64,000 nucleotides of DNA. Source: Heptranchias perlo. Its lineage: Eukaryota. Within the stretch, counting starts at the first letter, position 1; the number at the start of each line of letters is the position of its first letter. Both the position numbers and the translations under genes were made by a program. Shown piece by piece: positions 1 through 64,000 of this stretch. The notes under the pieces are model-generated. The model ran no database searches and was not told the origin of the DNA. It saw only the letters and a list, made by a program, of their open reading frames with translations. The DNA is taken from assembly GCF_035084215.1 (NCBI RefSeq), contig NC_090360.1, positions 13,144,001 through 13,208,000 on the forward strand. The letters are read 5' to 3'.

Positions 1-144
1 AAACTGACTGACCAGAGCTGCTACAAAAAATTAAAGGGGAACTTACCTAAAGCCAGAAGATTCCCAGGGCATTGGTAAGCTACCACATTAATTTTTTCTC
101 ACTTGTTGACTTCACCCATCCTGAATAAGCACTCTCTGCTTGCA

Positions 145-348
145 ATGGGTGCCACTATTGTTCATGTACTTTGCTTGGAGGGACATTTGGAGGAACAGGA
201 GCAGTACCAGCCTCAGCAACCAGAACAAGCAGCAGATGGGCCTGTTGGAACACAGCAGATGAAGAGGGCGGCCAGAGAGACCAGGGATCAGTTGAACAGA
301 ACAGAAGCTTTCTTGTTGACCTTCTCAATCTACTCACTTGAAGAGTGA
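145..348 (+). pseudogene. Possible internally deleted remnant of a PIF/Harbinger transposase
   Basis: MGATIV..EEQEQYQPQQP followed by RAARETRDQL resembles fused N- and C-termini of Harbinger transposases. It lies convergent to a Myb/SANT pseudogene. No DDE core is visible. Confidence 0.3.
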
Positions 349-496
349 CAAGAAGCCCCTCTGCATTAACAGTCCTTATTAGCCCCTTCACCACTTCCTT
401 CATTTTACATTAAAGAACAGTGAGATTGAATTTAAATCTTTTGACGCCCAAGTGCTCAAACCATAGTGCTTTTCTTAACACAAGGTTTCCTCACCT

Positions 497-622
497 AGGA
501 ACAGGAGTAGGCCATTCAGCCCCTTGAACCTGTTCTGCCATTATATTAGATCATGGCTAATATGTACCTCAACTCCATTTATCCGTCTTTGATCCATATC
601 CCTTGATACCCTACTACCCGAA
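497..622 (-). mobile_element. Short CR1 LINE 3' end fragment
   Basis: Near-identical to the CR1 3' terminus at 2378-2500 (taggaacagg..taggccattcagcccc..cctcaactccatttatcc). Confidence 0.75.
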
Positions 623-649
623 GGAGATGCTCTCCCAGTTGCTTCAGCA

Positions 650-2230
650 GTGCTGGTAGAAAGCTGATATTGCTCATACGTGGACCATTGAGGTGATTGT
701 GGCTGGTGACTCCTGGGTGCTTGAACTTGAGAGGGCCAAGCTGCAGACTGCTGCACTTCTGGGGCAGTCTAGCCCAGCTGGCATCTGGCACCGTACTGGT
801 TGAGGGGGTGGTGAGGGAGCAAACGTGCTGACATCCCGTGCCACTCCCACTCCTGTGGATCTGAGGCTTATCACTTCCACTGATTTGCAGGAGGACAGAC
901 TGCAGAAGATGAGTGACTCCTTGAAAGCCCCTATCCACTTGCTTCATCAATATCACCAAGGTAGCTGTCTGTCTAGCCAGAGCAGAGCTCAGGTTTGAGC
1001 CCAGAGTCTGCATAACAGTTGTTTGAGTTTCCACCAAAGCTCAAAGTGTGTGAACACTGATTCCTGTGGTGAGAGCCCGACTGCAGCGTCCCTGGAGGTG
1101 GCCACACTCCCCAAGGTAATGCCATGTGACATCGCACCACTCAGGCTGGAAGTGAACTCCACACTTTCAACCATAGTAGTGAAACTCCTTGGCAGTCTTT
1201 CCAATACCGGATATCACTCCTTGTGTGAAGCAAGCAGTTTTCTTCTCATTGCTGGGCCCATGAAGTCCATATCTCTGTCCTCCTTAGCAAAGCTGGGAGA
1301 GGACCTCGCCCTGCGATGAGCTGTTTCCTGGGCTGTCCCTGCCACCAGTACCTGCTGCTGCTCACTAGTGCTGGGTGTTTTACCACATGCAATCCCCTCT
1401 ACCTCACCCTCTAAGCCAGCTGCGGTGCCAATCTCTGTGCTGGTGCTTGGGAATGATGCAGTACATGACATTGCTTTCTCAGAATGATTCTCCTCCTCTG
1501 AGGTGTCATCAGAGGCTATTATTGCTGTGCAGGACCGAGAGAAAAAGAAGTTGGTATGGCATCGGGAGGCTGCACAATTGCAAAAGACGAGTATCACAAT
1601 TTAATTTAACGTTGTGAAGCTGGCTGGCTATGTGTTTTTCTAGTGCTTAATGAAGGGCTACAAGTACTTGGCAAAAACCCTGTTCAGTGAAGCCCCCAGC
1701 CTCGAATTGCCCGATGTGCACAGCTCTGACAGGCCCACAAATTTCCATGGCTAACCGCACCAGCTCACTCAGGATCATGAGTTTAGCCGGTAGTCCCCCA
1801 GTTGTGCTCCTCTCACAATTGTAGTGTACCGTTTTGTCCTGCAGGAAGAAAGAGCGAGAGTTAGTGAATGGATGCTGAAAAGAAGAGTGCAGGTGTGTGG
1901 GGCTTGTGCTGGTCGAGGGAAGGTAACTGTTCAGAGTGCTGGGGAGGGGGTTGAAGGAGTGCTGCCACGTGTTCTAGAGAGCGAAGGATAAATGAAGAGC
2001 AGTACTCGTCCTTGGTACTCTAGTGAGGTCCTTGAAGCGCGTCCTGCACTGTATCCAGGTCCTGGGGTTGAGACACCTGGAGCTGACGACCTCCGCAGTC
2101 TCTCTATGCCTGGTGATCATGTTTGTTAATCCTCCTGGTACTGCTGGTGAACAGGAGTTCCTTCCTTGCCCTCACCTCTTCCAGAAGCACCTCCAGTGAG
2201 GCTTCTGAGAACTTTGGCGCCTGCCTCCTA
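650..2230 (-). pseudogene. Degenerate, intron-containing Myb/SANT-like DNA-binding protein gene of a PIF/Harbinger DNA transposon
   Basis: Manual translation of the - strand. ~2230-2010 gives RQAPKFSEASLEVLLEEVRARKELLF...TAEVVSSRCLNPRTWIQCRTRFKDL (Myb/SANT of NAIF1/MSANTD type). After the acceptor ttcttcctgcag at 1839, the next exon gives DKTVHYNCERSTTGGLP (the TGGG motif). Ser/Thr-rich ORF pieces follow at 1214-1597, 989-1204 and 579-1037, with frameshifts and stops. Confidence 0.75.
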
Positions 2231-2377
2231 CTCTTTTCTCAGAGGATCCTTCTTCCACTACCGTGAAACAAGTCACAAGGCAAGGCAACCTCACTTTAAG
2301 AGGTGCATTCCCGCTTTAATTAAGCTTCAGGCCGACCCGCTGGAAATTACAGAATTGAGCGGTTTTCCCGTCTGGTC

Positions 2378-3200
2378 ATAGGAACAGGTGTAGGCCATTC
2401 AGCCCCTCGAGCCTGTTCCGCCATTCAATCAGATGATGGCTGATCTGTACCTCAACTCCATTTATCCACCCTTGCTCCATATCCCTTGATTCCCTTACCT
2501 AACAAAATCTATCGATCTCAGTCTTGAAAGTTTCAATTGATCCACCATCCACAGCCTTTTGAGGGAAGAGAGTTCCAGATTTCTACTACCCTTTGTCTGA
2601 AGAAGTGCTTCCTGATTTCACTGCTGAATGGCCTGGCTCTAATTTTAAGATTATACTCCCATGTTCTGAATTCCCCCACCAGAAGAAATAGTTTCTTTTT
2701 ATCTACTCTATTGAATCCTTTTATCATTTTAACACCTTGAGTAGATCACTCCTCAATCTTCTATATTCGAGGCAATACAAACCAAGTTTATGCAATCTGT
2801 CCTCATAATTTAACCTTTTAAGCTCTGGTGTCATTCTGATGAACTTGCGCTGTCAGCCCTCCAAGGCCAGTATATCCTTTTTGAAGTGCGATGCCCAAAA
2901 CTGAACACAGTACTTCAGATGGGGTTTGACCAAGGCTCTGTACAATGAAGCATTACTTCCTCCCTTTTGTATTCCAGCCCTCTTGAGATAAAGGCCAATG
3001 TTCCATTTCCTGCTTTGATTGCTTTTTCTACCTGGGCACTAGCTGTTAGTGATTTGTGAATATGGGCACCCAAATCTCTTCCACAATTTAGAAAATGCTC
3101 TGATTTCCCTTTCTTCCATCCAAAATGGATGACCTCACACTTCTCCACATTGAACTCACATTTGCCACAGTTTTTCCCACTTACTTAATTTGCCTATGTC
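2378..3200 (-). mobile_element. 5'-truncated CR1 LINE (RT C-terminus plus 3' UTR), apparently nested in the Harbinger element
   Basis: ORFs 2915-3148 (KCEVIHFG) and 2533-2727 (RKHFFRQRVVEIWNSLP) are typical of the CR1 ORF2 C-terminus. Confidence 0.9.
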
Positions 3201-3430
3201 AGCCAATTCAGTAGGAAACCCACCAGTCACATTATAATGAGACCTGGGAGTTAACATACCCCGGGCCTGTTCTCAGCAGGAACAGGTGAGTTTTGAACTC
3301 TCCTCGCTACTAACCGGCCCGGAGTTAAAGTTGTTCTTTTCTGTATTCTTTTGCTGTGCTTTTTGTTTTCTACATGAAAATGCCGCAAATAAAATTGTTT
3401 TAATACTTGCTTTTTCCTTTGCTGTTTCAG

Positions 3431-3737
3431 AGGCCACTCATACACAGGAAGAAGAGGGGCCGCAAGCGCCGGAGACATAACAGCAGTGTTACCACCGAGA
3501 CTATTTCTGAAACAACTGAGGTACTGCATGAAGCCTTTGAGAACTCTGATAACGAGGGGCAAATGCCCTGCTTGGAAGCTACTTGTGAGGAAGAGGAGAA
3601 CGATGAATATGATGAAGTAAAGAATTATTTCAGGCATCATTGTGGCAGTTTGGACTTAAAAAAGAAGAATCAGTCAGATGAGGGAGAAGAATGCTGCAAA
3701 AGTGCAGATGAAACTCCTGAGAAAGAACAGCATACAG
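3431..3737 (+). CDS. KAT6B: KAT6B (MORF/MYST4) penultimate coding exon
   Basis: Acceptor ctgtttcag|3431 (phase 0), donor 3737|gtacaa (phase 1). Encodes [32 protein letters not shown], matching the recalled human KAT6B [26 protein letters not shown]. The phase joins in frame to the exon at 7027. Confidence 0.93.
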
Positions 3738-4185
3738 GTACAAAACTATCATGACTAAGTGTTAACATAATTCTCCATATTCAGAATATTAATAACAAAG
3801 ACTTCAGGTTTTAAAAAAAGATTTAAAAGCTTTGAAGTAGCTTGTGGCAGTGAGAGAGAGGGCTGGGACTCTGGCACTTGGGACTTAAATGAAAAGGAAA
3901 GTGGAGGGGGAAAACTCCCCCGTTTAATTCATGTTTTGAAAGCAAACTTTTGGATGACATTCTAACTTTTCACTTCTGTTTTTGAACTGTATGGAAACCT
4001 ACTATTTTGGGTCTCTTTGTTTAGCTGATGTCAGCAAGCAGCTACATATAGAATCCCACAGATCAGCACCCAGACCAGTCCTGGTCAATCAGGAAGCAAC
4101 CCAATCAAAATCAATGCCAGCTGCATACACAGCAGAACTTGGCTACATTTGATGTTATTCAAAGCACTCTTTTTACTTCCTTCTT

Positions 4186-4290
4186 TATACACATATACAC
4201 ACATATACCTTCTCATACATACACACATATATCTATACATACATACACACCCCTCACATACACCCCTACGCACACGCACACACATACTAT
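4186..4290. repeat. Imperfect (CA/TA)n microsatellite
   Basis: tatacacatatacacacatatac...cacacgcacacacata. Confidence 0.85.
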
Positions 4291-4589
4291 ATACTAGCTT
4301 TCCTTCACCATTAAGAATCTATTACTATTTCCATCAGCTGCCAATTAAAATCAATCTTTGGACATACCACAAACCATTCCTGTCAGCACAAATAAGACCT
4401 TGAACCCTCTGCTGTTTGCTAGAGACTACAGTTTGGGGGTTGCATTTTTCACGTTTTCTGATTATATACAAAGATCTAGCCCTATTGGAATCTAAAGGAT
4501 CACCAAGTACTCAATCAAGCCAGGCTCAATACACTGTCTAATAGGCCAGAGTGGTCTTCCTGGAACCAGATATGGGGAAATGCCTCCAT

Positions 4590-4635
4590 GAAATTAAACT
4601 TGATGCACTATAGAAATTAAACTTGATGCACTATA
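4590..4635. repeat. Perfect 23-bp tandem duplication
   Basis: gaaattaaacttgatgcactata occurs twice in tandem. Confidence 0.9.
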
Positions 4636-4825
4636 GCCCAGTCAATATGCATGAGGAACATGCGCCAACCCACCTGCCCATGGAAATTCACAAACTAAAG
4701 TGATGCAGGCAAGAATGACCATTAACATACCTGCAAAGCAACACCATTCAGCAGAACCAGCCCACTGTGCCATCCGTACGCCACTATGTTAGGCTCGCTC
4801 CCCACCTCTGTGCATCTTACTGTGC

Positions 4826-5040
4826 ACAGTGTATACTGTACTAACAATGTATAAATGAATTGCAGTGTACACTGTACTCACAATGTATAGATGTATGACA
4901 GTGTACACTGAGCTAATAGTGTGTAAATGTATGACCATGTACATTGTACTAACATGTATAAATGTTTGATCATGTACACTGTGCTAACAATGTAGAGATG
5001 TATGACAGTGTGTACTGTGCTAACAATGTATAAATGTATG
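4826..5040. repeat. Minisatellite, ~6 copies of a 36-bp unit
   Basis: Consensus acagtgtacactgtgctaacaatgtataaatgtatg, contiguous copies with no spacers. Confidence 0.9.
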
Positions 5041-6335
5041 ACTGAATTGTAACTGTGAGTGGTTGCAATTTTAAAAAATAATGGGATTTGCAAAGGTCAA
5101 AATGATGGTCTGAAGAACAGTGCAGTACTGCAAGAAACGCAGTCAGGTCCATTTTTTTTAAAAGTTAATTCATTCTTCAAAAATGATTTTTTATAGAATT
5201 GATTTTAGATGCAATAGTTTTGTTCTTTTAGTGGATTTTCTCCCCCTTATATATCTGACAGTTTTGTCCCGTTTTGTGGTGGTGCGTTCAAAGATCTAAC
5301 ACATGGTGGAGCCGCATACAGTGCACCACGCGGTGGTAGGACATGGCTTTTCCACATGGTTCCCTCACAATCTGAATTCTAAATCGTAGTTTTGCCTCTG
5401 TGGGAAGGTGCTAAGCAGAGGCAAAGTGCTTTGCCATGGAGAGAGGAGAAATTGGAGGAAGAATCTATCTGGGCCACCATTGTCCACTTCTAAACCAGAT
5501 TAAAGAGGCATCAGAGACCTCTGTTTCATTTGGGTAGTATGATGTGGTGAGAAAGTGAAGAAAATACCTTTTTTAAAAAAAAGGTCTTTTCCTTGACCAA
5601 CCAAATATGCCAGTCCATATCCAAATATGTACAGTTTGAAATATCTTGTCCAGTAAACCCTGAGTTAGTTCAGTGGCATTGTCTCAGGCGTGTCCTCAGC
5701 CATGGCAGACACATGGGCCCCTGGAGCCCATAGGAACGGAGAAAATAGAGGAATTCACACCTTTGCCAAATGATTATTTTGATAGCTTAAATTTAACTAG
5801 CGATATAGAAGGAATGAAGCACTCAATAAATACATGAAATACCATCAGAATGTATCAAATAAATTCATGGATGTTATTTAGTCAGAGAAGACAAAATAAT
5901 GGTGACTGAACATATGATTTTGTACATTCTTTACATAAAAGAAATCGGTACAAATGTCAACTCCTGTTGAATGATATTCTTGGATGCTTTTAAAATGTTC
6001 ATTAGAGCTTGCATAATTGGCTACATGTACATCTTAAAAGAGAGTTATTACCTTACACATTATAACAAAACAAGCATTTATGGAAGTGAATACTGACTGC
6101 TTTTAGGTGTTTAGTTATTTTTATCTTGTCCTACTTAATGAAATATATTAATTTGCATTTGCATTGTATAGTACAGTACTTTTAATTATGTATAAGTATT
6201 CACCTCAGCCAAATATGACTTTCAGAAGCCCAAGAAGAATAATTACATTTGCATGTAATGCCAATGAACAAAAATATTTTTTTTCCTTTCTTTTTCCCCT
6301 TCCCTCCTTTTCTTGCGAAGGCATTGATCTGTTGG

Positions 6336-6580
6336 TGGGGTATGGTTTCATAGGACAGAGCAGCCTCTGGTACCTTACCCAAGAGAACCTGGACAGTAAC
6401 TCGACAGGCTATCGAATCACAGTGGAGGGCAGCACAACCAAGCGATTCCTGTCTTAACCCATGTCCATACCACACTTCCAGCAGAAGTCACTGGATAGTG
6501 ACCAAAAGCAAGAACCATGACCGGTCTTTTTTTCCTTCCCTAAATTGGGGACGCTGAGGATAGTATTGGTGCTCCCATGA
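6336..6580 (-). mobile_element. Ancient SINE fragment (AmnSINE2-like)
   Basis: Reverse complement is similar to the copies at 44196, 45860 and 59130. The family name comes from a recalled consensus. Confidence 0.45.
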
Positions 6581-7026
6581 CTTAGTCAACAAAAAATATA
6601 TTAAACAACCAAAATAGACAGATTCTTTGTAACTGATTTTAACAGGTCTGAATGGAGAGACTGCTTTACTTAATTTACTCCTTACTTTAGTTGGTGAACA
6701 TCATTTAGCTTCAGCAGAAGCATAATGAATTTAGTGAACCGTTCGTTAAACTTTTACACCATTAATTGAAGTTGCTGGTCCACTTTTACGTAAGCCACAT
6801 ATAAAAATTTATTTCTATGTGAAGCGTAAAACTTCACACAGTTATGGTTTACCTTTATCTGAGCATAAAGTACTTTTTCCAACAATGGATTGTTTTTGTT
6901 ATTCCTGCAAGTAATGCTTTATTTTAACTTACTACGTTAACATGAACTGTAGATATTTTAAGCACCGATGTTATTCAACTGGATAGCAGTAAACACTTAA
7001 AACAAGTTTCTTTTTTTCTTGCCCAG

Positions 7027-9455
7027 ATAAAGCAAATACTGATATCTCTTCAAAAGAGAACACTGAGGAAAACTCTGTTGATTCTGAGCCTATAGCAAGA
7101 GTTGTGAAACGCAAAAAAGGTTGGCCAAAAGGAGTGAAGCGTGGTCCAGCTAAATGGAGACGCAAAGCCGAGAATAAAACTGGTTTTAAACTCAACCTGT
7201 ACACGCCACCAGAAACTCCACTGGAGCCTGATCAACCGGTCACAACAGAGGAGAAGCAAGTAGTGACTGAGCAGCAAATTGTAGTTGAGAAGCACAATGA
7301 TACAGCCCCTGCAATAACAGAGGAGGATGAACTTGAAAATGAAGAAAAACCAGAATCCCCAGATAAATCTACCTGCAGATTGAGTGAGGAGAAGGAACCC
7401 GTGGAAGAACCAACTGAAAAAGAGCATGACCACGTCAATGGAGTTCCTGAAGATGAAACTGATAATCTTGAACATGAGGAAGAGGAAGATGAGGAAGAGG
7501 AAGCAAATCAAAATGAGGATCATGATGCAGATGATGAAGATGACAGTCACATGGAATGTACTGAGATGGAAAAAGAAAATCCAGAGGAAGTATTGAAAGA
7601 AGAGTCCCAAAGCCAAGAACCATTCTTAGAGTTAAATGTTCCAAGCAATAATACAGAACAGAAGGATGAGATGGATCATAGTGATGACCCTGTGCCAGAT
7701 TCTGATGAAGACCAAAACAATGATCATGAAAGGAATTCAGAGCACATACCAGATTCAGATGAAGATCACACAGATAACCAGAATCATAAGGACAATGGCA
7801 AGCAGACCCCAGAACTAACAGGGGGAAATGTAAATGCAGAACCTGACATAGAGACAGTCCAAGCTGTTCAATCATTAACACAAGAAAATGGTGAACAAGA
7901 AAATAGCGAGCAAGTAAATACATACCAGGACTGTGCAGAAACCATGGAGGCGTGTAGGAACCTGCAGAGTTACACACATACAGAGCAGAGCCCACAAATG
8001 ACCACAATGGATGACTGCCATCAGTCTGACCATAGCAGTCCTCTTTCATCTGTTCATTCTCATCCTAGCCAATCAGTTCGTTCTGTAAACAGCCCTAGTG
8101 TGCCTCCCATTGAGAACAATTATGCTCAGATCAGCCCTGATCAGAGTGGTATTTCTGCACCATCTTTACAGAATGTAGAGACCAGTCCAATGATGGATGT
8201 CCCTTCAGTTTCTGACCATTCACAACAGGTTGTGGACAGTGGCTTCAGTGACCTGGGCAGCATTGAGAGCACAACTGAAAACTATGAGAATCCAAGCAGC
8301 TATGATTCGACTATGGGAAGCAGCATTTGTGGCAACAACTCGACACAGAATAGTTGCTCTTACAGTAACATATCTTCCAGTAGCCTTACTCAAAGTAGTT
8401 GTGCAGTGACTCAGCAGATGACTAACATTAATGGTAGTTGTAGTATGATGCAGCAAAATAGTATCAACTCTCCACCAAACTGCAGTGTTAAATCTCCCCA
8501 AAATTGTATAATTGAAAGACCTCCCAGCAACAATCAACAGCAGCAACTGTCACAGTGCAGCATGACCACCAGTTTCGCACCAGCAATACAAATGACAGAC
8601 ATTCCAGAAACTGGTAACTCAACCATCAGCATCTATGAAAGGATGGGCCAGGGTGACTTTGGAACTGGGAGTTATTCCCAGCCATCTGCCAATTTCAGCC
8701 TGGCCAAACTACAACAGCTAACTAATACAATCATGGATCATCCATTGCCTTATAATCATTCAGCTGCTGTTACTTCCTATGCAACAAGTGTCTCCCTGTC
8801 CAACCCACACACGGGCCTTGTCCAACTTCCACAGTCGCCTCATTCCTTATCTGGGGGAGCCCAAGCACAACCTACAATGACTCCCCCACCTAATCTTACT
8901 CCTCCACCAATGAATCTGGCATCACCACTTCTACAGCGCAGTATGGCAGCCCCAAATATTGGAATCCCTCATACCCAAAGATTGCCAACACGAATGGCAG
9001 CCAAAGGCCACGTTGCCATACGTTCCAAGTCGGTGCCCGTACCACCTGCTGCTGCTCACCAGCAGCAGATCTATAGCCGTGCCTCACCAGCTGTGGCCAT
9101 GCAGCCAGCACCGCGGCCTCTGACCATGCAGCGGGGCATGAACATGGGTCTAATGCCAGCACCAACTTATAATGTCAATTCTATGAATATGAATACATTG
9201 AATGCTATGAATGGGTACAGGATGACTCAATCCATGATGAACAGTGGTTACCATGGAAATCCTGCATACATGAATCAAACTGCCCAGTACCCCATGCAAA
9301 TGCAAATGAGCATGATGGGAAGTCAGCCATACACCCAGCAACCGATGCAAAGTACTCCACATGGTAACATGATGTACACGCCCCCAGCTCACTACAGTCA
9401 CATCAACACTGGCATGTCTAAACAGCCTTTGAACGGCTCCTACATGAGGAGGTAG
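7027..9455 (+). CDS. KAT6B: KAT6B terminal coding exon (acidic region plus Ser/Met-rich transactivation domain)
   Basis: Acceptor tttttttcttgcccag|7027 in phase 1, in frame with ORF 7104-9455. Contains [62 protein letters not shown] and the C-terminus LNGSYMRR*, all characteristic of KAT6B. Confidence 0.97.
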
Positions 9456-10768
9456 ATTTTGCTGAGCATATAAGGTACTAAAAGGAAAATCTGCATAGCT
9501 GGAAGCAAATCCATCATATAAATAACTGGGTGTAGGGTGATCTACTTTCAAGACCAGCTATTTGGCTGAACTGTCATGATTAAAATAATTTTGAAGAAAT
9601 TATTAATGGCACTTTGCATTCAATCTGTTGACAGAAGGAAGCCTTATTTATTTTTTTTTAAGTCAAGTTGGGTGGGGATTGTTTTCATCTTTGTACATTC
9701 GTATTTTTCCTTTCTGTGTTTGGCCTGGACAGAGCACGTCTTCGAAAGAAGTATGGAAACTGAGGTAGTACATTCATGCGATAGAAACTTTAAATGTGCC
9801 TATTTGCCCATGGAAAGGATTTTGCAAGTTATAAAATAGTGAAGAAAAAAGCCCAAATGGCAGACAGCTTAACCATACCTGGAGCTGGGATTCTTTTGTT
9901 CCTTGGACTTCTGTTATTATACAATACAAGTATATTTGATTTTGTTAAGTTGATGCCTAATTCAGCAAGCAGAAGAACATCATTGGAGAATTTGTTTGTG
10001 ACAGTGTGTCCTTTAGTAAAACAAAAATGTGTTGTGTTTAACAGCAAGCCATTTGTTATGTTTTGCCTTTATTAGGTTTTACTAGCTTTGAAGTAAAATG
10101 AAAACTATATTTTTGTTAATTCTGAGACTGTAAAAAATTGTAAAAGCTAGACCTTGAGTTCATTTGGCAGTTTTGAAGAGGTTATTTGCAAAAATGTTTA
10201 GTGTATAATTGAAACATTTCTTTTTTTTGTAACTAATTTCTTTCCTTCAGTGAGGCAGCTTTCTGTTTTATAAATGCAAAGTATTCTGTTTGACAAATGA
10301 AGACACACATTCTGTTAACAGCATATCTGAATATTTGTACCTGTCAGTTTCATATAAAGCGTAGCTTTTTCTCAAATAATATCAGCAGCAAAAGTGCTGT
10401 CCAAGGGTAACTGTTCAGAGTTATGTTGGCCCAATGATAAACACCTTTAACTATTCATTGGCATTCCATCAGTAGATTTTTCTATCTTTAGAGAATATTG
10501 AAGTTATATTTTAAAAAAATCTTAGAACTGTAGTGTGTGAATAGACCAACATAAGCTTACAAAACGCATGTAAAAAGCAAAAGTATTTGTGTCTGTTTAT
10601 ATTGCTTACTTTTTGTAGCCTTTGTACTTGTACATGGTGACTGTAAGGACTGAGAGGAAAAAGCTGGATACATGTATAAAATAGGACACAAACAAGTGGG
10701 ACACCCTTGTATTTATCAGTTATCCTTCTAGTCAGTCACTTCAAAGGACGCTGTACATTTTAACATGG

Positions 10769-10774
10769 AATAAA
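10769..10774 (+). terminator. Candidate KAT6B polyadenylation signal (AATAAA), giving a ~1.3-kb 3' UTR
   Basis: AATAAA at the end of a repeat-free, AT-rich stretch after the stop codon. TE-derived sequence begins shortly downstream. Confidence 0.5.
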
Positions 10775-11079
10775 TTATGTTGAGCCATTTCCAGATTTCC
10801 TACGCTCTGAAATTTTGGAGAGTTATTGATAACTGTTCATTTTTTAAAAAATTCTTATTGGTAGATAACATCAGTTTTGGGAAAATGGCACTCAGAGTCT
10901 ACTGAATGATTACTGTTGGTCCAATCCTGCTGCTTTTTTGGGAAATCCTGTTTATGTAAATGGCACCTCATGGAAGACATCTCAAAGCACTTTACTGGGT
11001 GGGAAAATAGGGCACTAAGCAGGAGTGAAAAAGGGAAAACAAAACAAAACTTAGACCTTGGCCAAATCAAGGGTTTTTA

Positions 11080-11480
11080 TGAGACTTTTGAAAGCAGGAA
11101 GGGAAGTGCTGGCAAGCTTGGAGGATTTTAGTAGAAAGTTCTAGAAGACAGGGACAAAGTGCTGAGAGCAGTAACTGGTGGGTATTGAAAAGGGAGAGGG
11201 GAATGTGGAGTAAAATGGTGTGAGAGAAGGGAGAGTGCATGCAGCGATGTATAACTGGAGGAGCTTGCTGAGATCGGGTGATGCAAAGCCGTGGAGGGAT
11301 TTGAAAGCAAGGACAAGGATCTTGAAGGTGTGTTAAACCAGTAGAGCTTGACAAGGACCGGGGTGCTGGGAGTGCAAGCAAGACGTGGGCTGCAGCATTC
11401 TGAATGAGTTGTAATTTGTGGAAAGTAAAGGCAGAGGGGCTGGCTAGGAGAACTTGGAGAAATCAGCAGCAATGGAGTGC
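11080..11480 (-). mobile_element. Degenerate L2-type LINE fragment
   Basis: Similar to the L2 3' regions at 21590-22020 and 53325-54275 (atggagggatttgaaa..aagga..agga). Confidence 0.6.
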
Positions 11481-11614
11481 AGGGGAAACTTAGTACTGGA
11501 ACCAGGTTGATGCCAGTCTTGTTATTTTAAACCTCATTTGTGAAAGAAAAAGTGCCATTTATTTCTTTGTATATGTTGCATCAATGCTGCTGGAGAGATT
11601 TGATATATTACGAC

Positions 11615-12780
11615 TATTTCCACTGGAGCAGAGAAGGCTAAGAGGAGATTTAATATAGATTTTTAAAATTATAAAGGGTTTTGATGAGTGTGTAGGGAAA
11701 GACTATATTACTTTTGGCTGGGGTGTCAGCAACAAGGGATTCGTCAATTTAAAATTGTCCCTGAGCGTGTGAGAGGATAATAAAACTTTCTTTACACAAA
11801 GGATTGTTGGAGCATCAAATGCTTTGCCACAGTGATGGTTGAGGCTGAGACCATTGCAGCTTTTCAGCGAAAATTGAAAAATATTTGAAGCAAAGGAAGA
11901 TAGAGGGTTGGGGGATAAAGCAGGGCAGTGGGATTAGATTTAATTGCTGTAGCATAAGGTCGGCACAAACGCGATGGGTCACATGGCCTCCTTCTGCACC
12001 ATAAATGTCTGTGGTTCTGTAAATGTGGAGAAGAAAGTTCAATTTGAGGTTAAGCAGCTTAACTAGGTTCTACATCTCCAAAAACTTTAAGAGACAATAT
12101 TCCAGGACAAAATTAATTGGCACTTGGAAACGTATGGGCTAATAAATTAAAGTCAGCACAGTTTTGTTAAAGGATAATTGTGTTTGACTAATTTGATTGT
12201 TCTTTGATGAAGTAATGGAGAGGGTTGATGTGTATATGGACTTTCAAAAAGCATTTGATAAAGTACCAAGTGATAAATGTAAGCAGAATTAAAGCCCATA
12301 GGATTAAAGAGACAGTGGCAGCATGGATACAAAATTGGCTAAGGGACGGAAAGCAGAGTAATGGTGAACGATTGTTTTTCAGACTGGAGGGAAGTATACA
12401 GTAGTGTTCCCCAGGGGTTGGTATGAGGACCACTGCTCTTTTTGATATATTAATGACCTGGACTTGGGTGTATAGAGGGTATAATTTCAAAGTTTGTAGA
12501 TGACACAAAACTCGGAAATGTAGTAAACAATGTGGAGAATAATAATAGGACATACAGACTGGTGAAGTGGGCAGGCACATGGCAAATGAAATTTAACGCA
12601 GAGAAGTGTGAACTGATACATTTTGTTCGGAAGAATGAGGAGAGGCAATATAAACTAAATGGTACAATTTTAAAGGAGGTACAGGAACAGAGAAGTGGGA
12701 CTAATTGGATAGCTCTTTCAAAGAGCCAGCACAGGCATGATGGGCCAAATGGCCTCTTTCTGTGCTGTAACATACTATGA
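11615..12780 (+). mobile_element. Two tandem truncated CR1 LINE fragments (11615-12020 and 12080-12780)
   Basis: ggagcagagaaggctaagaggagattta; gatgtgtatatggactttcaaaaagcatttgataa (YMDFQKAFD); WQMKFNAEKCE; CR1 3' UTR ends. Confidence 0.85.
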
Positions 12781-12784
12781 TAAA

Positions 12785-13200
12785 TTTAATCAGGAAGGTG
12801 GACAGAGTCGAGCTCAGAGATGTGCAAGTGTCAGTGGAAGCCAAAGAGGATGACTTTGGTTTTGCCAATAATGCCTGGAAGAAATTTCAGCTCATCTAGA
12901 TGTTAATGTCGGTCAGGCAGTTGGAGAGTTTAGCAACAGCTTGTGATCGATGGAGAAGGCAGGAAGTTGACCCATTGTTTTCAGATGATATTGCCGTGAG
13001 ATTTTATATAAATGACAAAGAGGAGGGGACCAAAAATGGCGCCCTATGGTATATCAGAAGTAACCACGAGAGCAGGAGAAAAAGCCATTGGAGATGTAGT
13101 GTGTCTTCATTGCAGTGGGTATGAGTGGGACTGAATGAGAATAATGCCACTAAGATGAAATGTGGAGGAAAGATACTGGAAGAGGGTGGAATGGCCAGTG
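12785..13200 (-). mobile_element. Degenerate L2-type RT fragment
   Basis: Antisense reading resembles GxPQGxxLGP.LF.IY (ggggaccaaaaatggcgccctatggtat). Probably a continuation of the 11080-11480 element. Confidence 0.5.
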
Positions 13201-16200
13201 ATACCAAAGGCGATGGGAGGAAACTGTGATCTATGGTCCAGATACATAGAACTTTCTTTGTTTCTTTCACCAGTGCAATCTCTATGCTGTGGGTGGGGCA
13301 AAGCTGGTTTGTAGGGACAAGTGGGAGTTTAGCTACTATATAACAGTTAAACTTCAATTGAAGTAAGCAGTAGTTAACTAGCTCCCAAATAAGCAGCTGA
13401 ACGCTTCAATTATCTTCTGCATACTGTAGGTATAAGGTATGCAACCAATACATTTATTGGATGCCTGTTTTTTTGAGAGAATTTGTGGCTTTACAAAGGC
13501 CACACTTCCAACAATTCTTCTTCTTCTCTCTGCCTAAGTCACTGACACTCCTGTTCCTGTTAGAATTGTCAATGAGACTTGATCTATAGCATTGCATTTG
13601 ATTGTTTCATGAAAAAAAAACAACTTCCATTTCATTCATTCATCACCATTGCTAAAGAACAAAGATTGATCTGAAGAAATAAGATGATGGTGAGCAGTCT
13701 GGATTTGTGTACAAATACCTAATTATGGCTAAACATGAGCTCAATAACCGATTTAACGAACAGGCAAAACTCTGCCTTTCTCTTACCAGGCAACAATGTA
13801 AAACAGCTTTTTCCCTAGCGGCCAAATATTTTTCCTGATTATTTGGGATATGCCTTTTTCTGGGAGTAAATTAGCTTAAATCGTATATCAAATTCTGAGT
13901 CTATAATATTTGTACTGCGTTTCCACATTGCCATTGATCATTACAGTTGATATAACCTAAAAGTCTTGTTATTTTAAACCCCATTTGTGAAACAAAAAGT
14001 ACCATTTATTTCTCTTTATGTTTGCTTAGTGTATGTTGCATCAGTGCTGCTGGATAATTGTTCAATAGCACTATTTTTAGGTATATGAATAATCCAGGGA
14101 AATAACTGGTAACATGCACTTAGGCTGGGTGTATATAAAAGATATGAAACCCTAAGTAATGTTTGGCGTCATTAGTAAGGGACTGGTCTATTAATCAGCA
14201 GTTTATTTGGAACCAAGGACAACTCAATTTGCAGAACATGTCCATTTATTGTGCTTTTAAGCTGAGTTGATTGCATCTTTACAGGCTGCCAAAACAAATT
14301 ATAGACTTCTTTGATAATTCAGACATCTGTAGGCTTATTTCCTATTTTTGCAGGAGAGAATGTGTGCTGGTAAATAATTAGTTGTGCAAAAACGGTGAGG
14401 AAATCCAAAATTAATTTGAAAGATATTCAAAAATCACACCAAACCGGGTTTTCTTCAATATATGTAATGAATTATGTAATTAGATGAGTATATTACTGCA
14501 TGTGAAATATGTGCAGTTTTTATAAGCTCACTCTTTTGTATCTTACAGCTGCTGTGGATACTGTTGTGGCTTTATTGTGCAACATAACCACGTTCCTCTC
14601 CACTTCTAACCAATAAAGACGCATATATTAGAAAGGGGAAATTTATTAATGTAGCTCATGTCATCTCAGGTGAGCTATGGCTAATGATCCTTTGAGACCT
14701 CTGCAGTAGAGATACGGCAACATGAGCAAAAATCTTGAAAGGTGTTAAATATTTATAGTCAAATCCATGCTGAGCACTGGGGAAAATGGAGAACAGATTT
14801 GTTTACATTTTTTGCATGCTGTACATTTCAATTCAGAAGTTTTGTCAACAGTGCTTCATGCTCATTGGAATTCAAATGGCAAAACCTGTAGCGAAATATG
14901 GTTGAACTACATGAGCAGTGATTCAGAGTAGAAGGCAAAAAATCCCATTTTGGGAAATCTGCCCTCCCAGTGTAATTTTGTTTCCATTGTCACTGCAAAT
15001 AGTGCCTCTACAAACTAAGGACACAATCTCATTTAGACCTGAGAATCGTGTTTTTGGGAAGATTAAGACATGTGGGTAAACAAGCATTTTCTGCATTTTT
15101 CATGGAGCTATTTTGTGCAAGTTTTGCTTGAAGGCATTTCTGACAGTTTCCTGATTGGTTACCAGCTGAGGTGCTTGAGAAACAGAAAAGTAGCATTATT
15201 ACAAGGAGTTCCTGATTGGCTGCTTTTTGTTAATACCAGTTCTCTGAAACTTTAAGTAAAATTGCCTACATCCAGCATCTTGATTTGGGTTTGTTATTTT
15301 CTACAGTGTAAACCCAATTAACCCTTTCCTTGTTTAAAAGGAAAATTATGTCCTTCACCATCATTCAGGCATTCCTCACAAATGGTAGGAACTTGTCCAA
15401 TCTTGATTGATTCTGAGAATTGCATTTTTTTTTACTGGTCCTGATATCATTGCACCCACCCTCCATGTAACCCCTGCATTTGTTTTGTGTCAAGACCCAG
15501 GACCTGCGCCATAGTTTTCCCCTCTCTCCCATATCCCAGGTTTTGAGACCTTCTCCAAGCTTCCAGGGTCACTCTTATTTGACTTCCAGAACCAGGCCCT
15601 GCAGTTTTTAGTGAGTTTTAGGAGATATAATTTTTCGATCTTTTAAGTACTTGCTATACTTTTAATCTGTTTTACCTTGTGCGTAAGTTCCTTGGGCACC
15701 GGTGCTATCATTTTATGCCTGGAATTTCCGCAGGGGATTCTCCCAACAATCCCAGCTGTTCACACCATTTCTCTACAGTTTCCAATAATCGGGAGAACCC
15801 CCCCTGGGAATTCTCCCCATTGTCCTTTTTTTTAAATCTGATCTGGCAAAATTAGCTGTTTGAGAACTGATAGACTGCTATGTCCTTGTGCATTCAACAC
15901 TGCTCTGACATGTTGGACAGTTATTTATCATGGATACTCAGTCTGGTTATGAACTAAACCTTTATATCCCACTTTAATCTAACAATTTGAATCTAAATAT
16001 GGAAACCCAATTGATTCTAATCAAATCCATCCAGGTAACCTGACCATGTAAGAACCAAATTCTGGTTGACTTATTTACAGAATCAAAAATGTAGCACTTT
16101 GTGTGCGCTTTTTAATTAATTAGTTAGGTGGTGAACAGATTATGTTATGAATTTGAATCCTTTTGGTTGTTGGGAGCACGGACGGATTTGAAGGAATTGT

Positions 16201-16904
16201 ACTGAAGCACCAATGGGCATGAAAAGATTTTCCACAGCCTAATGCCTGTCCAGAAACTTAATGGGTTGAATTTAATGGGCTTAAACAGCTCCTAGCATTT
16301 TTATATTCTCACAGATCAACATAAGCTGACAATGTATCTGGTTTGGTTGTAGAGCTTTATGTATTGTATCTATCCATGTGTTTGTTAGTGTGAGAAAGGA
16401 ATATTATTCTGAAGTGCTCAGCACAAGTCCTCGATCAATATTTCAACGTGAGCAAGAAGATTTGAAGGTACATATTTTTCAAATGAACCATTCACACAAA
16501 AAGCACGTGCACAGGCTACCAAGTGATAGTATTGTTTATTTAGAATAGACGGAGATTCATGTAGGAAAACAAATTGCTGTTAACCTTTTGGGACTGCAAA
16601 ACGCTCAAATTAGCAACTACAAGTCATTACAAAATACTTGTGTTTGCGTAAGAAATGGAAACTTGTAACTAATTTTATAAATCATTGTGTCACAGGTGAC
16701 CAATCAAAAGCAACTTTTAGTGATGTCTGATAGTGGTATTCGACCCTTGTTACACACGCTGACCTAGGCTCTTCCCAGCCCACCAATTTTTCACAAATCT
16801 GCGATAGGCAGAGAGGGTCTCCCCCACAAGCTGGTCCCATCAGGCTGAGCTACATGTTCCAATGAATCCACGTCTCTGCCATTGTTCCAACCATTTGTGC
16901 CGAC

Positions 16905-17397
16905 CGGCCTCCCACCTTGCGTAAACTTGAGCTCATCCAAAACTCTGCTGCTCATATCCTAATGTGCTCGCTGACCTATGTTAGCTCACAGTCCGGCAAC
17001 ACCTTGATTTTAAAAATCTCATCCTTGTTTTCAAATCCCGACATGGCTTTGCCCCTCCCTATCTCTGTAACCTCTTACAACCCTCCGAGATCTCTGCACT
17101 CCTCCAATTCTGGCGCCTCATGCATCCCCGATTTTCATCACTCCATCATTGGCGGCCGTGCCTTTAGCTGTCTAGGCCTTAAGCTCTGGAAGTCCCTCCC
17201 TAAACCTCTCAGTCTCTCTACCTTTCTCTCCTTTAAGAAGCTCATTTTAAAAACTACCTCTTTGACCAAGCTTTTGGTCACCTGTCCTAATATCTCCTTT
17301 TATGACTCGGTGTAAAATTATGTTTGATAATACTCCTGTGAAGCGCCTTTGGACGTTTCACTACGTTAAAGGCACTATATAAATGCAAGTTGTTGTT
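16905..17397 (+). mobile_element. L2 LINE 3' end
   Basis: LELIQNSAAH...GGRAFSCLGLKLWKSLP; tail aaaggcactatataaatgcaagttgttgtt. Confidence 0.85.
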
Positions 17398-18543
17398 TTC
17401 TGTTATGCACCTAAATGACCTGTTTTGCCGCTAATGATGTTTTGGGTGCAGTTTATTGATACTGTAGGCACACCATGCCTCTCAGTTGTTTCATGCCATT
17501 ATTTAGCGCTGCCAAAAATTGTTTCTGGTTGGTCAAGAAAGAAAACTATTTATAAAATTGGTTTTCATCACAGAACCCTTCTAAATCAGTATTTCATTTT
17601 CCCTGCCTCTTTGCAAGTCTCCCTGATTGTTGAATTAGAGCACTAGGCTTTTACTTTTAAGCCCCTTCAACTTAGGCATAATTAGTGCTGTTGTTTTGTC
17701 GATGCTGTTTTAAATTAAGTTTACAGTTTAAAAATAATATCTTTTATTGAGAGTGTAGCCCCAAGATTTGTGCAATAGAATCAGGCAACGTAAGTCAAGC
17801 AGGTATCGGAGGAAGTAATGAGCTAAACACTTTCCAGCTGATTTTATCACATTCTATAAGTTGTCTTTTGTTAACTGCAATTGGGACTCAATCAGACCAA
17901 GCATGAAGTAAAAAAAAATACCTCCTTATCATTTTTTTCCTGTTGCCTTGCAGTAAGTTATCAATACTTTGTTACCTGATGCACTTTATCTTCATGTAAC
18001 TTTTTTGAAAAAGTTTGTAAGTAATAGCAAACAAAATATAATTTGGTTGCACAAAAGTTGCTTACATAAGAAATATTACAAATTCTACTGCACATTCAAT
18101 TATGTAATTCTGTTCTATGTATCTGGTTTAGACATAATTTTCTTTGAAGACTACGAGTTACTTTGCGGATTTTTTTTATCATTGCTGGAGTATATTTGAA
18201 ACTTCAAAGCATAGACTGCTATACTTTTAGAGGATGTTTGTCGACTATATGTTATATTTTAGTCAAAACACATTCAAAAGTAATTTTGTCCATTTTGATT
18301 ACTTGTTGGCATTTGTTTTGTTTCAGGATTTCCTGAAATTCTTTCATATTATAAAATTGTGTGCATCTTTGGTACTGTGAGATGCTCATATTAGGAACTA
18401 TTAATCTGCTTAACTTGTTAAAACCTTCCTTACATATCAGAAAATAAGTATTTATATTTTTATATTTACAGCCGAATGCACTCTTCTATATAAAAAAAAG
18501 TTCTGTTGTGTCTGTGTAATGAAAGAAACGTTAACAGATTTCT

Positions 18544-18776
18544 TTATCCATCACCATTTGGGCTGATGCCATTCTTTGCAACACTTCTCTCCATCGCCAG
18601 CTCGATATCAAGTGCTCTCAGTTGCTTCAGGAAGCCACGATTTGGTAAAATGCACCGGTGTTTAATTACTTGTTGAACTGCATCCACCACTGTCATATTC
18701 TTGTAGATCATCAGGTAAGCCAGGACAAGTGAAGCTGACCGGCTCCGTCCCATTGCACAATGGACTAAGAGCTTAG
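18544..18776 (-). CDS. DUSP29: DUSP29 (DUPD1) last coding exon, with active site HCAMGRSRS
   Basis: Acceptor tgcttatccag|18776 in phase 1. Encodes [57 protein letters not shown]. Confidence 0.93.
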
Positions 18777-19218
18777 CTGGATAAGCAAAAAAAAAATTAT
18801 ATTACTTATAGGATAAATTGTTTTTAGCTATTATAAGCTTAGTGGAAGATCCCACTGTAATATCAAAGCCACTGAATCCACGTGCACCAAACAGATCCCA
18901 AGCAACCAGCAAGAGCTACAGACCAAATTCATGTTTTTTTTAATGCCCACATATGGTATAGAATATTTCGACCTGGTTTTTTAACATTCATATTTAAACT
19001 TAACATAAGACTGCCATCTCTGCTGCCTCTGATCAAACAATTTGCAATTGCTGACAGTCTAGGCTCACGCATGAAGAATAGCCACTTGATTGGGGTCCAA
19101 AGGGCTGCCAGTATCCATAACCGCCATAGTATCTGACACACATGGTGCATCAATCAGAGGATAGACATGCTGATCAAGAGCAAGACCGATTGGTACAATG
19201 CAGAAAATTCAGAACCAG

Positions 19219-19349
19219 TTCTGATGAAAGGTCATCAACCTGAAACGTTAACTGTTTCTCTCTCCACAGATGCTGCCTGACCTGCTGAGTGTTTGCAGCA
19301 TTTTCTGTTTTTATTCCAGATTTCTAGCATCAGCAGCATTTTGCTTTTC
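19219..19349 (+). mobile_element. Short Penelope-type/SINE-like shark repeat with a hammerhead-ribozyme-like core
   Basis: ctgatga-a-aggt(catca)acct-gaaac-gttaac followed by tctctccacagatgctgcctgacctgctgag, which I recall as an abundant chondrichthyan repeat. Confidence 0.5.
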
Positions 19350-19764
19350 GTACAAAGCACTTTGGGATTCTAGATAATTATATCCTGCCCTGGCCCCATC
19401 AAAAATTTAAATTTCTGAGCGATTTTGGATGGACAGTTATCAAAAACACATACCCCAGAATGTCAAGACCTTCATTTGAATAAGCTGACTGCAAAATTTA
19501 ATGAAATGTTACAGGTAACAACATTAAGAGCTTCTTAAAGCATGAATGTCAAATACTGGCAAAACTAATCTTGAGTTAAAGTTAAAGCTGAATCTAAACA
19601 AAATTACTACGCAAAAATTAATTTGGAACTCAGTAAACGAAGGATAACCAGTCTAGAGAAATTTAAAAACATGTTCCTGGCCTTAACATTTCAATCTGTG
19701 TGCTCTCTACTAATGAATGATATTTCTAGTATCTTACACTGTCAATGATATAAGTTACCATTGT

Positions 19765-21311
19765 AGAATCATAGAAAATTTACAGCACAGAAGGAGACCA
19801 TTCGGCCCATCGTGTCCGCGCCGGCTGAGAAACGAGCCGCCCAGCCTAATCCTACTTTCCTGCATTTGGTCTGTAGCCCTGCAGGTCACGGCTCTTCAGA
19901 TGCACATCCAGGTATTTTTTAAATGAGGGTTTCTGCCTCTACCACCCTCTCAGGCAGTGAGTTCCAGACCCCCACCACCCTCTGAGTGAAAAAAAATTTC
20001 CTCTTCTCTGCTCTAATCCTTCTACCAATCACTTTAAATCAATGCCCCCTGGTTATTGACCGCCCCCCCCAGCTAAGGGAAATAGGTCCTTCCTATCCAC
20101 TCCATCTAAGCCCCTCATAATTTTGTACACCTCAATCAAATCACCCCTCAGCCTCCTCTGTTCCAAGGAAAACAACCCCAGACTAACCAATCTGTCATCA
20201 TAGCTAAAATTCTCCAGTCCCAGTAACAACCTCGTAAATCTACTCTGCACTCTCTCTAGTGCAATTACATTCTTCCTGTAATGCGGTGACCAGAACTGTG
20301 TGCAGTACTCAAGCTGTGGCCTAACTAGTGTTTTATACAGTTCCCGCATAACATCCCTGCTTTTATATATGATGCCTCGGCTAATAAAGGAAAGCATTGC
20401 ATATGCCGCCTTAACCACCTTATCTACCTGTTCTGCTACCTTCAGGGACCTGTGGACATGCACTCCAAGGTCCCTCACTTCCTCCCATTTATTGTGTATT
20501 TCCTTGCCTTGTTTGCTCTCTCCAAATGCATTACCTCACACTTCTCCGGATTGAACTCCATTTGCCACTTTTCTGCCCATCTGACCAGTCCATTGATACC
20601 TTCCTGCAGTCTACAGCTTTCCTCCTCACTATCAACCACACGGCCTATCTTTACGTCATCTGCAAATTTCTTAATCATGCCCCCTACGTTTAAGTCCAAA
20701 TCGTTAATGTATACCACAAAAAGCAAAGGACTTAATACCAAGCCCTGCGGCACCCCACTGGAAACAGCCTTCCAGTCACAAAAACACCCGTCAACTATTA
20801 CCCTTTGCTTCCTGCCACTGAGCCAATTTTGGATCCAATTTGCCACATTCCCTTGGATCCCATGGGCCTTTACTTTTTTGACCAATCTGCCGTGTGGGAC
20901 CTTGTCAAAACCCTCGCTAAAATCCATGTAGACTACATCAATTGCACTACCCTCATTGGTCCTCCTTGTCACCTCCTCGAATGATTCAATCATGTTAGTC
21001 AGACACGACCTCCCCTTAACAAATCCGTGCTGACTGTCCTTGATTAGTCCGTGCCTTTTTAAGTGACAGTTTATCCTGTCCCTCAGAATTGATTCCAATA
21101 ATTTGCCCACCACCGAGGTTAGGCTGACTGGCCTGTAATTACTCGGTCTATCCTTCGCTCCCTTTTTAAACAATGGTACAACGTTAGCAGTCCTCCAATC
21201 CTCCGGCACTATCCCTGTATCCAGTGAAGTTTGGAAAATGATTGTTAAAGCCTCCGCTATTTCCTCCCTGGCTTCTTTTAACAGCCTGGGATACATTTCA
21301 TCCGGCTCTGG
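19765..21311 (-). mobile_element. CR1 LINE, RT domain through 3' end
   Basis: ORF 20475-21359 (NYRPVSLTS, QHGF, YMDF, GVPQG, FADD) and ORF 20053-20478, joined by a frameshift. Confidence 0.95.
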
Positions 21312-21589
21312 TAACTTGGAACCTAAGGGCTTTGAAATGTCTTTCACCAGGGATGGCAAGATCTGCTTAATGGTTTACTGCTGCTATTAATAACCGGGTT
21401 ATGCTTCTTCTGGCCCTTAGTCATCTGAATGGACTTTATGATTTTCCAATGGGTTGCCAATGACTCACCTCTCGGGTAGTATCATTTGCTATTGGAAGCT
21501 GACAAAAGTCCCATTACTGGTCAGTATTTATAGATTATATAACCAATTCTGTGACTCTCACTGGAGTAATGTTACATTACTGTTGAAGG

Positions 21590-22020
21590 TTGCTGCAACA
21601 CGACGACAACAACAACTTGCATTTATATAGTGCCTTTAACATTGCAAAACGTCCCAAGGCGCTTCACAGGAACATTATCAAACAAAGTTTAACACCGAGC
21701 CACATAAGGAGATATTAGGACAGGTAACCGAGAGCTTGGTCAAAGAGGTAGGTTTTAAGGAGCGACTTAAAGGAGGAGGGAGAGGTTTAGGCAGGGAATT
21801 CCAGAGCTTAAGACCGAGGCAAATGAAGGCACGGCTGCCAATGGTGGAGCGATTTAAAATCGAGGATGCGCAAAAAGCAAGAATTGGAAGGGCGCAGAGA
21901 TCACAGAGGGTTTTAGGGCTGGAGAAGGTTAGGGATAGGGAGATGAGGAGAGGCGAGGCCATGGAGGGATTTGAAAACAAGGATGAGAATTTTTTTAATT
22001 AAGACGTGCCTGGACCGGGA
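21590..22020 (-). mobile_element. L2 LINE 3' end
   Basis: ORF 21678-21980 (GSRAFICLGLKLWNSLP); (AAC)n tail. Confidence 0.85.
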
Positions 22021-22291
22021 GTCACACATCAGATTAAAGCATAACTGATGATAGCTATCATTTTATTATAGGTTTTGGGTCATGATGTACCTAACTACTT
22101 GAGAATATTGCTGAAGATTTCAATTTGTGTGGAGACCAGGACAACTAATGCCTCAACTTCCATAACTGTGTAATAAAGTTACAGCTATTTTTAGGACCAA
22201 TATAAAATCACTTCAGTGCAAACAACCCGAAGTTGGTATTATTGGCTGTAGAACCCAGCATTTGTGGTTTGTGAGACAGAAGATTGAGACA

Positions 22292-22690
22292 TCGAATCAT
22301 ACAGCACAGAAGGAGACCATTCAGCCCATCATACCTGAGCCGGCTCTTTGAAAGAGCTATCCAATTAGTCGCACCCCCCTGCTCGTTCCCCATAGCCCTG
22401 CAAATTTTTCCTTTTCAAGTATATATCCAATTCCCTTTTGAAAGTTAATATTGAATCTGCATTCCAGATCATAACAACTGATCGTAAAAAAAAAAGTCTC
22501 CTCATCTCCATTCTAGTTTTTTAGCCAATTACGGTAAATCTATGCGCTCTGGCTACCGACCCTCCTGCCAGTGGAAACAGTTTCTCCTTTGTTACTCTGT
22601 CAAAACCCTTCATAATTTTGAACATCTCTTTTAAATCTCCGCTTAACCTTCTCTGGTCCAAGGAGCACAATCCCAGCTTCTCTATCTCCC
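22292..22690 (-). mobile_element. CR1 LINE 3' end
   Basis: LGLCSLDQRRLSGDL...KLFPL; CR1 3' UTR. Confidence 0.85.
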
Positions 22691-23137
22691 CACAATAAAC
22701 AATAAATGAAAAGAAAGGTAAATGAGAAGCATAAACACTGCCTCTCATTCATCTTGGCAAGAAATACTTCGTGAAAGTAGAGAATTCTGAAAGCAGAGAA
22801 TGCACAAAAGCACAATGGGCAGGAAGCTTTAATGGAGCAGTGGAAGATAGACGGAATTTTTGACCCAACATTTGCAAGTTTACAGCAATATAAATTGAAC
22901 TTTAGGCCGTATGTGTAAGGCATATCAATCACCGTTTTTAAATAACTTGTTTGAAAATATTCATTTTTTTTTATCATTTCAGTTACTTTTGATCAGTGTT
23001 CCTTTGAGGAGTTGGAAAAGTGGAGGTAAGTTAATTGAGGGCAGTTGATGGCGCCATGCCAGTGGAAGGATATTTAATATATCCTGTGAGATTTTAGTCT
23101 GCAGTGATTGTAGTCAAAGATGTCTGGTGTCACTTAC

Positions 23138-23358
23138 ATTCTGGTGTGCTTAGTGCTCTGTCAATGTACTGGGCAGCTGGATAGAAGAATTCGCTCAGAT
23201 CAAACCTTGGCAGGTCTTCAGCCTCGACACCATAGTAATCAATAGGCATGTCCCTATAGTATTCAGATCCTGTGTCCACATTCCAGCGACCATGGGCTGC
23301 ATTTAGTATGTGAGTGAAACCCATCTTTTCAATTGTATATCGATCCAATGCTGTCACT
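23138..23358 (-). CDS. DUSP29: DUSP29 middle coding exon (221 bp)
   Basis: Acceptor tttatcacag|23358, donor 23138|gtaagt. Encodes [34 protein letters not shown]...[18 protein letters not shown], matching the human DUSP29 motif [12 protein letters not shown]. Confidence 0.95.
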
Positions 23359-23779
23359 CTGTGATAAAATATACAGGATTCATCAGTTTTGTAGACTGGA
23401 GATATATTTACTTCGTGGAAAATGTTTAGGTTTTTAAAGCAAAACACATTTTGCTTCCTCCAACTTAAAAAAAAGATTTGTCTCCTCTTAACCATTTCTT
23501 CAGGATGTATCATCTGGGTATGAGTGTGACTACTCTCAGATCTTTATAATTAGTCGATAGGAATGCACCAGAGCAACCAAATTTGACTCTTCCACTTGCA
23601 CTCCCCCCTCCCCCCCTCAAATTGGGAGCTGCCTCACCTACATTCTGTGCCTGTCTTGCTGGCCCAACTGAAATGGGGAAATTCAAGGTGCTTTTATGAC
23701 CAGTAATGTTTTTTTGAGGGAAAAAACAAACATTTTGTAAAAAAAAAGTACTTGTGTTCTTTGTAGAAAACAATAAATA

Positions 23780-23936
23780 ACTTTCAAAAGGGAATTGGAT
23801 ATATACTTGAAAAGGAAAAATTTGTAGGACTATGGGAAAAGAGCCAGGGGAGTGGGACTAATTGGCTCGCTCTTTCAAATAGCCAGCACAGGCACAATGG
23901 ACAAAATGGCCTCCTTCTGTGCTGTATGATTCTATG
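23780..23936 (+). mobile_element. Short CR1 3' end
   Basis: ttcaaaagggaattggatatatacttg...ctgtatgattctatga. Confidence 0.8.
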
Positions 23937-25786
23937 AAATGTAATGGATGGAATTGTCCAGATTTAACTTCAGTTAGCTGAGCGGAGGTCATTTCACTAG
24001 TAACCAGGAATGTTCCTAAGTCGATTTAGTGTTCTACATTTTATTGAATATTTCCTCTTGATACTTTTAACAAAATGTGAAGGTTTAATTTTAGCCAGAC
24101 AGGGTTACCCACTGTAAATTACATATCAATATTTTTCCCCAAAAGTAACTAATTGGGTCTAGCTTGTGATCATTTCAACACTGATCTGTGTTTTGAGACA
24201 CAACTTGACACACCATAGAGAACAGACAGAGGTTCACTGCTAATACCAAGAGATTGCCTTAACCTGTGTAAGCCTCCCTTTGCAACACTGACAGAGCTAA
24301 TTACAGTCATTAATGCTAAATCTCTGCTTATCCAGACATGAGAGCAACATTAGAAAATGCTGGAGTGAGGCAGTGCCCTCTCGTGTGTTGTGTCCAGTGT
24401 GTTGGGTTCTGGGCTTGAACCTGTTTACCCACACCTTGGCTTCCTGTTCTCAGGCCAGGTACTATCCCATTGGAAGGGAGAACACTTCTCCTAGCAGCTG
24501 GCCGTACCGTGGCATTACTGGGGTCTGGGAGCAAGGGTGGGGAACAAATGGCAAACTAGCATTGCACTCAAACACTAAAACAGTGCTTCAGGCTTAACCC
24601 AGTTGTTTCATACTCTGCATCCATTACCCCCCAACATCAACTATTGCTGCTTCTAAACCTTATACTATAACAACTGATAACCAATTTACCCAAAGCACAA
24701 CAGTACATGAAGTTAACCTGGATTCTTGTGTCTTCCAAGCAAGAAAATAGATCTTCAAAATGATTATTATATCTATAAATGTCATAAATGTCCCTGAAAT
24801 TATTAAATCATACCTAAATAGATTTACCAAATCTGAGTGGGGAATGGAAACTGTTTCATGTGGGAATGACTGTAATTCCAGTCAACATTTCTGTGCAATG
24901 CTGAGAGCTGAACTCTGCTGAAAGCACAGAGTAGTGACTGCATACTTTTGTAATGTGTTGGTCATGTGTAGTGTCAGCTGGCAGGACAGGACGACCTATA
25001 CTGAAGTAATAAGTGGTCTGCATGCAGTTACAGTGTGTTGTAAACAAGAAGTTTTTGCTGGGCAGGATGCGTTTAGCTAAAGATCAGTACCCTTGGAGAG
25101 CAAGGAATGGGTTCCCACTGGGAAAAACCATGTAGAAAGTCTAAAAAGAGATGGTGCAATGCTGCACAAGAAGAACAATGTTAACAGACAGACAACCTTG
25201 AGAAGTGGCAGAGAGGAGAGCACAAAGGCAAGCTCTCTGGTGTCCATCGCCAGCCTTGTTATGACATTTGACTGACTAAATAATGATGGGCACTAACTGT
25301 TTTGTTCTGTACCTTTATTCATTTTTAAAATAATATATAGAATCACAGAAACAAGCCATTTGGCCCTCAAGTCTGTGTCAGTATTTTTCTCCATAAGCCA
25401 ACCAGTTTATTCCCACTCCATGCTCACTCCCCGTACCCTTTAATATTCCCCTTTTTAAACAACTATGTCATTCCCTTTTAAAAGGATTTACAGATTCTGC
25501 TCCCACAGTAGTTTATGACACTAAATTCCACATTCTAACCAACTTCTCTGTAAAGAATTTTTTCTAATCTCCACTTTAATTCTTTCTATGTCTCCTTAAT
25601 TATTTCTTATCATGTTAAGTCTATGGTGACCATAGAACAAGAAGCAAAAACAAGCCCATTCAAATGGATGACAAACCTCTGTGATTTGAGTCATATGATT
25701 TACAGTAATTCAAATTAGTGATGTTTGGTGGTTTTATTTTACTGCATGGTACAGGGCAGATATATATTTAATATAGTGTATATTAT

Positions 25787-26523
25787 GGGCCAGAACTAGC
25801 GCAGAGCAGTGTGGCAATGATCGCCTCAGCTCCTGCGAATTAAATTAACAAATGTACTTACTGCGGGCTCTGTTTGATTTTGAACTTTCAAATAAATTGT
25901 GCGCTATCAACCCAGCCTCTGAGCAGCATAAGTTGATTCACATGGAACAGTCTGTGAGAATAGAAGACACGCTCACAAAATCTGTCAGGAAGAGAGGTCA
26001 CACCCACAAGCAGGCGAGCAAACTTAATTCATTTAAAGTTAGCATTCTGGAAGTCATTGTAAATAAAAATTTTAATTTTTTTTTTATAAAAGCAAAAGAA
26101 ATAATTGAATTAAAGAGACAGAAGGGAAAATTAATTTTTAATTTTTTTTAATGACCAAAAACTATTAAAATAAGGAGTAATATGAGACTCCACATTTTTA
26201 AAATTTAATTTGGCAGTCATTAAGACTAACCGCGCTTTTAAAACTTAGTTTAGACCTGGTATTTTTAAGTGTACCTGTTTGGTGGTGTAATTAGTTACTT
26301 TCCACTGGGCAGATGAACAAGTTTGCGAATTTTCTACGATTGTAGTGTGCGATGGCCCTTTAATTCGCAGCTGTCAAATCGCCAGCGAACCAATAGCAGC
26401 AAGTTCACGATTTCTGCGTTTTAGTGCGCATGTCCAAATGTGGGAACTTGCTCTTTCAATTCGCTATTAAAAACGGAGAGCACTGTTGAGCTCCTCTGTT
26501 ATTTGGGGAGCAAGTACTGCCCC
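25787..26523. mobile_element. Non-autonomous DNA transposon (MITE) with imperfect TIRs, Harbinger-like
   Basis: Left end GGGCCAGAACTAGC versus the reverse complement of the right end GGGGCAGTACTTGC. CpG-richer subterminal arms flank an AT-rich core. Confidence 0.5.
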
Positions 26524-26584
26524 CCATTATACAGGGTTACCTGGTTGAATACCAGTGGGTTTTGCAGTTTAACCTGGAACTTAC

Positions 26585-26763
26585 TCATCTCCTATGTAAA
26601 GGTCCGGCCAGACTTCGTTGACGTGAGCGAATTTTACAGAGCCTTTCCAGAAGAGACGCTCCAGTTCAAATGCCCCTGGCGTAACATAATCATCATTGGG
26701 ATCCACTTTCACCGCCGAGTAGGCGTTTGTTTTCTTGCAAATCTCTGTACCTCCAGAGGACAT
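26585..26763 (-). CDS. DUSP29: DUSP29 first coding exon
   Basis: ATG at 26763, donor 26585|gtaagt (phase 2). Encodes [59 protein letters not shown], matching the DUSP29 signature [14 protein letters not shown]. Spliced CDS is 633 nt (210 aa). Confidence 0.95.
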
Positions 26764-27534
26764 CCTGCCACTGCGATGTTCCTGAACTAGAGAACTTCTC
26801 CGAGTATCACTGACCTGGGTGTTTGGTACAAAATAATATTCACAGAAACCTTCACACAAAGAGATGGGACCAAAACGCTGACCCAGCTACCTCGAAACTC
26901 ACAGTTAATCCCTATTTTTTTTAAAAACATTGAAGATGATATTACCCATAACTACAGAAACTGATTATAATAAAGGTTCATAACAGGATTACATAATGAG
27001 TTTGGGTTTTTAACAATGCCCGGCAAGATTTCTAATATGTGTTATAAAATTATAAAGCCTTTTATGGAGAATAGGTTTAATATTTCATTATATAGGGAGC
27101 CCAGAGGAAATCTTTTCTTGCGATTCACATTCTGGATGTGCCTTAAAAGGTCTAGAATGTTCACATCCTGTTAAAAACAATCTGTGAAACATTCCCATGA
27201 TAATCCTTCACTGAGCACAGTCATGTTCGAGCAACAAAAAAATAGATGTAATGTATTCCCTCATCTGTATTTTATATTTTTTAGCTCCTTTATATTTATC
27301 TATATACCCATGACTTCATCTAGATAGATATCGATCCTGCAAGTATTATTCTCCAACAGGGTATGTGACCTGACCTTTTCAATGCTCTACTTCATTGGTC
27401 CACCAGGAGTTGTGTGTCAGGAACCTGGGGTGACTGCACCTCACACCAAGACGAGAAGGGCCAGGCTTCCACTCAGTTCTTCCCATTGATGACACAGCAG
27501 CTGAACTGAGATCAGAGTATATGAACAGCCAACA

Positions 27535-27915
27535 GTGTCAGCCTTGGCTCAGTAATAACACTCTCACCTCTGCGTTAGAAGGTCTGAATCAGAGATGTGA
27601 GCACATAATCTAGGCTTACACTTCACTGCAGTACTGAGGGAGTGTTGCACTGTTGAAAGTGCTGTGCTTTGGACATAACGTTAAACCGAGGCCCCATTTG
27701 CCCTCAGGTGGACGTAAAAGATCATGTGGCACTATGTGTCCTGGTCAACATTTATCCTTCAACCAACACCAATCAAACCGATTAACTGATCAGTTATCTC
27801 AGTGTTTTTTGTGAATCCTTGTTGTCCACAAATTGGCTGCTACATTTCCCTACATCACTTCAAAAATACTTCACTGGCCATGGAACACTTTGGGACATCC
27901 TGCAAGGGCAAGTTC
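27535..27915 (+). mobile_element. tRNA-derived Deu-domain SINE (SacSINE1/AmnSINE1-like)
   Basis: tRNA-like head, central acgttaaaccgaggcccc..tcaggtggacgtaaaagatc, L2-like tail. Six copies occur in the window. Confidence 0.7.
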
Positions 27916-28489
27916 TTTGTTTTGTTTTCTTTCTATTCTTCCACTCGGTGCTTAGTGCCACCATACCAGCCTCGTTCTAGTTAACATTGTTCAAAATTAA
28001 GTGCGTATGTATTTTGTAATTACTTTACAGCAGGAGCTAAGTATTTATTTTGATGATATTCTGGAGAACACAGTGCGGAAAAATTCTTTGCAACTGAACA
28101 AACTCGATTACTTTTCCAAAAAAATTTCTATAGTTTAAAAAATGTGTTGCTTGTTTTGTGAACATAATTACTAAAGTTTTTGTGCGTCAAAGACATTTCG
28201 CCACCTTTAAGTATCTCTCACAGGAGAGCAGGGCAATTTTTGAGTTCATTATTATTTGTTTTCCCCGAGAGGTCCAAAGTGAATTTTTGTCCCCATGAGA
28301 GCAGCAATATCAATGCTGAAGAATGGAATCTTTTTCCCCAGTTTTTGGACCCAATATCGGCAGCAAGCTCTCCCAGGTCAGACAAAGCATAAATTAGATC
28401 CAGGATACATCTCTCTTCACCATGCCCTCAATATTGCACCTTAATTCAATCTCCCAATCGCTCATTACTATAAATAGCACTCCCTGAGT

Positions 28490-29280
28490 AAGGGTTTGAC
28501 AAACAAGAAGTGTTTAATGGGGTGCTGCTCAAGAGGTTTGTTGCTAAAATTAGGGCATGTGGTATTAATGGGAGTGTAGCAGCATGGATACAAAGTTGGT
28601 TAAAGGACAGAAAAGAGAGAGAAGTGGCTAATGGATCTTTTTTAGACTGGAACGATATAAACATTGATGTTAGTGTTGGGATCATTGATCCTTTCATTTT
28701 TTTAATATATATATATATATATCAAAATTTGGATACAACACAGGATTAGGGGACATGATTACCTGTGAAGAGCACAGTAAGCAACTTTAAGAGGACATAG
28801 ACAGATTAGTAGATTGGAAAGATAGATGTCAGATGAAATTTGATGTGAAAAAATGTGAGGTGATACATTTTTGCAGGAAGAGTGGAGAGAGAAAATATTC
28901 ACTAAGTGGTTAAACCTTAGAAGAGCAGAAAGACTTTAGGATTAAGAGATGCAAGTCTTCAAAAATGGGAGGACAAGTTGATGAAACTGTACTTTAAAAA
29001 AAGCATATGGGGTCCCAGGTTTTATAAATAGGGACACAGAGTACAGAGTTCATGTTAAACTTATTCAAATCATTGGTTAGGCCATAGTCAAAAGATTGCA
29101 TCCAGTTTTGGGTGCCTTTTTAGAAGGGGTATCAGGGACTTGGAGAGGGTGCAGAAGAGATTCACAAAGATGATTCCAGGAATGAGAGGGTTTAGTTATG
29201 AGAAGAGACTCAAGAAAGTGAGGCTCCTTTCATTAGAGCAAAGAAGGTTAAGAGGAGATCTAATAGAGATTTCAAAATAA
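28490..29280 (+). mobile_element. Older degenerate CR1 LINE fragment
   Basis: KIRACGINGSVAAWIQSWLKDRKER; gagcaaagaaggttaagaggagatcta. Confidence 0.8.
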
Positions 29281-29657
29281 TGTGAGTGTTACAAATTTCA
29301 GCTCTACACTAAATATTCTCTTGCTTTGGTCATTGCAATAAGTAGACCCTGCGTTATAACACTATAACTAAAAACCTATCTGCAGTAAAGCAACAAGCTT
29401 CATTAAATATCATATACTGATGCATTCAGAGACAATATTTGTTTTAAAGAAACCATAAAATTAGTACACTCAACTGACTGCAATTAAAGGGCTAATTGTG
29501 ACAATATTTTTTCTTAAAACCACAAAACAGTCGCCAGAAAAGAGATTGTGCAGCGACCAGTGAACTAATAGGTGATTATTTCCTCATTACTATCGTATCA
29601 ACAAAATAAATACATATTGTGAAGTAGTCAAACAGAAAATCTGCCACCATTACTTAC

Positions 29658-29880
29658 CGATAGTGCTCCACTTGGTGGGTAGGGACAAACGTGAGGTAAG
29701 AGACAGGTCCAGCATGAGGATCAGAGTCCTTTTCTCTTTCTATCTCTTCCATTCTCTGTCTCTCAATCTCTCTCGTCTCTGTATATTTAGGATGGGAGCT
29801 GCTAACTTTGACCTTTGCTGTGGGTGAGGTCAAAGCCGACGCAAGATCATCGTTGCACAGGTGCTTGGACTATTTTTAAA
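29658..29880 (-). promoter_or_regulatory. Candidate DUSP29 non-coding first exon and muscle-type proximal promoter
   Basis: Strong donor cg|gtaagt at 29657. TATA/MEF2-like CTAAATATAC at ~29781-29790, E-box CAGGTG at 29858-29863, MEF2 consensus CTATTTTTAA at 29870-29879, AGGTCA half-sites at ~29809-29832. The coding exon has an acceptor just 5' of its ATG, so an upstream exon is required. Confidence 0.55.
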
Positions 29881-29939
29881 CAGTGCCTGAAATCCTAACC
29901 TCGGGCCTGCATTCTGACTCCTACTGGCACTGCAAAAAT

Positions 29940-30598
29940 CTACACATAATACAGCCTTAGGCGTGTCGGGGAGAGAGGGGTCCACATATAATATAGCCTG
30001 AGGAATCATAGAATCTTACAGCACAGATGGCAGCCATTCAGCCCATCGTGCCTGTGCTGGCTCTTTGAAAGAGCTATCCAATTAGTCCCACAACCCTGCT
30101 CCTTCCCCATAGCCCTGTAATTTTTTCTTTTCAAGTATATATCCAATTCCCTTTTAAAAGTTACTTTTGAATCTGCTTCCACCACACTTTCAGGCAGTAT
30201 TGCCTCATATGGCCTCTGGTTCTTTTGTCAATTATCTTAAATCTGTCTCCTCTGGTTACTGACCCTTCCACCAGTGGAAACAGTTTCTCCTTACTCTATC
30301 AAAACCCTTCACAATTTTGAACACCTCCATTAAATCTCCCCATAACCTTCTCAGCTCTAAGCAAAACAATCCCAGATCCTCTACATGACAGCGGGCCCTA
30401 TATCTCAGGTATCATTCTAGTAAATCTCCTCTGCACCCTCTCCAAGGCTTTGACATCCTTCCTAAAGTGTGATGCCCAGAATTGGACACAATGTCATGAG
30501 GGGGTTCATATAATGCAGCCTGAGGCATTTTGGGGAGAGGGGGGGTCCACATATAACACAGTCTGAGGTATGTTGAGGGGGGTTCTGTACATAATATG
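29940..30598. repeat. Degenerate ~40-bp minisatellite interrupted by a CR1 3' fragment (30005-30490, - strand)
   Basis: Units ggggtccacatataatatagcctgagg lie on both sides of the CR1 segment. Confidence 0.7.
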
Positions 30599-31744
30599 TA
30601 TTACTGACAGGTCCATGACTGTTAAATGCATTGTTTATTAATAACCAATTTATAAAGATAATTAACCACCAAACTACAAAGTGATTTTAAAAATGATTAT
30701 AGTTGTATTTTTGTAAACCAGTGGTTATGTTAACTATCACTTGCTGGTATAGTGTGATTACTGTATTAGACCAGCTATTGATTATTGACTTGTCGGCATA
30801 CAAAGAAAGTCTAACAATGCAGAGAAATTGCACAGTGCTGATTCATTCTTCCATTCAGGTCATGGCAGGAATTTGGTACCATGTCATGACATTACAATGT
30901 GTGGAGGTGACAAATGGTATCTGCTTCCATAGTGACTGCAGACCATCCAGCAGTTTTTTATGATGATGTAATCGGTATTACAGGACACATGCAGTGAGTG
31001 ACATTCCCAGAGGTTTGCAGATAGTCGTATTGAGTGGTGTGTCATTATTCCATAGTAAGCAAATCCCTACTGCTTTTTAAATACCATGCCAGTGCTGATG
31101 GAGAGTTGAGATCATCAAAAACAACTCTAGATGTCAACGCCACATGGTCAAAGATCTCCTCATTTCTTTCCCTTCGCACTCCCCTTTTCAAAAAGGATTC
31201 TGTAATTTGTTTTATAAGATGAAGTAGAGAAATTTGAGAAAACATAAAAAATCAAATAAGTATAATATTCTTGGATCAAAGAAAAATCTCAGAATCTGGT
31301 TGCATTGTGGGATTTGGTGCAGAGTTGTGATCTCACCAGCCTTGAGAACAAGACCGTGCAGGTGTTTTCACTGTTGCTCTTACATAAACACACAGCTCAG
31401 CTTTCTCTCACTTAGAATCATTTTTTTTTAATACTGCAATATTTGGCTGAGTTTCAATTAGACTAAAAAGAGGGAAGCTGAACTGAGTGAAAACCAATAA
31501 AGTAGCCAAATCTTGACTGACTCTTTCATCCCTATATTGGGTTCTAATGAGTCTGGACTATTACATTATACCATTGGTGTCTAGGGCAGTCTGTGGTGAA
31601 TAAAAATATTATTGAAATGTTCAGCCTCATCATGCTCTTTTAACAGATGTTAAATTGCACAAAGTTTCAGATTTTGAGACTCCGAAAACGCACCTGTGAA
31701 ACTTTGGTGTACTCAGCCAAGAAAATTTAATATTAATACTGAAA

Positions 31745-33260
31745 TTGTGTACCTTCTGGACATAGCTGACAGGCTGCCTGAGGGAATAATCCACTTAACC
31801 TCAGATGGAGGAACCTACTTGACCTTGTCCTAACCAACCTACCTGTCCACAAGAGCATCAGCATTGACTGGATGACCACTACAGAGTCTTTGTGAAGATA
31901 AAGTCTCATCTTCACACTGAGAACTCTTGTGTAGTGTGGCATTACCTCCATGCTAAGTGGGTCGGACTAAGGACAGATCTAGCAGTCCAAAGCTCAACAT
32001 CCATGAGGTGCCCTAAGCAGTCAGCAGCAGAACTGTAAACATCTACAATCTATAACCATCATAGCATGGCATATTCCTCATTTCTCCCTCACTATCCAGC
32101 TGGAAGACCAACCCTGGTTCAAGGAGGATTGTAAAAGGGGATGCCAGGAGCAGCACAAGGCCTACCTTAGCATGAGGCACCAACCTAGTGAAGCTACAAT
32201 TCATGCTAAACACAAACAGCAACAAGGTTATAGACACTTCTAACTGATTTACAACAAAGGGATCAAAGGAAAGTTCTGTAGTCCTACCACATCCAGTTGA
32301 AAATAGTGGTGGACAATCAGGTAACCAAGGAGGGGGAAGTGGGTCCATGAACATTCCCCATGTTCAATGATGAGAAACTCAGCAAGGGACAAGACTCAAG
32401 TGGTTGCAAATATCTTCAGCCAAAATTGCCAAGTGGGCGATCCCACTTGACACCCTTCTGAGGTCCCCACCATCATAGATGCCAATTCACCAAATCAGTT
32501 CATTCCACATTATATTAAGGAGCAATTGAGTGTACTCAGCACAGTGAAGGCTATGGTCCTGACAACATCCTAGCTGTAGTGCCAAAGAAATATACACTAG
32601 AGCTAGCTGGCCTCCTAGCCAGGCCATTCCAGTGCAGCTATGATCTGGCATCTATCTGACAATGTGGAAAATTCCTATCCAGAACAAGCAGGACAAATCT
32701 AATCCTGCCATTTGCCACCCTGTCAACTTCTCAGCTGCAGATCTCATCATTGCTTTGATACAGACATGGACACAAAATCTGAATGCCAGAGGAGAGTTCC
32801 TGCCCTCCACATCAAGGCAGCATTCAACCGAGTATTACATCAAGGAGTCCTAGCAAAATCAGTGGTGGTCGAGGGGAAAACCTTCCAGTGGTTGGAGTTA
32901 TACCTGACACAAAGGAAGATGGTTGTGGTTGTCACAGGTCAGTCGTCACAGCTACAGGACAACTCTCCGGGAGTTCCTAAGGGAAGTTTTCTTGGCCCAA
33001 CCATCTTCAGCAGCTTCATCAGTGACCTTCCCTCTATCATAAAGTGAGGAGTGGGGCAGTTCATTGACAGTTCTACAATGTGGAACTCCATTCACAACTT
33101 CTCCAAGTCATGGAAATATTACCATTCCTTCATTGTTGCTGGGTCAAAGTCCTGGAATTCCCTTGTTAACAACTTTGTGGGAGAACCATCTCACGGGTTC
33201 AAGGTGAAGGCACACCACCACCACCTCCTTGGACCGACGAAAGAGAGCATTCAATGCGGC
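31745..33260 (+). mobile_element. Degenerate CR1-clade LINE of a second family (endonuclease C-terminus, RT and 3' end)
   Basis: NLLDLVLTNLP at ~31812; ALHIKAAFNRVLHQG..GVPKGSFLGPTIFSSFISDLP (ORF 32712-33047); KSWNSL. Confidence 0.8.
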
Positions 33261-34058
33261 CTTGCCACATCACGAGAGCAAAAAATAAATAAATTAATAA
33301 CAAAATTTTGAACTTTGTACAATAAATTGGAATTACTGAACTTTAAGGTTATTCATAACTCATTGTGATTTATTAATACTTTTATTGATAAATACATGGT
33401 ACTAGTAAACATGCTGCAAACCAATTAGAAATAACAGGAGAAATATAATTTTGGACATCCTGATATTTACTTTGGCTCTTTAATACACCAGTCAATTCTT
33501 CAAACCTCTGACTCTTAATGTAATGTCTATTTGTTGACATTCCAGTTGTGTTTATGGAAAAGCAGCTCTCTCTTGGAATGCTGAGTGGAATTTCCTCACA
33601 TCTCTAATCTAGTCAACATTAACTTAAAACAAAAATGACTACGCTCACATTTCTGTTATATTAACTCTGCAAACTTTATAAACAAGGAGTACTGCCTTTG
33701 ATGCATTACCGTCAAACCATCATTCTCTGAATGATTTATTCCACTACATCAGTGTGCAAGAATTCTAATTGAATCCACCGGATTCCTACCCTTGTTACAA
33801 AATGTACTCTTAATACTTTCTGACTCGAGTTATAAACTTAAGGTGTAAAAACTTAAGCTTTGGTGCCAATAAAGCCATAGTAACCTGATAAACAACTGTC
33901 TATCAGTTCTCAGGTGTCCAAGAAAGTGCTGAGCTAAATTGAAGGTCTAAAGTTCATGAATGTCCATCTATTTTTGTTGTGTAGCATTCCTTTCTACAGA
34001 GTTTCTTCTTCGGTGAAGCCTCAGTGAGATGACCGCATGTTTAGCATTCAAAGTCCAG

Positions 34059-34258
34059 TCATCTTCTCCTTTCTTTCACGAAGGATGTGTCGAGCTCCCG
34101 GAGTTGACTGAGGAAACCGATGTTAGGTGAAATATTTCTATGAGCGCTCACAGTTTTAATAGCTTCGACTAGAGTCATCTTTTCACAGATCATTAAAAAC
34201 GCAAGGACCAGAGTTGCTGCTCGACTGATTCCCATAGCACAGTGGACAAACACTTTAC
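34059..34258 (-). CDS. DUSP13B: DUSP13B (TMDP)-like last coding exon, with active site HCAMGISRA
   Basis: Acceptor ctttgcag|34258. Encodes GKVFVHCAMGISRAATLVLAFLMICEKMTLVEAIKTVSAHRNISPNIGFLSQL, close to human TMDP LAFLMICENMTLVEAIQTVQAHRNI. Confidence 0.9.
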
Positions 34259-34459
34259 CTGCAAAGGAAGATAAATAGCCATATCAACACACACTGCACA
34301 GGACACTGTATATAGGAATGACTGATTTTCTGAAACGAGATGACCTATGATGTATGAGACAGTTACTTTGCCAATTTATGCACAACATCTCATAATAGTA
34401 GCATGATTGAAATCTCTTATTATTTTTAAATCTTTAAATACACAATGGGGATTTAAGTG

Positions 34460-34655
34460 CTGCGATGGTTTAGCTATGCTGTCCTTTCACCGCTGTGATC
34501 TGGGTTTGAAACCAGCCCAGGTTGAGGGGTAACTCTTCAGTGGGTGCAGCTGGCAGAGAAATTAGTTCAAGCCGCCTCTATCCAGTTACTAATTAGCATA
34601 GCCCCAAAACTGCCCCTAACTTGGTGCTGAATTGGTAATCTCACTCACAAAGCTC
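34460..34655 (+). mobile_element. Ancient SINE fragment, LF-SINE-like
   Basis: cctttcaccgctgtgatctgggtttgaaaccagcccagg...tccagttact..caaaac..aattgg resembles the recalled LF-SINE consensus. Confidence 0.35.
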
Positions 34656-35639
34656 ACAAGGATGGTGTGAAAAATGGAAATGTTATAATGGTGCAGTAAT
34701 GGGTGTTCCTGGTTTGGATGTGGTTGCTTTTTAGGTCGGTAATTACAGAAAAGGTATGAATATTAAATTGCTGGTTACAACATTCAAACAGATATTGCAC
34801 TGCAGGATACCGTGCAGTTCTGTATATGCCTATAAAGAGAGAGTGAGAGAGGGCAAAACACAAGAGTAAGATGGTACTAACTCCTTCAACCTACCTTTTT
34901 GTTTGACCTTTTGGTCCCCACTCCTAGTCTTTCCTTCTTTGGCCAGCATCGGTTTTTCCTCATGTCTCTGTGAAGCACCTTGGGACATTTTTCCATGTGA
35001 AAGGTGCTGCATAAATGCAAGTTATTGGTGCAAGGAGGTCCAGGTAAGCAATGAAAGAGCTGTAGGGTTGTGTAAGGGCTTTGCATGGACCGGCAGTAAA
35101 TATGTGAAACAGAATGGCAGGTTTGTGATATACACGGTTGTGCCATCCACCTGGTAAGTGATACTGTTGTGCAGCCATACCTTGGGTGGTTTCCTTGGGG
35201 TGGGTCATCTTCTTTTCCAACTGTTCCCAGGTCCTATTGGGTAGTGGACACATCATTGACGCTGTCCACCGCTTCCTGCCAGACATGTGACACCACTATT
35301 CTCTGGGGCGGACACCCCAGTTGCTAAACAAGAAAACTCTCCTCATACGCAGCACCTCCACTTCACCAACCATCAAACAAGGAACATGGATGCTGCTCAG
35401 CTCAGATTCTGGCTCCTGCCGTCGTGTTCATTCTGCCGCTCACTGCTTTTCCCTGACAACCTTTTTTGCCTCATACAGCCTTTGTCACTTTAAAATACCA
35501 AATGCTGCCCCCTGCCTTGCGGGGGTGCATTTATTTTGTAATACCCTGGTCCTGTTAGTGATTTTCTGCCATAAACATGAAGTTTGTTTATTTAAGGGGC
35601 ACTCTGGTCGTCATTCCTGCTGTTTGATAATTGTATGAT

Positions 35640-36100
35640 AGTCAGCCGTGGCTCAGTGGGTAGCATTATCGCCACCGAGTCATAAGATTGTGGGTTCAAG
35701 CCCCACTCCAGAGACTTGAGCACAAGACCTAGCTGACACTCCAGTACAATACTGAGGGAGTGCTGCACTATCGAAGGTGCCATCCTTTGGATGAAACGTT
35801 AAACCGGGACCCTGTCCGCCCTCTCGGGTGGACATAAAAGATCCCATGGCACTATTTTGACGAAGAGCAAGGGAGTTCTCCCTTGTGCCCTGGCCAATAT
35901 TTATCCTTCAACTAGCACCTAAAACTAATTTATGGTCATTGTCACATTGCTGTTTGTGGGACCTTGCTGTGCGCAAATCAGATGCTGCATTTCCTACATT
36001 GCAGCAGTGACTATTCTTCAAAAGTACTTAATTGGCTGTAAAGCACTTTGCAATGTGCTGTGGCCATGAAAGGCACTATATAAATGCAAGTCTTTCTTTC
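35640..36100 (+). mobile_element. Near full-length Deu-domain SINE (SacSINE1-like)
   Basis: A box tggctcagtggg, B box ggttcaagcc, Deu core gatgaaacgttaaaccg..gatcccatggcactatt..gaagagca, tail aaaggcactatataaatgcaagtctttcttt. Confidence 0.8.
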
Positions 36101-36807
36101 CAGACTATCAAGGGCAAAACTGCAATAATTGAAGAAGCCCACATGGTAGATAGCTCGATAGAGGCACATGGAACACTTCTGATGGTCATGCTCATGATCC
36201 TATTCCTTCACACTCCTCACAGGGTCCTGTCTTCACTCTAACTCCGTCTGTTTGCATCTGCCTGGCGATCCCTGGACTCCTGTGGGACTGATTCAGTCAC
36301 TCACGCTGTGCCTTTCTCCTGGTCTCGAATTCTCCGACACATCTTACTATATGTTTCCAGCAGGTGTTATATTTACACTCGGGATCAGGCGGGCAAGTGG
36401 AGTTGAGGTCAAAGATCAGCCATGATCTTATTGAATGGCGGAGCGGGCTCGAGGGACCATATGGCCTACTCCTGCTCCTTTTTCTTATATTCTTAACAGA
36501 TAGGGATCAGTGTCTCAGTAAATCTATATAGGCCCTACAAAAAGATAGCACTATATCAGTCAAGGGGTAGCACTGCCCTTTGGCCACTGTTGTTATATTC
36601 AAATAAGATCCGACTAATTGTTTTAATTGTTTTCTGGTGTGTGCCAATTCTTTCCTCTGAGTTTGGGAATTATCCTATGCTGTTTGCCCGTATTTATAAT
36701 AAATGTATCAAGAAAATAGCAACCTCTCCCCCAAAGTGCATATAAAAATACATGGGACTTGCTCCCTCCCCACACTCCTATAGTGCCAGTTGCAAATTGT
36801 ACTGTAC

Positions 36808-37325
36808 GGCCTAGAAATTCGTGCACAGGGTGCAATCCCGCACCTGAAAGTTGAGGCCCGAGGTGCCCCCCGGAAAGATCGGCAGACAGAGCGCGGGAAT
36901 CGTTAGCCGGGACGGGGGAGGACACTGGTAGCCAGAGCGGCAGCGGCCTGCATTTTTAAAATCTGGAGCCGGGAGAAGTATTTCTGCTCCTCCCGGCTCC
37001 ACGTTCAGTTAAGTAAATTTATTAAACTTACCTTGTTGGTTGCGGCCTGGTTTTCCTGAGTGCAAATGGTACCGGCTGTCTCAGCCCAAACCAAGCTTTG
37101 CAGTGGGGGCCTCAAATAGGCGTTAGGCCCCTTATTTGCATATGTAAAGGTCGTAAGGCCTGTTTGAGGCGTGGGCACTGCACGCCAATTGTTTGGCCGT
37201 TACCAATGTGGTGGGTGGTGCACTTCCAGCTTGTAATCAGCATGCGCTTTCTGCCCGCCATATTGGAGGCTTAGTAGGCCGTGTAGCGCCCGAAAAATGG
37301 GACTGCGTGGCCGAATTTCTAGGCC
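36808..37325. mobile_element. MITE with perfect 14-bp terminal inverted repeats (Harbinger-like)
   Basis: GGCCTAGAAATTCG at 36808-36821 and CGAATTTCTAGGCC at 37312-37325. Flanks TAC and TAT. CpG-rich interior. Confidence 0.85.
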
Positions 37326-37626
37326 TATAAAACACCTGTTAGCGTCTAAGTTCTGGAAGCAGACTGGTACAGTCACTCATCCTGCATTTTATATTCCTTC
37401 AAGTTCAGGGATACGTCATAAATTAATAAATGAGCAACTATTGTGGATTATCTGTGTGGACAGGGGACACCAGGCTTGGGTTTCATACTTGGTTTGTGCT
37501 TAAAAAGAACTCTGTTACACATCAACGCTACGATAGGTTCAGGTAAAAGCTGCTTTTATCTCCATCACCTCTCACTATGCCAGTGAGAATAGACATTTAG
37601 AGCCTGGGTTACTCCTATTAGAACAG

Positions 37627-39275
37627 AATCATAGAATGGATACAGCACTGAAGGAGGCAATTTGGCTCGTCGAGCCCGTGCCGGCTCTCTGCAAGTCCCA
37701 CTCCCTCGCCCTTTCCCTGTAGCCCTGCAAATTTTTTCCTTTCAAGTACTTATCCAGTTCCCTTTTGAAAGCCACGATTGAATCTGCCTCCTCCACCCCC
37801 CTCGGGCAGTGCATTCCAGATCCTAACCACTCGCTGCGTAAAAAAGTTTTCCCTCATGTCACCTTTGGTTCTTTTGCCAATCACCTTAAATCTGTGTCCT
37901 CTGGTTCTCGACTCTTCCGCCAATGGGACAGTTTCTCTCTATCTACTTTGTCTAGACCCTTCATGATTTTGAACACTTCTATCAAATCTCCTCTCAACCT
38001 TCTCTGCTCTAAGGAGAACAACCCCAGCTTCTCCAGTCTATCCACGTAACTGAAGTCCTTCATCACTGGAACCATTCTAGTAAATCTTTTCTGCACCCTC
38101 TCTAGGGCCTTCACATCCTTCCTAAAGTGCGGTGCCCAGAACTGGACACAATATCCAGTGTTTTATAAAGGTTCATCATAATTTCCTTGCTTTTGTACTC
38201 TATAACCCTATTTATAAAGCCCTGGATCCTGTTTGCTTTTTTGACCGCTTTCTCAACCTGCCCTGCCACCTTCAACGAATTGTTCACATATGCCCCCAGG
38301 TCTCTTTGTCCCTGCACCCCCTTTAGAGATGTACCCTTTAGTTTATATTGCCTTTCCTCATTCTTCCTACCAAAATGTATCACTTCGCACTTCTCTGCAT
38401 TAAATTTCGTTCACCAGCCTGTCTATGTCCTCTTGAAGTCTATCACTATCCTCCTCACTGTTCACTACACTTCCAAGTTTTGTGTCATCTGCAAATTTTG
38501 AAGTTGTGCCCTGTACACCCAAGTCCAAGTCATTAATATCTATCAAGGTCCTAGTACCGACCCCTGGGGAAGACCACTGTGTACCTTCCTCCAGCCTGAA
38601 AAACAACCTTCACCTCTACTCTCTGTTTCCTGTCACATAGCCAATTTCCTATCCATGCTGCCACTGCCCCTTTTGTTCTATGGGCTTCAATTTTGCTAAC
38701 AAGTCTATTATGTGGCTCTTTATCAAATGCCTTTTGAAAGTCCATATACACCACATCAACCACATTGCCCTCATCAACCCTCTCTGTTACCTCATCAAAA
38801 AACTCAATCAAGTTAGTTAAACCCTATTTGCCTTTAACAAATCCATGCTGGCTTTCCTTAATTAAACCACACTTGTCCAAGTGACTGTTAATTTTGTCCC
38901 GGATTATCGTTTCTAAAGTTTCTCCACCACCGAGGTTAAACTAACTGGCCTGTAGTTGCTGGGTTTATCCTTACACCCTTTTTGAACAAGGGTGTAACAT
39001 TTGCAATTCTCCAGTCCTTTGGCACCACCCCTGTATCTAAGGATGATTAGAAGATTATGGCCAGTACCTCCGTAATTTCCACCCTTCCCTCAGCAACCTA
39101 GGATGCATCCCACCCAGACCTGGTGACTTATCTACTTTAAGTACAGCCAGCCTTTCTAGTACCTCCTCTTTATCAATTTTTAGCCCATCCAGTATCTCAA
39201 CTTCCTCTTTTACTGTGACTTTGGCAGCATTTTCTTCCTTGGTAAAGACAGATGCAAAGTGTTCATTTAGTACCT
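37627..39275 (-). mobile_element. CR1 LINE, RT through 3' end, frameshifted
   Basis: ORFs 38551-38811 (YMDFQKAFD), 38400-38606 (KFADDTKL), 38111-38383 and 37881-38114. Confidence 0.95.
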
Positions 39276-39593
39276 GTTCAGACTGTTCAGCCCACTTCAG
39301 GCTCCAAAAGATATCTTATCTGCCTTTGGGACAGAAAGAAGGGTTAAAGTAGCGCGGTTGATGGAACAGCTTTTATTGAGCTTGTGCCAGATGAAATTCC
39401 AATTTGTTTTTGTGTGTCAAGAAGGGCCACTTCCACTGAGAGGTATTTCTTAATCACTGATTCCACTGCAAATGGAAATGTGACAAAAAATAGAAAGGCC
39501 GATTGGGAAGTGACCATGTGAGGAGATAGCTTTCTGACTTTACTTTCAAATGACATTGGACATCGACTATCACAGAGCATTCCAGCTACTTAC

Positions 39594-39820
39594 CACCAAG
39601 TGTGCTTAGTCCAGCTCTTATGAATTTTGCCGCTGGGTCAAAAAAGGTACTAAGATTGAAATCTGGGGCATCAAATGCCTCTATTCCATAGTAATGTATG
39701 TCCATGTCCATGTCCTTGTAATATCTGGCTCCAGTGTTAATATTGAAAGTTCCATCAGCAGCATTGAGGATGTGTGTAATTCCCAGTCTCTTTAGAGTCG
39801 ACTTATCTCGAGCTGTCCAC
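39594..39820 (-). CDS. DUSP13B: DUSP13B-like middle coding exon (227 bp)
   Basis: Acceptor ttctccag|39820, donor 39594|gtaagt. Encodes WTARDKSTLKRLGITHILNAADGTFNINTGARYYKDMDMDIHYYGIEAFDAPDFNLSTFF. Confidence 0.92.
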
Positions 39821-40126
39821 CTGGAGAACATTAAATGGTTATTTGAATCTTATTTGGCCCTTAAACAGGCATTAGGCCCTCATTAGCTTATGCTAGGGGC
39901 TTAACCTCTGTTTAAGGCAGCCACCAGGGACACCTGAATATCACCTGAGCCTGTATATTATCAGGTGTATTTCAGGCACATTAGCATTGGTACAACTATT
40001 GGGGATAATGCATCGAAACAAAAGTTAACACAATATGTTAAAGTATGAAAATAATGTGTAAAATCCAAATAAATCTTAGTGATAGTTTCAATTATTTCTT
40101 TAAGTGACAGTGAACATTTCTAAGGA

Positions 40127-40590
40127 TCAGTTTTAACCCTCCCGAAGGAAACTGGGCAGGTGGGAAGTTAGAATTGAGCAGATTTCTTACCTGCTCAGAC
40201 CCTGACCATTTCTGATTTTAACATGTAAGGTTTCGCAGGCAGATGAGGCAGCCGCCTAAAGCAAGTGGAAGCCTCATAAATTTACGCAAATCGGAGTCCT
40301 ATTATGTCAATAGGATCCTGATGCAGTTTTCACCAGGCCTGAGCGGAGAAGCCGCCGAAAGGTAAGAGGCCTGTTCGGTAAGTTTTAAACTTTCCTTTTT
40401 GCTCTTTTGGGTTGCACAAGGAAAGTCACCTCCCCCAGACTCATTCCTGCTGCCCCCTCTTCTGTCCTGCGAGACCCTCACAAAACTCCCTGCCCACCAC
40501 TTAACTGGAAGACAGTGAGCGGCCTTGGCCACCTGACCTTCCCTGCCGGCAGTGTAAGTTAAATGAAGCCCAGCGGTTAAAATCAGCGTC
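40127..40590. mobile_element. Probable non-autonomous DNA transposon remnant
   Basis: Ends gttttaaccct..cccg and gcggttaaaatc form an imperfect inverted repeat. Similar in style to 3200-3335. Confidence 0.4.
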
Positions 40591-40717
40591 GTTGCTGCTG
40601 CAGGCGGGAAATGAACTTGTCACAGCAGCAACTCACAGGGCAGAGGCAGCAGCATCCACTAGTTTCAGTGCAACAAAGTTGGATCATTGAACAATATTTT
40701 TTAGGCTGTGCTCTTAC

Positions 40718-40881
40718 GCATCTCCCAGGTGAAGGTTTGGCCAAACCTGATCCACATGTCCACAGTCTGCGTTAGTCCACAGAAGGCGCTGGAGCTCTGA
40801 TACAGTTGGAGGTTCATAATTATCCTTACTTCCACTCCCCAAACCAGATCGGGATACAAAGTTCTTGTCTAATGTTTCCAT
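40718..40881 (-). CDS. DUSP13B: DUSP13B-like first coding exon (absent from the ORF track)
   Basis: tttcag|a ATG at 40881, donor 40718|gtaaga (phase 2). Encodes METLDKNFVSRSGLGSGSKDNYEPPTVSELQRLLWTNADCGHVDQVWPNLHLGD, like human TMDP YQPPTLASLQRLLW. Spliced CDS is 591 nt (196 aa). Confidence 0.92.
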
Positions 40882-41149
40882 TCTGAAATGCAAAGCCTGT
40901 TATATAATACGCTGTATTTCTCTGTTACTGTCGACTGTTCTTTTCCTTTTCAACAACAGAATAGATACTTGGCCCTCTATTAATTTTCTTACCAAATACC
41001 AGTAAAATGCCCTCTTAAAATTATTGATGTAATCATGGAGCACAGAGGAAATCATTCCCCAGTGCGACTTAACCTAAACTTTAGAGAGGCGCCCTCAAAC
41101 CACACTATAGTGTGGAACTTCTCATTTGTCAGACCACCCATCCTTATGG

Positions 41150-41558
41150 GTACTCTGTCCCACTCCAGAGACTTGAGTACAAAACCTAGGCTGACACTCC
41201 AGAGCAGTACTGAGGGAGTGCTGCACTGTCAGAGGTGCTACCTTTCAGATGAGACGTTAAACTGAGGCCCTGTCTGCCCTCTCAGGTGGAAATAAATGGT
41301 CCAATGGCTCGATTTGAAGAAGAGCAGAGGAATTTTCCCAGTGTCCTGGCCAATAATTATCCTTCAACCAACACCTAAAACAGATTATCTGGCCATTTAT
41401 CCTATTGCTGTTTGTGGGAGCTCGCTGTGCACAAATTGGCTGCCGCGTTTCCTACATTACAACAGCGACCACTTCAAAAAGTACTTTATTGGCTGTGAAG
41501 CACTTTGCGACGTCTTGAGGTTTTGAAAGGCGCTATATAAATAAATGCAAGTTCTTTC
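41150..41558 (+). mobile_element. Deu-domain SINE
   Basis: Similar to 35640-36100. Confidence 0.8.
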
Positions 41559-42588
41559 CCTAAAAGAGAGTATTAGTAGAGTATCAAATTATGGACACAC
41601 TTGTACCCAAGTTTGGTCCCCTCCCCAGGTCTGTGCTGAGTTCGATGGTCTCAATCAGTGCTGTGGTAAGGGCCCTGAGGGCTGCTATTTATTACGTGTG
41701 AAACCTTAGAAGCCAGATCAGAGATACAGTAAGTGTAACTGTAGCCAACTGCAGTATTCTCTCCCTGACTTTAATTACCACATGCATAAAAATAAACCTG
41801 CTGTAAGAAATCTATATTCATTTCTCCAGACCTTTCTGTTGAGTAAGATATAAGCAACATTAAAAACTTGTCAAAGAATAACTTGTGAAAACTATACTAG
41901 TCATTTGTTCGTGACTCAAATTCACTCGATGAATATTTTGCTTACATGAGTCATTTTCAAGTGTATCTTGTTCCAAACCATGGATGGTTAAATGACTATT
42001 AAAGTCATAAAGACATGGGAGGCATTTTGTTCTCTCACCAAGCAAGATACCTACAGGTGCTTTTGCTCTGGGGTTTTTTTTGGTCCTATCCCAGGACCTT
42101 AACCTTGACATTACCTCTCCTTCAATTAGTATCTGTTGACACCCCAGATTACATCAGGACATCCATGCAGGAATTGAGGTGTGAACCTGCATTATGATGT
42201 TTTGTGGCAGTGTGATAGTCCATCAAATCACTGAATCATGGGCTGTCAGCATTCACTGACAAAAAACTTGGTTTATTCATTTGCTTTTGTGGGGCATGCT
42301 GTGCACAAATCGCCACGTTTGACCACATAACAACAATGACCACGTATCAAAAGGTGACTCATTGACTGTCAACGAGTGATAATAAAAAGAGGTGATAATA
42401 AAAACCAGTCTTGACCAAATCAACCACATTCAGCTTTCTATCTACAAAATCATCAAATACCTGTCTGATTAAACACAGCTACCAGCTTCTGAAATGTAGA
42501 ATTGTTTCTGACAGCAGGTAACAACAATTAAGCTAACACAAACACGGTCTCTATCCCCATTACAGAGAGAAGTAATTTGTGAACTTAC

Positions 42589-42720
42589 CGTCTTCAGTTT
42601 TTATGTAATGCTGTGAATTTTATTTTACGAGCTGTTCTTCTCTGTTAATACTCCGTTCCCCAGTTATTAAGCGACACAATGTACACTCCTCTCCGATCAG
42701 TTTACTGAGCATAACATGTG
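42589..42720 (-). other. Candidate non-coding 5' exon of the DUSP13B-like gene
   Basis: Consensus donor cg|gtaagt at 42588. The coding exon starts with an acceptor 1 nt before its ATG. An in-frame TGA makes this exon non-coding. The 5' boundary is unknown. Confidence 0.4.
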
Positions 42721-43847
42721 ACACTGTGTCTCTGTGTGATATCATCTTCCAACCCGGACTATACCTCGGGCAGTTGCCACATTTTAGCCCTGGTTCCTGC
42801 CAGTAGAGATTCAGCAGCAGCAGAGTGTAACGTCTCCTTAAACCAGATACGGTGAGACTTTAACAATTCCTCCCATTGCATTTCTTAAAATTTCCACTAA
42901 TTTTCAAGAAAAATCATCACTCATGGAAAAAGTGCTGGAAATGACTTTCTTTTTAGTTCAAGAGAGAGGACCCGGAAGAGACATTTCATTTTCATCATAA
43001 TGACATTACAAGCAACTGATAATAATGGTGTGCTTTATGCCATTATCTTGTGAGTTGCAAACTACATTAAAAACATTTTGCCAAACAGCGTGGAAGGCAC
43101 TGAATATTCCAACTGCCACAGAAAATCTCGGACTAAGCAATAACTGTACTTCAGGCGGGGAAGGTCTCCGCTAACCAATAAATATGATCGTTGCAGTCTG
43201 AGCAATGACAACAGCTAGGCAACATGTACAATTATTTTTTTCAGTGTTCAACAATAATGTGACACGTTCTTGAATATCGTGATGTCACTACACACTGAAT
43301 CGTTCACAATAACTTGTACTTCAGTTTTGATCATTTAGTATCTCTAAGTTCCTTATCACAGCTGGGGTACAGGAGGAGGTGGAGAGGAGAGACACCTCCC
43401 TCCAGGGAGGAGGGAAAACTCAGTTTGACAGCAATGGCTGCTGTCAAACACCTCCTTGGATTGGCCTGGGATCAGACTATAGATGCTGCTCCCTTGGGTG
43501 CAGAGTGCACGGCTCATGGGAGGAATCCTGTGAGAGATGGGGATAGGAAATAAGGAGCTTCTGACCTTGCAGAGCAATGTACCTTTACAAAACTAAAAAA
43601 AGTTGGATAGATTAAAGTGACTATGGTGCTACAGAAGGGCAGATGGGCACTTTAACAGTGCAGAGGGGATGCAGATGATCATTTTTGGAGTAAGCCATTG
43701 CAAGAACTCCGCCTGCCTGGAAACTCTCTGAAAGGTTGGCAATGTCCCTTTTAATAAATATTATGATCAGGCTGTCTTTGGACTTCTGCAGTTAAGAAAT
43801 ATTTAAAACCTTGAACAAGAGGCACTGGTGCAGCATCAGTCGGTTGT

Positions 43848-44083
43848 CTAACAGCAGGTCGAGCAATATGTGGCCCCTTTTGTGGACTTTCTTTTCTTTT
43901 CGTTTAACTTTATGTCCAGGTTGCGTAACTGTTCCAGAAATCCCCGATTGGGTGAAATAGGCCTGTATAAAATGACCCTTTCGGCTGCATCGCGCAGAGA
44001 GCGATCGTGATAAATCATAAGATAGGCCAGTACCAGGGAGGCTGATCTGCTCATTCCAAGGATACAATGTACCAGGAGCTTCG
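43848..44083 (-). CDS. DUSP13-family paralog 3, last exon (HCILGMSRS; C-terminus [16 protein letters not shown])
   Basis: Acceptor ctcttgcag|44083 in phase 1. Encodes [53 protein letters not shown]. Confidence 0.92.
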
Positions 44084-44195
44084 CTGCAAGAGAAAAATAT
44101 AACTGCTTGAGTGTTTGGATTCTTCAATTACAGGCAGTCAGAATGGTGACACATAAATTTTGCATTGTAAATTCCAAACCATTGAAAAGAACTGT

Positions 44196-44575
44196 ACTGG
44201 GCTCCCTGATGACTAAGTGGGTAAGTGTAGCACTGATTGGGAAGGCCCAAGCTCCCATCCCATTCCGTGCTGAGTTAGCTGATTTTAGTCGAAGAGGTAA
44301 AGTTGAGCACAGTGCCCCAGGACTGGGGAGGGGAAAGGTCAGTCAGGATTCCTGCTCTCGGTTGATATTCAATAACTCATGCGAGCAGGTTTACACGTGT
44401 TGACGTGAAGTGAGGACAGGATCAGGTTCAGCTGTGACACTCTTCACAGTGGATCGACCTGCTGACAGTCGCTGTAAAGGCTTTCACATGGGGAATGGAC
44501 TCTAGAGTGAGATACCACGTGGCTGTTGGCAGCTGTGAATGATGCCCAGCAAGTCCCCCACCTTCAGGGAGGAAA
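44196..44575 (+). mobile_element. Ancient SINE (AmnSINE2-like)
   Basis: gtgctgagttagctgat...ggggaggggaaa..gtgaggacaggatcagg is shared with 45860-46130, 59130-59420 and 6336-6580 (reverse complement). Confidence 0.5.
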
Positions 44576-45564
44576 GCAAAGAAAAAGGGAAACTTTTTAA
44601 AAAAAAACTCCATCCAATATTATTTTGTGAATTTCTCTTTATTCACTTTATTCAAAATATCTTTGTTTAAATAGATATCTATGACATCATCAGGACAATT
44701 GTCTTAAGGGAGTTATTGACCAGATTAATCAAAACTAGCAGACATGTACGTTAACCTCTGGCTTTACACTATTTGCTAATGCAACTTCCTCGGGCATCAT
44801 GTGAAGTAACTCCTCCGACTTAGATACATACTGAATTCAAAACAAAATAACAAGGGTGTTAAAATTAGTCATAATTCTTTGTCACTGATTTTTAAAGGGT
44901 GACTGATTGTGAAATCCTGATCCCAACGAAGGGATCAGGAAACAACTGGTCGCATTGAGAAAATCCCGAGCGAGCCTTCGCCTGGCGCAGCACTCCATTA
45001 ATGCAAGATGCTGGGACAATAATACTTGCTTATATCTCTCTTTTCCAATATACTTACTGTGTAATTAGTGACCAGTTTGTGGTTCTAATTTGTAGTGTGT
45101 GCATGCATTGCCTACGCATACAAGGGTAATGTACACCCTTGGATGTGCTGCTGGTGGAATTTGAGCGTAGCCACTGCAAAAGGGATAATTGCAGGCCTCA
45201 CAAAATTTCATCAGGCCTCTACCTCTTTGTAGCTGCACGACAGTCACTAGGGTGACTTTCCCTCTAGTTCTCCTTCCCTCCCTAAATGTAGGGAGCATTT
45301 AGCCTTTGCTTGGCTCCTCCCCTTGAAATCAGGAGCTCCATGTGCAGATGCAGACCCTCTGTATCACAGCATGTTGATGGACCACACCACATGACTGCTC
45401 CTTTTCAGAACAGTTTTAAAAAAGGTCAACGGTTATATTTCACAAACTATGACATCCTTCTCTTCTCTACTAATTGGGTGGATCCATATAATGAGCAGAT
45501 TTACCTACAACTACACAGTCTACTTAGTGCATCTAAATTCAATGGACATCATAACATGCCTTAC

Positions 45565-45782
45565 CATCTGGAGTATTCAGTGTTTGATGTATCTGTTCAG
45601 CAGCAGTGTAGAAATACGTACTCAGGTCAAAGTCTGGGGAATCGTCAGCTGCTATTCCGTAGTAATTTATTTTCTTGCCGTAAAAGATTTGATCTCCTTT
45701 GCTACCCCATTTGGAATGTGCAGCATTTAACACATGAGTGATCCCCAGCTTCCTTAATTGTTTTCTGTCATGGGCTATTACC
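45565..45782 (-). CDS. DUSP13-family paralog 3, middle exon (218 bp)
   Basis: Acceptor cgttatag|45782, donor 45565|gtaagg. Encodes VIAHDRKQLRKLGITHVLNAAHSKWGSKGDQIFYGKKINYYGIAADDSPDFDLSTYF. Confidence 0.92.
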
Positions 45783-45859
45783 CTATAACGAGAACAGAAT
45801 GATCATGTAAGTTTTCAGTTTTAGAAGAAAATAATGTAATGTTGTACTACTTGCCATAA

Positions 45860-46130
45860 AGATCAGGAAAATCTCCAGCTCAATTCCCTAGTGTGTGCTG
45901 AGTTAGTCAATTGCTCAGTCAGTGATATTAGGTCCTCTGCAATTGGGAGGAATTGATCAAGGCTCTTGTTCCTGATTGTAACCCCAGTGGAAAATATTCG
46001 ATAAGCTCAGGATTGGCACTGATACCTCCCTCGGTCAAATGGTCTGCTGACATTCACTGTCTCACCTCATGTATAAAATAATGGTGACTTAGCAGAATAC
46101 TGGAGGACTGACACTGCCTGTGGAGCTTCC
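45860..46130 (+). mobile_element. Ancient SINE (AmnSINE2-like)
   Basis: tgtgctgagttag..ctgacattcactgtct..aatggtgactt, as in the other copies. Confidence 0.45.
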
Positions 46131-47072
46131 GGTTAAAGAGGGTGAAAAATGGAACAAAATTTGAATATTTTTATCAACGAATGTGTATGTTTACATTTCA
46201 AATTTGCTGTTGGTCCAGGAAATTGAAGCCTACATTTGAATCTTTACCGAGTACCTACAAGATATTGTACACACAGGTAGGATTGACACAAGGGCAGGTC
46301 TAGTCATAAGAATTGAACTGTGGTAAAGTGGTGGATGGCTTGTTGATGAATCAAGTCTGATTAAGCTATTGGGATGTTGTCCTCTCATCCCACCACAGGG
46401 AGTCTCCTCTATGGAGGCCATGATCTAACTGAATAGGCACAAGTGGCTGAATGGCCCAGTAGTTCCTACGTTTCTAACCCAGAGTTATGTATTTAAGTGC
46501 CAGATTTGGCAGATGTTTACGTTTAGTGAACCTCATTGGGAGAGCTTTGATGGATCTCATCTGGTCCACTAGATGGAGCCCTATATGGGAGTGCAGTGAT
46601 ATTTCACATGGAGTAAAGCAAGCAGGATCAACCTGACCTCACAGGAAAAAGGGCAATGTGCTCACACCCTCCCCCACCAATTATCATAGGTCACTGGAAA
46701 CCAAATAAAGACATCTCTCCTCCCATTACCACAGACTACCTATTTAAAAAATTACTAGACAAACAATCTTATTGCTTTCATAAGTTGATCCTAGTCTCAG
46801 CCACAGTCAGCACCTTTTTGAACTGTGGAAGGTTTAGAATTTCTTCTCAATTTATTCTTTAACCTATTCATTACATCCTTCAGACAGAGATACCATCGAG
46901 TACTTCCTATTCTAGCACTGTAATGCGGTTTAAAAGAATGCACTGAAGCTAATTTCATTCCTTCCTGTTTTTAACACCAATGAAGTTGCTTAAATAAATC
47001 TGTGCTGAGTTCCTTGCCCTGTGCTGTTTGCTAAAAGTGTACTATCTCTGTAGCAGGTGCATGTGTACTTAC

Positions 47073-47242
47073 AAGTCTCCAATGTATAGGTTAGGCCATA
47101 CTTCATCGACGTGGTTTAATTGGACTCTGCTACTCTCCAGGATTTTCTCCAATTCTGTAACAGAAGGAGTTGTTGAATCACAGATTGAGTTACTATTAGA
47201 GAGATCAGGACTGCCTCCGGGTAGAGATTCTTCCGCTGACAT
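47073..47242 (-). CDS. DUSP13-family paralog 3, first coding exon (absent from the ORF track)
   Basis: ATG at 47242, donor 47073|gtaagt (phase 2). Encodes MSAEESLPGGSPDLSNSNSICDSTTPSVTELEKILESSRVQLNHVDEVWPNLYIGD. Spliced CDS is 624 nt (207 aa), DUSP13A/MDSP-like. Confidence 0.92.
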
Positions 47243-47439
47243 GGGTGCACCTCAGTTTCTCCTGAAATATTGCTTTTGAAGGCTCGTCAGCCCTTCCCAA
47301 CGTTCAGTGTTTAAATATTTATTGCTGTGAAAGTGATGATGATGCATTTCCTCAATCTCTCTTTGACATTTACAAACAGCTGTGATTCCTTGCTCCATTT
47401 CACACCACCATGTGTCTGTTAGGAACAGACTCCATTTTA

Positions 47440-47800
47440 TAGAATCATGGAATATTACAGCACAGGAGGAGGCTATTCGGCCCATCGTGCCTGTGCCGGC
47501 CCTTTGAAAGAGCTATCCAATTAGTCCCACTTCCCTGCTCTTTCCCCATAGCCCTGCAATTTTTTTCCCTTCAAGTATTTATCCAATTCCCTTTTCAAAG
47601 TTACTATTGAATCTGCTTCCACCTCCCTTTCAGGCAACGCATTCCAGATTATAACAACTCGCTGCAGAAAAAAAATCTCTTCTCATCTCACCTGTGGTTC
47701 TTTTGCCAATGACCTTAAATGTGCGTCCTCTGGTTACCGACCCTCCTGCCAGTGAAAACAGTTTCTCCCTATTTACTCGATCAAAACCCCTCATAATTCT
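47440..47800 (-). mobile_element. CR1 3' end
   Basis: IMRGFDRVNREKLF; tail (tagaatca). Confidence 0.85.
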
Positions 47801-47932
47801 GCTTTTAAAACAAAGCATAACACAGAAGACTGAAATAAATTCTACTTTAAGTTTACAGTTTAATTTAAAACAGGTGAAAAATGCTGCAAAGGGGCAGTGT
47901 CTGCATCCACTCAAGCCTCATGGTACTCTTTC

Positions 47933-50900
47933 ATAGAATTATAGAAAGGTTACAGCGCAAAAGGAGGCCATTCGGCCCATCGAGTCCATGCTGGCTCTAT
48001 GCAAGAGTAATCCAGCTAGTCCCATTCCCCCACCCTATCCCTGTACCCCTGCAATTTTTTCCTTTCAAGTACTTATCCAGTTCCCTTTTGATTGAATCTG
48101 CCTCCACCACCCCCTCAGTGCATTCCAGATCCTAACCACTCACTTTGTAAAAAAAATGTTTCCTCATATCACCTTTGGTACTTTTGCCAATCACCTTAAA
48201 TCTTTGTCCTCTGGTTCTTGACCCTTCCGCCAAAGGGAACAGTTTCTCTCTAACTACTCTGTCTAGACCCTTCATGATTTTGAATACCTCTATTAAATCC
48301 CCTCGCAACCGTCTCTATTCCAAGGAGAACAACCCCAGCTTCTCCAGTCTATCCCCATAACTAGAGTCCCTCATCCCTGGAATCATTCCAGTAAATCTCT
48401 TCTGCACCCTCTCTAAGGCCTTCACATCATTCCTAAAGTGCGGTGCCCAGAACTGGACACAATACTCCAGTTGTGGCCGAACCAATGTTTTATTAAGGTT
48501 CATCATGACTTCTATACTTTTGTACTCTATGCCTCTATTTATAAAGCCCAGGATCCTGTATGCTTTTTTAACCCCTTTCTCAATCTGCCCTGCCACTTCC
48601 AACCATTTGTGCACATCTACCCCCAGATCTCTCTGTTCCTGTACACCTTTTAGAGTTGTGCCCTCTAGTTTATATTGCCTCTTCTCGCTCTTCCTACTGA
48701 AATGTATCACTTTGCATTTTTCTGCGTTAAATTTCATCTGCCACGTGTCCGACCATGCCACCAGCCTGTCTATATCCTCTTGAAGTTTATCACTATCCTC
48801 CTCACTGTTTACTACCCTCCCAAGTTTTGTGTCATCTGCAAATTTTGAAATTGTGCCCTGTACACCTGTACAAGTCATTAATATATATTAAGAAAAGCAG
48901 TGGTCCCAGCCATGACCCCTGGGGAACACCACTTTACACCTTCCTCCAGTCCGAAAAAAAAACATTAACCACTATTCTTTGTTTCCTGTCATTTAGCCAA
49001 TTCTGTATCCATGTTGCTACTGCCCCCTTTATTCCATGGGCCGCAATCTTGATGATAAGCCTATCATGCGACACTTTATCAAACGCCTTTTGAAAGTCCA
49101 TACACACCACATCAACTGCATTGCCCTCATCCACCCTCTCTGTTACCTCATCAAAAAACTCTATCAGGTTAGTTAAACACGATTTGCCTTTAACAAATCT
49201 GTGCTGGCTTTCCCTAATCAATCCACACTCATCCAAGTGAGTGCTAATTCTGTCCTGCATTATCGTTTCTAAAAGTTTCTCCACCACTGACTGGCCTGTA
49301 GTTGCTGGGTTTATCTTAACACCCTTTTTTGAACTGGAAAAGCTGCAAGCTCAAACCAACCGCCTCAACCGGCCAATGGAAAGCGGCGCTTCGCATGCTG
49401 AGAAGAGAAATGAAAACTAGAACCTCTCCTCCGCTCCATGTTCACATCGATGAAACGACTCCATGTCGTGTCCATGTTAAGAAGAGTCCAAAGCCAGCAA
49501 AGAAAGTCCAGCAAAAGCTGAAAGGAGCATGGGAATGTGGGAACCTACGAGCAACCAACAAGGTGAAGACCAAAGCCCCAGTGGTGTAACATTTGCAATT
49601 CTCCAGTCCTCTGGCACCACCCTCGTATCTAAGGATGATTGGAAGATTATGGCCAGTACCTCCGCAATTTTCACACTTACTTCCCTCAGCAACCTAGGAT
49701 GCATCCCATCCGGACCGGGTGACTTATCTACTTTAAGTACAGCCAGCCTTTCTAGTACCTCCTCTTTATCAATTTTTAGCCCATCCACTATCTCAACTAT
49801 ATCTTCCTTTACTGAGACTCTGGCAGCATATTTTTCCTTGGTAAAGACGGATGCAAAGAACTCATTTAGTACCTCGGCCCCACCCCTCCTCTTACTACCC
49901 ATTTACTGTTTACATGCTTGGAGAAGACTTTTGGATTCCCTTTTATGTTAGCCGCCAGTCTATTCTCATACTCTCTCTTTGCCCCTCTTATTTCCTTTTT
50001 CACTTCTCCTCTGAACTTTCTATATTCTGCCTGGTTCTCACTTGTGTTATCAACCTGACATCTGTCATACGCCCCTTTTTTCTGTTTCATCTTACTCCCA
50101 ATCTCTTTTGTCATTCAGGGAGCTCTGGCTTTAGTTGCCCTACCTTTCTGCCTCATGGGAATGTGCCTGGACTGTACCCGAACCATCTCCTCTTTAAAGG
50201 CTGCCCACTGTTCAATTACAGTTTTGCCTGCCAATCTTTGATTCCAATTGAATATTTTTACTTTAGAGTGGTCCGTGTCCTTTTCCATAGCTATTCTAAA
50301 CCTTATGATCGCTGCTCCCTAAAAGGTCCCCCACTGACACTTGCTCCACTTGGCCCACCTCATTCCCCAGAACCAGCAATGCCTCCTTCCTCGTTAGGCC
50401 AGAAATATACAGGTCAAGAAAGTTATCCTGAACACATTTCAAAAATTCCTCCCCCTTTTTTCCCTTTATATTATTATTGTTATCCCAGTCTATATTGGGA
50501 TAGTTGAAGTCCCCCATTATCACTACTCTATGGTTCTTGCACCTCTCTGTAATTTCCCTGCAAATTTGCTCCTCTATATCCTTCCCACTAGTTGGTGGCC
50601 TATAGAATACACCCAGTAGTGTAATGGCACCTCTTTTATTTCTTAACTCTAACCAAATAGATTCTGTCCTTGACCCCTCCAGGACATCCTCTCTCTCCAA
50701 TAGTGCAATATTCTCCTTAATCAATACTGCAACCCCCGCCTCCCCACTCCTTTCTTTCCTTCCCTATCTTTCCTGAACACCTTGTATCCAGAAATATTTA
50801 GTACCCAATCCTGCCGTTTTTTGAGCCAGGTCTCCACTATCGCCACGACATCATATTCTCATGTGGCTATTTGCGCCTGCAGCTCACCAACCTTGTTTAT

Positions 50901-51340
50901 CATGCTTCGTGCGTTCACACACATGCACTGCAAAAAAACAGTCCTAGACTTTCTTTTACTCTCTCTTAGTCTGATCCTACCTAATACTGCACTATTCCTT
51001 GCTCTAGTGCTATCTTTCTCTCCCAATCCTTTGTGCCCCTTGTTTCTCCTTTCCAGTGCTACATCCAGGAGGTGCCCATCCCCCTGCCAAATTAGTTTTA
51101 AACACCCCCCCCCCCACACACACACAGCACCAGCAAACCGCCCCACGAGGACAAATTGGTCCCAGCTCTGTTGAGGTGCAACCCGTCTGGGCTGTACAGG
51201 TCCCACCTCCCCCAGAACCGGTCCCAATGCCCCAGGAATCTAAAGCCCTCCCTCCTGCACCTTCTCTCCAGCCAGGCATTCATCTGTTCTATCCTCCTAT
51301 TTCCTACACTCGCTAGCGCGTGTCACCGGGAGTAATCCTT
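47933..51340 (-). mobile_element. Long CR1 LINE: ORF1 SGNH-esterase end, APE endonuclease, RT and 3' UTR (degenerate, interrupted at 49335-49582)
   Basis: NAWLERRCRREGFRFLGHWDRFWGRWDLYSPDGLHLN (ORF1); NARS, GVFYRPP, MGDFNYP, SDH (endonuclease); MDFQKAFD and KFADD (RT). Confidence 0.95.
49335..49582 (+). pseudogene. ODF2: Inserted fragment of ODF2/cenexin 5' sequence (5' UTR plus the first ~57 codons)
   Basis: ATG at 49410 gives MKTRTSPPLHVHIDETTPCRVHVKKSPKP...NLRATNKVKTKAP versus recalled human cenexin MKDRSSTPPLHVHVDENTPVHVHIKKLPKP...NVRRSVRVKTKVP. It interrupts the CR1 sequence tttgaac[aag]ggtgtaac, which is intact at ~38981-38998. Confidence 0.8.
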
Positions 51341-51989
51341 CAGACATGCTACTCTGGAATAAGGTTGGAACATTCTGCCGAGTGCAAAAGTGAATACGGA
51401 TAGGGTTGAGGCAGGAGCTGGGATTACAGCTTTGGCCAGGAGGCTTGCTTTACTGCTGTTCAAAAATCATTGCAAGTCTTGATAAATTTATTAATTAATG
51501 GCTCAAAAGTAAGTGGAAAAAAACCTGGACTTTTATTTTAAAAACCAGATGGCAGATTTTCCTGTGCTGGCATACATTCCAGATATTTCCATATTATCCA
51601 GTCTGAAGCTGGCTGGTGTCATCCCTACACAAGAATCTGCATATGATTGTTGCAAAGTTAGATGACAACAGTGGCTAATGAACGAAGACTCAGTAAATGC
51701 CCTATGTCTACACTTCCACAGCTCCTAGTCCCAGCTCAAGCACTTGTTTCTCAGGGAATGACATGAGGGGCTCGACGCTTCAGACAGTCTAAGGTCACAT
51801 GATGTCACAGACGCAGGCCATGTATATTGTATCGAGTGGTTTCACGTGACATCACACTGAACCTGTGTAAGAGGCAGTGTTGATTTCTTGCACATACCAC
51901 GTACAATTTTCCCTTCCATATTTTAGATCATCTCCTCGGGAAGATGATTAACCACAGGAAAAACTTCAAGACGATAATGCAGTAGTGCG

Positions 51990-53105
51990 ATCGATGTGTA
52001 TATGGACTTTCAGAAGGCATTCGATATAGGGCCACATAACAGACGTGTTAGCAAAATCAAAGCCCATAGGATTAAAGGGACAGTGGCAGCGTGGATAGGA
52101 AATTGACTATGAGACAGAAAGCAAAGAGCAGTGGTGAACGGTTGTTTGTCAGACTGGAGGGAAGTATACAGTGGTGTCCCCCAGGGGTCAGTATTGGGGC
52201 CACAACTCTTTTTGATATATATTAATGACCTTAAAATGATAATAAAATTTCAAAGTTTGTAGATGACGCAAAACTTGGAAATGAGGTTAACAGTGAGGCG
52301 GAAGGTAATAGACTTCAGGAGGACCGAGAGAGACTAGTGAAATGAGCAGACACATGGCTGATTAAATTTAATGCAGAGAAGTGTGAAGTGTTGCAGTTTG
52401 GAAGGAAGAATGAGTAGGGGGAAAATAAACTAAATGGTACAATTTTAAAGGGGTTCACGTGCTCAAATCGTTGAAGGTGGCAGGAAAAGTCGATAATCCT
52501 GGCCTTTATAAATAGAGGCATAGAATGCAAAAGCAAGGATATTATGCTAAACCTTTATAAATCACTGCTTAGTCCTCAGCTGGAGTATTGTGTCCAATTC
52601 TGGGCACCACATTTTAGGAAAGATGTCAAGGCTTTGGAGAGGGTGCAGATGAGATTTACTAAAATGGTACTGGGGTGAGGGACTTCAGTTATATGGAAAG
52701 ACTGGAGAAGCTGGGATTGTTCTCCTTAGAGCAGAGAAGGTTAAGGGGAGATTTAATAGAGGTGTTCAAAATTATGAAGGGTTTTGACAGAGTGAATAGG
52801 GAGAAACTGTTTCCAGTGACAGAAGGGTTGATAACCAGGGGACACAGATTTAAGATCATTGGCAAAAGAACCAAAGGGAAGATGAGAAATATTTTTAAGC
52901 AGCGAGTTGTTATGACTTGGAATGCTCTGCCTGAAAGGGTGGTGGAAGCAAACTTAATAGTAACTTTCAAAAGGGAATTGGATTTATACTTGAAAAGGAA
53001 ACATTTGCAGGGCTATGGGGAAAGAGCAGGGGAGTGGGACCAATTGGATAGCTCTTTCAATGTGCTGGCCTCTTTCTGTGCTGTAAGATTCTATGATTCT
53101 ATGAT
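51990..53105 (+). mobile_element. CR1 LINE, RT through 3' end
   Basis: gatgtgtatatggactttcagaaggcattcg; ORF 52675-53136; tail (attctatg)n. Confidence 0.92.
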
Positions 53106-53324
53106 AATACTCCTGAAATGTTTCCCAGATCCCTGAATGGAATCTATAGAAACTCTAGGATATCAATGCGGCACTGCAGCCACTAATATTTAATCCTGAC
53201 TTTTTGCGTACAGATGACACATTGATTGTTCTAGCAACACAAATTCCATTGTATTCTACAAAGTATTTGAGCATCTGTGTCTATATTTATGTTAATGGCC
53301 TTCAATCCCATTCTTACTGGGTTC

Positions 53325-54275
53325 TGATGACACCCAGCTCTACCTCACCAACACCTCTCTCGACCCCTCCACTGCCTCTGATTTGTCATTCTGCTTGTCC
53401 GACATCCGGTCCTGGATGAGCAGAAATTTCCTCCAATTCAATATTGGGAAGACTGAAGCCATTGTCTTCAGTCCCCGCCATAAACTTCATTCCCTAGCCA
53501 CCAACTCCACCCCTCTCCCTGGCCACTGTCTGAGGCTGAACCAGACAGTTCGCAACCTCGGCGTCCTATTTGACCCTGAGCTAAGCTTCCGACCCCATAT
53601 CCTCTCCTTCACCAAGACCGCCTACTTCCCCCTCCATAATATTGTTTATTTCCACCCCTGCCTCAGCCCATCAGCTGCTGAAACCCTCATCTATGCCTTT
53701 GTTACCTCCAGACTCGACTATTCCAATGTTCCCTTGGCTGGTCTCCCACCTTCCACCCTCCGTAAGCTTCAGCTCATCCAAAACTCTGCTGCCCGTATCC
53801 TAACTCGCACCAAGTCCCGTTCACCTATCGCCCCTGTGCTCGCTGATCTACATTGGCTCCCAGACTGGCAACACCTCAAATTTAATATTCGCATCCTTTT
53901 ATTCAAATCGCTCTATGGCCTCGCCCCTCCGTGTCCCTGTAACCTCCTCCAGCCCTACAACCCTCCGAGATCTCTGCACTCCTCCAATTCTGACCTCTTG
54001 CGCATCCCCTATTTCCATCACCCCATCATTGGGGCCGTGCCTTCAGCTGCCTAGGTCCTAAGCTCTGGAATTCTCTCCCTAAACCTCTCTACATCTCTCT
54101 CCTCCTTTGGGACACACCTTAAAACCTACCTCTTTGACCAAGCTTTTGGTCACCTGTCCTAATATCTCTTTACATGGCTCGGTGTCAAATTTTGGTTTTG
54201 TTTGATAATGCTCCTGTGAAGCACCTTGGGACATTTTACTATATTAAAGGCGCTATATAAATGAAAATTGTTGTT
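53325..54275 (+). mobile_element. L2 LINE 3' portion
   Basis: ORF 53383-54054 (CLSDIRSWMSRNFLQFNIGKTE, VTSRLDYSN, LHWLP). Confidence 0.92.
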
Positions 54276-54759
54276 CTAAAATATCTATTGAGCTGTTTTG
54301 AAAACACTGTTTGTTACTTTTGATGGGGATCTGTCTATTCCATGTATTTACCAATCTGCCTGCGTGGAATGGATATTATAATCTGTAATCCTTTTTATAC
54401 TTGCGTTCTCTAGCTCTATGGTCAGAATTTAAATAAAATAACCTGCCTGTATTTACATTATCTTGCTTTTCAGCATTTGAAAGATCTGCATTATCTCCTT
54501 CCTCAACCTTTTCTTTCCTCCAAAGAAAATAAATTCAATTCTGTGTGTCTTCATATCCCAGAATTCTGTGTTCTGGAATCATCCCTTTCACTTTTCTGTG
54601 AACAATCTCTAAAACAGTAAAGTTCCTTTGAAGGTAGGTTTTCCAAACTTGCGCACTGTGACTTCACCAAGGAGTTATATTGGATTATAATAATCTATTT
54701 CACTTATAAATCAAAGTCACTTATAAAGTAAATTTTTGTACTTGATTGATCTTTTCAAA

Positions 54760-55030
54760 ATTTTGGTCTTGGGATGTCAGTGACATGAGCAAGGTGGCAT
54801 TTATTGCCCACCAGTAATTGTCCCGAGAAGCTGGTGTTGGGCCTATTCCTTGAACCGCTCCACTCCTTATGGTGATGGCGCTCCCACACTGCTGTTAGGC
54901 AGGGAATTCCAGGATACTGACCCAGCAACAATGTAGGAATATTGTCCAAGTCAGGATGCTGTGTGACTTGGGGGCGATGGTATTCCCACAGCATTGTTGC
55001 TCTGGTCCTTGGTGGTAAGGTCACAGGGGC
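54760..55030 (-). mobile_element. 3' fragment of the second CR1-clade family
   Basis: Reverse complement matches 33120-33260 (gctgggtca..tcctggaattccct..aacagc). Confidence 0.65.
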
Positions 55031-56351
55031 TGTTGAAGTCTTGCTGGTAACATCTTTCCAGTGTATGACGTGAGATTGAATGGTGTGGTGTGATATCTTA
55101 TTGTAACATATTACAGGCCATTACATTGTGTTATTTGATATTGTATGGTTGTGAAAGTCAAGTGTGATAGTTGTTAGTAAATGATCGAATACTGATGTCC
55201 CTTGATTGACAGGGTGCACCAATAATGTATTAATTAACTATTTCTGCATAGTTTGCATTTTAAAGGTTTTGTGTTAAATTACTTGTTTTGGTACAATGGT
55301 CGCACCCTTCTGACAAATAGTATTTTAGAAGTTATTGTTTGTGTTTATAATGTGTTTAACCCACAATTTAGAAGAAAAAGATATGTCTGAATGACCCTAA
55401 TTCAAAGGTGTAGTGTATGGATTGAATATTTTTTGGCGTGTTATTACAAAGAATTACATGGAATCTACAGCACAGGAACAGGCCATTCAGCCCAACTGGT
55501 CTCTGCCGGCGTTAATGCTCCACACGAGCCTCCTCCCACCCTGCAGTATATTGCTTTTAAAAAAATAGTCTCTGCAGCCTGTGAGTCTTAGAGGCTGAAA
55601 GTAAACATTTCTATGGAATTGGTTAATCATCTGTCTCCCTCTATGCACTTGCCCTTGATAAGGTACAGAAAATGAAAAGGAACTTCAGCGTGAGGTAGAG
55701 TAGAGAGACCCTGTGGTTATTAACAGGGTTCACTCGAAGGCTAGACTGTGTGACACTGAATCATGATGGCAGGAAGCCAAGTTTGCTGGTCATTATTTAT
55801 TAAGGAAGAAAAACAATTTGAGTTGAAATGTTTTTTTAGTTGGGAAGCGCCAGGTGCTCAAATCAATGCCGGCAATTAGGTAATTTGGCGGCGATGCTTT
55901 AAAAATGTTTTCTTTCATTATTGATTTAATATATAATGTGCATTTTAATGAAACCTGATTGGAATGATATATGGAGATTGCAGACTCTCGACAGAAGCTG
56001 CAGTGCTGAGAATAAATAATCTTGCATCAGCATAAAATGACTGTGAGTTGTGTCAAATTAAAGTTCAGTGCCTCACAGATGTGTCACTAGGATCTTGGTT
56101 AGGAGTTGAAGTCCTGGAGCTGCCTTGAATCTTGAACCAGTAACATTTGTATTGAGTATTACAATCTGCCAGGTAGCGGCAGAGGAACAGTGATGTATGC
56201 TGAAGTCAGACTAACGGTACGGCCAGTTTGCCAATGTTGCAATGAGAGCTGAAGTGGAGCAAGGCATGTGCTTGATGGCATTGAAAAAAACAGTCCAATT
56301 GTACCGGAGTGGACATCTCAGCTTCTACATACACCAGTAGAGCAACTGACA

Positions 56352-56760
56352 AGGAAAGAAATAACTTGCATTTATATGGTACCTTTCGCAACCTCAGGAA
56401 GTCCCAAAACGCTTTACAGTCAATGAAGTCCTTCTGAAGTGTAATCACCGTTGTAATGCAGGAAACGTGGCAGCCAGTTTGAGCACACGGTCCCACGAAC
56501 AGCAATGAGATAATGACCAAGATAATCTGTTTGTTTTTTGGTGATGTTGGTTGAGGGATAAATTTTGGCCAGGACACCTGGCAAACTCCCCTGCTCTTCT
56601 TCAAAATAGCGTCCACCTGAGAGGGTAGGTGGGGCCTCGGTTCAATGTTTCATCCGACGGACGCACCAGAATTTGTGTTCTGTGCTCAAGTCTCTGGAAT
56701 GGGACTTGAACCCACAACCTTCTGAGTCAGAGGTGAGAGTGCTACCACTGAGCCATGGCT
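56352..56760 (-). mobile_element. Deu-domain SINE
   Basis: Reverse complement of the 35640 family. Confidence 0.8.
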
Positions 56761-57644
56761 GCTCCATAATTTCAGATGAAAGCACGGAACAAGAATTAGC
56801 TCTCCACACTCCACTGATTAGATACAATCTGCTCTTCTCTACTGTCCGAGAAAAGGTTCTGCAGGTTTCTCGTTCCTAAAGAGAACCAGCAAAGCTCAGA
56901 ATAACGATCCAACAGTACATGTTATATTATTCAGTTTGGTCCAGTCGCCCTCCAACAGTTCAGGAACCAGTGTGTTCCACACAGCGTTAGTCATCTCATT
57001 GGTTATTCACTTCTGTGGAGCTGAGTTCCTGTTGGCCTGTGGCCTGATCCAGCAAGACACTCCCTATCCCCAGGAACTCACAGCAAAATCCTAGCAGTAC
57101 AACAGGATTGCTTGGCCAGTAGTGTTATAGCACTAGTTTATTTTTGTGCGTTAGTAAATGGGTCTGTCAGTAATACCAATCTCCTCTGACAGCACTTCAT
57201 AGAAAGTGAAATGCTGGCTTCTAAGCAGCATTGTGTGGTGGTACACCAACAGGCATGACCATCACACCAAGGACTGGAACTCAAAACCCCACTGTGCTAA
57301 ACTAACCTCAGCCATGCTCGTGTTTTCAGGGAAATTTGGTTAACACATTGAAATAGACCAGTATTCCTGACTCAGTTCAGACTTGAAAGTTCCCCTTTGT
57401 GCTCTTGTTAGTTATTGATATCCTGTGCTAGTTTCCCTCTTTCCTGTCGCTCCTCATTGTTCCCTCCATTTATCAGGAGGATGGGAGTTTTCTAAGCCCT
57501 GGAGTTCTTTCAGCAAGTGCCCTCAGTGTTTCTTTGTGATTGGCCAGGGAAAAGGCTGTTCCTATCAGATGTTCGCTCCCTCTTCTCTCAAAAGGGGCAT
57601 CACAAGCAATGAAATACTTTTCAATTGTAGTTACTATTGTTATC

Positions 57645-57985
57645 TAGGCAAATGTGGCAGCTAAATTGCACAGCAAGGTCCCACCTACAGCAATGAGATA
57701 AATGAGCAGATGAACTGTTTTTTTCAGTGTTGTTGGTTGAGGGATAAATGTTGGCCACCTGGGGAACTCTTCTTTGAATAGTGCCATGGGATCTTTTATG
57801 TCCATCTGAGAGGGGAGATAGGGCATCAGTTTAACATAGCCAAAAAAAATGGCACTTCCAACACTGCAGCACTCCCTCAGTACTGCATTGACGTGCCAGC
57901 CTAGATTATGTGCTTGGGTCTTTGGAATGGGACTTGAACCCACAACCTTCCAACTCAGAGGCAAGAGTGCTACCCCTGAGCCTTG
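57645..57985 (-). mobile_element. Deu-domain SINE
   Basis: Reverse complement of the 35640 family. Confidence 0.78.
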
Positions 57986-58580
57986 ATTAAAACCACTAGT
58001 CTTAGCTGTTTGAGCTGACATGTGACAACAAACCATTGTGGATATGTGGCATTGGATTATTAAATACAGAAAGCATTCAACAAGTGACCTCGCTACATAA
58101 ACCATGAATGACAATGTCCCAAATGAATTTTGACAGTTCATGTGATAAGCTGAATATTTATTCATATTTTTTGCGAGGCTGTACAAAATTACCTATTACA
58201 TTTAAATCGAATATTAAACAATCTGACAGGCCTGTATAGTTGCTAAGCCAAGGATATCATAACATGCTGATCATTGCTGCTAAATTGATGTTGACGGAGG
58301 CCATTTTATGTTATGAAGCAGGTCGCGTTGCTAAGCTAATGGTGAAATAAAAAGTAAAAATTGTTTACAAATAGGATAAAAGTTAATTTTGACTGAAATA
58401 AGAATTGAAGTGAACCTGTATCCCTGCTAATGATAGTGGGATTTTAAGCCGATTTAGTTACAGCCACAGTGGTACACAGATGTAGGGTTGTAATAGTGAA
58501 TACTATCAGTGCTTCACACAAGAATTATTAAGTATTGTCAGAACCTTGGTGACAGTTCACATTTAGTAGGGGGGAGAACT

Positions 58581-58780
58581 TCACACTTTCCTTTCTTCTT
58601 GTAATTTTATGTCAAAGTTCCGTAGCTGTTTTAAAAAACCTCGATTGGGAAAAATTCGTCGGTGCATGGCCACTGTCTTGACTGCGTCAAGCAATGAAAG
58701 GTGATGATAAGTCATCAGGTAGGCCAGCACCAAAGAGGCTGACCTGCTGTATCCAAAGGCACAGTGTACGAAGATCTTCC
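58581..58780 (-). CDS. Fourth DUSP13/29-family gene (DUSP13A/MDSP-like), last exon only; upstream exons not found in the window
   Basis: Acceptor ttttcttaccag|58780 in phase 1. Encodes [52 protein letters not shown], with an intact CX5RS motif and no stops. Confidence 0.88.
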
Positions 58781-59129
58781 CTGGTAAGAAAACCAAAACA
58801 CAACGTTTAAGCTTCTGGACTAATTCATTTTGCACTTTGTACCATCTTTTGTCATTTGTAGCACTGTATTTACGTGTCCTAGCGCAGTATGACAGCACAA
58901 AACTTATTAGTAACGATGCATCTAAGTAAAAACAGGCAAGCCATAGGCACCAATAACCAATCACAGATGAAATATGACACAATTTCACTTTGTTTTGGTC
59001 CATAAGCCACAATGTATAAAATACAGGAAATTACATCACAATTACACATCTGAACATTAAGTATTTCCTGTGCAGTGACCCATTAACATAAAGCAGGATG
59101 TTCCCCCAATGGAGCATCCTGTTAGTAAT

Positions 59130-59420
59130 TGATCATATACAGGCCAGGAAGGCCCCCGGCTTTATCCCCAGTCTGGGCTGAGATAGCAGATCTCAACCAG
59201 GGCAGCAGTATGGATGGTATAATCGGCTCAGAGCTGCTGGAGGAGAAAATCACCAGGCCCTGCTTGAAGAGTGCAGCTGATGAAAGCAGCGTATGGTCAG
59301 GCATAGGTTTGATGATCCACCTGCTCAAGAGCCTGGTCACTTGGGCAACATACCAGAAGGCAACCAGTGTCTGTGGAACTATCCCAGCAGGAGATAAGAC
59401 GTTCAGAAGACAAGGGATGG
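59130..59420 (+). mobile_element. Ancient SINE (AmnSINE2-like)
   Basis: catatacaggccaggaaggcccc..gctgagatagcagatctcaacc..ggtcacttgggc. Confidence 0.45.
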
Positions 59421-59859
59421 AGAGAAAATTAATGGGGGAAAATTATATCAGGATCTGGTCTATGAAATCCTGCGGATGTTGCTCTAGTGCTCCCTCTGCT
59501 GACCTGGCCCGCCAGGTGATTAAAAGCCACATTTCAATTGCTTTTAATCAGTAGCTCAGTGTATCAATATGTATTTTTAAAACCTTGGCCTTGAAAATCC
59601 ATGGCCATTCTGACATACAAGTGTGGCACAATGGCCATAACTAGACCAGGATCCAGATATGCCAAGTCCCAACTTAGTGCTGAATCTTCTGGATGGCTTT
59701 TGTGGGGGGAAAAATCTCCACTAATGTCTCACAAATCCATGAGTGTGGGAGTGGGGAGAGCCTGGGGCAGGGACTCCCTTTGTCAGGAGTTCCTGTGACC
59801 CTGATCTTTAGTGAGACCCAGTGTATGGTCAGTGGAGGTACGCCAAAGATACGCCAGGA

Positions 59860-60105
59860 CTTTGGGGAGAACTTCCCTGGTCTTCTTCAGATTGTGCCGT
59901 GGGATCTTTTACACCCACCTGAACAGGCAGACTGGCCGGAGTTTAACATCTCACCTGAAAGGTGGCACCTCTGACACTGCAGTACTCCGTCAATACTGCA
60001 CTGAAGTGCCAGCCTAGATTATGTGCTCAAGACCTGGAGTGGGGAATGCAATCCCCAACTTTTTGACTCAGAGGCAAGAGTGCTCCCACTGAACCAAGGC
60101 TGATA
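59860..60105 (-). mobile_element. Deu-domain SINE, 5' half
   Basis: Reverse complement of the 35640 family head and core. Confidence 0.72.
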
Positions 60106-61122
60106 CTCAATCAAAGTGTGGCACATCATCAAAAGTGTACATCATACTTGGAACTGATGAGCTCAAATAATAATATTCATAAAATGCCAACAAATCAGAA
60201 TTGAACAGGTAGCAAATATACTAATCGGAAGCAGCAGTGAAAGATGCTAATCAAAAAGGCATGAAAACTACAAAGCAAGATCCAGCAGTCAACAAACAGG
60301 CACAAACAAAACAATTAGCGAGGTGGACAATGAAATTGCTCAAAATATTTTTTTCAAAACCTTTTTGGCCACCATCTTGTTGTGTCGTTTACCTCAGGAG
60401 AGAATAATAATAAGATTCCTAACATTTTTTTAAAAACATTTTCACAACACCATTCAGTTTGCTGAGATGACTCTTTTGTGTTTGTAAAGTCTTCATAATT
60501 GTTTCCATTTGGAGACCTATCCCTGTGTGAGAAGCCTAAAGAATGAGTTTTGCTAAATTCCCCGGGTCTCTGAGTGAATTGATTCAATTGTATAGCAGAC
60601 CTCCAGAATGCACTAGTGGACAACAAATCCCAGCACATATCTTAAGGCTGCCTGTCCCTATCTCCTCGTGGTCTCTTACAGGACTGGAGAGGTAGAATAG
60701 GTCTTTATAAACAGGAATTCATGGCTCACTCTCTCAATGGTCATTCTTGCTGTTAATCAATATAAAAAATTTGGAACATTTGATTTTATTTGATTGTGCA
60801 AACAAATTGTTTTTGTCTCACATACAGCTTTCTGACTACAAATCAGGTCCAGGGAACAAATATTCTAAGAATAACTGCTGTCACAGTTCACCATATTCGC
60901 TTTGCAATTAAATCAGCTCTTAACTTCTCTTGAGATCCAATGGTTTTAATTTTAATTTTCTGTACTTTTCCTCCCTCCTTGCTGGGGTCTACTCCACTTC
61001 TGTCTTGGGCTGTGCTTGGCCTTTGACCTCCCCCCCATTTCCCTGCTGTGTGCCATTTCTTGGGTCAGAATGAGACCGTGTGTAAGTATCACAACTGCAC
61101 TCCATGACAGATCAACTGGTGT

Positions 61123-61570
61123 GTGTTTTATGAGGAAAGATTACACAAATTGGGGTTTTATTCTCTAGAGTTTCGAAGGTTAAGGGGTGATCTGATTGAA
61201 GTTTATAAGATATTAAGGGGAACAGATAGGGTGGATAGAGAGAAACTATTTCCGCTGGTTGAGGATTTTAGGAGCAGGGGGCACAGTCTAAAAATTAGAG
61301 CCAGACCTTTCAGGAGCGAGATTAGAAAACATTTCTACACACAAAGGGTTGTAGAAGTTTGGAACTCTCTCCCGCAAACGGTAATTGATACTAGCTCAAT
61401 TGCTAAATTTAAATCTGAGATAGATAGCTTTTTGGCAACCAAAGGTATTAAGGGATATGGGCCAAAGGCAGGTATATGGAGTTAGATCACAGATCAGCCA
61501 TGACCTTATCAAATGGCGGAGCAGGCACGAGGGGCTGAATGGCCTACTCCTGTTCCTATGTTCCTATGAT
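61123..61570 (+). mobile_element. Young 5'-truncated CR1 3' end
   Basis: Uninterrupted ORF 61123-61485 (YEERL..LEFRRLRGDLIEVYKI..QRVVEVWNSLP); tail (ttcctatg)2. Confidence 0.92.
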
Positions 61571-64000
61571 AGGAGCATTCAAACATTCTACTGCTAAAGT
61601 GCAGGACTGTGTAACTTGTGTGTCCCTTTAAGTCTATAATAATGTAATTGCTGTCCTTTCCCGTGATCTATTAGATACCGATTGTTCTTAACCAGATCCT
61701 CAAACCCATTAGAGGTCAGACTGGTTTTTAGTCTTAATTTTTTTTAAAGTATTATTGCTGAAATCAATTCGAAGTTCTTTTGGTGAGGAGCTTTCTATAC
61801 GGAAATAATGGAAATAATTGGCCTTATTCTCTTTTTTTAATACTTTTTAAAAAGTGACACAGAAATTTGCACAGGTACTAATGCGACACCTGTAGTGAGA
61901 TGGACACATTTCAAAACCTTTATAAAAAACTGAACAAAGTGTAATGTTTAAAAGCAAATTTTAAAAAGTACTACAGCTTCAAAGTGCGAAGAGATGTTTT
62001 ACACCATTGCACTACAGTTGACTATTGGCTCACAGAGTCTCATCTCTGTGATGAGACTCAAATCGTGCTTACATTACTTTGAAGAAATCTGTAACTTGAT
62101 TTTTAGTTGTGGTATGTAGAAATATGCAGCTTTTATTGATTTATTTATGTGTGTGTGATGTACCTGGTCTTCTGAACGGTTTGAAAGGTTCCTTTCATGA
62201 TACTGAATCAAAGTTGATCCTGCCATGGTAACTCAGCTCTTTAAGTCTAAAGTGCATTTATTAATATTAGTTTATAGATTTTGGAATAAACTCCAAATAA
62301 ATTGAAAGTAATATTTTTGAGGTACTAAAGTCTTCCTTTGTGAGAGCGTTAGTAAGTGTGGCATCACCACATTTAACAAGCAAAAGAGAAATGTCAGAAC
62401 ATCCCTATTTGTCCATACAAAGAACATGTGTGTGACAGTCCTTACTATCTGTACCTAACATATGAACATTTCTAAAACCAGTCACAAATAAACGAGATAC
62501 ATTCTTAACAGGGACGGTTTTCTTGTTCAACACCAAAATGTGACTCTTATTCCCTCTACAGGCGGTTATGTGAACAATATTAGTTGTTTTTAAAATGTAC
62601 TGAACAGGCAAATGTCAAATTTCAATAAACTCTTCCACCACTGCTGATTTGCATGTAATTGCAACAAAAGATGCCACACCACGGTACCCATGGAAACCAG
62701 TAGCATGGAGAAATCTACATTTCTGGGGAGGTGCAGGGGTGGGGGTTGTTAAAATGGAGATTGGAACTTGAATTTGGATTCAAAGAATCTGGCTCAGCTC
62801 AACTTTGAGAAAATAAATATTTTCAACTAAGACAATGCCTGATTGGTGTTACCTTGTCTGTTTTGCGTACCTTCATGAGTGAGATACACACAAAAGCAAT
62901 GCTCAGTGTAATACATTCTTAGTGCCACCTGACTCAACTCTGAGAATTGGTTAGCAGTGAGGCCAAGTGTCAAATTGTTTTTGTTTAATGTATTCATACG
63001 CAGCATGACTCACTAATCTCATGTGAATGATAGTACTGGAGTAGAAGCTTTGTGATTCAAATACCAGCTGCAAAAATAGAAGAGAGGTATTGAACAAAGT
63101 GAGTTATTCACAAGGGAATTAACTCATCAACAATCCATACCGTTTCTCAAAACAGCACAGCCATTCCAGAAATACACTTTCACACAGTTTCTGGACATTT
63201 TGGGGGATTGTCCAATCTGTGCTTGCGTTTTTACACCATTACTGCTCAGCCTTAAATTGACTTTTGGCTATTGTGTCGACTTGCATGCTGTTATAACTAA
63301 GCCATATTTTGCGGTGTGAATTAATTGCAAACGCTGAGCTTTACCAGCCAAGGAGAAGGTCATCAATCATTTTTTTTTGAGCACTAATCATGAGTGCAAT
63401 TAAGGCATATTTGGGATAGAGCTGAATTCTACCCCTCCACAAGAGGACTGCTTTGTCATAAATCTGCCATATGTTTTCCGTTACATTTGAATGTTCTACG
63501 ATTTATGGAACATAAATGTATTGATAGTGCCTGCAGTAACACACAACTAAAAAAAACTTTTTGGATTTATAAAAATGTGTATTTGTTACAAACTAGATAC
63601 ATGACTAAAATACATTAGGGTAAACTCAATGAGGTTGTGCCTTTGGAGCAGAGCCTTGCTATGCATGAGTGCAGGTCAGAGAATTGAGGCTATTGCATTA
63701 TTGCTTTATCTCTAGCTCTTGTTGATATCCAGTGTGGCTCTGCTCCAGGTGCATAGCCTTTCAGAATTTGCCCTATTATTAGGTACATATAATCAGGTAA
63801 ATCTTTAGATCTAAACATCACGGTTTTATTTATTTCAGAGAGAGAGAGAAAATCACTGATTACATCTGCTCTTTGTTTCTGCTGAGGAATCCAATTATTG
63901 TTTACAGAAGATGTCTTTATTTTTCTAAAGACAAATGTTTTCACAGTCAAGAGTAAATTCCTGATGCACCTTAACATTGCAATGGCTTCAGATGGAGTGA

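What the first reader, a model, noticed from the sequence alone, without database searches (positions are those of the whole stretch)
49335..49582. 5' fragment of ODF2/cenexin captured inside a CR1 element, without poly(A) or TSD
Seen: 248 bp of non-CR1 sequence replaces 3 nt (aag) of the CR1 string tttgaac-aag-ggtgtaac, which is intact in the copy at ~38981. It is open throughout, antisense to the CR1, and has no A-tail or flanking duplication. Known from recall: the peptide matches the cenexin/ODF2 N-terminus (PPLHVHVDENTPVHVHIKK...VKTKVP), which spans more than one exon in human, and ODF2 is abundant in the male germ line. Inferred: a spliced mRNA 5' end was captured by RNA/cDNA-templated double-strand-break repair or by RT template switching, unlike normal 3'-anchored retrocopies. 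Local oddities (TPCRVHV for TPVHVHV, ccagtgg for ccatgg) suggest error-prone copying or an assembly artefact.
Basis: partly seen in the sequence, partly recalled or inferred. Interest (0 to 1): 0.8.

Follow-up and report, generated by a model that had tools for sequence, protein, structure and literature searches.

The report
Messenger-RNA scrap patched into shark retrotransposon
A short DNA copy of the front end of a sperm-tail and centriole gene's messenger RNA was pasted long ago into an old jumping-gene copy in a shark, most likely as a patch over a DNA break; this is known from mammals and is a clean but functionless example.

Summary
Confirmed. Window 49335-49582 is a single-copy, spliced 5' fragment of ODF2/cenexin mRNA: 63 nt of exon 1 (5' UTR and ATG), all of exon 2 and 69 nt of exon 3. 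It joins both GT-AG junctions of the gene on another contig. It lies antisense in ORF2 of a 5'-truncated CR1 LINE, with 1-3 nt of CR1 lost, 2-nt microhomology plus one extra base at the right junction, no poly(A) and no TSD. None of 30 sister sites carries it. It is not an assembly artefact: it differs from the gene at 17 sites, several by CpG decay, and DNA read contigs carry its own alleles and left junction at single-copy depth. Its age cannot be told apart from the host's. Best reading: an mRNA-derived cDNA patch of a break in the CR1 (class-2 templated insertion, endonuclease-independent type). A first-strand template switch is excluded by orientation. The left junction sits at the loop edge of the family's only strong hairpin, but that site is no break hotspot (5 vs 8). 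No sign of function. New member of a known kind.

The parts
47931..49334 (-). 3' part of host CR1 LINE (3' UTR and RT half of ORF2)
   Evidence: BLAST to sister copies starts about 47931; RVT_1 hits; 4.1% non-CpG divergence from the family majority over 47926-50050 without the insert
49335..49397 (+). ODF2 exon 1, last 63 nt (5' UTR and ATG at 49395-49397)
   Evidence: matches C34:34110329-34110391, followed in the gene by donor GTGAGG
49398..49511 (+). ODF2 exon 2, complete (114 nt), with a compensating +1/-1 change at 49463-49466
   Evidence: matches C34:34116287-34116400, acceptor AG and donor GT in the gene
49512..49580 (+). ODF2 exon 3, first 69 nt; 3'-truncated, no tail
   Evidence: matches C34:34117016-34117084
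49581..49584 (.). Right junction: one extra base, then T and GG; the GG is shared by ODF2 exon 3 and the CR1 (2-nt microhomology, likely primer end of the cDNA)
   Evidence: GG starts at 5% of positions in six spliced ODF2 exons, so it is not significant alone
49583..51338 (-). 5' part of host CR1 (endonuclease half of ORF2 and end of ORF1 esterase); 5'-truncated; private 49-bp and 51-bp deletions between 6-7 nt repeats
49317..49334 (.). Left arm and loop of the family's 10-bp inverted repeat; the insert starts right after the last loop base and replaces the start of the right arm
38981..38998 (.). Empty-site reference in a second CR1 copy in the window

Best explanation
A break arose in an already integrated CR1 copy in a germ-line or early embryo cell. 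The right-hand DNA end paired through about 2 nt with an internal position of spliced ODF2 mRNA, or with a ready-made ODF2 cDNA. A reverse transcriptase (most likely a LINE ORF2 protein acting in trans without its endonuclease; polymerase theta is a recalled alternative) copied 248 nt to at or near the 5' end of the message. The free cDNA end was joined to the left-hand DNA end by end joining, with 1-3 nt of CR1 lost. The patch was inherited and has since decayed neutrally. Shown: spliced RNA origin, single copy, the empty site, junction anatomy, real DNA, old age.
For: Two precise exon junctions. The CR1 resumes in register with 1-3 nt lost and no TSD or tail, the class-2 TSIP pattern (PMC5110952) and the RMDR pattern (PMC4516963). 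Antisense orientation is allowed for a break patch and not for a first-strand switch. Only 4 matches in the genome, self plus three exons, 4 of 4 candidates scored. The host shows other private deletions between short repeats, the signature of microhomology end joining. A second TSD-less foreign insertion (69 nt, L021) lies in about 70 kb of CR1 sequence scanned, so such patches occur in this family. The insert reaches 24 nt further 5' than a 3797-nt spliced ODF2 contig. Coding changes look neutral: about 4-5 amino-acid-changing and 2 silent differences, counted by hand.
Against: Insert and host ages cannot be separated: 6 of 222 non-CpG sites vs 73 of 1779, p=0.37; CpG decay 5 of 13 vs 17 of 38, p=0.76 (the insert counts were assigned by hand and the direction of two changes is untested). 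Capture during integration of the CR1 is therefore open. The microhomology is within chance. The left junction lies exactly at the loop edge of the family's only strong hairpin, which covers 0.9% of the element; a random break does not predict this. The transcription start is not mapped.
Confidence: 0.65

Rival explanations
1. Capture during integration of this CR1. First-strand cDNA folds into the 10-bp hairpin. The polymerase making the second strand stalls 7 nt into the stem, switches through GG onto ODF2 mRNA, copies to its 5' end and re-enters at the first unpaired loop base. This also gives antisense orientation.
For: The left junction is exactly at the loop/stem border and the right one is inside the stem. 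It is the only perfect inverted repeat with arms of 8 bp or more in a 1950-nt majority row, and the host's 5' 1.76 kb has none. Folding z -2.6 and -2.3, with 4 and 5 of 200 shuffles as good. Ages are compatible. L018 has an inverted templated duplication at the same hairpin.
Against: It needs two switches and survival of a 248-nt heteroduplex loop. Breaks at this exact base are not enriched: 5 genome-wide vs 8 at a control site 35 nt away, with the two 24-mers intact in 17 and 18 of 29 copies. The hairpin was noticed after the fact. One literature search for such CR1 chimeras listed 2 unrelated papers.
Confidence: 0.14
2. Endonuclease-started target-primed reverse transcription with internal priming (a tailless retrocopy) by a CR1, L1 or Tx1 protein, ending in a small target-site deletion instead of a duplication.
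For: 3' truncation with the 5' end kept is the tailless pattern (PMC5322556, passages). Short or absent TSDs are recalled for CR1-clade insertions. A T-run followed by GA, which resembles an L1 endonuclease site (recalled), lies 4 nt from the left junction.
Against: Tailless retropseudogenes were defined with TSDs and none is present. The T-run is on the wrong strand to prime this cDNA. A normal insertion into a sister copy (L018, 394 nt) does have a 6-nt duplication.
Confidence: 0.12
3. An ordinary longer ODF2 retrocopy was later trimmed by deletion, or a piece of a retrocopy lying elsewhere was copied in as DNA.
For: Cartilaginous fishes hold 14,081 annotated retrocopies (bioRxiv 10.64898/2026.06.26.734816, passages), and the host suffers microhomology deletions.
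Against: A deletion would have to remove about 3.5 kb, the tail and the TSD and stop within 3 nt of the original site. No other ODF2 retrocopy was seen: of 23 protein matches 17 are the gene's exons, 1 is this insert and 5 are a distant paralog on C9 (only 55 of 534 candidates scored, stricter first look, so a floor).
Confidence: 0.06
4. Assembly or polishing chimera.
For: The right junction is not among the pieces listed (the table is cut), and the DNA run may be the individual that was assembled.
Against: 14 substitutions and 3 one-base indels from the gene, several by CpG decay. Read contigs match the insert with 0 differences over 49305-49426 (depth 32.6) and 49402-49539 (depth 38.8), beside a separate contig with the gene's alleles (depth 37.1).
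Confidence: 0.01

Closest known systems
Class 2 templated sequence insertions / TSIPs (Onozawa and Aplan, PMC5110952; parts 1-2 of 4 read)
   Same: Patch from a distant locus with the donor intact, no TSD, no poly(A), microdeletion, microhomology and a non-templated base; spliced cDNAs are among known donors; size within the 73-414 bp reported for experimental cases.
   Different: Found in a shark, old and apparently homozygous rather than a known polymorphism; the target is a LINE whose sister copies give the empty site.
[quoted passage not shown] 2015, PMC4516963; passages)
   Same: Partial spliced mRNA (Pcnt, Inadl there; ODF2 here), truncated, one in reverse orientation with 3-bp microhomology, no TSD.
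   Different: There the break was made by Cas9 in mouse zygotes; here it is natural and only inferred.
Non-classical (endonuclease-independent) L1 insertions (Sen et al. 2007, PMC1920257; passages)
   Same: 3' truncation, no TSD, no poly(A), target-site deletion.
   Different: The cargo is a cellular mRNA, not L1 RNA; the deletion (1-3 nt) is smaller than the 5-14,534 bp reported.
Tailless retropseudogenes (PMC5322556; passages)
   Same: 5' end kept, 3' end cut at an internal priming site, no tail.
   Different: Those carry TSDs and are ascribed to therian L1; this has a deletion.
LTR-mediated chimeric retrocopies (Tan et al. 2016, PMC5131818; passages)
   Same: Partial mRNA flanked on both sides by one retroelement.
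   Different: The host is a non-LTR element, is interrupted with almost nothing replaced, the insert is antisense, and microsimilarity is 2 nt and 0 nt against a median of 6 bp.

Membership tests
Processed (RNA-derived) retrocopy | Continuous alignment across exon-exon junctions of a distant parent gene | tested here: met
   Two junctions, GT-AG introns removed, parent on another contig; criterion as in PMC13320880 methods passage
Classical TPRT retrocopy / class 1 TSIP | Poly(A) tail and 3'-anchored structure | tested here: not met
   Ends inside exon 3 of a gene with at least 19 coding exon matches; no tail
Classical TPRT retrocopy / class 1 TSIP | Target-site duplication of 5 bp or more | tested here: not met
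   No duplication; 1-3 nt lost against 29 of 30 sister sites
Class 2 TSIP / RMDR / endonuclease-independent insertion | Template from a distant locus with donor intact | tested here: met
   ODF2 gene complete on C34
Class 2 TSIP / RMDR / endonuclease-independent insertion | No TSD, no poly(A), microdeletion at the target | tested here: met
Class 2 TSIP / RMDR / endonuclease-independent insertion | Microhomology or non-templated bases at the junctions | tested here: inconclusive
   2-nt overlap plus one extra base on the right, none clear on the left; GG occurs at 5% of positions
Class 2 TSIP / RMDR / endonuclease-independent insertion | Pre-existing double-strand break; empty orthologous allele | not testable with these tools
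   No relative's genome is held for this window; only paralogous empty sites were seen
TSIP (polymorphism) | Segregates in the population | tested here: inconclusive
   One individual only; depth equal to the single-copy gene suggests both alleles carry it
Tailless retropseudogene | 3' truncation with the 5' end kept | tested here: met
   exact transcription start not mapped
Tailless retropseudogene | Flanking TSD | tested here: not met
LTR-mediated chimeric retrocopy | Flanked by an LTR retrotransposon with internal part replaced | tested here: not met
   Host is an esterase-endonuclease-RT LINE; at most 3 nt replaced
CR1 transduction (propagated chimera) | Several copies with the same insert | tested here: not met
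   One copy only, 4 of 4 candidates scored

The most novel reading that the evidence does not exclude
The insert is a fossil of a hairpin-triggered double template switch during second-strand synthesis of a CR1 LINE: from its own folded cDNA onto a host mRNA, to the cap end, and back at the loop. Stringent-type LINEs, which do not take mRNAs by their poly(A), could then still make antisense, tailless 5' retrocopies nested in their own new copies. A genome-wide survey would find a class of such inserts at structured sites and would give fossil evidence that the LINE protein makes the second strand in vivo.
Probability: 0.12. Interest if true: 0.65.

Novelty: new member of a known kind. Interest (0 to 1): 0.33.

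Why it matters
It shows that RNA-templated, tail-less patching of germ-line DNA, described in human polymorphisms and in edited mouse zygotes, also left a heritable trace in a shark. The pre-insertion site can be read to the base from sister CR1 copies, which is rare for an old insertion. It suggests a cheap survey: LINE copies interrupted by spliced mRNA would tell how many of the many shark retrocopies are made without poly(A) priming. Pipelines that expect 3'-anchored copies or filter repeat-overlapping hits may miss them. The single locus has no evident function: promoterless, 64 codons, decaying neutrally.

Tried and rejected
Hairpin as a general break hotspot: not supported at the exact base, 5 vs 8 matches. 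Of the 5, three are deletions, one runs into another CR1-type sequence and one is a small local change. L047 has the same 3-nt loss without an insert but shares only 1 of 40 host-specific variants, so it is an independent event and not the pre-insertion allele. First-strand template switch: rejected on orientation. Propagated chimera: rejected. TSD of the host element: best flank matches are 6 nt and not adjacent to both ends, so chance. A-to-I editing of the captured RNA: three A-to-G, one T-to-C and two G-to-A non-CpG differences give no clear bias. Pfam on the insert: only a chance hit at E=0.11 below the cut-off. Run search: no RNA holder listed on record; this says nothing about expression. 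Organism C DNA (about 55% read) gave only exon-wise matches among the listed pieces and no cover at 49341-49371; a hole proves nothing about an empty site. Absolute dating: at the epaulette-shark rate of 7e-10 per generation (PMC10587355, passages) 2.7% means tens of millions of generations, too loose to use. Earlier findings of the scan: 0 in three look-ups. Literature: nine searches answered; no title or abstract start listed described a shark or CR1-nested case. Most subscription papers and bioRxiv supplements are not searchable, so the VGP retrocopy tables may already list this locus.

Full report
Setting. The window is G000:C39:13144001-13208000 of a 3.25-Gb genome. The best protein hit of the insert is labelled ODF2 of Heptranchias perlo, on a contig of the same length as C34, and most of its exons match C34 at 95-100%. 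The genome is therefore very probably this shark. The host element lies in a tandem cluster of DUSP13/26/DUPD1-like phosphatase genes on the minus strand, about 0.8 kb upstream of a coding exon at about 47.1 kb.

Observation. The 248 nt at 49335-49582 sit between TTTGAAC and GGTGTAAC, and the uninterrupted string occurs at 38981. The host spans about 47931-51338 on the minus strand, with esterase, endonuclease and RT domains and a truncated 5' end. A search with the left flank scored 40 of 5569 candidates and returned 29 other copies as loci. Of these 29 plus the 38981 copy, 29 of 30 continue with the family sequence, one breaks off, and none has the insert. There is no tail and no flank duplication.

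Source. A DNA search gave four matches, 4 of 4 candidates scored: the insert itself and three pieces on C34. They are the last 63 nt of exon 1, all 114 nt of exon 2 and the first 69 nt of exon 3 of ODF2, with donors GTGAGG and GTAATC and acceptors ending in AG. The template was spliced RNA or its cDNA. A 3797-nt contig of a run guessed to be RNA follows the insert over both junctions from 49359 to 49580, carries the gene's alleles and runs on; a second organism gives a 196-nt spliced contig. The insert reaches 24 nt further 5' than the longer contig, into the CpG-rich start of the gene. It probably ends at or near the transcription start, but contigs cannot show a start. The protein search found no other ODF2 retrocopy: 17 exons, this insert and 5 matches to a distant paralog on C9, with 55 of 534 candidates scored.

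Real and old. The insert differs from the gene by 14 substitutions and 3 one-base indels; an 18th column is an end-of-alignment artefact and was dropped. Four changes are CpG decays and one adjacent pair is best read as decay of one CpG in each lineage. In a DNA run, contigs match 49305-49426 (30 nt of CR1 plus 92 of insert, one base short of the tool's 31-nt bridging rule) and 49402-49539 with 0 differences, at depths 32.6 and 38.8. The gene's exon 2 shows 37.1. So the insert is single-copy and probably on both alleles. This run may be the assembled individual, and the right junction is not among the listed pieces. At 49432, 49446, 49468 and 49481 three organisms agree against the insert; at 49497 the insert keeps the base of organisms B and C and the gene has changed since. 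The host is 4.1% from the family majority at non-CpG sites (73 of 1779; median of 32 other copies 3.7%; star-like tree). The insert is about 2.7% from its template (6 of 222, interval 1.0-5.8%, counted by hand). Neither this nor CpG decay separates the two ages (p=0.37 and 0.76).

Junctions. Right: ODF2 continues TGG and the CR1 resumes GG, so 2 nt are shared and one base is extra; an equally short reading shares one A and loses 1 nt. GG starts at 5% of exon positions, so this is compatible with priming but is not proof. Left: no clear overlap; the first base differs from the gene. The cDNA must have grown from right to left on the minus strand if it was primed in place. CR1 first-strand cDNA would grow left to right on the plus strand and could only copy an mRNA into the same sense as the CR1, so a first-strand switch is excluded (inference from the TPRT model).

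Hairpin. In the family the site is a perfect 10-bp inverted repeat with an 8-nt loop, the only one with arms of 8 bp or more in the 1950-nt majority row, with folding z of -2.6 and -2.3. It covers 0.9% of the element. The left junction follows the last loop base. One sister copy has an inverted templated duplication there and one breaks off there. Against this, copies that leave the family sequence at exactly this base number 5, and at a control site 8, with similar conservation of the two 24-mers. The coincidence is a lead only.

Background. The host has private deletions of 49 and 51 bp between 6-7 nt repeats. In about 70 kb of CR1-matching sequence in 45 loci, two other foreign insertions were seen: one with a 6-nt duplication and one of 69 nt without. 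End-joining scars and insertions are common in this family; the mRNA donor is the unusual part.

Mechanism. Best (0.65): a cDNA patch of a break in an integrated CR1. Rivals: a switch during second-strand synthesis at the hairpin (0.14), endonuclease-started internal priming with a small deletion (0.12), a trimmed or copied ordinary retrocopy (0.06), artefact (0.01). The enzyme is not identified.

Comparison with known systems. It works like class 2 TSIPs, defined by no TSD, no poly(A) and end-joining features, with spliced cDNAs among the donors (PMC5110952, parts 1-2 of 4 read). It also works like capture of spliced Pcnt and Inadl mRNA at Cas9 breaks in mouse zygotes (PMC4516963, passages) and like non-classical L1 insertions (PMC1920257, passages). 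It fails the TSD test for tailless retropseudogenes (PMC5322556, passages) and the LTR test for chimeric retrocopies (PMC5131818, passages). Retrocopies are numerous in cartilaginous fishes and are ascribed to CR1 or Tx1 in non-mammals (bioRxiv 10.64898/2026.06.26.734816, passages; PMC13320880, passages). Stringent 3' recognition by many LINEs is reviewed in PMC3747384 (passages). Nine literature searches listed no shark or CR1-nested case by title or abstract start; supplements were not seen.

Verdict. A real, well-resolved, old and probably neutral insertion; a new member of a known kind, in a lineage where I found no report of it. Interest 0.33.

Noticed in passing
window 6993-9452 (+): 820-aa open frame without a Pfam hit; acidic, serine-rich and methionine-rich C-terminal parts look like the last exon of KAT6B (name recalled, not from a call; the atlas hit at 0.76 is a lead only).
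   Followed up: partly
window 18.5-58.8 kb (-) and L014: Tandem cluster of at least four DUSP13/26/DUPD1-like genes; exons at about 18.6, 23.2, 26.6, 34.1, 39.7, 44.0, 45.7, 47.1, 58.7 kb and beyond the window.
   Followed up: partly
window 49376-49420 (+); L006 exon 1-2: A 14-codon upstream ORF overlaps the ODF2 start codon in both the insert and the spliced gene; it may regulate translation of ODF2.
   Followed up: no
L018, at the family hairpin: Short inverted templated duplication at the same inverted repeat; also a 394-nt insertion with a 6-nt duplication further on.
   Followed up: partly
L021: 69-nt foreign insertion in a CR1 copy with 1 nt lost and no duplication, source not identified.
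   Followed up: no
L047: CR1 copy with the same 3-nt loss at this site but no insert; independent of the host.
   Followed up: yes
window about 49873 and 50250: Private 49-bp and 51-bp deletions in the host CR1 between 6-nt and 7-nt direct repeats.
   Followed up: partly
window 49457 / ODF2 exon 2 on C34: Read contigs of organism A show A where both the assembled gene and the insert have G: a silent allele difference in the gene.
   Followed up: no
G000:C9:13391727-13517103 (-): Five exon-sized matches at 44-56% identity to ODF2, probably the ODF2L paralog (name recalled).
   Followed up: no
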